Part shown: in pieces, positions 1 through 64,000 of the stretch
Layout: every line of letters begins with the position of its first letter
Position numbering within the stretch: position 1 is the first letter of the stretch
Assembly (NCBI GenBank): GCA_965644295.1
Contig: CBFFRP010000143.1
Span: forward strand, 62,001-126,000
Direction of reading: 5' to 3'
DNA length: 64,000 nt
DNA from: Paraphysomonas bandaiensis
Lineage: Eukaryota; Protista; Chrysophyceae
Made by a program: the position numbers and the translations under genes
The notes under the pieces: generated by a model
Told to the model about the DNA's origin: nothing
Seen by the model: only the letters and a program-made list of their open reading frames with translations
Databases searched by the model: none

Positions 1-1070
1 GGTGTAGAAAGAGACAACTTACGCTTAGAGCGTGATGAAATCAAGCAAAAATTCGAAAGTATACGCTCTGCTATAAATTCAATGTCCGGTATTCACGAAA
101 AGGCTAATGAAGAGACAAAACTTTCTTCTGAGACACATGACTTGGGTGTATCATGCAGCATCAAAATGCTGCAACAAGCACTTTCAGACAAGGATAGCGA
201 GTTAAGTTTGGTCAGAGACAAGCTTCGTGAATATAAAGAGACGGTTGGTCAATCTACGTCTCCTTCGTCTGTTTTTATTTTCTTATTTTAGGTTATACAG
301 CTCCAAAAAGAGACCTCAGAAAACAGAATCGAGCTCGAGACTTTAATTAAGACACTTTCACATGAAAAAATTAAGTTAGCTGACGAAAACAAAATCTACG
401 AGGCCAAAGTTAATTCTCTACAAGAGGAGTTGGATCGAACGTTGGTTCAGTTATCGGAGCGTGCACGGGCCGCGGAAATAGCGCTTCAACAGAAAGTGGA
501 GAAAGATATTGAACTGAAGGAGTACATGAATAAAGGAAATGGAGATGCGGAACGACTTGAAATGGAAGCACAGTCACAAATGAAGGAAAGACTCAGTGAT
601 ATGGAAAGTGCGAATGATGTTCTCAGAAAAGATTTAGCTAGTCGAGATTCCGAAATTTTGAGACTCAGTCAGCAGCTGTCGTCAAATATCGATAAATGTC
701 ACTCTTTGGAAAGCCAGTTGTCAGAAGTAAACAAGGTAATTTGATGATGATGGGTTGTTTCTATTGTCACTGTAGTAATTTTTAGGAAAATGCACGTCTC
801 TGTGGTCATCAAAACACCAAACAAAAGATTCAGCAGCACATGCAACTGAAGAAAAATATTGAAGAGCAAATGGCTTCTTTAAAACTATTGCAAGAGCAAT
901 TAGTTAAGGTCTCCCATGAACGTGATATGGCACTAGAGGAGTCAGCTCGCCTTAAATCATTACTAGCTGCAAAAAATGCAACAGGCAAGAGTACAAGAAA
1001 AGTATTGGGGGATAAAGGAGCCGAAGTTAATGTGAATCAGTCTTCCATACGACCTCCAGAGACATTATAA
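1..1070 (+). CDS. 3' part of a long coiled-coil protein ending in an HMMR/KIF15 (kinesin-12)-type C-terminal motif; partial, begins upstream of the window
   Basis: Three coiled-coil exons joined by GT-AG introns 244-291 and 736-785. The last exon reads ENARLCGHQNTKQKIQQHMQLKK, matching the LxGHQNxKQKI motif of RHAMM/KIF15 C-termini. Stop at 1068-1070. Confidence 0.75.
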
Positions 1071-1991
1071 CATGACAAGTTACAATGGAGTTCTTGATCT
1101 CCGAATGCTGCATTGTGAAATGTCTTTCAAGCTTCATAAAGACAACATAAAGTGCACATATCACTCATATTTTCTATATATATAGCACCTCGCAGTAGTG
1201 TAACTAATTTTTCTGTTTTGTGTATATATTTTGTTTACATTCTTTCACGATGGTAATTTGACAATACAGTCACCTAAGAAAGGCGATTATCGTCTTTTAG
1301 TATTATTTGACTTTGACTTAACAACTTCAACTAGTTCTATTTACTACTGATACATATCACATTCCGAGTGGCCGCTACGAATATAGTAGTGGTCAACAAC
1401 GTATAGATTAGGCTGCTATACTGATTGCAACGAAACACCTCAAATTCATCTTTATTCTGAACGATTTGACCAACTGAAATGATACTTTTCTAGAAGTGAG
1501 TAATTGATGTGAAAGGTGAAAGGGTGATAAGAACTGATCTCGAAAAAACTGCACCTCCTTTAATGAACTATGTATGAGATGTGAGCAATGAGCAAGATAT
1601 TTATATCTTATATCCACTTATCTACATGAGCACGCAGAGGAAGAGACTACAAGTAGAACACAAACACAACACACAATACGGAGGTTTACTTTTACAGAAG
1701 TTAATATTTTTTGCTAAGGCTTGCTGTTCTCAATTGTATGATTGATATTATAAGATGACATGATAAAGAACCTAGATTGTATTCGGTGTGTTCAACACCA
1801 ATCATTTACTTTTGCAAGACCTTCATCCACATACCTCCGAGCCACTTGGCACAATGCCTAAAGGAAGGCCACCAGATCGCCAATCTCAGCAGGGTATAGT
1901 ATTGTTTCCCCTGGTTGCCGTGAGGTACATAAGGCAGCCTCCGAGGCAAATTGCACACAATGTATGTGTAGTCATATAGCGAGTGGAGTCT

Positions 1992-2256
1992 CATCCCAAG
2001 GGGAGACCTGCAGATCACACGCGCCGGTGAGTCCCAGGACACACGAGCATGGCGAGCCTCATAACACACACAAAGAACGAAAGTGGTCGCACCTTGGTGC
2101 TTGCGGCGACGCACAAGCAGCTTCCGTAGCGTTAAATAGTAGGATAATAGAATTTGTATTGATTAGTTACGGGTAGAGGTCTAACTAGTATGTCTAGCAT
2201 TCAACTAGCCACTACATTGGTGCAGGTTCTTAACGCCTATTGCTAAATAAAAAGAC
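1992..2256 (+). mobile_element. 3'-terminal fragment of the same non-LTR retrotransposon family as 45089-48014
   Basis: Aligns to the reverse complement of ~45098-45361: HPKGRP.D..RR-stop, then CCTTGGTGCTTGCGGCGACGCACAAGCAGC...AACGCCTATTGCTAAATAA..AGAC. A second PKGRPPD-coding patch lies at ~1855-1880. Confidence 0.85.
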
Positions 2257-2792
2257 TTTTAATATAATATATAACGTAAGAACCACGTACTCAGTAATTG
2301 TATCTTGTATTGTCACCAACTTATACTTCAGTTTCATACTACAATATACAAATTACATATAAATATATCTTTCGATCCTTGCATCTCACATATAATACTG
2401 CACTCAATTGCAAACATATAGAATCATCAGATCTCAACATACTTTTTGCAAATATCATTTGACATATTGATAGATTTTCCAGACAGAATACATGTTGCAA
2501 AATGTGTAAAGTACAACTCTATAACTAATAATAATAGTTTCGAAGAAACCTGACAAAACTAATTATCGTAGAAAGAATCCTATCAGGGTATGAAAGTAGT
2601 ACATTACGAAAACAATAACTCATTGGCGACTCCGATGTTGAGTTTGACGTTTATGAGCAATCATTGAAAACTGACAGCTTTCTTTAGGTATTGAAATATT
2701 ATGGCCGTTACTTGAAGAGTATAGTAGTGGTTACAGTGCTACATGAACTAAAGATATGATAGAAATAATAATAGTAGTAAAACTGAAATATA

Positions 2793-3190
2793 TAGTAGTG
2801 AATGTCTTACCATTAGAAATAGGCGTTTAAGAGTTAGAACTAATTTAGCAAAAAACAAAATAACTAACTAGTGCTTAACTCTGATATCCTACTCTTTAAC
2901 GCTACTAAGACGAAAGCTGCTTGTGCGTCACCGCAAACACCAAGATGCAATCACTTTCACTCTATCACTCAAAACAAACGCAGTGAGCAAGCAGAATGTT
3001 GATATACCTGACATCTGCTAACTTTAGGATTTTTAGAGTCCTTAACGTAAACAGCCCGGATGATTGACTTCAGCAGACAGCCCAATAACCCGGATGCCCT
3101 TAAGGTGGGCCCATTCCGGGATGCATGTTTCCTCGTCAAGCCTAAAAACGTCTACACAAATTCCTTGTCAATTGGCTATACATGAGTGGG
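2793..3190 (-). mobile_element. SINE-like element copy A (head missing)
   Basis: Colinear with copy E (55735-56262): GCAGAATGTTGATATACCTGACATCTGCTAAC, GACTTCAGCAG..AGCCCAATA, GGTGGGCCCATTCC. Tail ends AAGACATTCACTACTA on the minus strand. Confidence 0.85.
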
Positions 3191-3194
3191 CATA

Positions 3195-3596
3195 ATTCTA
3201 TATATAGCATAATATATGTCAAGTTCCAGCAAATGCCATTAATGGCCCTTTAATGGGTGCTCAGTTTAGGTCAAATATAAAAAGTCATTAAAAAGAAAAA
3301 TGTTCCGGCAAATGTGTAATGCCATTACTATTAGGATTCATCTCAATGTTATATAAGACTATATATATGTGAAATATAATGTTCAATGATATATATCATG
3401 AACTGAATTAATGGAAGTATTTGTTGATCTGTTGAAGATGCTTGATCGACATTATAATGATCGCCATTGTCAGTTATACATCTAACTATTCCGTGGTGTG
3501 TGATTGTTATGTTCTGAATTATTATTCACTCTGTTCTACATTACTATTACTAAGCTTAAATCTGCATTATTACCATCAACGGTTACCAGGCTCTGG
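3195..3596 (-). mobile_element. Partial MITE of the same family as 8627-9085
   Basis: Reverse complement of 3571-3596 (CCAGAGCCTGGTAACCGTTGATGGTA) matches the TIR at 8627. The internal AACTGAGCACCCATTAAAGGGCCATTAATGGCA matches ~8705-8738. Confidence 0.7.
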
Positions 3597-4076
3597 TATA
3601 AGATTGTGATATCTAAAATTATATGAAATTGCTTGGTAGTAGAGACAATATGAATTTAGTGAATGAAATTGAGATATTGATGGAAATTTTATACTTAAGT
3701 ATTAAGTTCTTACAACGTTCAGTTAATTAAGTTTAAACCAATAATAATGTCTAAAATGATATCCTATAATAGCAATCGAATAGCTTCTCACTTTCGTATC
3801 TAATACAAGAATGGAGTGCTAATACGTGAAGGACGATGACTCTATGTCAAGGTGTTGAATAGAGTTCGTGAAGTTTATCGAATGAATGCGTCGTACTTTA
3901 TATTGAAACATCGCATTAAAACTCATCGGATACAACTTTATTTATGTAATAAATATCTACTGATTACAAAGCAAATGCGAGAACATATTCGGTGGCATCG
4001 CTACACTCCTATAACCAAAGCATAGACAGGATTTCAAACAATGCTCCCAGCTAGGTGTTGGTGTTTCTCGCCTAAA

Positions 4077-6442
4077 CTACTTGGTACGCCCACCAGAAGA
4101 TTTCATTGCATCTTTTACAAAACTAAATGCATCATCTGGTGATTGGTTCCTCCCACCTTCTCCAAGAAAACCGAAGCCACTGGCTGTAATACAAATATCA
4201 ATTAGCGTGAATATACATAGAAAACAAGTCAACCTGAGTCAGGGATCACTTTGCGGGAGCCCATCTGCGGGCTCATTGCGCCCATAGCAGACGGACGGAT
4301 AGGTGTGTATTGCTGTGCGCGTTGTTGTGGCTGTCCCATCGGGTATTGATATTGCTGTTGGGGAGCAGATGTCAAGTTCAGGCCTCTTAGGTCCACGGGT
4401 GGTTGTGTCCGTCCCTGACCTCCGGAAGGTGATGGGGGGCTAATAGCAGGGTCAGGCTGTGTCAGAGACGGACTCATGAAGTCAAATCCTGATGTGGAAC
4501 TGGAAGAAGTGGCAGCAGGAGGAGGAGGAGCAGAGTCAGCAGGCACAGACGAATCTATTGAGTCCAAAAATTGGGAAACAGGTGTTTGAAGCTTCGGGTC
4601 CTGAACTGACGATGCCCCAACAGCCATTCCAGCAAAGAGACCATTGCTGTCCTGAGAACTAGATTGCCGTTCAATTGGCCCACTACTGGCTGGTGCAGAG
4701 TCAGAAGAATCGAACAGGTCCAGCAGTGATGGCCCAGCCAGTGGATGACTTTGTGCAGGAACAGGAGCAGAGTTGCCGTCGCAATCGTCGAATTGGATAA
4801 GAGAGGGTGTATCCACCGCCGTGGATGTGCGCCCCACTGTTCGTTTTGCTGGTGTTACGTCCTTACCTTCAACAGATATTCCCAAGGCCCGCAATGCTTT
4901 CGTAGCCTGAGATCTTACACTAGCCTTTGAATCCCCAGCAGCAACCGCGAAAAGATCATCTGCACCATTCTCTTTCCACCAGGACGAGTGACTTCCACAC
5001 CCGCTGGAAACTCCCAGGCTCCCAACAACGGCCAACGCCTTAGCGCGAGATTGCCAAGAGTCACTATTAAGACAGTCAAGTAGACTCGTGCCAACCAGTT
5101 CAGCAGAAAGTGTCGGGGCAGCTGAGAGAAATGATGCAAGTTTGTCCTGTGGGGGGACAGCCTTCATACCTCCTGGCTCACAGAGAGAAGACACAAGAGA
5201 TTGTTCGTACGCTCCGTCAGAGGCCGCATGGCCCGCACGGCCCATGCCCCCACCAAGTGAAGGAATGTCAGGAACAAACCCATCTCGACCAGATACATTA
5301 TCAGTAGCTCCCGGTTGGGTACCCGCAGAAGGGGAATAGGAGGGCTGTGATCCGGGGTAATCAGGACCGCCGCGGTTAGATCTCATTTGGTAGTCACCCC
5401 ACGCCGGGGCATTGCCAGTACCACTTGGAGGAAGAGAGGGTCTGTCTTTGTTTTTTTCCTTCTCCGACGACGAAAATGAAAGTTTTTCGGAAGCGCCCTC
5501 AGCCATAGCCGCCATGCGTTGCATGAAAGAGACTTCGTTGCGGGCGTCCTTGAAGTTGGGATTGCCTATCCCGGTCATACCACTGCTGCTACTCTGCTGC
5601 CATCCACCGGAAGACGCAGACTGTCTACTACTAGAATCATAGCCTCCACTGCCTGTGGCAGTCTTCGTTGTAGGCAACGAATCACTGTTTCCTGCTCCCG
5701 GATGACCTGTATAGGAGGCACCATCAGAGCCACCCCCGAATGAAGAGAATGAAAACCCAGAAAGAACAGATGACGACTGCTGAGTCGAAGAGTTGCGCCC
5801 AGGTGCAGGAGCATCCTCTGATCCTCCACCCATTCCTGTCAACGCATGACCACATAGTCAGTGAAACATACATGTACTGATGTGCGGACACACCTTGTAT
5901 GCGACTGGCGACTGATGATGATGATACAGGCATCTGACTGTCGAATATAGCATCGAGGGCATCTTTAGCAGCATCCCTTACACGTTTATATATTTCATCT
6001 CCACGAAGTGGATCAGGTGGCCCTTTGTATTCTATATACGACAGAAAATCATTCTCATACACTGGCGTACTGTACACTTACGCAAACATTCTTTAACAGC
6101 ATCCAAGTTTCTAGCCATATCTTTCTTAAAGTCTCCACGACCAGTGCGGCAAACATGCTACATACACATTAATACACTTCTTCTCTGCACTGTAAAACAT
6201 ACTTTTATGATTATTAAGCACTTGTATTTGACGTTGTGATTGTTCTTCTTCAGTCTGGCGTTCAAAAACTCTATGAGCTGTACGCATCCCGGATAACTAA
6301 CGAGCGTCGCCCCTGAATATAAGATTAACACATGCATAACAGGAGCGCTCTAATGAAACGCACTCGATATTTCGGTGAGCATGTAGCCCGGAGTGGGACT
6401 GTCGTCTGTGGAGGTCGCTTCGTTTAATAAACCCTTATCCAT
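4077..6442 (-). CDS. TEPSIN: Tepsin (AP-4 accessory protein; ENTH plus second VHS/ENTH-like domain), multi-exon
   Basis: Spliced N-terminus MDKGLLNEATSTDDSPTPGYMLTEIS...LNARLKKNNHNVKYKCLIIIK...YKGPPDPLRGDEIYKRVRDAAKDALDAIF is typical of the tepsin ENTH domain. Second domain EQSLVSSLCEPGGMKAVPP...SWQSRAKAL. Contains LFAGMAV and C-terminal DAFSFVKDAM motifs. Confidence 0.88.
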
Positions 6443-6599
6443 CCCGTCCCGTCCCTATAAACACCTGATGCTTATCGCCACACACCCTAGAGGTCCTATG
6501 GAACTGTGATAGACAATCGATTAACTGTGAGGCTCTATCTATCAGGGTCTCCACGCATCTACTTAATCTCATGCAGTGCTGTGGGCTGTAGGATAGATA

Positions 6600-6780
6600 T
6601 GACGACAGCATGTCAGAGATACACATACATATAGGAGGGATACGTATACAGTACAGCAGTACTGGACGTGTATAGGTACAGACAGTGCAGTAGTTCGTAT
6701 ATTCCGTATAAGAAATATACGAATCCACAGAACTCATGGTATACCAGTATACCGTACAGTATACAGTAGCAGTGCCTCCG
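6600..6780. promoter_or_regulatory. GTATAC/CAGTA-rich putative bidirectional promoter (tepsin/ankyrin)
   Basis: Dense cluster such as GGTATACCAGTATACCGTACAGTATACAGTAG between divergent starts. Similar clusters occur upstream of other genes. Confidence 0.5.
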
Positions 6781-6933
6781 CCCGTCCCGCAGTTTTCCTC
6801 CACTACGAAAACACACACACAACTCTGAGGTGATCACCGTCGCTCTCACTGATATCTGCTGCGACGACATCGTGTTGTCTGCATCCCCTCCAGAATTATC
6901 TGTTGATATCTTCGTTGAGATAAGAGAGTGAAG

Positions 6934-8018
6934 ATGAACGAGTATCAGCAGCGTCTCATCGCAGAGGCTAAGATGAAGGAGGAGATGCAGAACACCTCAG
7001 AGGAGTGAGTGATATCTCTGTCTCTTGTTGTGTATGTCAGATGATGTTATCACTGCAGGAGTTTAATGGAGGCTCGACTGCGACGAATTGATGAGCTTCA
7101 ACTCAATCCTGGAGACGCTAACTTTGCAATGCTCTCTGGTTCTGTGCAGCTGGGAGCCTATCGCGGCCGCCTCGACTCAGTCAGATGGTTTATCAGTAAG
7201 AATAAAGCTCTTCCAGATGACCTCGACACTAAAGGATATGCAGCTATACATTATGCAGCTGAACAAGGACATGAGTTGTAAGTTTTGTGTATCGGTGATA
7301 GCTTCGCCTGATTGGTATGCAGGATCATTAAGTACCTGCTGAGTGTTGGCAGCGACGTTAATCTTCCCAGCGAAAGTGGTATGACTCCACTTATGGCTGC
7401 TGCTAAAGGGGGGAAAGCTTCAACACTACGGTTGCTCTGGGAGGAAGGTGCATGGCTGAGCTGTCGTGATGCAGCCGCTCAAACAGCCGCACACTACGCT
7501 GCCCAGGAGGATCACGCAGATTGTCTGCGTGAGATGCGAGACCTCGCAGTAGAGCAAATTCAGACTCGTGAGGAGGCGGCACTTGCTGAAGCTAGCGCTC
7601 TGGCGGCAGATGGATTGACTGCGAAGCCTCAGCTGACCGAAACTGAAGGTGAGGAGGGGGAGCTAGAAGAGAAGCCATTCACCCTCAAAGATATCATTGA
7701 CGCTTCATCGAAAAGTGGAGCTACGCCACTTCATGTAGCAGCTGCCTTTGACTCCCAGCAAGCTATCGTAGCACTGCTAAACTTTGGTGCTGATGTGAGT
7801 TGTATGCTGCTATTTCTGGTCACTTGTTCTCATCAATTCCCCTTTCTATTTAGGTCAATGCACGAGACTCTGTAATGGAGACACCTCTACACAAAGCTGC
7901 TAGGAGGAACTTCTTCCAGGCTTACACGCTACTCAAGGAAGCTGGTGGGGATGATTCCGCACGTAGCATGATGCATGAGACCCCGGCTGGGCTTTTGTTG
8001 GATATCACTTCTGGTTGA
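6934..8018 (+). CDS. Ankyrin-repeat protein, 4 exons
   Basis: Repeats GYAAIHYAAEQGH, GMTPLMAAAKGG, QTAAHYAAQEDH, GATPLHVAAAFD, ETPLHKAARRN. Introns 7005-7058, 7278-7322 and 7795-7853 keep the frame. Confidence 0.9.
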
Positions 8019-8626
8019 TGGGTGGCCCATTTTCCATGTGTTTTGATTGTCGACTAAAGTGCCGTTGGAGCAAAGAGAATTACTGTCACATAGAAACTAT
8101 ATGTTCTGGATACTTCGGCACTCTCAATGCCTTTAGTTTTTATGTGTATTCCTGTCATCTGATTACCTCTGCTGTGAGTTATAATTGCGAATAATGTCTG
8201 GATTCTGGATCCTATGTATATGTAAATTATTGTCACGTAGATATTTGTTAATAACTTAAATGTCTTTTTGGAACAATGAGGTCAACACTTTAAACTATGC
8301 AACATACATTCAAGATATATGCATATAAAAATTCATTTCTAAGAAGCAGTATGTGGCTGGCTGCCGTTGAGTTTTGTTGTAAGTTTCTGAAACTGACATT
8401 TGAATAGTGTAGATTAGAAACTGAACTGCAATTTTACTCAATAATCAGTGAATTCACATCACGCGAAATAACTGACGAATACGCAACCACCCAAACCCAT
8501 TGGGTCAAAACTGGTGGACGTTGAACTTTATGGGATACAGGATTCAGCGCTAAGTTATGTGCACTTTGGCTATCCAGGAAAATGGAATGGATTGTACAGT
8601 CGAAGTCATAGTTCGACTCGAAACCA

Positions 8627-9085
8627 CTACGGCCTGGTAACCGTTAATGGTAATGCAATAATAATTGCCAGAACATTTTTACTAACGGCATTATAATTGG
8701 CGGGAACTGGGCACCCATTAATAGGCCATTAATGGCACTTGATATATGTTATATTTAGAATTAGTTTTTAAGATATAATAGTATCTACTCTTTTCTCCGA
8801 CGAAAATCTATATATTCATGCAACTTTACAGCTACTTTGTGGTAACGTTGTGAGTTATCAGCAGCAAACTTAATGCTATTATGTACCAGTGGAGAGCGAA
8901 AAGTATGTTGATTTGTAGTTACGATTCGTAGACTGTTATTTAAAATGCAATTAAGGGAGAAGCACGCTATCTATAAAGAGCGGTATTATTTAGTTGGGTA
9001 TTAATGACCATTTTCATTAATGCTATTATAAATGCCGAGAACTGGACTACCATTAGTAAGGTCATTAATGGTTACCGGGCCCTAG
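8627..9085. mobile_element. Non-autonomous TIR DNA transposon (MITE), 459 bp
   Basis: TIRs CTACGGCCTGGTAACCGTTAATG / CATTAATGGTTACCGGGCCCTAG. Flanked by the direct repeat TCGAAACCA at 8618-8626 and 9086-9094. Subterminal CCATTAATGG-type motifs. Confidence 0.85.
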
Positions 9086-9729
9086 TCGAAACCACACCAA
9101 TTCCTGCATACCGGCATATAATGCTCGATACTTACTGTGCATGATGGGCGATGTAGATACAGCATCCTGCAGAATTTAATGTCAGTAACCTGAAACCTAA
9201 TCCTCTGCTATTGGTTATGATTTCTCAGCATGCTATGAATATGATTTGATATGCCAAAAATGTTAGATTTGAGCTGCTCAGGATGCCTATTGCAACAATA
9301 AAATATTATTTTGAAACAGTCAATAATGTTTGGCAGCGGCAATTATTAGTAAGTAGAAAATTTCGTTGTGACTTTATAAATTTCTACTTCATCTTCTCCT
9401 ACAACAGAAGCCGCTGGTGTAGTTCTACGAGATCTGATTTCAACTGCGGTAACTCGTTCCTCAATCTGGTTTAAACGTTGCTTGAAGTCCTCATGAAGCT
9501 GCTGCTGAGTCTGCTGCTGAAGCATGTCAGCCAGATCTTAAATCTGGGGGGAATCAGAACAATGCATTGCATGTATGATGAATGTATGGACACCCAGGGT
9601 GGTTCGGGGTGGTGCGGGATGGACCAAAGGGCATGGGGCAGCGTTGACTGGACTTGAAATATAGGCTTTTGGAGAACCCGCAACGCGAGGATCCAGTCCG
9701 ATATCATGTTGTCGGGGTGGCCCAGAGTA

Positions 9730-9812
9730 ACATGGACATAGACCTGACCAATGCATTTCGTCAGATTCCGTTGGCAGAGGACACTTTCGAGCGGTTGTCT
9801 TTACTGCCAACG
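9730..9812 (+). pseudogene. Tiny Ty3/gypsy-type reverse transcriptase remnant
   Basis: Translates to DIDLTNAFRQIPLAEDTFERLSL, resembling RT motif A (D-L-x-x-A-F-x-Q-I-x-L) of gypsy-like elements. Confidence 0.6.
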
Positions 9813-10464
9813 GAATCTGATGCTATAGTAGTGGCTGACGACGCTAACAGGACACGTTTAAAAAAATTAAATAAATTATAGACAGTTGTATTGAGAGAAA
9901 TATAAAGCTCAATGTACCGACAAGTTGGATACGTTTCCGGAAGGTCGATTTCTTTGGAAATGTTTGTCACCTAACTTTCTCTGATACGTTATTATTGACC
10001 TCTCTTTTTCATTCGATTTCCCAAAATATTACAATATTCTTTTCTAGATAATTTTTTTCTGACGCTACCTATTAGCTGGTTCCGTTTCAACTTGTGAATA
10101 TCAGATGCATACTATTTTGAAAACTAAAATGTGGGAGGAGACAATGTGACCCCGTGGAATTTCCTATGCCCTGTCTATGTCGCTATATATATAATAGTAC
10201 CAGAATATATATATGACCTGCTGCTTCTGATTAATTCGGCTGGTGTTAAATCTGCACAAATTTAATATAAAGTTACCTGTACGTGTTTCGTTGAGATTAT
10301 TTCCCAAAGAAGGGTGAGGAGTATTTCGGTGAGCTTGAGGCAGATGTTGTAAAAAATCCCGTTCAATGGAGGAGTTCCTGATAGGCACCAACCATCATGT
10401 GAATGACGGCTTTCTGTTAAATCTAATTGAGACATATCGTTAAAATGTCTAATGTTAATACACG

Positions 10465-10896
10465 CCTTCAACGAAGTCGGACTCGGACTATTTCGTGGTG
10501 TTCTGGAGGATAGGGACCGAAGAGATTTCTCCACGGACCTAACGTGAGCCGCATTTTTAGACAACAGATGATGTTCTGCACACTCATATAGTCAAATGCT
10601 AGTGTGGTGCAAGTGAAACAAATAAGTGTCACTTAAGTGACATATTTGGGCATTACCGTATAAGCAGGTAAACATCAGTTATATAGACGCATTTGGGCAT
10701 TGACGAATAAGCAGGAGCAAGGACCCACGTCAAGAGTATTCGGGGTTTTGGGCTGCCTGTTGAACTCAAGAATCCGGGATGAGTTCACCTCAAGGACTCA
10801 TTGGCTGTAGACGGTGTAGAACACGGTACACTTCTGAAGTCAACAGATGTCAGATATACATATCAGCATTGTACTTGCTCACTGCGTTTACTTTGA
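10465..10896 (+). mobile_element. SINE-like element copy B (diverged; head and body, tail missing)
   Basis: Starts CCTTCAACGAAGTCGGACTCG, the same 5' end as copies D and E. Shares AACGTGAGCCGCA, AATAAGTGTCACTT, TTGGGCTGCCTG.TGAA.TCAAG and CAAGGACTCA. Confidence 0.8.
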
Positions 10897-10908
10897 AAAA
10901 AAGATATA

Positions 10909-11245
10909 CTTGAGGAAGTGGAAGTATTCGAGGTAGTGGAGACTCCACCTGGAGTTCGTCTCTGATTTCAACTTATCTACCGAAAATTATTGCTTCAAAC
11001 TAAAGCTGAGTTCGTCGCGCTCATAGTGATGATTGATATTCTTAATAAGTCAATGAAATTAATGCTATACAGTTGAAGCATGCTTGTATTGTATGTAACC
11101 TATAAAGGGTATCGTGTATATCTTGCAACCTATGTTTACGATACTATACCTACACGTGATGATCCTAATATTATCGCAGAAATTAAAGCGGCGTTTTGTA
11201 ATCGTTTTGATATGACAGATATGGGAGACATTGAACATTTTATTT
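10909..11245 (+). pseudogene. Ty1/copia reverse transcriptase remnants
   Basis: LEEVEVFEVVETPPGVR (10909-10959) resembles the start of copia RT. DDPNIIAEIKAAFCNRFDMTDMGDIEHFI (~11158-11244) resembles the post-YVDD K..l...F.M.DlG motif. Confidence 0.65.
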
Positions 11246-11897
11246 GTAAGGGTCTCAGTTCGATTAAATAGGTCTTTGGTGGTTGCGTACCCGTCAGTAA
11301 TGTCTCATGATATAATATGAACATGTTGTCAACAGCTTTGAATTGAGAGGAATTGTTGAGTTTAGCTTGTTTGTAAGCAATTAAAAGCTAAGTATGTAAA
11401 TTTCTGATAGTAGCTTTGATTTGAATCTCTAGGCTTTCTTTTTTCAGCTCCCATTCCACTACGCTTTATACGACGCCCCCTGTAACAGGGCTTAAGCCTA
11501 TAAAGTAATATTTTGTGCGTGTAGTGCAATGATTCGTCGGTTGTTGATGTAAATCAGCTTTATCTCTTCAATGAAGAAATTTTATAGCGTATTATTCATA
11601 CCATTCCATTGAAAACTATTTAGGATATACTCAATGCGAGTATATATTACATTGAATTTCAGAGTGTCTTTATGACTAAGTTTCAGGGATTATTTCTTTC
11701 AGTAATTGTATATCTCTTGTTTTTAGTCCATAAATATTAAAAGTACAGATACCCCGTATTGTTATACCTACTTGTCGAGCCATGTGTATTCACTCGTGTA
11801 TTCTCCCCTTGATGGGATAGATTTATAGGCTATCAATTCCACACTTTGACACTGTCAATTCTGGTATTAGTTATCGTGGAGTGAATCATTTAACTTA

Positions 11898-11970
11898 GTA
11901 ACACTTACTTCTATTCACACTTAGTAACAACTTACTACTATAACACTTACTCCTATTCACACTTATTCAT
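11898..11970 (+). repeat. Short degenerate direct repeat TAACACTTACTYCTATTCACACTTA x2
   Basis: Copies at ~11899 and 11941, separated by ACTTACTACTA. Resembles the retroelement tails (GACACTCACTCCTAT, CATTCACTACTA). Confidence 0.55.
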
Positions 11971-12326
11971 ATAGTACAGTAGTAATACTTTTTTTAAAGG
12001 GTATTGCATAGAGGTTAAGAGTGTAAAACTCATTTTCCAACGCCAAGCAGCATGCCATACTCTCAAAATTACCACAAATCAAAAACTTCATCTATCCTTC
12101 TAAAAAACGCAAAGTAAACGTATATCATTGTAGCAACTAGAGAGAAAAGAGATTAATCTTATACGTATATCATAAAAGGGTATCCTGAACGTCGAAAATT
12201 AAGTACTTCATGTACACATACGTATTATATATTCGTAGGCTTAATTGCTACATTAATATTGAAGGACGTTCTTACTTATTTCATATCAAGACTAACTTTT
12301 TGATAGATACATTGTCATATATAGTG

Positions 12327-15300
12327 TTAACTTTTCGCATCACTGCTAACGTTGGTACTGAACTTCGCCTTACGCACTAAGCTCTTCCTAATTTTCTGTA
12401 TGGTTGATAACTTCATGTGCACAGAGCGCCGGGCGTTTTTCGTATCGCCTCCATAGACCATATCTCGTAGTGTCCACTGTATTAACAACTCCATTGTGTC
12501 AGCTGTTGAGAGCGGTCCCACAATCATGTCGCAATCAGGACGATGTATGGCCGGCCATTGGTCCCCGAAATCTTCAAATTCTTTCCTTACACCCCCAAGA
12601 TCTTCTTCGTTCCTAGATCCGATAGGAGCAGCAGACTCGGTTATATCGACGAGTTTCTGGGTAACATCAGTCCTCATATCGCTACAGTTCTTCTGCTCGC
12701 TCAGTTTTTTATATATCACATGACGGGCAATGATGTTGCTTAAATATTCTGCAAGCGTCGAACATAATCGTTTTCTGTACTCCTCAGGTACATAGTAACG
12801 ACGACTAGGACCCAATGCCTGAAGACTAGCAGAACTCAAACTGTCAAATGATAACAGTGTCGTATTCGCGGATTTCGCAGCCTCTCGACGCAATTGTTCT
12901 TTTTTTCTTTTTCGCACAATAGATGGTTTCTCCTTGGACGGTGGACGAGGGATAGACTGTTCATATTTTAAAGGAGTTCCTGGGGAAATATCATACGGTA
13001 CCGAAGAAGAATTCCCAGTTTGATTATTCGAAACACCACTTGAAAAATTCAACCGTGATTTATAATCAGCAAAACGGGAGAGCAAATTCCCAGTCGAGCT
13101 GAAGAGACCGGAATCCTGCCTGAGTACAACAGACAAACGTGACCGCCCTGCATTGCGAGAATTATTCTCCGATCTGCCGTTAGAGGTGGTGCTGTTATTA
13201 CTGGAATACAAAATGCGGCAAAAGCTTTCAGCGAGAATATGAACTGCCCTTACGAATGTCCTATTGCTGTGTATTCTAGACACAACATCGGCGCAGTTAA
13301 ATGTATTTAATTCCAGCGATGAAGTCAATTCATTCCACATATCCGAACTTAACAAATCCGACACTTTCAATATAATCCTTGCAAGTTGCCAGAGTGAGAC
13401 GGGCTCAAGACACTTGCTCCAGCAGCCAGGAAGTCCTCTACGAACCCGATACTTGCAATCTAAATAGAGCGTCATACGCCATATAACTAACACAGCCGAC
13501 GTACAACGAATATCCAATTTCGGTGAGTATCTAATTCGTTCACGTACTCCTCTTATCAGTTTAGTTCGAGAAACGCGCCGCAAAGATGTCATTACAAAGA
13601 GAAGTACACTATCAAGCTCCTCACAAAGAACTCCCTCAGCAGAGCATCTTGAGACGACAAATTCTATACCGCGAGTGTCAGATAAAATATAGCTGGTTAA
13701 ACTTCTATTGAAGGAGTCTCTTCGCTGACAACCAATAATATCAGCTACTGTGCACTTCGGCAGCCATCGAGTATCGTGCAGCCCCAAATACAGAGCTGGC
13801 CCCATACCATATGCTACTCTATCTTTGCTGTCGATATGCTTCAGTTTGCTTCCAGGGAAACTCCACTCCGCAGACACAACAAAGGAAGGACGCAATCGTC
13901 CACTGGAAGATACCGACGACCGCTGACGATCCGCAGTAGGAGGCAAGTTCAGAGTAGGCACAGTATCTGATAAGGTGTACGGCGTCCGATAAAATACTGC
14001 TTCCAATATAGAATTCCCTGCTGCAGTATTTAATGGTACCTTTTCAACAGCCGTGGTTCTCTTAAACGACGTCATCTCAGACAGAGTAACTGGAGCAGAA
14101 GCGGCAAGTGATAATGTTTCTTTCGTACTATTCACCGACGAAATAGAATCAAATGTGTTACGGAATCGTACTCGCGGGTCCACTACAGCTATCCGCGCAT
14201 TTCCCGTGCTGCAATACGACGCATATTCTCTAGTACGATGAGTCAAACTGGCAACCCTTTCATCCGGCCGATCAGTGGCCAAAAAGAGGGGGCCAGATCC
14301 ATCAAGACACTGTTGAAGACTTTTCGTGATCTCAAATTTATTGGATACGGGGGAATGCCACTTATTGAGATGTTTCAACAACACAGACTCCCAATTTTCA
14401 AAATCTCGACATGTAAGTCTACTTCGCGTCCGCTTTCGTGAGCATCGAACTCGACGCCCCACTTCTGTCCCTGCAGCAATTCGCTTCAATCGCGTCCAAC
14501 AATTTAAGTCAAACAATCCGTCTTGAAATCGGTCTTTATCTTCAGCATCCAATCTCACGCTGTCACCTCCGTCACTTTCAGATGTGTCTTCTTCCGTTGC
14601 GCAGCTATCATCACCTGAGTTCTCTGAATCTTCTGATTCTTCTAAAATAGCATCAAAGTCTGCGTAGCAGCTACCATCGTCACTTATTTCATCGGTTTCA
14701 GAAACACTTCCCTCACTATCTTCTTCAGACTCCCAGAACTCATCCCTGTGTTTCATGATAACGTTGCCTTTCCTCAAATAACTATCGCACAGTCGCAAAA
14801 AAACATGAACAACCGCCGCAAAAGCAGATGGCTCAACGACAGCAACCAATATAAGAGTCTGTATCACAGATAACTCTTTTCCATTGGCCCATAAACCTAG
14901 ATCACTATCGCAATTCGTGGCATCTAACTGTGGAGGTATCAACTGAGCAGTGATAGCAACAATATCTTCATCGTGAAGCCCCGACAATTTCCTATGACAT
15001 AAATCTTTCAAAAAATCTCTCCACGTTATGAATTCCTCTAGATATTGTGCTATTCCGATACTTACACCGTAGAATATAGGGGACAAAGAAGGGTGTTTTT
15101 CAAGAACTTTCAAGTTCAAAATGGAATCGGGAGACTTGAGCAGATTATTTAAACTTTTGCTCTCGACATAGTAGCTTCCAGAAGATTTCGTGTCTTTCGT
15201 TGTCGCATCCGGTTTGCTCAACGAAGCAAACTTGGTATGAAGCCCTTCGGGTTTTATACGATACTCAGTAGGCTTTCTCAAGGCAGCTGAAAATAAAGCC

Positions 15301-18300
15301 ATTCGTTCATCGATGGCCATGTTATCACTGTTGCCAACCACAGAATCGTTCGAGTCGAGATCTGGTGTTGCGTGCTCTGTGGGAGCTTCATTACAAGTGA
15401 CCCCGGACTTAATTTGAACTGATTGGCGTCTGATGGATCGGCTGCGAATAGACTTTCTCATATTGGCAGCTGCATTGTATGATTTCAATCTACTACCTCT
15501 CGTCCGAGATGTCGATTGACTACTATCAGTTTCATTTCCATGGATTTTGGTGGCGTCTACCACAGACATCACAGTATTAGCGAATTTCATCTCTCCCCTG
15601 GCCATCTTGCTTGTACTACAAAAGTCATGGTGTGACTTCATACCAACTATTCGCATCCACTCAACTAAGAAATCGTCTTCCGCATGAGGTATTGGCTGAA
15701 AGAGCGGATTCTTGGCTACAATATCACACCCAATAGAATCACAGAAGACGGGATCCCAGCGTAATACAGGAGCGGCTACCATGTGAGCACCAGTGATGCT
15801 TTGATTGTATTGAGGAATCGGGGATATATACCCTATACGCCACCTTTGAGACCTTCGATTGAGCCACACACCGTCCAAATTACCATTTCCTCTACATAGC
15901 CAGCCACCAACATTCTGTGCCGCATTCTCAATATTTATCGCACTTTTGTGTCGTTTTCTCGGAATTAATTTCTTAACATCATTCGAGTTCACCCAAAAAC
16001 TCTCCGTCCGAGGAGTGAGATCCATGTTGGTAAAAGATGGCGACTCCAACTTTTGGTGCTTGATAACAGTCGTTTTCATTCTGTCGTCCTCATAACTCGT
16101 TGCGGGACGTTGTACAGAAGTTCTTTCCGCGTAGGACACCGAAAACAACGGTAGCTTCTCTATCCCCCCGTTGAAGAGATGTAACATTGCCCTGAATTCG
16201 TCCAACGGTATTGGTGCAGCTTGGGACCACGAACATAGAACTAAACACATTTCAGCCATCCATTCTAGTCCCGGACTAACAGCTGTTGCCACGTAGTTGA
16301 CAACAGCAGATAACAATTGTTCTCTTAGAGGTTGAAACATGACACTCAAATCATTCATTAGCCCATCCCTCTCATCCGTAGTAATATGCATGAACTCATT
16401 GACTTTAAGAGATTTTAAAGTCTGCATAATAGTAGATTGGGACTTGCGCTTTTTCGATATGCTGGACTTTCGTCTAGAATTACTTCGCGAAAATGATTTT
16501 CGAGTTGCTGAAGAGCGTTTTCTACGAGGACTCTTCGATGAGGTTCTCAACGGGGTAGCTTCAAGCTGCTCAGTTGGGTTATTACAAGCAATGGAAAGAG
16601 CTTTCGGGCCAGCAAAACTCTCGGTAACTAAAATAGAAGACTGATCTACATTCGTGTTACTGGCATTTCCTGGCGTATGCCGCTGTCGAAATCGCTGTTG
16701 AATATTCTTGATTGAGCGAATTGACTTCTGCAGCTCTTGCATGGACTGGGGCAACCCCTTCATACATGACTTCGATCGAATACTATGAAGGAATGGTTTT
16801 ATACACCGTACGCCTACCGTAACAGCATTCATTGCATACGGAGGCAAGTTTTGTGGCGCTATCACTGCATCACAAAATCGAATATACTCAACTGCCATTG
16901 AACACATATCATATACAACACTCTGATACATGAGTGAGTCCCGCTCCAACTTCTTAGCGTTGCAAATAGCATTGGTCATATGCACCCTCCTAGACCGAGC
17001 TTCAAGTAGCACTTTACAACACTCTTCACTTTCCAGAAAACTTAAGTCAATAACAGGGTGGGAAATATATTGTGATCTATTTGGAATATCACGACACTCT
17101 TCCTTGCGGTCCACTTTCTTTTTCCAAGATAAAACTGAGGTGAAAGCCGAACTTTCAGCAATATATAGATCAAATGTATAGTCTATAATACGAGAATTCA
17201 AAAGCGAAAGTTTTGACAAATGATTAGGAGCGACTTTTTCGAATATCGCATCAGCGAATACACACTCCATTAGACATGACGAGGCTGGCACCTTGTTCAT
17301 GGCAGCATGCAGTGGCTTCGACTCCACATAGAAACTACGCAAGGTAGAACTCGCCCAATGAACTGTGATCATATTCTTAAAACATGCCGGAGGTAAAGGC
17401 CGCCCCACACCAGCGCTGTCTAAAGTTGGTGGCTCAGCCGATATGACGACTACTCTGACGCGATTACGGAATATGAGACCAGTGCAGGACGAAGTAGTAT
17501 CATACAAAGGATCCAAGGTACAGCACAAATCACATATATCGTCAATGTTATTTAGATGCGACTCATCTGCCTCCGAATCATGGTTATGACCTTTACTTTC
17601 GACATTAGCACATAAAAATGCCACAAGATCCGAAGAGGCCCCAGCTTGCACATCATACACAATGATAGCAAATCCAGAATCTTCACCCGCGTTGTATTTT
17701 CTGATTTCGTTTTCCAATTCCTCGATTGAAAAATGCGCACCGGTAGTATGATAACACGAATACTCCTCTGTCATCGAAGAAACAATAGCAAATTCGGCAA
17801 TACCGTCAGGGTCAATTATAAAAGTATACCCCGGATTCAAGCATAGTAGACTCATCGCGTTAATGGAGGGCACATCTCGGAGCATATACCCTTGCGAGTA
17901 TCGCGTCCAGTTTCTCACTTGAAGGCGATCAAGCATGCACCCTATCACGAAAGGATCATCACTTGGTATCACATGGTGCTCACGCCTAACTAAATCCCGC
18001 AAAAAGTCAACAGTTTCTGCACGCAAGTGCTCGGGTAACCAACCAGTTCGAACAAGTACAGTCGCCGCAATACAACAATCGGGTACAATATGAGAAAGTA
18101 TTTTATCTATCTGCTCGATTTCATTTTCCAGATAAAGCATATTTTCGTGAATAGCTGTAACATATTTTCCGGCTCCGTCGTGCAACAGTGAACTGACTTT
18201 CAAAAGTTTTTCTTTCGTTCTCATTAATTCCGCGTCCAAATGGCGTAGTTCTTCCTCATTCTTTTCATATTCTGCTTGGAAAACTTTCACTTCTGACTTT

Positions 18301-21300
18301 CTGCTAGCTATTACATTCTGGGCCTTTGAATTCAATTCCATGCTTTTTTCAATACTTTTCTGCTTCAGTGAAGTACATTCAGAATTTAAGGCGTACAATT
18401 CTTGCATTCGACGGAGATACAGCGCTAATTTCATCTGAGTGGAAATAGCAACATCACTAACCGAACTCTGCTGCAATGTCCCTGGCATAACAGATGCATT
18501 CTCAATCGACCCAATACGACTTTCATCAGAAGACATATCAACGCCTTCTATTTCATTTCGTAACAAAGCGTTGATGCTGCTTAGATGTCGAATTTCAAGT
18601 GTAGAAAAACTTGCTGGATTGAATTGTGATATTGTGTTAACGAACTCCATAGAGCGGAGAGAACTAAGTGCTAATTTGACAACATGGGACTCATCGTCGA
18701 ACTTTTTTCTGAAATCCATCTCTGCAGGAATAGAGTTAGCCAACATAAGAATTCCATTCATCGTCATTAAAAACGCTTTTGGAATATTCTTGCCACTGAA
18801 AGCTTTTGCAAACTCAATCCATTCTCTCGCTTGAATACTCTTAACTTGACTCCTACAATTCTGCAAGATGTTTTCATAAGCTTTGTATCGATGGTAGAGA
18901 TATGCGTGACTGGAGTACTCATCCTCTTTTTGCATCAGGAGAGTTTCTGTTTGAGAAATAAAATGCTCCGACTTTGATGAATTGCTTTCCAGACTGGATA
19001 TATTATCACTAAGTGTTTTCAGTACATTTGATAGTTGTCGGATTGCCTTCATAATATCGAGTTGTGTACTTTCTAACAAACCAAGTATTGGGCTCAACGA
19101 ATTCAAAACCACTGTTGCATCCTTTTCCAACAACAAGGCTTCTGTTAGCATCTTTTTTCTCGTCAACAGCATTTTCGCACCCGAATCCAGAGCGCTTTTA
19201 ACAATATTGCTGGCAATCAGCGTTTGCCTCTCAGGATCAATACAAAGCACAGGTTGTGTTAGATGTAAGCTGTCCAGAGGAAGTGGCACGGACATAACAC
19301 ATGACAAAAGCTCTCGCCCTTCAGCGACCATTCCCATTACGCAGGAGTGCACATCATGAAGAAATGACGTAGAGCTGCAGACAATATATTAACAAATCAA
19401 ACACAAAAATATATTTTTACCTCGGCCGGTTGACAAGCTTCTCAGTTTTCGCAATGAGACTTGATCTGATCCCAAGAACAGATCGCGGTCGCGTCGATGC
19501 CGCACAATGCTGCGTAAATATATTTCCGCCACAACTAAAACTTCCAAATATCCCTAAATTAGGCAAATCGCTAAGTAGAGGGACACAATTATCTCTCCGT
19601 ACGGAAATATCAACACCCACTCTCAAAGATGAAGTGGTACTATCTACGGTTCTCAGCTTAAAAGGAAGGTACAAATTCATAGAAGGTGTCCACAAACCCA
19701 TCGGACTGCGTAATTCTGTGCACAAAGTCGCTCTGGAAACTCCAGTTGTAGCTTCTTTGCGGTTGATATCCCACCAGATGATGTGAAACTCGTTGGAAAT
19801 CAACCTCTTCAGAATTGGGCAATTGAAAACGTTTCTATGGGCAGGGCCAAATTTATGTGATATTGATGTAAATGAACTGTCCACTCTTCCGTTCTCAGCC
19901 CCTTCACTGCTATAGACCGATCCACTCTGGCTTTCTCGAAGATTATCTGATGCTTGCTTGGAAAGCGCAGCTTTTGACAGCAAAGTAAACCGTTTCTTCG
20001 CTCGGTTTGCGGCGCCAAGAGTGCCCATTGATACTCCTCTTGCTCCAGCTTTAATGTTTATTTCATCTAGCCGCGCATCAAACTTATCAGCTAAATCTAA
20101 CATGCGTTCAGATGAACTTGGTTTGTAGTGCTCCATTGCCCGAGGCATATCTACACAGAAACAAATCCGTAGATTTGTCTTTACTAACTGAGCTAAACGC
20201 CTCTTAATCCACTGATATGTATATCCATGAACATCAAATTTGTAAATAGAATCTCTTTTGGTAGCAAGGTCCATTTGAGATACATTAGGATTATCACATA
20301 TTACATCAGTCTGATGTACCCAAAATTATACAAGAAAGCACACATCTTGAATCACTAACCTCTTCCTTCTTGCCGATAGCATCATTATCATGATTATTAG
20401 TAGCTTGGCCATCACAAGCTGACAGCTCAGCAGATTTGGAGTTATCTGCAGCACTCTTTGTATCTTCTTGTTTGTATGAAACGGTACCATTCCTTACGAC
20501 CGATGTGCGCATTGCATGAATCAAACCTAACAATTTATTATTTGCATAACAAATGTACATTCAAAAGTACCTTCAAGTTCAGAAGTATTAAATACTACAC
20601 ACGGGTCCTTCAAGTCCATAAGAGTCACCAATACGCTCCTTTCCTCAACACTCAGGAGCTGAGCACTATGTATTGAAAGGCAAACCTTCTTAGGATCTTT
20701 ACATACACACGAAATATGTCGACTGGGCGAATTTCCGAAGTTCGTGCCTTCATCATGCATCTCGTAGCCAGCAGCAGCCAACACTGCTACTTTAAGGTAC
20801 CTTCTGAAATCATATGAAATTATAGTTTTCGCTGACGGGGTGCCTGAAACTGGCACTGGTCTATCCTTACAATCATACGAATACAACTCTGAAGTACAAA
20901 GTGATGTCGCCAATTGAAGGCCGGCCCGAATCGATGCACCAACACAGCTCATCAGTGCGACATTACTATCTAAGGTTGAAAGTATTCGCATAATACGAAG
21001 AACATTCGCCATCGCCTGTGGATATAGTGTCAGCAGTGGAGCATGAAAGCGCTTCAACGGTATTAACTGTTCCAGTGAAAACTTGGGTTTACAGTCCGAA
21101 GTTTCAATCTCAACAGCCGATGATGTGATATTACACCAATCATCAAAAGCTTCGTCATCAAAGCTGACAGGGCCATAGCCAATTGCTCCAGGGTGATCAT
21201 CAGAAGAGGTGAACAACTTCTTATTCAACCACACACTAGACGATGTATCGTCCACACGATCCATAAGTACTTGAATATCATCAGCATCAATTCTCCACAA

Positions 21301-24300
21301 CTTCAAATCGATTCTATTAAGCTTATTTTTCCATGTTCCTGACATCCTTGATTTCAAACTTCCAGATGGCAATGGGTCTAAAAACACTCGAACCCACTCG
21401 TGCACCCAGAGTGACAACAAATCATGCGGAGTAGCAATTCGCTCCTTGAGAAGAGACATTGGTACACAGAATCTGCGAATTACCTCAACACTCGGTTTAA
21501 TCTGTGGTATGATTGATTTCTCTAGTGCACTATACTGATTTTCGTTTCTAGTGACAGAATTTACTACCTCCAAGGTATCGGAAACTAGTTCGCTCACATA
21601 TTTAAGCAGACCATTTTCCACAGCTGCAACTTTAGAAATTTCATTTAACGTGGTCATGGTGCCAAACACGAATCCGTTTTTTAATTCATCAGCGTTTGAG
21701 TACGGAATTCCTACTACACCAAAATAAGGGAGAAGCCTCGACAATTTTGACGATAGATAGAGATCCTTTATATCACCCGTGGCTGCTGCAATTATTCCGA
21801 GTTGACTCATATGAAAATCGTTTTCGAGAGATGTTGAATGAACAGGGTCTGACAAAAACTCTTTGTGAAGCAAAGGAGGAGCGTTTCTATGCAAGGGCAT
21901 TTCTACTTTTTCATCAAGAGTGGCCTCAGCAGATATATCTCGTGACAATGCAAAAGAAAGCGCTCCGTCTACGAGACCTAACAGAAAAATTAAGCACAAT
22001 TAAAACAACTCATGAGCTAACCTCGAATCAAACCCTCTAGTTTATTAGTTATTACCCTGGCATTTTCATTGAGATTAGAGATTTCGTCTGAAGATACATC
22101 ACAGAGGTGAAGATCATCTATGAATATCATGGCATAAGTGTATCTCGGTGGTTCTAAAATCCCGATGCTTTCGCTACGAAATTCTCGCAAAAGCCATCGC
22201 CTGAAATCACTCGCCCCAGTGAAAGACTTCAGAGATGTTTCACATGTAAAAACAGTACCACAGTCAAAGTGGTCTCTACAATATCGTGATGAAGAATGCT
22301 CCTCGATGATAGCATTAACATCTCTGGCAATCTTAACCTCCGGAGAATCATCGTTGTGATTTGTATTGATAGACCTAAGTTCTTTTAACACCCGACGCAA
22401 GACATTCAGCACGGCTGAAATACCATCTGGCACAACTCCATTCCCAATGATATCAACTAAACGTTCTAAAATATCATTCCGCATAGACGATGGGCTCGGG
22501 CAATTCCGCCCCATATGAGATATGACACTCCTAGCAATGCGCGATTTACCAGCTCCAGCAGGTCCTGTCAATATGACGTTGCTCCCTGATTTCAACAATA
22601 TTTTAAAGGCACACTTAGCAGCTTCGCTGGAAGATGTGTGCAGATAAAGTTGAGCAATGGAATGTTCGCAATTTAGGTACTCTGCTCTAACACCGGTAGA
22701 GTTTTCTTGAGACGTGGAAGCATCGAGTGCGTGCGCGCCCTTGGGTTCATTCGGAATAACAGGCGTCTTAGATATTTTGCACTTTTTGAGTGTAAGCGCA
22801 TTCATAAAACAACAGTCTTTCAAGCAAAGTGAGAGTTCAAACAGCGAAAGTTCATGAATAAAAACAACACTAGAACCCAAGTATGTCTCAATGCTTTGCT
22901 TTGCTAGCACATCAAAAAATGATCTTCGAGATGTACCGTTCACTCCACCTCCAAAACCCCAAATAGCAGAATATGCGATTGACAGTCGTACTCTCTGATA
23001 TAACCTCTCCTTTTCTTTTACATTCAATGTCGGAAATAAATTAACTTTGTGATCTTGTGACAAGTGCAGCATTGAGTCAGAGTTGATGGACAATGTGTCC
23101 TCGACTACAGCTTCAGTTGAAATTGTTTCAGGATTCCATGAACTTTCCGCAAGAGCAAGTTTGTGACACTCATGTATGAGCTCTTCCAAATACCTCAAAA
23201 ATGTAGATGTTCGCGAGAGTGATGTGACTACATTCATTTCATTCGGTGTCATATCACAATTAAGCATCTCCTTCACAAAACCCGTTCGAAGTAATATATT
23301 ACACAAATCCATATAACTATCACTCCAAGACGGAAACTGACGAATCCACACACCCAAACTTTTCGTCCACACCGATAGTAGGCGCTTGGAACAATGATTA
23401 GGTGTGACGTCGCAGTGTACATGCGCTGTGTGCATGAGAGTAGTTGGAGAGGTCTGGCTCAGATCGGAAGATTCCATTACGACCGACACAGTCGAATCCA
23501 AGGTTCCACATTCTCCAGATGGAAAACTAATTCGACATCGACTTTTCTTGTTCCTATCCATATGACTAAAGTAATGTGGGTTGCTAAATAATTGTTCAAT
23601 ATGAGATCCAATCGGTCCTTGTAAAATAATGACTTGAAAAGTACGCTTCGAATCCTTTGAATGCTCTTCTTTCTCGACAATATCATCAGTCTGACGTATT
23701 CTGCGCAATAGAGTTCCATCCTTCCATTTCCCATTATCATCAAATGATCCGATTAATGAGTCCATTGTAAGAGAAGTGTGGTGCACTATGGAAGTTTTCA
23801 CCCGACTTCCCTCAAGCATTGACTTCAAGATTTTCAGCCCCCCTGCAGTGCGTCTTGTACTATTGCGTCTGGAATTTAGCCACTTAACAACTGCCCTACC
23901 TAGAACAATAGCGGCCCGCCAATGATGGAGTGCCATCATGTTGGCGAACTGCGAGTTCGAGCTGAAGCCTTCTCGACGAATGCTTTCAATAACGCAGTTT
24001 CTAACCGACGACTTACCTGAAGCACACATCATGACTAGTGACAAATATATATTCACATACCGCATCCTGATGGACCAGACAGTATGACTACAGGGCATGA
24101 ACCAGTAAGTATGCTCCATAGAGTCGATGCTTGTTCAACAAACATAGATCCCGGCATGAGACCGAGAGATTCCATTGTTCTGCCGATGATATCTCGAACA
24201 GAGCTCGGTACGTTAAGACTAGAAATTTTAGAATTCTGTGCCAACTGAAATCGACAGTTTTCACCCATAATAAAGTCGACATGCTCCTGCATTATCGAGC

Positions 24301-27300
24301 GGACTTCACGATTGATATCTACGAGATCTTCTTTGCTACAACGCCCTAACAGAATGACATGATTAAGTGTGGCACTATACAGACATTCCATTTCGAGCTG
24401 TAATATATCGCGGTCACTAATTACATCTAGGAGCCTTTGAAGTGACACTTTTCCTAATATCAACGACTCAACGCACTGCTTGACCACAGCTTTGACAACA
24501 ATCGACGAGGACAAGAACACAGCCCCATCACCAAGAAAGAACTTTTCATGTATGCGCTTAATAACCTCTTGAAAAATCATTTGAAGCAACACACCATATT
24601 TAAATCCATCCATAGAAAGAAGCATGCCCATGTCATCCACTGGGCGGTTATGTTCCAGCGCAACTATGTTAAATGAACTCTTTGTAAGGTAATCTAACAC
24701 AGTAACATCGGTATAGAGCGTTTCCGATGCTATACCAATTATAACAAGTCCACTGGCATCATTCCCACGTGCGGATAAGTTATCGCGAAGGCCTACCATA
24801 TTGCTCTTTCTTCGTGACATATGCAATGCATTGGCACTATGTCTCGTCTTTAGGGGGTATTTAAGTGTACCCACCATAAAAAAATCGTCCTTCCTTTCCA
24901 TTGCAGACCACATATTATTCATTGCATTTAACATAACATGTAAGCTATCGTGATCGAGAGCCGTAAAGTCAATACATCCGATAGCATTCAGATACAGCAA
25001 GCGAGATAAAAATAATTTTATACTGTTGTCGTTGCACACGGAAGACAACGTTGTGTAAACGCGACCTAACGCACACGCCAACTCCCTGCATGATACAGCA
25101 TATTCACCAACAGCTTCAACGGATTTATCGTCATTATCATGAGATATGAACACTGTCCCCTTCAACATATAGGCAGAATCTACAACTTTCTGAAGTGCAG
25201 TCTCCGCTCGATGCGACGTAACAACACATACACTAGATCCTTGATACTCTAAGCCGTATGGCACGCTAACACACCCAAGAGTAACCTCAAACGGAGAATT
25301 TTGATATCGCTCGGATTTGTCATACAGAAAGCGAAGCTGATACTTACCAGCCCATAATTCAATAGTGCTATCCAAACATGGGCATAGCAATAGCTCTTCC
25401 AATGTGTTGACATGTGAAATTTCAAGATGAAATAATGTAGAATACAACAATTTCGTATTCTCGTTCTCCATACCAAGAAGAAGAGTTTGCTGAAGGCTAC
25501 ATATATTTTCACGACAATCTTCAATCAACTCTGTTAACAACGACCGCCACCTTTTCGACAAAACAGGCCTCGTAGTTGACAGATCAGGTCGAGCAATATG
25601 TATACTTCCTATGGAAAAACCGAGGCATAACCACACGTTCTCTGCAAAAGTACTCATATTCACTAAAACAATGGATTGATTAGGCTTGTCATCTATACAA
25701 ACGGAGTCATCTTTGCTCAGAACATGCGACATTCTCAGCTTGAAGACGTCACGTATACAATCAATCACTCCAGCAGAAGACATTTCACCTGTCCTGTCTT
25801 TTAAACCTTGAATGTAATTAACTATGATCATATCACAACTTCTTGACAGTACTAAACGAAGCTGAAATTCAAACTTGCTGATGAATTCATCAAGTGGAAT
25901 GTTAAGCGATACCGTTTCCCCAAAAATAATATTTTCATTGTGATCAGTGCTCACAAATCCATGGCAAGCTTGTTGTCGCTTAATTGGTTCGTCTACAATA
26001 TCCAACATACCGACGCCTTCAAACATCTCGCGTAGGCACCCAGTTATGAAAGTGATATTTTGAAAGGGGCTCACTAGCCAGGCTTTAATTAACTTTTTCG
26101 TGCGATGGTAAGGAAGCAAAGCCAAGCGCGGACAAGCGTCAAGCATTGATTGCGTGGATGCATGAACGGATTGACTTACTTCGTCCAGTAGGTTAATAGT
26201 TGACAATAGATTCAGACCATGCTCCGTGGCGAGACGACAAGCGGAGTGCATAGAATACCCAGGCGACGTCTGTATTAGCATCTCTATTTTTTTTAAATCT
26301 TCAGTACATGTTTGAAACACTCTTTCTGTGTCACGATCTAAATCGCCTTGATAAGAATACTTGACGAAGTGAAAGAGAGACAACCACTGATCCTGAATAT
26401 CGAATATATTCGTGACAAAAGACATAACATTAGAAAGTTGGGATTTCATTGAGTTGATGCGATCTTCAAAAATATCAATATGCATATCCACGGCAGTGTG
26501 TTCCGCCACTGTGACAGCCTTCAAACAATACAGAAGAACTGACATTATCTCTGACGAGTTAGTAACTCGTTGAATTTCAAAAAATAATTTATCAGAAACC
26601 GTTTTGTCTTCGAGCCAATCACGAGAGAGATTAGCATTAACTTCCGTATATGTAATGTACGCTGCATCCAAAGTGGATTCAATCATTCCTTCCACACAAG
26701 CGTCAGCAGTGATAGCTTTCATAACTCCAATCTTATTCTTAAGTCCTCTATTCAAAAGCTCATTGATTTGCATACTTCTCAGAGATACACCCTGAATACA
26801 GGCTTCAGTATCCTCGTTTTCGTCATGGCTGAAAGATGAATGGAGTGCGGAGCTACTATCAACGACGTACACACCATCTTTATGAGAACCACTACTAATA
26901 TTAAGGCGCATATTGCAAGGTTCAAATACTGCAGTACTTATACTCTCCCAATGCCGTGATTTCATGTTGTCACACTTCAAAAATGTAGCCATGTGAAGCA
27001 TAGGCTCAATAGAATTTGCCAATTGTCTCAGTGTAGCGATTGTGCCATCATTATCAGACTTTGATTGAAGAAACGAAATGGTGGCTACCGTATTTCGATG
27101 AACGGAATACATCGAGGTAATATCACAAGTTCCGAGTTTTACCTTAGATGATGATTTTATCAGTTTTCTTGCTTCACATATAGCATGGCAAGCCTTATAT
27201 TTGTGATGAAACGCTTCCTCAAGACGGTCCATATCGACAAAATCGTCCATTTCGTTAGTCTCCAGCACGCAGGACGCAGCACCGACAATACAATGACCTT

Positions 27301-30300
27301 CATGTACCAACTGCTGCGAACTGATATTCTCGTCAATTCGCTTACGGAGTATGTTAATTGCACCACCGATTTCTTGCAAATCCAGATGCGCACCACTATA
27401 TGAATGTTGAATCTCACGCTTACGTAAGCCACTTTTCACGTCGTTAACGCTAATATCGTTGTGAAATTCATCCAGTGACATATTGTGGATATACATGTTA
27501 GCTGAAGCAACTTTTACTGTAAGATTGTTTACTTCTTCGTGTAATTTCTTTATTTGCGCTATCATGTCAACGCCAACTTGCTTCAACCGATTGAGAGCAA
27601 ACATACGGCATCGACCAATTGCCTCCAATAACTCCTCTTTCTCTCGCGCGAACCGGTCGAATGAAGCTGAAACACCAAAAGCAACCTTACCTGTACCGGA
27701 TGTCGAATCTCGACGACGAATAAAAAAAGACCCTCTCCGTGATGCGGCAGCTAGCGAGTGTTCAACATCCTCTTCCAAAGAAAGTTCGTGAACATTCTTG
27801 CCTTCAGTGAAATCCCTTATAAGGCTATGCAGGGCATCACATATTTCGACTTCAACTTCGAACATATCTTTCCCGTTATCAAAATTTTTCAATTTACGCA
27901 ACAGAAATATCAAGCTGCCTAAATCTGTATTTTCGTTAAGATAGTATGCTTTCAGTTTCGATACAAAATCAGTGAACAAATTGCATCGAGTAATGAATGC
28001 TGAAGGCAGTCGATTAAATAGTCGCCGGAGCTGATAGATTCTTGCACGTCCTAGTTGGCTCAGAAAGCTCTTGAACGAAGTTATCATTCCCAGAGAATTT
28101 CGAATATCTTGAAACTGCTCGTTCATGTATTTCGTTTGAAGTAACTGGTCAATGCTTCGCGTCAGCGCCGACAAGCGTGCCCGATCTGTCATATGCATCA
28201 GATCTGAATCATTCCACTAATGTTCTACTCACCTCTAGCAATAGCAATCTGCGTCTCATCTGGAAGATGTTGATCATCTTCAATAACATGCTTAAGTTTT
28301 ACCACAATCATACTGCGATCTAACTGTTTGCAAAGATTTTCCGTATTCAGAGACCATACCCGTCGAAACGTGGAACTGAGACACTGAATCGTCGCATCCA
28401 TATCAATGGTCTGAAAGTATGCTCCCCTCATCTAGTACATTGTAGTTATTTAAAAACGGCGAGAACAACTCTGATGCTTACCTGATGCATGCACCTGACA
28501 GCAATTCCGAAAAGTTCTGACGACGACAATATTGACGATGACTTAAGATTGCTGAAATACCTTGAACTAGTAGAGTTACTCAACTCTAACTTCTCTGCTT
28601 CGTCCACAGACAGATCAACTTTGGTTTTTATCAAAACCCCTCTTGTAACAAGTTTGTGATCTCTCAAATTCGGGATATCATCGAGTAGCTTTCCTAGTGC
28701 ACCATAAAGCTCGTGCAATCCTTGCACCATACGCTGCTTAGTAGGAAGAGGTTGAACTTTTACAGAAGCAAGTGACCATGTATTGTTGTTCATATCAATA
28801 GTAACTGGTTGGCACACATCATCTACACTGTGCACAAGTGCGATGTCTACGGAAAAAAAACTTCCAGCTGACTGCCACACGCTTGAGACGAATTCGCTGC
28901 CCATCTGCCCACTCAAAGATTCCGATGACAACAGCGGAGAATCGACATCTACGACTGATGGTAGTTTGATAAGTGTCGGTTTCTGTGTCCTTCCTAGTCG
29001 TCCATCGTCCACAGCAGGTACCTTCCGACCAGATTCAGCGAAATCATGATGAGTTGATAGACAAACTGCCGACTGTAAATTCCACACGCCGAACTCACTC
29101 CCACTATCCTTAATATAAACGTGTCCGGGTGAAAATTTTGAGACACTCACAGGACGTACACCACATATCTGTTGTGAGACACGAGTCCAAAACGACTTCA
29201 TAACTTCAACCATGGCAGCATCAACCATATACTGGCCAATAACAAGCACCCGCATAATTTTGTTCTGATACTCCTGGCGTAAACGTTGCACTCCACGGAC
29301 TTGGCTCCAGTCCACACCATCACCATCAGCATGTTCACCCTTGGAATAAGGATGGTGGGCTATAATGTCATCCACGCGGTTTTTCAAATACTCGTAGCTG
29401 ACGAGAGTGTCAAATGCGTTCTGAATATCGTCACTAATATCAGTGACTATACGCCTCACACAGTCCGCTGCGTTGTTTACCTTTTCCACCTGTGACTTGA
29501 TGTAGGACATGATGTTCACTGACCCTGGTGCTCGGTACGCAAAGAGGTCTAGCCCTGCTTCCAGTGAGTAGCTTACTGATCTTAACTTAAGCACAGTCTT
29601 CAAGATTGGGACATCACTGAATAACGCACATTGACTTAATTTTTTTTTATGTCTATGAAATCGAACTTTTCGAATCCAGTCTTTCCAATGTGCCATGATT
29701 TTACATTCATAAAACAGCCTAAAAAACTTCATTCTACGTAGTGCATCCACAATATTACGTTCATGAAGAAATTCCTTTAGAGAAATATGAACACTGATAT
29801 TGTCCTCGTCTGTGTAAAGAAGCCCTTCTAGAGAAAGCTGCATCAATTTTTGTCTGAAAGACTTCGATTCGTGTTTATTGGTCTTGGACCATACCAGTTC
29901 CGACTCAGGAAAGCCAGGTCTTTCAAGTACTACAATATCATACAACGCAGAACGACTAAACTCATATAAATCACGTTTAGAAACTACATGGAGAAATCCG
30001 CATTCCTTATGTACCGATAGGTAATTCAGTGCATCATCGACTGTCATACTGGAAAATACAGGGGACGATGCTTCGAATTCTTTTACTACATGCGGCAGCG
30101 TCATAGATCTTTCTGGGTCTACTCTATTCTCCGTAACCGTTACATGCCGATATTTTGTGTGTGATGTATGTGACATGAGTAGACGATCCTGGAGGGCACT
30201 TTCAGGAGGGGCAGGAGGTGGATCTGGTTTCCCAGAATCCATGAAACCTTCATAGGACATAAAGTTGCAAGTAGCGGTGGTAGTGCCATAGCGACCGGGG

Positions 30301-30470
30301 CGCCGTATCTTTCCTGTCGTACGCGGCGGGCTGGGTGATATTGGGTACCGATATGGTGCAGCTGAATGTGCGTCGTGACGTTCGCTAAGAACTCGTTGAC
30401 GCTCCTTGATGCAATGCTCTTGACTCTCTGTTACAGGTTTTCCCCTGGACAGATCATCGTCATTTCCCAT
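12327..30470 (-). CDS. Giant, highly divergent axonemal dynein heavy chain-like protein (~5,900 aa, ~8 exons), DNAH6-like N-terminus, degenerate AAA1
   Basis: Consecutive minus-strand ORFs joined by ~45-50 nt GT-AG introns (e.g. 24017-24060, 28186-28232). Dynein landmarks occur in order: N-terminal LRRMKFFRLFYECKIMAHWKDW; linker MKSRHWESI, QDQWLSLFHF, ACPRLALL, LREMFEGV; AAA1 PYGLEYQG; AAA2 GPSGCGKS, LIGSFDDNGKWKDGTL; AAA3 GPAGAGKS...FIDDLH; AAA4 VLRIMRIL; coiled-coil stalk; AAA5-like FIIDPDG. Confidence 0.85.
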
Positions 30471-31130
30471 AGTTCTACAGACTAGGAGACAGAGATATTA
30501 TATATCTAACCTACGAACTTAGCCGAGAGATGCGCGAATGAGCCACGACATCCAGCTGTTCTGCATACACGATATAATAATAAACGGATCTAAAAATATG
30601 AGGCGTAATTTCTGATGCGTATGAAACAGTTACAAGTAACTTATGTCAATACATAGATAATGCGGGAGACTTCAGTCAAACAAACCTTAACATAATGGCG
30701 TTCTAATGATATCATGTGCTCTGTACAGCACATCGCTGTGGTGTGTTTATATCAGACTACAAGAATGTGTGTGAAGGTACTGTATTCCTGCTGTATATAC
30801 ACTGTTGGCCTCATTCAAATATCGTCCGCAAGGGCTGTATTTTAGTGTATACGTACTTGTATATGTGGAACGGTTTTCGTTTTTGAAAAAAAAGGATTGG
30901 AGAATTTTCAAAAAACTTACTCTGTATTTCTGGGAGTAATACTTTTGTATACGTTGTATTCGTCTCAGTGTATTTATGGTAGTATATCATATGGAACTGA
31001 TTGGTTCCCACTCTCTCTACTCTGCTGCTGTGTTGGTGTATATCTGTGCGTGGGCCTGCATCTCTATGAACACTGGAACAAGATTGATTAATGCCCTCAT
31101 CTGCAACTGTGTAGTGTGTATTTCCAAGAC

Positions 31131-33491
31131 ATGTCTTTGATCACGTGGTCCTCACTGATAGGTGCACATGATGAGAACCGAACTCGTGAATTTGTGCATA
31201 GAGTAGTGACGAGCATAGATGCGGCCGATATCGCCCCTTCATTGAAGATATTAATTGATTCTATTCCCCATGAGGATGCAGTTAATGTGAATGTCAAACT
31301 CGAACTTTTGAAGAGCATTATGATGTCAAGTCCTCAATCTATTTTGTTTAAGATATCACCTGACAAATGTTTGATTCGTTGGCTCTGTAGCATTGCACAT
31401 GATACTGTTAATGCGACTCCGTCAGTGCGAGGAACATCAATAGCGATTCTTACTTTGCTACTACGTCATTATCGCCCTGTCTGTTGCGACATCGAAGAAA
31501 TAGGCCGTGCTGTATGTGTCTGCATTGAGAGTTCTTGTCAATTGCTAGCTTCGAACAGCGCTGAAGACATCTTGTTTAGCCCAGGATCAATTTTGTTACA
31601 TCAATGCGCAACTATACTAGAAGCTGTAGGCGATCCCTCACTGCCGTGTATCAAACTAGTTGTTGAGTCTATTGCGTCATCGTCTGCGATTATATCTTGT
31701 GTTGCTGGTCTTAGACTTAGCTCTGCATACTCTCGTATCCAGACTGACGCTGTGAAGGTGTTCAGTATGGTGGGAGAGATATGGCTCTTACACAATAAAC
31801 AATCTTGTGACACAGATGTAGATATCAAAAGTTTTGTTGAAACTCCTACCCATATTTTCACTCTGATGTCACAGGAGGGTGGAATTGTGCATGATTGTCT
31901 TCATAGTGGCTTTCAGTGTGCCCTCGAAGTCAATGCAGCAATTTACGATAGAAATCAGTCATGTGGAGCCATTAACGCCAATAGTCCAAATTTTGTGAGA
32001 CACTGGGTTGAAATGGTGAAAAGTGGTATAGAGTCTACATTATCTAGCAATGATGCGTGGGCTATGGTTAATGAGCAAGACTCGCCACCAATAGTTCTAG
32101 AGATACAGAGGGTTGAGTCATTAATAGGGTTATTGTCCGCTTTATTTGACTTTAAAGCTGATGCCGATCAAGGTCAGTCAAGTGTGGATGTGTCAAGGGG
32201 ATTTTCACAAAGTGATTATGACTGGCTTGTAACAGCTGATATGTCTTTGCTTCTCATTCAGTCAACGATACGGATGTTGAAATCTCGCATGGCTGCAATA
32301 CATTCTGAATCGCGTGCACTGAAGTCTGTGAAGACGGTGTGCAGTGATGTGAGGAAGGGATGTATTGCTCTTGCTCATAGTGTTTATTCTGCTTGTCCGA
32401 TATATGTTTGTATGGACTCCAGCTCAGAGGTTTGCGCTTACCACTTCAGTGGTATGGGTGTGTTCGAAATAGCCATCGATACTCTCGGTACGCCGCTACT
32501 CTTTGGTGCTGTGTACCGGGGAATAATATATATTAATGACCATTGTACATCAAGTACAAAGGGGTTGATTACTACAAAGACTGCTGTTGCCATCACGAAT
32601 AAAATGGTTCAACACGTCGTAGGTGCTCTGAAGAAAGTTCCTCGGTACTCTGTATCGGCTGCAAGTGACGTTCTCTCCGCGATAGAGGAGCTGGCTGATG
32701 CCGGGTGTACGGAAATGTTTGATGCAGATATTGCGTCGCACTTTTTAGCAGCTTATGAGCAGCAGCCTAAGTCAACTCTCCGACAGCAGTCTTCTGAGCC
32801 CAATCCCACACAGTGGAACTTGCGTTGTACCAGTACTGCGCAGGCACTGTTAGGCATGTCACGTTTCTATGGTTCTGACGGCGTCAAACGTTGGGATTCA
32901 ATGATTCTGTTTATAATTAATCTTTTTAACACATTCTCCGCTGATATTATATTACTCCACGAGTTTCTTGGTAACGCGGTGGACGGATTAAAGCAGTCTG
33001 TAGAGAATACTACTGCGTGTATTGCGACACAGAGGAAAAGTATTGCAGCAAGAGTACAGTCTAAATTCAAAACATCTGTACCCGATATCATATCAACTGT
33101 GCTACATGGTTTAACTATATCACTGGTGAAGTGTCTAGGTGTAGTACAAGAGTCTACCTCCAATTTACGTGAGCAGTTTGTCTCCAGGTGTTGCGAACCG
33201 TTGGAAACACTGGGAACTTTTATATGTCGAATATCCCGTCGTGTACTGCTCTTCGAAGATGATTGTATACAGCTATGCAGTGAGCTCGAGCTTGCTTGTA
33301 AGATAGCGTCAGTTTTAAAGTTGTCGGGTGAGTGCCACGACGCGTTTATTACAGAAATACGAAAGTCCTTGAGAGAAGTGATCCGCATAGCATCGAGTTC
33401 AACTTTCCAGCTTGGTGATAGATATTCTCGAATTCTTGTTGAAACGAGTCAACATGAATTAGATCGCCTACTAAGCATGTCCAGAACCTAA
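31131..33491 (+). CDS. Hypothetical protein (~786 aa), probably alpha-helical/ARM-like
   Basis: Long uninterrupted ORF with first ATG at 31131 and amphipathic helical composition. No family recognised. Confidence 0.7.
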   Translation: MSLITWSSLIGAHDENRTREFVHRVVTSIDAADIAPSLKILIDSIPHEDAVNVNVKLELLKSIMMSSPQSILFKISPDKCLIRWLCSIAHDTVNATPSVRGTSIAILTLLLRHYRPVCCDIEEIGRAVCVCIESSCQLLASNSAEDILFSPGSILLHQCATILEAVGDPSLPCIKLVVESIASSSAIISCVAGLRLSSAYSRIQTDAVKVFSMVGEIWLLHNKQSCDTDVDIKSFVETPTHIFTLMSQEGGIVHDCLHSGFQCALEVNAAIYDRNQSCGAINANSPNFVRHWVEMVKSGIESTLSSNDAWAMVNEQDSPPIVLEIQRVESLIGLLSALFDFKADADQGQSSVDVSRGFSQSDYDWLVTADMSLLLIQSTIRMLKSRMAAIHSESRALKSVKTVCSDVRKGCIALAHSVYSACPIYVCMDSSSEVCAYHFSGMGVFEIAIDTLGTPLLFGAVYRGIIYINDHCTSSTKGLITTKTAVAITNKMVQHVVGALKKVPRYSVSAASDVLSAIEELADAGCTEMFDADIASHFLAAYEQQPKSTLRQQSSEPNPTQWNLRCTSTAQALLGMSRFYGSDGVKRWDSMILFIINLFNTFSADIILLHEFLGNAVDGLKQSVENTTACIATQRKSIAARVQSKFKTSVPDIISTVLHGLTISLVKCLGVVQESTSNLREQFVSRCCEPLETLGTFICRISRRVLLFEDDCIQLCSELELACKIASVLKLSGECHDAFITEIRKSLREVIRIASSSTFQLGDRYSRILVETSQHELDRLLSMSRT

Positions 33492-34110
33492 CTTAGCATA
33501 TTTTCTATAATAAAAATCTTTGTCATTCTTAATTAAAGATATTACTAACGATAGAAAATAAAAATCTACGAGCTTGGTGAGAAGGTGTTTAACTACGTTC
33601 TAGAACGATACACGTCGAACACGATTTGTAGAATAATGTATTTTATGACTCAGAAATACTGCATAAGCATAATCTATAAATGAAATGCTTTATTTCGTAA
33701 ATACATAGGCTATGATGCAATCAACAAAACACTATAGATTGTGCATCATGCATCACGATGAGACAAGTCGACAGTCTAATCTATTTCATCCATTTGCACA
33801 GGCAATATTGGGCGAGGAGTTGCACAAAAACCTTTTTCAAGTACCATTGTACTTTATATCAAAAATATAATTCTGTGTGCGTTAGTTTATTCCTACATAT
33901 ATATTCTGCTGATTCGAGGTTTAACACAAACTTATGTAAGAAATCATGCTTAGAGATTACAACCAGCCACTCTCTCCTACATATAATACACGAACGTCAG
34001 CTAGCAGAAGTTGTTTTAATCTGTTATTCTTATAATCACATGTTATTGAGCACTCACAATCAGGTCGGAGACTACATAATGCCAACAACAAATATATATT
34101 TTCTTGTCAA

Positions 34111-37100
34111 CTAATATCTTATACCACTTCCTTTAGAATACGGGGAGTTCCATCGTTTCGATCCAACAGAAGCGGGCCCATTAACCGTACTTCCTCCAAT
34201 CGATTTGTTAGAAAATGATGGAGACGGCCAACGTCTGCTATTCGAAGAGTCAAATGTATGAGGCTTGCGTCGATGATGAGCTTTGGAAGAATCCGATCCA
34301 CCCGGAGAAAATGAATTAAACCTGTTAAGATCTTGCAAAGCCAAGTCCAACTGCAGGCGTTGTCGTGCAATACGTTTCTTGTCACTCAGAAGCTTTTCGT
34401 GATGAGCCCTAACAATATGCATTAGATCAAGCAATTCTTCTGTGCGGGCCTTATGAGAATGATATGCTTCAGTTTCAGCGGCTCGTAGCTCGTCCCATTG
34501 ACGCTCAATATCCTCTTTCTCAATTAGAATTATATCTTCGACTTCTTGAACCCTCTCACGCAAAATATCTTCCTCAGCTTTAATTCGCTTCATGCTCTCG
34601 ATTTCACTGGAAGATATGCGATCCATTACTTCCTGCTCTTCTTTTCGGAGCATAGCGGTGGCTTCCTCTGTCTCGATTCGTAGACGTTCTCTTTGGGCCG
34701 CCACCTCCCGCTTTTCTCCCAGTATCATCTGGTATGAATTAAGATACTCTTCATCAATGAAGCATACGTAGTCCGATTGCGTGCCCCTCTCAGCCGTCTG
34801 CACAGGAGGCACAGCAGCAGCAGGTGCCACTGACGCAACAGAAGAATGACTGCTGACAGAGTCGTAAGACATAAGTGGACGATGTTTCACGAGAGGACTG
34901 AAACCTCCAGCATCATGGTCGGTGATAGTATCATTGCGTTCGACAGCATTAGAAGGTGTTTTTTCTTGTACAGTCGGCGCTGCGGCGGGCGTCGACAATT
35001 TAGATTTCGAACTCCTGAATGTCTTGCCAAGAGCAGAGTTACCTCTCCTCCGAGGGAGAGTCGACAATCTTGTCGGACTACTGCCATCTCCTACAGTATT
35101 TGCTCGTCCTGGAGAGACTCTTGCAATGGGATTCACTGAGTCTGAGACAGGTTCGGGTGATGCTGATCTCGGTCGTGGTGGGCTTGGTGGGGCATCGAAA
35201 TCGTCAGCAGGTGTCATGAATCCCATCGACAGCCCATTGCTCTCCGAAGTCTGAATGGTGGCCGTAGCATTATTATCCTGCACAGCAGCATCCATTTGGT
35301 CTACTCTCGACTTGTCATTTTGATTAGAAACACGCGCAATCCCTCCCCGAGTAGGACGCGTGTTGTCACCACCTCTTGCACGCCTCAACAAAAACGAAGG
35401 AGGGTGTCTCCGGGGATGCTTTGGTCGCCCAATGATAAGTGAACTCTCTAAAGCAGAGGTGTCGTCTACAACTGGTACGTTCTCACTACCCTCAAAATTT
35501 CGGTGAGCACCTGTGTGAGCAGATTCGTGTTTTGATAAATCCTGATCTTGTACAGTTTCGTCTGGTGCTACATATATAGTGGAATCGCCCGCTTTACTAT
35601 TCCTAAATTGACTGGCAATTTGTACATCAGCATCAGCACCAATCGACTCCTCGAGGTGATCAGGAAGGCCAAAAATGGCACTGCCCTTCGATGCACTCCC
35701 TGTTATTGCTACATCTGAAGTTGCGAGCGGTGCAGCATTGCCGAAGTCCATCGCACTGTCGTGGCTCTCGACAGGTTTCTCAGCTACGCCCGTGTTTCGT
35801 TCGCTTCCATCAGTTTCTGCATCACTGCTGCTCTCAATACCCTCGCTTTCATCGTCACTGAACACATTCGCCCCATCATCAACCGCTGTTTCAACGTGGG
35901 CGTCTTCTCGATAGACTCCACCGTCAGAATCTTGATCGGTGCTGCTAGAGAGAGTAGCAGCGGGAGTAGGAACATCAGTGCCTTGAATGTTATACGCAAC
36001 ATCAGTAGCCGAAGCTACGCCACTGGATGCCACTACATTTTGTGATGACTCCCCACTATGCTTTCTATTGGCTATATTTCTCATTGCAGCAGCCTTGCGC
36101 TGCGAAAATGAGCCCGTGGAACGAAGTGATGCACTCTTCTGTTTTATATCAACATCAGCTGTGACTTCCATTGGAGTAGGAACTATATTATGACTTGAAA
36201 TTGCAACTGGGTTCGAAGGAGGAATGGGATCTGTTGCGTGCTCTTCAGGACTACTTACCGGCTGTATTGTCTCTTCAGCAACAGATTCGTCTGCTTCTTG
36301 CTCCTCAGAACCTTCAGTCTCACTTCGGGCATCATCAGCTGGTGTGTCGGAGAAAACTAAATGTATTTCATTCCCTGCAGGAGCAGCACGGAGAATATCC
36401 ATAATACTGTCAAAATCCATTCGGCGAACATCGTGACCGCAGGCTTCCATGAGAAGCATACCGGGTTTCACTTTTCCAGTGGCTGCAGCATTGCCCTCGG
36501 GAGCACAGCTTGCAACATGAACACCCATTTCAGCATCTGGCTCGTTCTCACCAAGAGTTATGCCCAACGGTTTGCATATGAACACTTCCACCACTGCAGG
36601 TGACGTCGGCCCTGATACTACCGTGTCGAGGACATCAGTTGAGGTGGAAGGCTTCTTCTTAAACATATCAACAAAAGCTTTGTCGCTGACATGACCCCCA
36701 GTCGTAGCTGGCGTATTTCCTGCCCCAGTGACAACGCTACTGGCGGCGGTAGACATGCCATCGCTCTCATCGTCGTGGAACTCAAATCCGTTAACCCGAT
36801 CCAAGTAAGCCGCTGCCGTACCTTCTCTGGCCAATTTCAAATGGTCGTTGTAATTAATCTTTACTTCAGATGATATCATTTTTTCTGGCGTTTGGATAAG
36901 GGCATCATCGAGTCCCACTTCTCTCATCTGACGTCTAATGTCGACAGGATTTCCACCGACGTCTGCCATACGGAAGTATTTGGCATAATCAGGATGGTCT
37001 CTAGCCCGCACCAAACTTTTCTCAGTAATATCATCATCACGTACATCTGATTTATCATTTGAGCCACCGAGAATCGAGCCAAAAAATTTGGAAATTGAAT

Positions 37101-38781
37101 TCGCTCCTTAAAATGAATTAATTGTTTCAAATAAAATATTGCGTGAACTTACTTTTGTACTGAGAGGAAGCTTTGTTCCCTACTTTGTCCCCTGAAATAT
37201 TACTCGATTGCGGATTCTGCAGTCTAATAAGAGAAGAGGTGGGCAATTCAGGAATCAATTACCTCAATCCATGATATAAAGGCATTAAATTGAACTACCC
37301 CATCGCCATTCGGGTCAAGATCGCATATAGATGTATCTAGATCATGTTTTACTAACTTGGCCCGCTGAAGCTCGTGATGCAACCTTGAAAACTCCTGTCG
37401 GCTGATTTCCCCCGTCAAGCCCCTATCATACTGTTTAAATGCCGCAGCAGCCTCCGTACGTAGCTTAGTGTGTGCGTCATTCGTTTTGGCCGTGCTGTTC
37501 CGTCATCATTTAAACGAGAGTATAGGAAAATCACGATTCTTACCTGAACCTGTCATTAGTTCGCCACCAGACCATAAATTCTTCGTACTCCAGAGAACCA
37601 TCCCCGTTGCCATCTAAGTCCTTTGTGGCAAGGTGTAAGTCGTCTGTGGTAAGGTGTGTGCCATAGTCATAGCATAGCTCCTGCAATCCATTCAAATCAA
37701 TAGCACCAGTGTCAACCCTTTTGTACTTTTCGAAGACTATTCGCACGAGCGGGCGAGTGCATGAATTGTCGCCGAAAAGATCACTGCGACCAACGGCAGA
37801 GCCACTTACGCCCGCAGGCAGTGATGTTGCTGCTGAACCTGTGACTGCGACAGATGGAGAAGTAACGCTGGACACATCGGAGAGGGTGGGGCTGCTGGTC
37901 AGGTCCCTCGGCCCTCCACCAAAAGGTTTCTTAGAAACAAGTGCACCCAGTGACTCCGCACTATCTCTCTCCTCTTCATCATCTTCCCCGTCACTCCATC
38001 GGGATGGACTTTCTGAACCACCTCCTGTTGTAGGCTTACTCGAGGCAATATTGCTGTAGCGCTTTTGTCCTTTGGGCTTTGCTGTCCTGCAGAAGTCACA
38101 TAATAGAGTGATACGAGATAGACAAAATCGTGCAGTTTATCACCTGTTTCGTCTGACTCGCGTCGAGGAGAGAGGACTTATATCTCTCTCGCCACGGTCC
38201 TCTGTACCGGATTCTCGTGATCGACTACCATCACTATCTTCACTATCTTCCGACTCTTTGACTGCAGTACTAAAATCTTGCACCGTTGTCTGCATGAATA
38301 CATTACTCTGGCGCCTGTTCATTTTTCGGAGGGCCATTGAACTACGACGAGCTGCAGTCGACAATTTCTCTAATGGTAGAGTCCACGTAGTCGTCTTTTT
38401 TTCGGTGTCTTCGTAATACGGAATACCTTGATCGGTTAAGTGTGTGATGTACTTCACCGCAGATTGTGGAGTTCCTTCTGGAAGTGTCCACGATGACACA
38501 CCAGTGCGCATGTGAACAAAAAACGGCACCTTATCAGTAGTATATTGTTGTATGTAAAATTCCGCACTAGAATATCCTTTCTTTTGATTATCGGCGCCAG
38601 ACGTGCTGCGCGGGCCCTTGTTTTCCATCGATTCTTTTCGTTGGAGTGTTTTTGGTTTATATGAATTGGCTGTTGCTTGTGCGTGTCTCACTTCACCCGT
38701 TGCTGTGTTAACGTGATATTCCCTTCCGTCCTGTGAATATTGTTTTTTCCACTCCACTGAATGATTCAAACTATCATCCAT
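34111..38781 (-). CDS. Multidomain protein: WW x3, EF-hand x4, CCDC53-C-like helical motif, PDZ, low-complexity region, coiled coil
   Basis: WW-like: WKKQYSQDGREYHVNTATGE, VPFFVHMRTGVSSWTLP, IPYYEDTEKKTTTWTLP. EF-hands: DGNGDGSLEYEEF, DRGLTGEISRQEF, DPNGDGVVQFNAF. DHPDYAKYFRMADVG motif. PDZ: KPLGITLGE...GNAAATGKVKPGM. Frame-preserving GT-AG introns can join all the ORFs. Confidence 0.72.
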
Positions 38782-39392
38782 ATTCGACTAGTAAATGCGT
38801 TATAGCTCTTCAATATCATAACCAATCATAGATTTAATTGACAATCATAGACAAAATAAATTCCGACAAACACTGTGTGTTAATATCGGCACGCATCACA
38901 CACAGAATAGACTCTCTACAATATAGAAGTCCTTTATTCTGTCCCGTAATTAAGTGTGACTATAATCTCTAATATAATCCCAGTACTTGTGTAGCCCCCT
39001 ACACGCACCTTCTAACCGACATATGGCTGTATACAAACTCCTGCACATACACACCCTTTTTTAACGATATTTATATCATGATATGTACACAGCAGTATAT
39101 TGCCTGTATACCGTATACCGTATACCTCAACTACAGCATATATTTATCAGCCGTTAAAAAAAGCTTTTCGCCAGCAATCTGCTGCTGTTGGTGCCTCAGC
39201 AAACTAATAAACTGAATTTCGTGTCTCTTGAAGATGTAAATATCAAGACCTATGTTGTGTAGTGGGTTCTGCTCATTGCTCAGCATCGTGAGCCCAGTGC
39301 GCTTTTTGTAATCAGCTGTATGCGCAACGTTGTTTCTGCATAATACTAAATCACAGTCGCGTCGTATATAGTTAGCGAAGCAGTCTGGCCAA

Positions 39393-39903
39393 ATGCGTTC
39401 TGTGTTATCTCGTAGATTGTTCAGCTCTGTGGCGAAGCCAAGAGAAACTGTTGTGAGGAGCGCAATGAAATTTGAGGCAATGGCTGCTGCAAGAAATTCA
39501 GAGGAACTGGCTGCAGCCGCCAATTATAAAGCTGAATTTGACCCCAAGCAGTTGCCTGAAAATCTCAAGTACTTTGATTCTTATGTGAACTCCAGTTCAG
39601 GCGCTGCACAGGAACCCTATGTCCCCAACCCTAAGGCCTGGCAGAATTTGCCTATTCTTAGCTTTGTTGCCCAGGAGTATACAAGGCCTGTCAACATCTG
39701 GCTTTTGATAATTGGCCCCCTGTAAGTGCGTTACTTATGATGTCTATTTTGTATAAATATTTCAATATAGGTTTTATATGTATTTGGTCTCATATCCGGG
39801 ACGCGCGGGGTGGTATGACGACGAGGAGATGACCAAGAAGTCTCTGTATGTCCAGCAACTTCGAGGCCTTCGTTCTAATTCCTTAGATGATCTGCATCAT
39901 TAA
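39393..39903 (+). CDS. Small mitochondrial membrane protein, probable ATP synthase subunit i/j (plant 6 kDa-type) homologue
   Basis: Presequence-like MRSVLSRRLFSS. Intron 39722-39770. C-terminal FVAQEYTRPVNIWLLIIGPLFYMYLV...DEEMTKKSLYVQQ resembles the plant 6 kDa subunit pattern F..REW.R.WPFL.G...TEEDAKNS.FVQ. Confidence 0.6.
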
Positions 39904-40797
39904 TGTGGCATTTGAGTGGGTTAGATGTACCATGTACTTGCATTAATGTGGCAAGAGTGGTGACACAGTTTCCTCTTTACTTTTTGCGGCGTTGTCCCAA
40001 TCAACTCAGCGCTGTAGAATCATTGCAACGAGCCTGCTTAATAATGTACATGATCAAATGATTGGTTACTTTTTATGGTTCAAGCTAGGTTACGGACAAG
40101 AAGTTTGAACTAGAATGCTGTAGAGAGATTTAGTGTATTAGATATTTTACGCACATCATGATTACTCATGAATGCACACAAGAATCTGAAATCATAGTGC
40201 TTTCTACGGGGTCTCAGCGATTGCCTAGCTCATTCTTATTCAGTTAACATTACTTTGGTTACTACATACATTTATGATTCGCCTATATATTTATTACTAA
40301 TTTTATTTGCAGTGTATACATCATACATGACATCCACAGTCCACAGTAAGTTTTAGTACATATACTGGGTCTTTTATCTTTCCTTACTGCTTACTTACTT
40401 ACCACATTTTTGGGGCAAATGTTCGTAATTTGTGATGTTCATGTTCTCATTGTACATACCAGTTTGGCACAATCTACATTAAGTTGACATGGATGTGATA
40501 TTATCTCAGACATCTACTCTCATTTATCATGTAGGTACTGGAAGATAACTCAAGCATGTAGCGATGCCTTATAATATATGGAGCTGAAAGAGCTAAGAAA
40601 ACAAAATAACAGCAACGGAATATTCAAATTATTCCCTCACAAACTAATGCTGAGTTATACCAGGTCATATATTAAATTTCTTGGCAAGCGGTATTATATA
40701 AGACTACCAAAGTACATACCGAGCAGACATATTTCACCAAAAAACCATCACCAGTGCAATAAATTGTATCAACACTATGACTTTGTGCAACATATTC

Positions 40798-41841
40798 TTA
40801 ACGGCCAGAAGTAGTTGCGGGCTGAGAAAAAGCAGGGATCCCCTGAAGCTTGTACTGATTAGTCAAGACAGACTGCTTGAACACTATCTCAGAGTACACT
40901 CCGTTAACTTGACCGCGAAGATCTAAACGCAACATGTGAGAAGAGACAGAAAGTCTATAGAAACGCACCCTTGAAAGTTCGTTCAGCATCAGAGGAGGAA
41001 AACTTCGCATCACCAATGGGTTCCACTGCATTGACACTTTTGATAATATACGACAAATGAGCACGTAACCCGTCCTCATCCTACAATACAGTCAAAACAT
41101 CGCGCATTTATCATATGTGGAACCCACCAAATGATGAATGTTCTCAATAACTCTGCAAATGAAGAGTGCAAGAGTCAGAATAAAATCGGAACTACAACCT
41201 GCACATACCTGTCTAAAGCAGCATCATAGTAGTCCAACGCGGTCACACGGGATAACACAAGCCCAACAGCTTGTAGTGTGGGGAGGTCAGAGGTCAACAA
41301 CTGCCTAACCTCAGGCTTGTCGTCAGAGATAGAGCTACTAATAAGGCAAGTGGAATCATATCCTTCCATCATATAAGGGGCCTCGGCAGGGTCGGCTTCC
41401 AAAGCCATGATTTTCTCCAGGTTGTCGCACGCATCAGAATTTTTCATATTGTACAACACAATGCTGCCGTATTTAAAGATATCAAAAGCAACTCTATTCT
41501 GTCGGTCAACATAAACAGATAAACAGTTCACGCTTTTTACTTGCTTCATGCCACTGAGTTCGCTACCAACCTTTTGAAGATCAAGAGATCTAGAGTAGAA
41601 ATTATAATTACCCAAAACAACAACAAGCACACACCTTCCCAGATGGTATGAACGAATTACTTCTGCCACTTCTTTCTCTTCATCATCTTCGGCCAGGGTA
41701 AATGTGGCAATATTGGATGCATTGCGCATAAGGGCGCTTCTGGGCATCACAATATTTCTGGAAACTGCAGTATGTCGGAAAGAAGTATATCAATATTAAT
41801 TGCAATAAGATAATATTCCTACCTGCACGGAGTGTAAACAT
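40798..41841 (-). CDS. RMD1/DUF155 (RMND1/YagE)-like protein, divergent, multi-exon
   Basis: IRSYHLGRSLDL, FDIFKYGSIVLYNM and AVGLVLSRVTALDYYD match the DUF155 pattern (vF.yG.vVfwn; s.aLaqS..Ld.yE). Several ~45-55 nt introns. Confidence 0.6.
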
Positions 41842-43099
41842 TGTGAGTTTTAATTACTTGCAGAAGTTGCAATAATATGATTCGATATACACCTCGCTCT
41901 GGCTTGCTATGTAATTACCAATATATGGGCTTGGTTTACACACAACTCTAAGCATACAATCGGCAATGCAAGTAAGTATGCTGAGCCCACACACACAAAA
42001 CACAACCAACTTCATCCTAAAAAAATATCATGAAAGGCCAAAAACTGAAAATCGTGAACATCATGACATGCCAGAATCTCTCAACAATAAAAAAAATGCG
42101 TCTATAGCGGTATACCGCAGTATACACTGCTGTATGTACCCTTGGCACTGCTATCATATCATCATCATGATCCATATGATCATGTATATCGGAGAGCAGT
42201 CTGGGGCGGTGCCAGTTTGGAATCATAAATAACTCATTGATATATCATAGTAAGGTGGCAGATTCACTGGCTGCCCCTATAACCCCCTGGAGTAGATATT
42301 GATATATCCTGTGCATTCAGTTATTACGAATATGAGGCTGTAGGGATCAGTTGTTCAGATAAAAGCAGATATCGATACTCGTGTGTGCTTCAGCAGGAAT
42401 AAATCAATCATATGGCTTGTGGGAGAAAGGAGTGGCGCTTTATAAACATTCCCTAGCAGAGCAAATTAATGAATGAGAGCTACAAGTAATAAACATGTGA
42501 TGGATTCCAGACACTATCTAAACCACTGCTGTAAGGAAACAAAGTCACGATCTTGCGCTACTGAATTGAAATTAAACATATTAGTGTCACCTGTTAAACT
42601 AGTGAGCAGTGCCGCCATAACGAAGAGTCTGGCCTGAACAGTCTCAGTGACCTGAAACCCACCTTTTCCTCCCTTGAAGTTGGCGAAGTAGACAAGTTTG
42701 TAGCAGGAATCTTGTATCTTGACAATATCAGCTTTGTGTACTTTTACAATACCGGAGATGCTGTGGATGTCTTGCCAAACAGTGATAGGAATGTCAGCTG
42801 TTAGGTCTACACGAGTCTATCTATTCTGCTCTCTGCAGTTAACCAAAGGAGTGACTGTAGGCAATTAACTTATCCAGAGTACTTGATAGTTAAATGTGAG
42901 TGGGCATATTCGCTATGGATCACTCTTGGAGAGGGACAAATATTCATAGCAGAACTTTCCAATCGATTATCTTTCTCTACTCTTACGAATAGATTTCTGC
43001 TTAGAACCTGGCAGGAATATGTTAACACCCAACCTGCAGTCGACTAGCATTCGTATTAATAGGAATTAAGCCGCTGGGCGCCTACTGGGCATTGTACCA

Positions 43100-44050
43100 C
43101 TGTCTCATGTGGCATTATCACTTACTCTCGACGGGCCGCCAAATTGCGAGGTGGAAACCCTTCAGGACATGCAGATGGGTAGGATTTTCTCAAAGCAGAT
43201 TTCATTGAGAAATTTTCATTTGAGGACCAGTAATTTTACAGCAAAACTACACCAGTTACAATGATGGGTCTGAAGGTTGTCATTTGAATTGTTTCGTATA
43301 GTTCCCGAAGGATTTCTGTGAGCTACAGATGGTTACGATTCTTTAACGCTGCTTCGTGTAATTTAGTCGGTTGTTAACTCGTAATCGTCTAAATAAGGAT
43401 CACAGCTTAGTGACTGAAAAAGTACTATCTACTGTTAGGTATGAAGCTCTTTCTCAAGGTAATACTGCTGTTGCGAAAGTTCAAGCTATTTGTCGTGCCA
43501 TGATACGTCATAGATGCCAGTGGCAGCCGTTATATTGTTTCATACTTTCAATTGTAGATATCGAAACGATTGAAGACCAGGTGAAGGCATATCTACTTAA
43601 ATATTACGTTTTCATCTCATGTGCAAAGCTGGAAGAGGACCCTGATATATTGGGTGCTCTAGATGATCTAGCCTAATACAGCCCAGTGGTGTCGAGGATC
43701 TTAAGTGGTTTCAGAAATGAAGTTAGAAATATCTGATATTAAATTTGAAAGTGGCTTTTAACAGGAGAAAGTTACTGTCTTTGAGCATGCGCTTGTCACA
43801 GTGTGTCTATGTGGCAGATTTGTATTGAAAAACTAGAGCTTATAACATTGCCACACAGAAACCTCTCTTGTAAGGTGAATACGGAGTTCGTTTACAGCAG
43901 CTCGAGATTCGGTAGGCGATTAGGGCGACTTCACTTTAAAGGGAGATGATACCAAGGGTACTCTGTGGGGAAGATTCTCAACAGCTTCAACTATGTTTCG
44001 CTTTCATGCTCTCTGTTAATATATTCCTCATTATCATCTCAATGAAGAGC
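43100..44050 (+). pseudogene. Possible heavily decayed hAT-like transposase remnant
   Basis: Broken frames give LSLTLDG, ATDG, DHSL and AKVQAICRAM in the order expected for hAT catalytic motifs. Many stops and frameshifts, so support is weak. Confidence 0.28.
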
Positions 44051-45088
44051 TGTTGGTAAGACGTAGAAACCGTGGGAGTTGTGAACAACATCAGTATTGC
44101 TGGTGCATTTATCAGTATTTAGATTTACAGCTCAGAAGTGTAACAGAGAGAAATGTTTGATACTTTAATTGAAAAAAGGAGTGCTTTAGACTGTACTTTG
44201 TTGACTTGTAATTTAAATGTCTTCGTAGCACATAGCAGCATCAAGTGTATTTAGTTTTCCAACAATTCGAAAGGTGTAGTTTGCAGCTGAGCTAGTACTA
44301 AGGTAATTCATTGCTTGGTTGTAGACATGTAGGTAGGCGTTTCTTTTACTTTGCAAGTGGACGAACAAGTATGATACTATGGTGTACCCGTTAAACTTAG
44401 CTAGGCAATCGCTATTAGGAATTGCACTGCACATTGAAGTAGCCGTTCTCTACTTGTAGTGCATAATACAATAGAATACGTATTATAGCCAGAACTAATA
44501 TTGACTAATTTGAAAGCAACAAGCAATCATGTATAGTAATTGCATAAGAGTCAATGGACGAAAACATCTAATATCCAGAACTGTAATGGTGTCTGTTCAT
44601 CTGCTCAAAATATCTGGTTCGACATATATATGATTATTGTTTACTATGCATTAAATATATACTCTGGAGGTCTTATTATTAGCAATAGGCGTTAAGAATC
44701 AGCACCAGCTCAGTAGCTAGAAGATATCTAGTCAAGCTAGATAGACGTCTACCTGTAACTATCTAGTACTAACTCAATTATATCCTACTATTTAACGTTA
44801 CGGAGGCTGCTTATATGCGTCGCCGCAAGCACCAAGGCGCAACCATCTCCGCTCTATTGCTCAAAGCAGAATGTTGATATACCTGATATCTGCTGACTTC
44901 AGTGTTTTTGAGTCCTTAAGGTAAACACCCCAGATGCTTGACTTCAGCAGGCAGCCCAATACCTCAGATGCCCTTGAGGTGGTCCCATTCCGGGATGCTT
45001 GTTTATTCGTCAAGCCCAGAGACGTCTACAAAAGTGACACTTATTAATATCCCTTGTACCACACAAGCATTCGGCTATCTGCTGTCTA
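43446..45088 (+). repeat. 1,643-bp direct repeat, copy 1 (left flank of the LINE)
   Basis: Matches 48015-49656 from GCTCTTTCTCAAGG to GCTGTCTA. The only difference I noticed is CTCAAAATATC vs CTCAAATATC. Confidence 0.95.
44660..45088 (-). mobile_element. SINE-like element copy C, cut by the LINE insertion (head absent)
   Basis: Identical to 49228-49656. Breaks at GCTGTCTA, where the LINE 3' tail starts. Confidence 0.9.
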
Positions 45089-48014
45089 GTAGTGAATGTC
45101 TGATTATTTAGCAATAGGCGTTGAGACCTTGCATCAATTAGTGGCTAGAAGAATGCTAGTCATACTAGTTAGACCACTACCCGTAACTAATCAATACAAA
45201 CTCTTTTATCCTACTATTTAACGCTACGAAAGCTGCTTGTGCGTCGCCGCAAGCACCAAGGTGCAACCACTTCCGTTCTTTTTGTGTGATATGAAATTCG
45301 CCTTTATCGTGTGTCCGTGGACTCACCGGCGCTTTTGATCTGGGGGTCTCCCTTTGGGATGGGTCTCCATTGGTTTTGGAGGGGGCTCAGCATTCTGAAT
45401 TAGGGTCCTGAGTGCACCTAGTTCCAGATGTGTGGGTTGGGAGTGGTGGGGATTGTTGGGAGGAGGAGTTGGGTTTGTAGTATGTGTTACTGTGCTCCTG
45501 TGGGGCCGCGGGTGTAGATAGAGTTGTCGAAGCCGTCGGCGTTGTGGAGGTCTGGGCAGTCCAGTGCTCTGTCGGGTAGGACCTGTGAGGTGTGCACGTG
45601 TGTCTGGAGTCGGATACGCTGTGGGGGGTCTTCGTTGGACCCCTAGTAGTCGAAGGACTCTCGGACGTTGTCTTGACTGACTGCGTTTCGGACGGGGTCT
45701 CGGGAGTAGCCTGGGCGGCCTTTTGGACATGGTGATATAGCGACAACCGCGATCCTGTAACATAAGCTTCGCTGCAGTGTAAAGCGGTTGCAGGAGATTA
45801 ATAACCACTGTTTCTAGGTTCCGTAGACTGTGAGCCGTCAGGTGGTTGTGTATGTCATCTCCGAAGACCGTTTCCAGTTGGGCTGCTGTGATGGTTCCAG
45901 TCCAGTATCTCTCGACCTGTGGGATGGAGGGATTCCAGGCTCTGCTGGAGAGTCTCCGTAGTGCAGATGTGATCCAGTTGGGTAAGGTCTGAGTTCTCTG
46001 TATTTCGTGTAGCACATTTTTATGCGATTGAAATGCAGTTTCCCTTATTTGGGTGATGGATTCATGTGTGCAGTCGAGGCACATATGTTTTAGGGAATCT
46101 AGTCGAAACCCGCAGTCAGAGCATGCGGCTTTGGTCAGGTCAAGCCCCTGTTTGGTTTTGGCCCGGTTCCTCCCTATGCAGAAAGATTTGTCCCATGTCA
46201 GTGCCGTGTTGAGAATTCTTTGGCGTAGATTTGAGCTGAGTTTGTCTTTGGATGCACTGCCATCCGCTTGAGCTAGTTTGCGCGGGAGGTGTACTCCGCT
46301 ATTGGTCCAGTAGCCAGGCGCTCGATCAGGATTGTTTCCGTAGCGTTGATCTCTGGTTGAAGTGTAGTTCTCAAGTGTCCTTAGGTCGCAGAGATCTTGG
46401 AAATCAGTAAGGAGTGGGCTAGAGTAGTATGGCCGTCTTGTACTGTGCAAACGCCAGTGCCATAATCCAGCGGTTAGTAAGCGTTCAATGGCACTGTCAA
46501 TCGCAATTGTACAGACAGTGTAGTTATTTTTTCCAAGGATGCGATCGACTTCATGCCAGTCTTCACCCGCGACTGCGTCCGCAATATAGATGCCCTTGTC
46601 CTCAAACGTCCACTCCGTTTCATCTGTGGTACGTCGTTCGGGATGGGACCTCACCCAGGTCACCTGTCTTTTGCAATCTCTACTGGCCGCGATGCTTTCG
46701 AGTAGTACCCCTTTTGCACGGTGACCGAGAGCTCTGCGTCTTGTGGAGAGTGCTTCCTCAGTACGGGTGCACACTGCCTGACAGTCTGTGTGGCTTCTTA
46801 TGTGTTCGGGAATGCGTGTTGAGAGTATAAGCCCCATGGCTGTGCCTATGAGTTCATATGCGTATGAGTCCAAACCTGGCACATCACGAAAGGGTGTATC
46901 TAGTCGTAGTATTATGGTTGTACCATCTTCCCAGGCATTTTCTGGGGGTAAGTAGTAGACGACCGCTGCACCTCCTCGGTGTGTCCATCGTGTTCGCGGA
47001 TTGACATGAGTGAGGCGACGCGTGGAGAGCGTACTGGCTGTGTATGATCCATCTGTGAAGATTGCCTTGAAAGTATCTGGTTGGACGCTATTAAGGCCGA
47101 GTTCTTGTTTTAGATTGGTCAGCATGTGTTCATCCTGTGGTTCGGGGGGCTCAGGTTGCTGAAGGGTAAGGCCCAATTCCGTTCCCCATTCCCTGAGGCT
47201 GAGAACATAGTGGTGGTATTGGGGCTGTGGCTCTGTTGTCTGAGTGAGTAGAAAATGTGCTGCTTGACCTGCTTCTCCCCCGAGGGTTATTGCGCGCTGT
47301 AGAGATCCCCATTTTTGCTCCTGCGCCGAGTCTGAGAAACGTTTCATACCTAATCCGTTGTGCTTGAGTGAGAGGTAGATCAGTTCCGTGGGGTATCCAG
47401 GGCCTAGACTGAGGGCCTTTCTGTAGAGGGTTGCGCAAGCAGCGTCAATTTCTCTGTACCAGTGTAGCGGCCATGAAGCTTTGGTGGCTCTATAGAGCAA
47501 AGTCGGTATGATTTGGGTCTCGATAACCATGACTTTACAGCCGGCTGAGGCCTGTTTAATCCCTAGGTGTGTGGTCACGACTTTCAGGTATTTTAGACAC
47601 CAATCATGGGAGGCCTTGTCTGTGATTGTGAGAGGAAGGTCTGCTCCGAGGTAATGTATCGACTCTAGTGATGTTTGGATAGGGACTGGGTGTGGACGCC
47701 ACGACCAGTCGTAGAGAATGATGTAGCCAATGGGGTCGGAGGACTTGTTGGAATCTTGTAGGATCGGAAACACTGTGCAAACTACTTTGGGGATAGAGAG
47801 CTCCATTCCCGAAAGTACGCAGAACGCAGATATTTGTTGGGCAATGAGTTGGGCAGCGTGTATGGATTTAGCTATTGTGTTAAGATCATCCGCGAAGGAG
47901 ATCTTTATTTCGCCGGTAGTCGGAGTCGTGAGTTGAATAGTTGGTAACGTTGGACTCGTTGTTGACAGTTCAATGTCCAGCCACGTGAGAAGGATGTCGT
48001 AGAGTGCCACCCAG
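45089..48014 (-). mobile_element. 5'-truncated non-LTR retrotransposon (RT, RNase H, Cys/His finger) with ~230-nt 3' UTR
   Basis: Open ORF with RT, RNase H and zinc-finger motifs. The 3' UTR ends TGCTAAATAATCAGACATTCACTAC. A second 3' fragment lies at 1992-2256. Confidence 0.92.
45323..48010 (-). CDS. LINE ORF2 C-terminal part: RT core end, RNase H, CxxC-H-C finger, Arg/Pro-rich tail
   Basis: RT: ISFADD, GMELSIPK, HYLGA, HNGLGM. RNase H: IFTDGS, SYAYEL, HTDCQA, WVRSH, GIYIADAVA. Finger: CSDCGFRLDSLKHMCLDC. No true start codon, since the ORF begins mid-RT. Confidence 0.9.
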   Translation of the reverse strand: MALYDILLTWLDIELSTTSPTLPTIQLTTPTTGEIKISFADDLNTIAKSIHAAQLIAQQISAFCVLSGMELSIPKVVCTVFPILQDSNKSSDPIGYIILYDWSWRPHPVPIQTSLESIHYLGADLPLTITDKASHDWCLKYLKVVTTHLGIKQASAGCKVMVIETQIIPTLLYRATKASWPLHWYREIDAACATLYRKALSLGPGYPTELIYLSLKHNGLGMKRFSDSAQEQKWGSLQRAITLGGEAGQAAHFLLTQTTEPQPQYHHYVLSLREWGTELGLTLQQPEPPEPQDEHMLTNLKQELGLNSVQPDTFKAIFTDGSYTASTLSTRRLTHVNPRTRWTHRGGAAVVYYLPPENAWEDGTTIILRLDTPFRDVPGLDSYAYELIGTAMGLILSTRIPEHIRSHTDCQAVCTRTEEALSTRRRALGHRAKGVLLESIAASRDCKRQVTWVRSHPERRTTDETEWTFEDKGIYIADAVAGEDWHEVDRILGKNNYTVCTIAIDSAIERLLTAGLWHWRLHSTRRPYYSSPLLTDFQDLCDLRTLENYTSTRDQRYGNNPDRAPGYWTNSGVHLPRKLAQADGSASKDKLSSNLRQRILNTALTWDKSFCIGRNRAKTKQGLDLTKAACSDCGFRLDSLKHMCLDCTHESITQIRETAFQSHKNVLHEIQRTQTLPNWITSALRRLSSRAWNPSIPQVERYWTGTITAAQLETVFGDDIHNHLTAHSLRNLETVVINLLQPLYTAAKLMLQDRGCRYITMSKRPPRLLPRPRPKRSQSRQRPRVLRLLGVQRRPPTAYPTPDTRAHLTGPTRQSTGLPRPPQRRRLRQLYLHPRPHRSTVTHTTNPTPPPNNPHHSQPTHLELGALRTLIQNAEPPPKPMETHPKGRPPDQKRR

Positions 48015-49656
48015 GCTCTTTCTCAAGGTAATACTGCTGTTGCGAAAGTTCAAGCTATTTGTCGTGCCATGATACGTCATAGATGCCAGTGGCAGCCGTT
48101 ATATTGTTTCATACTTTCAATTGTAGATATCGAAACGATTGAAGACCAGGTGAAGGCATATCTACTTAAATATTACGTTTTCATCTCATGTGCAAAGCTG
48201 GAAGAGGACCCTGATATATTGGGTGCTCTAGATGATCTAGCCTAATACAGCCCAGTGGTGTCGAGGATCTTAAGTGGTTTCAGAAATGAAGTTAGAAATA
48301 TCTGATATTAAATTTGAAAGTGGCTTTTAACAGGAGAAAGTTACTGTCTTTGAGCATGCGCTTGTCACAGTGTGTCTATGTGGCAGATTTGTATTGAAAA
48401 ACTAGAGCTTATAACATTGCCACACAGAAACCTCTCTTGTAAGGTGAATACGGAGTTCGTTTACAGCAGCTCGAGATTCGGTAGGCGATTAGGGCGACTT
48501 CACTTTAAAGGGAGATGATACCAAGGGTACTCTGTGGGGAAGATTCTCAACAGCTTCAACTATGTTTCGCTTTCATGCTCTCTGTTAATATATTCCTCAT
48601 TATCATCTCAATGAAGAGCTGTTGGTAAGACGTAGAAACCGTGGGAGTTGTGAACAACATCAGTATTGCTGGTGCATTTATCAGTATTTAGATTTACAGC
48701 TCAGAAGTGTAACAGAGAGAAATGTTTGATACTTTAATTGAAAAAAGGAGTGCTTTAGACTGTACTTTGTTGACTTGTAATTTAAATGTCTTCGTAGCAC
48801 ATAGCAGCATCAAGTGTATTTAGTTTTCCAACAATTCGAAAGGTGTAGTTTGCAGCTGAGCTAGTACTAAGGTAATTCATTGCTTGGTTGTAGACATGTA
48901 GGTAGGCGTTTCTTTTACTTTGCAAGTGGACGAACAAGTATGATACTATGGTGTACCCGTTAAACTTAGCTAGGCAATCGCTATTAGGAATTGCACTGCA
49001 CATTGAAGTAGCCGTTCTCTACTTGTAGTGCATAATACAATAGAATACGTATTATAGCCAGAACTAATATTGACTAATTTGAAAGCAACAAGCAATCATG
49101 TATAGTAATTGCATAAGAGTCAATGGACGAAAACATCTAATATCCAGAACTGTAATGGTGTCTGTTCATCTGCTCAAATATCTGGTTCGACATATATATG
49201 ATTATTGTTTACTATGCATTAAATATATACTCTGGAGGTCTTATTATTAGCAATAGGCGTTAAGAATCAGCACCAGCTCAGTAGCTAGAAGATATCTAGT
49301 CAAGCTAGATAGACGTCTACCTGTAACTATCTAGTACTAACTCAATTATATCCTACTATTTAACGTTACGGAGGCTGCTTATATGCGTCGCCGCAAGCAC
49401 CAAGGCGCAACCATCTCCGCTCTATTGCTCAAAGCAGAATGTTGATATACCTGATATCTGCTGACTTCAGTGTTTTTGAGTCCTTAAGGTAAACACCCCA
49501 GATGCTTGACTTCAGCAGGCAGCCCAATACCTCAGATGCCCTTGAGGTGGTCCCATTCCGGGATGCTTGTTTATTCGTCAAGCCCAGAGACGTCTACAAA
49601 AGTGACACTTATTAATATCCCTTGTACCACACAAGCATTCGGCTATCTGCTGTCTA
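48015..49656 (+). repeat. 1,642-bp direct repeat, copy 2 (right flank of the LINE)
   Basis: Matches 43446-45088. The same 73-aa ORF is listed at 44213 and 48782. Confidence 0.95.
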
Positions 49657-49749
49657 TGTTTGCGGCTCACGTTAGTTTCCCGGAGAAATATATCCGGTGC
49701 ATATCCCTCAGAACTCCTCGAAAAGGTGCGAGTCCGACTTTGTTGAGGG
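49228..49749 (-). mobile_element. SINE-like element copy D, full length (522 bp)
   Basis: TSD-like TGCATTAAATATA (49215-49227) / TGCATTGAATATA (49750-49762). 5' end CCCTCAACAAAGTCGGACTCG. The 3' ~180 nt are homologous to the LINE 3' UTR. Confidence 0.88.
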
Positions 49750-50469
49750 TGCATTGAATATAAATAATGATGTTACTAAATTATTATAATCTGTTAGTTC
49801 AGCAATAGTGAGACGAATCAGTTGGTACTGTACAGTCGTTTCAGTTCTGCAGTATGATGCAATATATATTTTGCGATTGATGTAGGTTAGTAGTGTGAAA
49901 TAGGTGAAATCAACTCATACGTGTAACGGGAGAACATAGTTACAAGTTACAAAGGAAGTAAATTCAGTTACTGATGTGTGACTATGTCAGTTATAGGAAT
50001 GACTAAAGCGCATATGATAAACAATTGCTGAGAACAGATGTCACATGAAAATGATGTGAAGTGTTGAGTTTAATAATTTCTATATTAAGGTACAGTGTGT
50101 TCAACAAAGCAAGGTTATGATTATAATTCAAAACTTAATTTCAGTCACTGTGCCAGGCACATAAGTGAGAGAATTCGTGCGTGAATCAGATATAAGCCCA
50201 ATAATGATAGGTTGTAACCAAAAAATGGAGTATTAGTAAAGCATTTCACACAAGCAAAGATGTAAAAATAACAATTCGATTAAACATGAACAAGTGAAGA
50301 TAGTGTGATGATAAAATCGCTCATTCTATCTGTGCCAGAAAATCTTTGAAAACAGAACACGGTAGCCGAGGCTGAAGTCTTTTACATCAGGCCACTATGA
50401 CCTTAATGAAAATGCACCGTATATGTCGTACATCATCAAATAACTAATTGCTCACACGCTATATACAAA

Positions 50470-53400
50470 TCATTTTAAAAAATCATTTTTCTTGTCATTT
50501 TTTGTCGACCACAGTGGAGCTTGCTCACGAAACGTATAGTCAAAAGTGAGCTCGTCACCAGGACTTAAATTCCGCAGGGCATATATTCCTATTCGATGAT
50601 CGCACTTCACCTACGAACGGTTAGTCGAAAGACTTTTTACTGTAAGACTTACCAATTTGATTTGACATGCACAATTAGGAGTTTTACTGTGATTCGCATA
50701 CTTTGCTTTCGACCCTTTGCGGGTGGCATCAACGACATATTCGTCATTCAAATTGAATAGAAATGTGGAGTCAATTTTGTCGAAAAGCTTCCCTCGTCTG
50801 TCAGCCTCGTCTTGTGATATCAACTCGCCTTTGTACTCCATTATGAAGTCGCCCTTTTGGGCAGGCTCCCTGATAAAAACTCCCCATCCATGAATTGATG
50901 ATCTTCCAATCGATACTTGCTTGCCACGACCCAGAAGTAATTGGGAGTTACAACAGTATTTCGGCTCGTCTGCGGGTGTTGTTCCAAGGGTGGAAGAGCG
51001 TGATCCCACCGTCTCTCTGAGGGCCGGATGAACAGCAGCTCCACATGATAAACACAAATTTGGGTCACATTCTCTTCCAGATTTTACACATCGACAACTC
51101 ATTGTGCGGCACTGTCCCTGGCGGCAATTGCAGCCTTCGAACCTGATCCGACAGGATGCAGAACATGAACAGTAAGGCTCGCAGTACCCGGTAGTAGTAG
51201 CACACGGACACACACCAGCAACACACGGACCATCATGGTTGCAAGGCCGGTACAGATACTTCATACCCTCTTTTCGCACCGCTGTGAGAGACCGTCCCTT
51301 GGCTTTCGCGTCCATCCTGCTGATATATGCAGCCACCTCCTCCTCCGCACTGTTCATATCATCTTCGAAATCGTCCATAGGGCTTGTGCTCTCCCTATCA
51401 TCATTTTCCCTCCCATCCATAGATTTCCAATTGGAAGAAGATTCTTCACAGAGACGGTACGCCTCCTCCGGAGAGCATGTACCGAGAAGCCTCGCTACTG
51501 TGCTGACAGTAGATGGATTGGCATCAACGAGGGGTGCCGAGCTATCGCCCTTCCAGGATAACATCTGGAACAGTTTCAGAGCTACGGCGCCTTCAGTAGA
51601 GCGTTGCTTCACAGGCGTTTGAGAGTAAAGCTCAAAGGGTAGGGTTTCAAGAATATGGGGAGGTCTGTATCCATCATCCTCTACTACACGCTGCCGTTGA
51701 TGTACGGTAGGTACTTTTCTTTTCTTTGATTTGCCTTTCAAATCGGAAAGACCACCTTTTCTTTTTTTGGAATAATTACTATGGAATGGTGCCGATCGTG
51801 TTGTGTCATTTCCTGGGGTATTCTTTAGATCAGAGAAGGCTTGCGGATCACATCGTTCCCGAGGAAGAGGTTGTCTAATAGCATGTGTTCTACAATCGTA
51901 TATGTAGCACCTACGACAGAACAAATCTCTAAAGTTCTATAAGAATATTAGCTTGTGTTAGGGAGCCTATATGTTGGGATAACTGCACTTTACCTCTGCT
52001 ATAGTTGGAAAGTGAGCGCTATCTCTGAATCCAGTTGCCGGTAAGAACCTATCTTCTGCTCCCGGTGCAGTACACGGCAAGCTCTTTCGTGCGAGAAGAG
52101 GGACCAGAGCAGAAGATCCCAGTCGCCATTCCAGCCTCTCATTGAGATTTGGGTCCAATGATCGACTATTATTCCGCCTAAAAGCTTCTCCTCTCTCTCG
52201 CGCCTTGCGCAACTGACTCACAGAGAGACTCAACGCCGACATTAAGCACGTTTCAGTCTCCGTCGGGAGTGCGACGATATCACCTTCTTCCTCTACACTG
52301 ATGCCGTTATCCATATTTTCTTCCCTACCATCATCAATTCCGTCCAACAGGTATGCTGTGGCAGTCTCTAGGATTTCGCCACCGATGTCCGCCTCCAGTT
52401 CACCTGGAACGTAATCATATGCCGAAGTGTCGAAACCAGTGGTATCATCGTCACCAAAGTATGGGATGTACCGCAGCACGGGTTCATCCTCAGCCAAGTA
52501 ATTCTCGCCCACCCTCACCCATGTCAGGGAACGGGGAAGGGGCACAACCACTGGTATGACAGCACATGGTAGCCGGACATTCCTCTGCCAGACTTTTTCA
52601 GAGACATCGGCACCAGTGGCAGAAGCACAGGAAGATGAGTTTGGTGACGACCCAGGACTGTAACGACGAAGTTGGTGAAAATAGAGTTTAGACATCCAAT
52701 CTATTCCCTCGGCTGAGCATCCCGCGAGGAGTGCACGTGAAATGCCCAATCTCTCTGAAACAGGCCATGAGACGCGGGCACAAGACAACGTGCACACAAT
52801 TACCGATCGCTAGGGGTGGAGAACCTCGCAAACAACGTGTCGCTCTCTTCCTGGCGACAACCACCTTCTTTCCACGCACACGACCGCGCCTCTGACCTTG
52901 CACTGCCGGCAAGTCCCTGAACCTGGTGACTGCCGTTTTACTTCCTTCCAGCATCCGAACAGTTTCCTTCCCGCAGGCCTCAGATGCAGAACTATTCCTC
53001 TCTATATCGATAGCGACAGAAGTGACCATACGGGTAAATTTCGATTGATGCTTACCCTCCTCCCCGTCCTCCAATGCGCACGAAATTGACCCTGGACGGC
53101 GATGAACGACTCCAACTCGCATCTACGCAACAAGCGATTGAGAGAGGATCTCAAGAAAACTGCTCACGTAGCATATCGAAACAGAAGCATACCTGTTGCA
53201 AAAGCACCGCATGACTACCACCATCCATACCATTCTTCGCTTGAGACATAGCAGCACCTGTTGAATGCTGCGCGATATCCTCTCCCTGATTTGGTGTAGC
53301 AAGGGCCATGACAAAGGAGACCTCAGGGCTCTGAATTCCACTCGGATGACAACTAGATGATTGGTCAATTTCGTGGCGCTTGTATTTCAAATGTTGCCAA

Positions 53401-53778
53401 CACTGCTGTGCTGCCCAATAAGTTACTGCGCGCTCCTTATTCTGTCGGATAATATCAATGGAGCGCCGATGCTGAATATACTGGTATTAGAACATAGAAT
53501 ACAAAATTTTATGTTCTACATGCTGTGATCTGAGCTCCCTTTCAATCAAAATGGCATCTTTACGTAGATTAATCATACTTCTACCAGGTATTGCCGAGCA
53601 TCTGTCCGTGTCACGATCAAGCTCGGCATGTGGCACAGTTAGTCTGTAGCGTGTTATCCAAACACGTACATCACTGACACCTGACATACCTTGTTTTAAC
53701 CAATCCGAACTGATGAAGATAATCTGGACATATCTCAACCACTTCAGAGAGGACGAAGCTGTGTTTGCTATCGGTCAT
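50470..53778 (-). CDS. E(z): Enhancer of zeste-like H3K27 methyltransferase (PRC2 catalytic subunit); 5' exons less certain
   Basis: DEPVLRYIPYFGDD, FCRRCYIYDC and a CXC domain (YRPCNHDGPC...GRECDPNLC). SET domain HGWGVF...EYKGELISQDEADRRGK...FLFNLN...DATRKG...ANHS...HRIGIYA...ELTFDY. Confidence 0.92.
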
Positions 53779-54024
53779 ATTTCTTCGATTAACTGAGGCT
53801 GCAGGACTCCTCTCGTCAGGCCCACGACTGCAGCAGACTGAGAGATCAGATCGCGACGACGACGAGGACGGCGAGGGATCCGCTTTCTGAAGAAGAGCAA
53901 TAGTGCCAATGTTGAAACTCGTATGAGGAAATGTACACAGGTGTGCGTATGGTCTATGGATGATTATCTTCTGTACTTATTTAAATAGTAAATTTCCAAA
54001 CCAGAGGCGAGTGCGTGTTGAGGG

Positions 54025-54260
54025 CTGTGCTGTACCTACAGCATACAGCAGTATGCACATTGGCGTATCGGATATCGATATGTGATAGGGATGAGTACAA
54101 GTACTGCTGTCTAGGTGTACTGGAGCAGAGTACATGGTCGTACATGTAGGAATTCCTACTGCTGTACAGTACTCTGGAGTACAGTATCTAGGAAGATATG
54201 GACAGCACTGTATGTATACAGAACTGTATTGCACTGTATAAGCGGCCCACCAATACACGA
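54025..54260. promoter_or_regulatory. GTAC/CAGTA/TACTG-rich putative bidirectional promoter (E(z)/SWEET)
   Basis: CTACTGCTGTACAGTACTCTGGAGTACAGTATC and CACTGTATGTATACAGAACTGTATTGCACTGTATA between divergent starts. Confidence 0.5.
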
Positions 54261-54638
54261 CTGCATTGCTGGTCCAGGCAGGCAGTGCTTGCAGTTCATC
54301 ACATGCCATCTGCAGCTGACACGCACATCGTCCAGCAGAAACCACACCAAGATTCCTAGTAAGCACATCAAAAGAAGTGTGAGCGCTTGTGGACGAGAGG
54401 GGCGTGGAATTCTTCCTTTATTTGCTTGAAACAACTCCAGTAGAGCCTTAGATCCAGTTAATCCAGTTCAAGGCAAGTGAACACCTTTTTGACAGTTATT
54501 GCACGCCTTTATACTCATATAGTCAAATTTACGGTTGAGTTTACAAGTATATGCAGGAATTTTTCCCGTTATGTTGACTTACTATAGTGTGTCGTCTTCA
54601 TTAGTGGATTGAAAACGAAACCTAGCATTTCGGCTACT

Positions 54639-55327
54639 ATGTTAGAGTTATCGTTGGAAACTTTTCTTCAAGTTGTATCACCAACTATGTCAATTACGCT
54701 GTATAGTACCATTCTATACAATGGAGTTTTGATACAGCGGAAGCGGTCTGTCTCTGGCTTCAGTGTTTGGCCGTTTGCATCAGCGTTGCTTAATGGCTTC
54801 GTATGGTTGACTTACGGCTACCTACGAGATGATATCTCTGTTGCACTTCCTGGAGTTTTTGGGTTTTGTGTTGGTTTAGTGTGCAGCTTTATATATATTA
54901 GGCACTCAAAGCTGTCTCATTTCAGGGTGTGGGCGTTTGTAATTTTGACTATCTGCGCTGCAACAGTGTGTGCCGTCTACGGATTCCGCTCAGCAGTTGG
55001 GTATATGGGCTCGTCCTTAATTGTTATTTTACTGGCTTCCCCCTTGGCAGCCATTTCAGCTGCTATCAAAGATAAGTCGGCAGCGACTCTACCGCTTGCC
55101 ATGAGGTCAGTAATCTTCTATGTATTCGCTAACAATATCATGTGGATCGTGTATGCAGCTGCGTTGGTTGGATAAATGCTGCATCGTGGTTCTCGTATGG
55201 AATTTTTGTTGCGTCAGACCCGAAGATATACATACCACATGTTTTGGGATTATCCCTAACGACAATACAGCTGGGTTTGCACACCTACCTTGAGTGTTGT
55301 CGAAAACGTGTACCTTATATTCATTGA
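54639..55327 (+). CDS. SWEET (MtN3/saliva) sugar transporter
   Basis: SVSGFSVWPF...NGFVWLTYG, LLASPLAAI...IKDKSAATLP, WFSYG...DPKIYIPHVLG. About 7 hydrophobic segments. Intron 55106-55158. Confidence 0.88.
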
Positions 55328-55734
55328 TATGTATTTGTTGTACAGTAATATTAATTGCTTGTTTCTGTGCACGTATGAACGATTTTCTGTCTAAGTAGCG
55401 TTACTACTTAAGACCAGGCAAGTTTGCGATGCAATCATATTTGCTGAATTTGAAATGATTATTTACAGTGAATAAATTTAGGAAATATAATAGTAATTAG
55501 TGGTTAAATATTCTACATGCTGAGATCATCTGACCAGAACAGTGTAAAGTGATACGTTGTTTCAATTCTGCAATCACGACATATACCAATACCACTTCAT
55601 AGACATACTAATTATGTAGATATACGAATATATTATCGTCAATTCACAGTTGTGTCAGAGAGATATGTATGGAGCTGTTAGTGAAAGTATTGAAAGTACC
55701 CTAGAAACCTTACTCTCAGTGCAATAGCATGATA

Positions 55735-56262
55735 GGAGTGAGTGTCTTATTATTAGCAATAATATAGGCGTTTAAGAGTCAGAACTAATGTAACAAAACA
55801 ATTTAACTAACTAATGTCTAGTGCTTAACTCTGATATCCTACTATTTAACGCTACGAAAGTCGCAAGCTGCTTGTGCAATCACCTCCGCTCTCTTGCTCA
55901 AAGAAAACGCAGCAAGAAAGCAGAATGTTGATATACCTGACATCTGCTAACTTCAAGATTTGTGATTCCTTAAGAAGGTGAACATCCGGGATGCTTGACT
56001 TCAGCAGGCAACCCTATACCACAGACGCCATTGAGGTGGGCCCATTCCCGGAGGCCTGTTTATTAGTCAGGGTCCAAAAATGTCTACACAAGTGACAATT
56101 ACTAATGTCCATTGTACCACACATGCATTTGGCCATGAGTGGGAAGAACGTTATCTGCTGTCTATGTTTGCGGCTCACGTTTGTTTCCCGAAGAAATATC
56201 TCTGGTGCATATCCCCCAGAACACCTCGAAAAGGTGCGAGTTCGACTTTTTGTTGAGGAAAT
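55735..56262 (-). mobile_element. SINE-like element copy E, full length (~528 bp)
   Basis: TSD-like AATAGCATGATA (55723-55734) / AATAGCATAATA (56263-56274). Same head as copy D. Tail AATAATAAGACACTCACTCC. Confidence 0.88.
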
Positions 56263-56336
56263 AATAGCATAATATATTGATAAAGGAATTGATGCGGTTT
56301 CTGTCAAGCATAGTGGGTTAGGTTGTTGATAGGGAT

Positions 56337-57148
56337 CAGGGCTGCGTAACAATTAATTGTCAATTAATTGACGCAGGGGTTGTAGTCAATTATATTATTA
56401 CTTGCTGTCCCAATTAATTGAATCGCAAATAAATGCTATTTAATTGAACTAAACTACGAAGTTAAGTAGCTATACATTAGCTGCCAACATATAGCTTGTT
56501 CAACAGCTATTTCATCTCAGACGCGACAACATATTATTTCGATTCTTTACCGTCCGGACCAGTGAGGCTTTGTTGCACCTTGAATCTTCACTGCTGTCTT
56601 TTAGAAGCAGCGTAATAGAGTTTCATCTTCTTCCTGTACTTCTACTGACACACATAAAAAGATTTTCAAGTCATTTCGTAATTGCACCAGATTGACATAC
56701 TTCATTTCACTTGGAATTAGACTTAACACGGCAGAACCAAACCCGTATGAAAGCAAGTGGCCAGATAGAAACAAATATCGGTCAATCATTACAATGTGGA
56801 GCCCTCCTGCAGGTATCTTGTTTCCGTGCTTTACAGTTCGCAATTGCCGGCACAAAGAATCAAAGAACACTTCTTCAGTGCCTTCTGGCACATCAATCGC
56901 TCATATTCTTTGTCAATTAAAAGAATTTTTCTAAAGTTAAATCCAATTGAATTTCACAACAAAAAAGCCGTTTTATAACAACATATGCATGCAATAACTG
57001 CCGTCATCATCATTATTAGAGGTGTGAAATTGGCGGCATTTTTTTTTCAATTAATAGAAGCAAGCTGTCGTCAATTATAATTGCAATTACGATTTGCTGT
57101 CCCCTGTCCCAATTTCAAAAATTGACTATTAATTGATACACAGCCCTG
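56337..57148. mobile_element. Non-autonomous hAT-type element (812 bp)
   Basis: TIRs CAGGGCTGCGTAACAATTAATTGTCAATT / AATTGACTATTAATTGATACACAGCCCTG. 8-bp TSD ATAGGGAT / ATAGAGAT (one mismatch). Subterminal CAATTAATTG repeats. Confidence 0.88.
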
Positions 57149-57493
57149 ATAGAGATGAATGCTAGGAAGCAAAAAGTGATACATTATCTAAAATGGCTTA
57201 TGAAGATACTTTGAAAGGCGGTGTATATGTGGCTCAAAATTAACTGCAGCGAATACAGCTCGATAGAGGTAAATTTGGTCTCTCATTCGATACAAACGTA
57301 TTCATACAGATGTGTATAAAAGGGGTGGTTATATGCATATTACGTTCATAAGGCAGGAAACTAATGGTTACTTAAATTTAAGGATGGAAATTTTCACATA
57401 TACTCCGTAATACACCAAACTGACCACTGCTTAAACTATTCAATTAAGCAACGAACAGATGTTCAAATGAGATTGTGATGAGGAGCACCAACT

Positions 57494-58870
57494 TCATAAT
57501 CGCACAGTTTCTTCGTCATCCACAGGAGATTTGCTGGGTACAGGTTGACCTTTTTCCCCAGTCTGTAGTTGTCGTCTCCTCTTCTCCATGAAAAACGACC
57601 GCAGAGAGACCTTCAAGTAAAAAGTTACCACGCCACAAACATAGAATCAACAAAGTATGAAGTAAATTGACCTGAAACGTGAAACCCAAGCATACGGTGG
57701 CCAGAAAACTCATTGCAATTGCAGCCCTGATCTTACGCACGATCCCATCCTCAACGCAAACAGGACTCTGACAACAACGATTAGGGCGCAGGGTTTCGAT
57801 ACAGACAAACAACTCACTGTGTTTTCGAAGGTGGCTACAAAAGTGTTGAGGGAATACACTGTCTCTATCTCTGCATCGCTGGCCCCTATAGGCTCTCCTC
57901 TTTCCACAGCAATGGCAGCTACCGATAAGGTAAGTCATGGAAACGTGACATAAACTGAGGTGAGAGAGCTGGTACCTAATGTAGAGGCCATGGCGCACAT
58001 CACGAATAGACCCCCGTCTATAACAGGTTCTACGGATTTGGAATAAGCTTTCGCCGCATCAGCGAATCTGCACAAATATAGTCAGCACAGGATAAGTAAA
58101 CGCGAAGGACACCAACCGAATGTTTAGTCGGATAGCGTCAGTGGTGCTCACACAAAGCTCAAGCGCGTAACGCAGACCTGAACACACCACAATCACGCAT
58201 AATTATAACATTACGCAGCAATATATTTACCGGGAATATACTTGCGTGAGCTACCATCGGCAGGTAACACGTAATATCCGGCGAAGACGAGACAGTGAAC
58301 GAAGGCAACCACCGACAAACCAATCACATATTGAAACGAGACAAAACTAAATGAGCCATGGGAGTACTCCGGCTCGTCCCGATAAGGACAATTGTTTAAA
58401 AGCAACATGTCGACATCAACTGTTTTGTACTTGATGTGAGGGACACAAGACATAATGACGAAGGCTAAAAAAGAAAAGAGACCAGTGGCTAGTCTCGACC
58501 AAAAAACATTCACCGACAACGCACTCCAACCAACAATCTGCTCTCCAGTACCACTATATATATACTGTGGAATATCGCCCAATAAGCTTATGGAGTCCCC
58601 ATCATCAAAATCATTGGTAGGTGAAGTGCCCCCCCGCAGTTTAGCTGCACTCACCTCAGCAACATACTTTCTGAATAGCCGGACTGCATACTCAGCCTCA
58701 GGACTGTTCTCCTTGTATGAATCGTTGCGCATTGAGAGTAAAGAGTTTTGAATTTCAGTTGTAGCTCCACCGACTTCTTTTATCTGATCCTCTATCTCCG
58801 TGCACAGTGACCCCAACTTATCATATATCGTTGGACAAGAGACATCCTCAATATTCGAGAATTCATCCAT
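57494..58870 (-). CDS. CASP-like/MARVEL-type 4-TM membrane protein, multi-exon
   Basis: RLATGLFSFLAFVIMS, FVSFQYVIGLSVVAFVH and C...IVRKIRAAIAMSFLA follow the CASP-like helix pattern. GT-AG introns. Stop at 57494-57496. Confidence 0.6.
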
Positions 58871-59323
58871 GATTTACGGAAAAGAATAAGACAGCCCCTC
58901 TTATGGCGGTAATTACAAGACAAAAGGTGAAGTGTATCCTGTTGTGTTGAGTGAAGGGTGTCGTGGGTTGCTATGCAATTTCCACTGCCTGTGCTGCTAC
59001 ATCTCCATAATCCACAACACTCCACACGGCAGCTGTAACCCGACAAAAAAACAGCCAAAATCACCCCTCTGGCGATGATACGGGAGTCATACGGGAATGA
59101 AATACAGTACGAGGGATTACCTAGCCTAAAAACTCCAGATATTTGCAACAAAAATTCGAAAATCTATCTGAATTGATGTATTCGTTGTGCGAACTCGCTC
59201 CCAAGTCCCAAGTTTAAAATAATCTCACTGCTCTTCTGGATAAGTGAAGTTACTGTTACTCAGCAGGTTCTGATCCACCTCAGGAATAGACGCCTCGGGA
59301 TTTACTGCGCAGGTTTCGAGGAT

Positions 59324-62300
59324 ATGGACAGAAAGGAAATCCGCGTCAAGTCCAGCGGAAAAGTATATGACAAGAATTTGAAGCCGGGGCCTGGCGGCTA
59401 CCTCTGTACTTTAAGGTGCGTAGTTCGCAATTCTATTTGTGATATCCTCATTTTTTTCTCAGGAATCCTATACTCAGGGGACGCGTATGGAGCTTTACCT
59501 TGCTCTGTTTTCACCTTCAAACTGGGTGTATTCTTGTATCTGACGAAAGAGGTCAGATATACCATATTGATGTATCCAAGAATATATATCAGTGCGTGCG
59601 TTCGGCATCCTATCGAGTCACAGCGATGGAATTTATCCACACGAGACCATCGCATGCCATAATTGCGTACGAACACGGTGTCGTGGCGGTTCTTGACACG
59701 ATGACCCGGGAGTTGGTTGCCACACTCTGTCCCAAAGGATCAGAACCGGTAGTGCTGGTGCGATGCAGTCCGTCCCATCCTATGGCAGCGATTCTCTCAG
59801 AGAGTGGAAATGTAGCGATATGGGATATCAGGTGACTTCAGTGCTTTGTGATGTATGTCGATTGCGTGAACTTTCTACCATAATTATCAGTGAGCTACGG
59901 AGGGTGCGCAGCCTGGAAGTGAGTGAACCGGTGGTGGCCGTTGAGTTTTTGCGTGCCGGAAGCATGCTTGCTGTGACTTTTTCTCGTATGGGTACAGTCG
60001 TCTACTCACTAGTTGGTACCGGTGGTAGTCAGAAAAGGCAGCAGCATGAGCAACCCCCTATCCCTGTGATGCGATGCTCTCCCCCTGCTAGGTATGCTTC
60101 AACATTACTATTTCGATATGATGCGCACATATTACTGTTGTTTTTTTAAATTGTGTACCTCACCACTTATGTAGTGAAAGGTCACCGAGTTGTTGGACCG
60201 CATTCTGTTCGTCGTCATCATCTAGTTCAGACCAATGTAGGGGTTCGAATCGCCAGGATACCTGCGACAACAACCGGATTTTAGACGAATTCGCAGTTCT
60301 CACCTCTGACTCAGGGTTGCTCTACGTATTTTCCCTGCGTCCCGACTATAGTACTGACAGTTCTTGTGATAATGGTCTTCCACTCTGTCCACTGCTTTGT
60401 GTTGTGGAGCTCCCCCCAGACGTACGCATGGCTGTCGCTATTGCAGCCTTGTATCCCTCTTCATCTCCCCCAGAGAGTTCAATTCTACAGTTGGCAGTAC
60501 TTGACGACGGTGGCCGCCTATACGTATGCGAAGGGGGAGCTAGGGGAGGTACATGGCGGTGGAGAGTACTACTCGAAGGTCTTTCAGCAGTATTACCTGA
60601 TGCCTCTGATGGTGCAGCCCCAGAGCTTTTCCCGGCGCTCTTTCCATCTTCCATCAGGCTCGTGTCACCACCAGAGAAACAACCCTCAGTAGCCACAGTC
60701 GGAGTTCGTTCTATGCCGTTGCGTGTTCCACTTCGTCACCGTACACCAAAGTCTGTGCAACGGAGCGGTGGAGAGGAAAGTGTGAGCAATTACGCTCTCA
60801 AGAGCTGTACTGTAGTGGGAGAGAAATCCTTGTATGCTGTGGTTGGGTTGGATGGTGCTGTTCGTCTTTACGACTGGGGCGCATTCCTCAGTGGTTCATC
60901 CAATCCGAAAGCCGGATCGGGCGGAAGCTGGCTACGTTGTCGACCCCCCTATGGAAGCCGAGTAAAGGTGGAAGGGTTAAGTGATGACAGTTGCTGGAGC
61001 ACTGGTGCATCGTCGACATCATTGCGATACGAGGGGGGAACAGATCGGGATAAGAGTACCTCGTCAGACAGTAACGCGCACAGTCAGTTTAACAGTATGA
61101 GTCAGAGCTTAGGACGCGGAAGTGTTGAAAAGTCGTCAGCAGGAGCCACTCTAGATTCCAGCGGAGTTGATGATGCGCAGTCTGACCGGAGTTTTGATAG
61201 TCGAAATAGACGGGATTTGAGATTGCAACTTGAATCTCGCCCCCGACCGTCCCTCTTTCAGCTTGTTAACGAGTCGCCTGCTCATAGGAAAGTAAACGAG
61301 CAAAAACTAAAAACGTTTTTGAGAAAGCACGGACAATTCCCATCCAAGCATAGAACACTCATATGGCGGTATCTTCTTCGACTTCCTGAGAACGAAGATG
61401 CATTTGCCAGTCTCTGCGACAGAGGAGTGCATCCACGCTACACTAACTTATATGATCAGACACCTATTCGTGAAAGACGAGTTTTTCTGCGCTTTCAAGG
61501 TTTGTGCAGCAGACTCGCTCACTGGAGCCCCGTTTTCGCTGAGGTGGATTACATTCCGCAACTAGTGTTTCCATTTGTTGTATTGTTCGCCTCAGATGAG
61601 CTATCGTGTTTTGAGACAGTACTCACGGTGCTCATGTGGTGGGGGCACTCCTGGCAAGCCACTTTTCCTAGTCCGCCCATTCATATAACGGATTTTTTTG
61701 ACGCTATGCTGGACCGACATGATCCACGACTACGAGCGCATTTATATTCCTTGGAGACTCCCCCTGGATTTCTCGGGTGGATGCTACTCAGCACACTGTT
61801 CTCTGAGATTCTACCAAGTGAAGGGTGGTTACGGGTGATGGACATCATCATCGTAAATGCTTGTGACATGAAATTCTTATATTTGGTTCCAATTGCTATT
61901 CTCATAGAGTTGCGGGTGGCTTTGCTATCAGCGACAGAGAAGAGACACATAATAAAGTATATTCGGCAGCCACAAGCAATAGACACGGTTCACTTGCTAC
62001 GACGGGTGTCTCGTCTAAAGAAGACTACTCCCCCGCATTTACTCAGCACAATTTTTTCTGGAGATAAAGAAGACTCATTCTCCGTTGGTGAGTCCACGGG
62101 TGCGTGTGCTGTGGAAGTATCTAAAGCGCCAGTATTTGAAAATAACCCTGATGGCGAAGAAGCTGAAATAGGTCAGCTCAGGGAGTCGATGGCTGCGCAG
62201 GAAGGGCGGCCGATATTCCCCATCCCTAAGGGGATGTACCCTGCCTATGATGGCTTCCCTCCCCATCTCGTGGACTGGCAGAGCAAAGAGAGGGCTATGG

Positions 62301-63613
62301 CATTGGCTATGAGAAAGGAGATTAAGGCTAAGGAGAGTGCACTGGCTGCTCTAGAGGACCAGATACATCAGGTACATATATGCTTTGATATATTTCGTTG
62401 CAGCTGACCGGTAGCCATTTATTTAGCTTGAGGCTAATCACGCAGAGTGGGTGAGTAAGAATAGTAGTTCAGCGTCCAGAGAAAACCTGAGGCTTCGTGT
62501 GTCTATGATGGAGCGAGAGAAACAACATCTGCGAGACTTGGCCATCATTGAGGAACGTATTGCTCAACAGCGCATCGAAAATCTGCAAAAAATGGAGGAA
62601 GTTGCGAGGGAAGAACGGGAGGTACTAGCACGAATCGACGAAGAGACCCGTAAAATATTGTCTGAGAGTGACGACCACCTTAGGGAAAAACAGGAGGCCG
62701 CTGCAATGTTTCAACGACATAGAGAAGTTGGGAATGCGGCGGAGGTTGCAATGCAGAAGAGCATTCAGAAGCTTCACACTGAACGGATGCATCGAGGCAG
62801 TGAAGATACCGCGCTACAGACGCTGCATAAACATCAAGATGCAGTGGACGAAATATGTATGGGCAAGATCTCTGACGTGGTAGAGGCTGCAGCGCAGGCA
62901 GCAAGATGTCAACCCCATCGTTCTAATGTGGGTATAACACAACCTACCACTGCAACCTCATCGAAGCTAATTTCTTCTAAATCCACTATGTCAATTGGAA
63001 AGTATCCCACTACCGGTGGAGCAAGTTCTGGAGGTGAGAGCAGTGATAGCAGTGTGCTAATGCAGGCAATGGCGTATCTGCAGAAACACGACGCAGAAAA
63101 GCAGAATTTATCTGGAAGCAGTGATCAAAATAACACCACAAACGTTTTGTCGACGGATTCAGTGGTTGCTGCTGACATTTCGGGTGTGAATAGGGTGACG
63201 ACTCTGCTAGATCAGTCTGACAAATTCGTCAGTGACCAATTGAAAGTCCTACTGTCTTCCTCTTCTTCTTCCTCCGCTCATGATGATATTGATGATAAAC
63301 ACAATAAAGCTGCATCTTTTCTTGAACAAAGAAATGATATTGTATTACCCAGTGCGCACGTGGCACGCACTGACACGGAGGATCTTGAGCGAATTGTCGA
63401 GGCCACGTACAGGTGCGAACACTTTCAGTAGCCCGTGTTTTGTGAGTCGTATTACTCTGTAGGGTTGTGCGAAGTGCTGAACAAGAATTCAGATCGAGTT
63501 ATAACAATGATACTAGGGCGGATATCGAGTGGAATACCTCAACAGAAAGTGCCAGAAGTAGTAGCCACTCCTCAGGGTCGTGGTCCGTGTCAAGTTGTGA
63601 CACAATTGGATAA
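59324..63613 (+). CDS. TBC1D31: TBC1 domain family member 31 (WDR67): WD40, TBC, coiled coil; multi-exon
   Basis: N-terminus SSGKVYDK and WD40 exons. TBC region KLKTFLRKHGQFPSKHRTLIWRYLLRLPEN...LAHWSPVFAEVDYIPQLVFPF. The last exon (to 63613) is inferred from intron 63413-63462. Confidence 0.88.
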
Positions 63614-64000
63614 TTTGCTAAGTTAACTGAACGTGCGTTCAATAATTATTCTTGTTAAAATTATAATCAATATCTCTTCCCATTCATCAATTTCATGTCA
63701 TCTCTAAGACCAATCATTAAACCGGTATACCCCTTTAGGGTATACCAACACAAACTTCCTACTTTTAAACGGCTAACTACTGTGCTTTCAGTTTTTACCT
63801 ACTTTTGAGTCTACAACTACTTTTCAGTCTACTACCCCACACTCGCACACTCACACTCCAGGCACACCCGTGTCAAATTTGCCAAAAAGAATCCGCAATT
63901 TGATTTCCACTGACTACCCGAGTTCCATTTTTTAGTCATTCTGAAAAAATAATCTGCTTTCCGGACTATTACAAATCGCTTCGGGGAGAAAAACAGAAGT

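Follow-up and report, generated by a model that had tools for sequence, protein, structure and literature searches.

A 5'-truncated LINE between two near-identical 1.64-kb target copies in Paraphysomonas bandaiensis: a probable long target-site duplication

Introduction

LINE insertions are usually thought to add to the genome only the element itself and a few duplicated bases. If the second-strand joint is made far from the first nick, however, each insertion is also a tandem segmental duplication, which can copy exons or regulatory DNA and later invites recombination. Most of the documented cases so far come from cultured human cells, from cancers and from mutation-accumulation lines of Chlamydomonas. 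A locus of the stramenopile flagellate Paraphysomonas bandaiensis raises the question of whether a natural LINE insertion has done the same. Within the window (the whole 64-kb stretch of DNA analysed here), a truncated LINE lies between two near-identical copies of a 1.64-kb sequence, designated X, an arrangement that an earlier note had read as a possible giant target-site duplication (TSD).

Structure of the Locus

Both ends of the LINE adjoin X exactly, giving the order X1 - LINE - X2, with the following features:

43446-45088, unstranded: X1, the target copy adjoining the LINE 3' end; its plus strand ends in ...CTGTCTA
45087-45088, unstranded: TA at the 3' junction, whose source is the target or the RNA tail
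45089-48014, minus strand: 5'-truncated LINE (2926 nt) with the 3' part of the RT, the C-terminal region and the 3' UTR
45323-48010, minus strand: LINE ORF remnant, open over 895 aa, with CX2CX8HX4C and TDGS motifs recognized by eye
48015-49656, unstranded: X2, the target copy at the LINE 5' truncation point, followed by undisturbed flank
48015-48016, unstranded: GC microhomology; the target shares these bases with the LINE sequence immediately upstream of where the element is truncated
44607-44610 (AAAA, in X1) and 49176-49178 (AAA, in X2): the sole X1/X2 difference, a homopolymer indel in an A-run
49233-49749, minus strand: host SINE copy (the target), intact across the X2/flank boundary
about 44665-45088, in X1: truncated twin of this SINE

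The presence of a LINE between two near-identical 1.64-kb target copies is confirmed. X1 and X2 align end to end with 0 substitutions, and the near-perfect identity claimed for the direct repeat stands with the small correction that its copies differ by 1 nt in length (1643 versus 1642 nt). The repeat boundaries are exact, since the bases immediately outside differ on both sides (a/g at the left, g/t at the right). The unique part of X (X positions 1-1224) occurs twice in the 62.5-Mb assembly, both times at this locus, and neither a third copy of X, nor an empty allele of the locus, nor a second haplotig of the region was found in that assembly. Because its unique part is present only at these two places, X is neither a dispersed repeat nor a flank transduced from another place. 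No other direct repeats of 150 nt or more were found within the window.

The target itself carries a further indication of what the site looked like before insertion. Eight other genomic SINE copies align colinearly with the one at 49233-49749 right over 49656/49657; the first nick would have fallen 93 nt from the SINE 5' end. As the earlier note had pointed out, the interrupted SINE therefore continues intact past X2, and this continuity across the X2/flank boundary means that removal of the LINE plus one X restores a clean empty site. The TSDs of the SINE copies were short, as had been stated, although they measured 7-13 bp and not strictly 12-13 bp.

The LINE Family and the Two Ends of the Insert

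The window LINE belongs to a young family of at least 40 copies that are 98-100% identical, share a common 3' end, have no terminal repeats and start at 5' ends that differ from copy to copy. In the ORF of a longer copy (L012), residues 317-610 match the Pfam family RVT_1 (E=4.9e-15), and the best PDB sequence matches of the RT of the longer copies are to human L1 ORF2p. At least 10 copies encode an APE domain (PF03372, 42-43 bits against a cut-off of 24.5), which precedes the L012-type segment by 0.4-1.1 kb and lies in the same open frame as the RT, with frames reaching 3021 aa; examples are C80:67063-67776, which precedes position 68157, and C440:8739-9452. The position of the APE relative to the RT was judged from coordinates. 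An RT, an upstream APE and a common 3' end are the features that mark the family, at the level of predicted domains, as an APE-type non-LTR retrotransposon (LINE). In the 772 aa after the RT, no RLE or other Pfam family was detected at E<=5 (in a search against the Pfam profiles), no PDB sequence match was obtained and no PD...D...K motif was recognized by eye after CX2CX8HX4C.

The truncated element of the window is less informative in this respect. Its 895-aa ORF gave no significant Pfam domain (RVT_1 appeared at E=0.085 only) and no Pfam or PDB match that would indicate an RNase H domain, the TDGS and CCHC motifs being by-eye readings. The RT previously assigned to it is accordingly borne out by the longer copies, but not by a significant match in the window's own ORF. 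In the alignment with other copies, the window LINE is set apart by a single substitution and by the in-frame insertion of CTA, both private to it, and it is 99.8% identical to its nearest relatives.

Concerning the left boundary, the terminus ...CATTCACTAC is found in 22 of 28 other copies, with four ending 1-3 nt short and two cut earlier (L030, interrupted by other sequence, and L034, at a contig end). Among the 24 copies ending in CACTAC, the tail is followed by T in 21 and by TA in 12. Since the other copies share this terminus and mostly continue with a target T or TA, the left boundary is the true 3' end of the element, as had been proposed. The 2-nt TA overlap described at the tail is likewise real, T or TA of the target following the tail in most copies, and in L017, L036 and L037 the TA lies inside the TSD. 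At the window insertion the target starts with TAGACAGC.

The right boundary had been taken for a 5' truncation within the RT, and it indeed falls at about residue 487 of the partial family ORF, within the RVT_1 match of the longer copies. On the LINE strand, seven longer copies read ...catgcGC/CTGGGTGG at this point (the slash marking the junction), and the target reads ...gaaagaGC/ttcatacc. The microhomology at the 5' junction amounts to these 2 nt (GC) only, for which the chance expectation is 1 in 16.

Target-Site Duplications Across the Family

The usual TSDs of the family measure 6-14 bp. Examination of TSD lengths at the other insertions, the check that the earlier note had called for, yielded two further long cases, so that 3 of 13 scorable insertions (the window locus, L022 and L023) carry long duplications. 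L022, on contig C285, shows a perfect 174-bp TSD with 5 nt of tail microhomology, that is, 174-179 bp. At L023, on C271, the flanks on either side of the LINE are 100% identical and in register over 278 + 931 nt, implying a putative duplication of ~1325 nt (about 1.3 kb), the first 116 nt of which lie beyond the sequence compared; an unrelated element of ~8 kb has since inserted and splits one of the repeat copies. These two loci lend independent support to the suggestion that the element could generate segmental duplications, and the family apparently does sometimes duplicate host DNA on insertion, an outcome already known from human L1 and from a Chlamydomonas LINE.

Several other candidates were rejected. 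At L033 (C210), the 5' flank recurs 8.6 kb downstream, with the 3' flank beside that copy, which is best read from the flanks as a paralogous empty site in a ~5.7-kb segmental duplication, the TSD being at most 9 bp. L039 and L035, considered as truncated copies devoid of a TSD, are actually LINEs split by nested insertions. The 1.5-kb 3' flanks of the full-length copies L012, L013 and L015 have no second copy upstream on the same contig, which rules out a long TSD at these insertions, the second 100% match of L013 corresponding to an overlapping contig end (C131).

Proposed Mechanism and Alternative Explanations

All that a target-primed insertion with a 1.64-kb stagger would be expected to leave in the sequence is present at the locus, and this interpretation, put forward in the earlier note, is supported as far as sequence can inform it. 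A single retrotransposition event of an active APE-type LINE probably made both the insert and the duplication. In the proposed pathway, the LINE endonuclease would nick the window plus strand after ...CTGTCTA (45088 / 49656), and the freed 3'-OH would prime reverse transcription of the LINE RNA; we infer that this primer is the plus-strand end now retained by X1. In the sequence, the cDNA stops inside the RT and its end is joined, through the 2-nt microhomology, to host DNA 1.64 kb away. The second strand would then be primed from a 3' end of the other strand at 43445/43446, ~1640 nt away and not at the usual 6-14 nt, and fill-in of the staggered gap would copy X twice. The distant 3' end may have come from a second endonuclease cut, a pre-existing nick or the nascent-strand end of a replication fork, further options being a sister-chromatid end or break-induced replication. 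The event is very recent, as had also been suggested earlier from the near identity and the open ORF, because the X copies show no substitutions and the LINE is almost identical to its nearest relatives.

The origin of this distant 3' end leads to a variant of the same single event that we regard as a reasonable, although not the leading, possibility. In this variant the cDNA end joins a sister-chromatid 3' end or the nascent strand of a fork, or the reciprocal end undergoes break-induced replication, the outcome being a LINE-bridged tandem duplication. Such a model has been put forward to explain the L1-bridged tandem duplications of cancers (PMC7058536), as well as duplications of 1-10 kb that were regarded as 'large TSDs' (bioRxiv 10.1101/2024.12.14.628481). 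It would dispense with 1.6 kb of unwinding between two nicks, which is hard to picture otherwise, and agrees with the fact that the three long lengths (174, ~1325 and 1643 nt) share no common unit. Its final product is, however, identical to that of a distant second nick, and the two cannot be separated by sequence.

The remaining explanations dispense with a single event. If the locus were an assembly chimera of two haplotypes, with the LINE at the right end of X in one and at the left end in the other, a crossover inside the collapsed LINE would produce the observed order. The assembly copes badly with this repeat: many contigs stop within LINE copies, the redundant ends of C440 and C131 overlap at a LINE junction, and L019 and L020 lie on a pair of nearly identical contigs that part ways inside the LINE. 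In addition, the only X1/X2 difference is a homopolymer length, typical of consensus error. Nevertheless, both novel junctions would have to be in real reads, which demands two independent same-orientation insertions exactly 1.64 kb apart, a coincidence with an estimated prior of a few per thousand per insertion (for ~100-200 copies in the 62.5-Mb assembly). That coincidence would have to recur at 174 bp (L022) and at ~1.3 kb (L023), and insertions of this kind on two haplotypes are improbable once and very improbable three times. Moreover, the repeat copies of L023 differ by the 8-kb insertion, present in one only, long reads easily span a 2.9-kb insert, and the assembly holds no second haplotig here. 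Given the recurrence and the exact junctions, both a chimera and recombination between two insertions are unlikely; an assembly artefact is disfavoured, and we consider the chimera improbable. In the second of these scenarios, two independent insertions flanking X would have undergone unequal homologous recombination (NAHR), leaving real DNA of the form X-LINE-X. The product would be structurally indistinguishable from the observed locus, and LINE and SINE copies do cluster locally, several family insertions sitting in SINE sequence. However, two recent same-orientation insertions 1.64 kb apart and a crossover would all have had to precede any substitution in X, and the recurrence at L022 and L023 is explained no better than by long TSDs. 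In an alignment of 26 copies, searched for a mosaic or chimeric LINE, the only variants are private ones and shared young-subfamily markers. No mosaic of subfamily markers is seen in the LINE, which says nothing either way in so uniform a young subfamily; on balance, we hold NAHR to be very improbable. Least credible of all would be a pre-existing tandem X-X invaded later by the LINE, or a flank transduced from another locus. Duplications with LINE-free junctions do exist in this genome, as illustrated by the ~5.7-kb unit of C210 with one LINE-filled and one empty copy, but this reading requires the LINE to have hit the X/X junction precisely, leaving neither a TSD of its own nor a deletion. 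Transduction is ruled out by the lack of a third copy of X in the assembly that could have served as source, and the insert ends in the LINE's own tail and not in flank sequence.

Comparison with Known Systems

Kilobase-scale LINE TSDs have been published (PMC5223499, PMC9977147, bioRxiv 10.1101/2024.12.14.628481, PMC7058536). Human L1 in cultured cells produces TSDs from >100 bp to >1 kb, and in lines deficient in NER it does so frequently (Servant et al. 2017, PMC5223499; earlier L1 sources, as cited there, are Gilbert 2002/2005 and Symer 2002). In HeLa cells fewer than 10% of L1 TSDs exceed 100 bp, long ones being a minority in wild-type cells, and the large TSDs were attributed to a second nick far from the first (PMC5223499). 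Like the window element, L1 is an APE-type LINE with a canonical 3' junction, is often 5'-truncated and can leave direct duplications of hundreds of bp to kb. It differs in its poly(A) tail (...CACTAC here) and in that its insertions were recovered from reporters, whereas the present one is a fixed or assembled insertion in the genome of a free-living protist. The frequency of long duplications also looks higher here (3/13), and that without a known repair defect.

In Chlamydomonas reinhardtii, de novo insertions of Dualen-4b_cRei are flanked by duplications with a median length of 900 bp (Lopez-Cortegano et al. 2023, PMC9977147), which were read as widely spaced nicks and which the authors linked to the two endonucleases of the element, APE and RLE. 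This is likewise a protist LINE family with repeated kb-scale TSD-like duplications. The family described here, in contrast, has an APE upstream of the RT and no detectable RLE or other Pfam domain in the 772 aa after it, and most of its insertions still show TSDs of 6-14 bp. L1-bridged tandem duplications, reported from the genomes of cancers and from clones that express L1 (Rodriguez-Martin et al. 2020, PMC7058536; bioRxiv 10.1101/2024.12.14.628481), resemble the locus in having a 5'-truncated LINE as their junction, with a 3' breakpoint of the endonuclease type, but they are somatic, arise in unstable genomes and reach megabases, whereas the present case would be a 1.64-kb germline-equivalent event in a unicellular eukaryote. 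The rotifer LINE R9, according to Gladyshev and Arkhipova 2009 as cited in PMC9977147, has a 126-bp TSD, also far above 5-20 bp; as described there, it is site-specific for rDNA and its TSD is constant, unlike the dispersed targets and lengths of 6 bp to 1.6 kb observed here.

That a single young family of a stramenopile flagellate provides three natural cases, of 174 bp, ~1.3 kb and 1.64 kb in length, suggests that the outcome is widespread among LINEs. We advance more tentatively the idea that long duplications are a regular outcome of this LINE family or of its host, with about one fifth of insertions making the second-strand joint at a distance of 0.2-1.6 kb from the first nick. If so, small tandem segmental duplications might arise steadily and naturally from this family in a wild protist, with no second endonuclease, much as they do from L1 in human cells deficient in repair or from Dualen in Chlamydomonas. 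With its many near-identical recent copies, the family is a tractable system in which to study what determines where the second nick falls.

Genomic Surroundings

The duplicated DNA has an RMND1-like gene on one side and an Ezh2-like SET gene on the other; it appears to be intergenic, with no direct functional effect evident. The SET/CXC ORF at 50611-51924 had been considered as the 5' part that a SET-bearing LINE would lack here; being single-copy in the genome, it was assigned to a host gene.

The duplicated interval

The placement of a LINE between two copies of a 1.64-kb direct repeat is confirmed, and the X-LINE-X layout described in the earlier note stands, the two copies of the duplicated target X showing no difference except one indel in an A-run (4 A at 44607-44610 against 3 at 49176-49178). 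Repeat search and local alignment delimited the copies.

43446-45088, 1643 nt: X1, left copy of X
45089-48014, minus strand: non-LTR retrotransposon fragment (the LINE), between X1 and X2
48015-49656, 1642 nt: X2, right copy of X

The bases adjoining X1 and X2 on the outside differ from each other at both ends, so the repeat boundaries are exact; the duplication measures 1639-1643 nt, according to how the TA and GC at the joints are assigned. A perfect repeat of 1.64 kb is too long to arise by chance, and no further direct repeat of at least 150 nt was found in the 64-kb window.

Positions 1-1224 of X are unique, occurring only at these two sites in the whole assembly (62.5 Mb, 669 contigs), while positions 1225-1643 are a portion of a SINE that is repeated hundreds of times, its tail and the LINE 3' UTR being about 79% similar. 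The colinear alignment of eight other SINE copies spans 49656/49657 and reaches 49749, meaning that the SINE, broken off where X1 stops, runs on unbroken beyond X2, and that the site becomes continuous again when the LINE and one X are removed, as had been claimed. X appears to be intergenic, with a host gene on each side:

41175-41750, minus strand: DUF155/RMND1-like ORF
50611-51924, minus strand: CXC+SET Ezh2-like ORF, single-copy

The roughly 280-bp repeat at 49840-50117 shows 75% similarity to sequences that, on many contigs, come in pairs spaced about 3.8 kb; it is probably a solo LTR belonging to a small LTR element. Elsewhere in the window, two SINE or LINE-tail fragments were noted, one at 2795-3160 (minus strand) whose ...CATTCACTAC-TA tail matches that of the LINE, and the other at 1984-2259 (plus strand), 88% similar to the LINE 3' UTR and carrying a SINE-type ...AAGAC-TTTTAATA tail.

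The LINE family and the insertion joints

The own-genome search (62.5 Mb, 669 contigs), in which the window corresponds to C143:62001-126000, returned at least 40 copies of the family with 98-100% identity. The terminus ...CATTCACTAC is found in 22 of the 28 other fetched copies, with four stopping 1-3 nt short and two cut earlier; the CACTAC end is followed by T in 21 of 24 copies and by TA in 12 of 24 (window copy included). This common terminus, with T/TA following, identifies the X1/LINE boundary as the true 3' end of the element, in agreement with the earlier note. In longer copies a single open frame extends upstream, with an RVT_1 match at residues 317-610 (E=4.9e-15) and human L1 ORF2p as best solved-structure matches. 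The window copy begins at about residue 487 of this frame, that is, within the reverse transcriptase (RT), where its 5' truncation had been placed. At least 10 copies also encode an apurinic-like endonuclease (APE) domain, Exo_endo_phos, 0.4-1.1 kb farther upstream, inside open frames that reach 3021 aa (e.g., G000:C440:8739-9452 and neighbours, G000 being this assembly and C-numbers its contigs); the window copy would be the 3'-terminal 2.9 kb of an element about 11 kb long. Neither Pfam nor PDB sequence searches gave a match for the 772-895 aa following the RT; the CX2CX8HX4C and TDGS motifs in this region were read by eye. Several insertions of the family lie inside SINE or LINE-tail sequence (3' flanks of copies L014, L016 and L023; window 45088), which may reflect target preference or repeat clustering.

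On the plus strand, X1 ends in ...CTGTCTA, and the LINE tail in reverse complement (gtagtgaatg...) starts immediately after. Such a joint is what target-primed reverse transcription (TPRT) off the ...CTGTCTA 3'-OH would leave, and the TA could pair with the ...CACUAC(UA) RNA end. At the 5' joint (marked by a slash), the sequence is ...catgcGC/CTGGGTGG in seven longer copies and ...gaaagaGC/ttcatacc in the target (LINE strand), giving a microhomology of 2 nt (GC) that is weak evidence by itself.

Target-site duplications across the family

Thirteen insertions were scorable for target-site duplications (TSDs) among the fetched copies. Duplications exceed 170 bp in three of them and 1.3 kb in two, the usual clear TSDs being 6-14 bp.

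Short TSDs of family copies
L036: 6 bp
L032: 7 bp
L017: 7-11 bp
L040: 11-13 bp (borne out by a paralogous empty site)
L037: 12 bp
L016: 14 bp
L033: at most 9 bp (by paralogous empty site)

L033 (G000:C210:34284-45862) lies in a segmental duplication with a unit of about 5.7 kb and 97-99% identity, the LINE being in one copy and an empty site in the other, a natural filled/empty pair. In the full-length L012, L013 and L015, no second copy of the 3' flank was found upstream. L020, L030 and L038 were uninterpretable, and L035 and L039 proved to be LINEs split by nested insertions. For the SINE, TSDs of 12-13 bp had been reported; the upper range holds, but not the strict lower limit, since copies show 7-13 bp.

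Two other copies carry long duplications. L022 (G000:C285:113905-119826) is a truncated 3.1-kb LINE within a perfect 174-bp repeat, beyond which target and LINE tail have 5 nt (ACTAC) in common. L023 (G000:C271:25379-31300) is a truncated 3.2-kb LINE from an older subfamily. Directly 5' of it, 931 nt (C271:30092-31022) recur with 100% identity at C271:17499-18429 on the same strand, and 278 nt farther upstream recur, also at 100%, from 117 nt past the LINE 3' end. Because the order and register of both blocks agree on the two sides of the LINE, the duplication is taken as about 1325 nt, of which 1209 were verified at 100%, the first 116 lying outside the fetched DNA. This arrangement implies that an unrelated element, about 8055 nt long, has since inserted into the downstream repeat copy. 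The inserted element, Z, is also nested in L039 (C159:106957-112505) with a 5-nt duplication; it measures about 1.35 kb there against about 8 kb at C271:18430-26484, with 99.3% identity over 1.1 kb, the shorter version looking like a solo LTR and the longer like a complete LTR retrotransposon.

Origin of the repeat

The exact junctions, together with the recurrence of long duplications in L022 and L023, support the earlier interpretation of a LINE insertion with a giant duplication. To account for the contig, a structure must supply both X-end/LINE-tail and LINE-5'/X-start, two junctions that are novel. Simply joining a filled to an empty allele was rejected because it would put the LINE 5' end beside the sequence right of X2 and not beside the first base of X. 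Pre-existing duplication of X, or a transduced flank, was likewise rejected, given the exact X1/X2 boundaries and the absence of a third X copy in the assembly.

The one artefact compatible with the contig, a haplotype path switch within a collapsed LINE, each haplotype having its own insertion at opposite ends of X, is improbable but is retained because the assembly struggles with this repeat. Many contigs end in LINE copies; contig ends overlap (C440:2436-3935 and C131:5-1504), C131 beginning 4 nt from a LINE 3' junction and duplicating the C440 end; and L019 (C434) and L020 (C562) are 99.96% identical over 5.3 kb before diverging inside the LINE. Near-identical contig pairs and contig ends of this kind point to haplotigs or unresolved repeats. 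However, a path switch would need two same-orientation insertions 1.64 kb apart, with comparable coincidences again in L022 (174 bp) and L023 (about 1.3 kb), and the L023 repeat copies differ by the 8-kb insertion. NAHR in vivo between two LINE insertions faces the same prior problem of two nearby insertions in one orientation, and is slightly less probable still.

The insertion with its giant duplication is probably the outcome of a single TPRT event. The sequence itself shows the element's 3' terminus joined exactly to a TA target, a truncation in RT, a microhomology joint and a duplicated interval. On this reading the endonuclease would have nicked the target at 45088/49656, where TPRT began; the second strand would then have been primed about 1.64 kb off, by a 3' end at 43445/43446, and fill-in would have left X in two copies. 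That distant 3' end might have arisen when the same duplex was cut a second time, from a replication-fork or repair nick, or by a sister-chromatid or break-induced-replication route, all of which give identical products.

LINE insertion with a long target duplication is of a kind already known from published L1 and Dualen-4b cases. In HeLa cells, TSDs above 100 bp accompany fewer than 10% of L1 insertions, and in lines deficient in the DNA repair pathway NER they accompany 57-91% of those recovered, 38% of these long TSDs exceeding 1 kb (PMC5223499). Dualen-4b produced flanking duplications with a median of 900 bp in Chlamydomonas mutation-accumulation lines, tentatively put down by the authors to dual endonucleases (PMC9977147), and L1 has been seen bridging a tandem duplication as large as 22.6 Mb (PMC7058536). 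What is new is the occurrence in a stramenopile APE-type family, in a natural genome, with an apparently high proportion of long duplications (census of 13 insertions).
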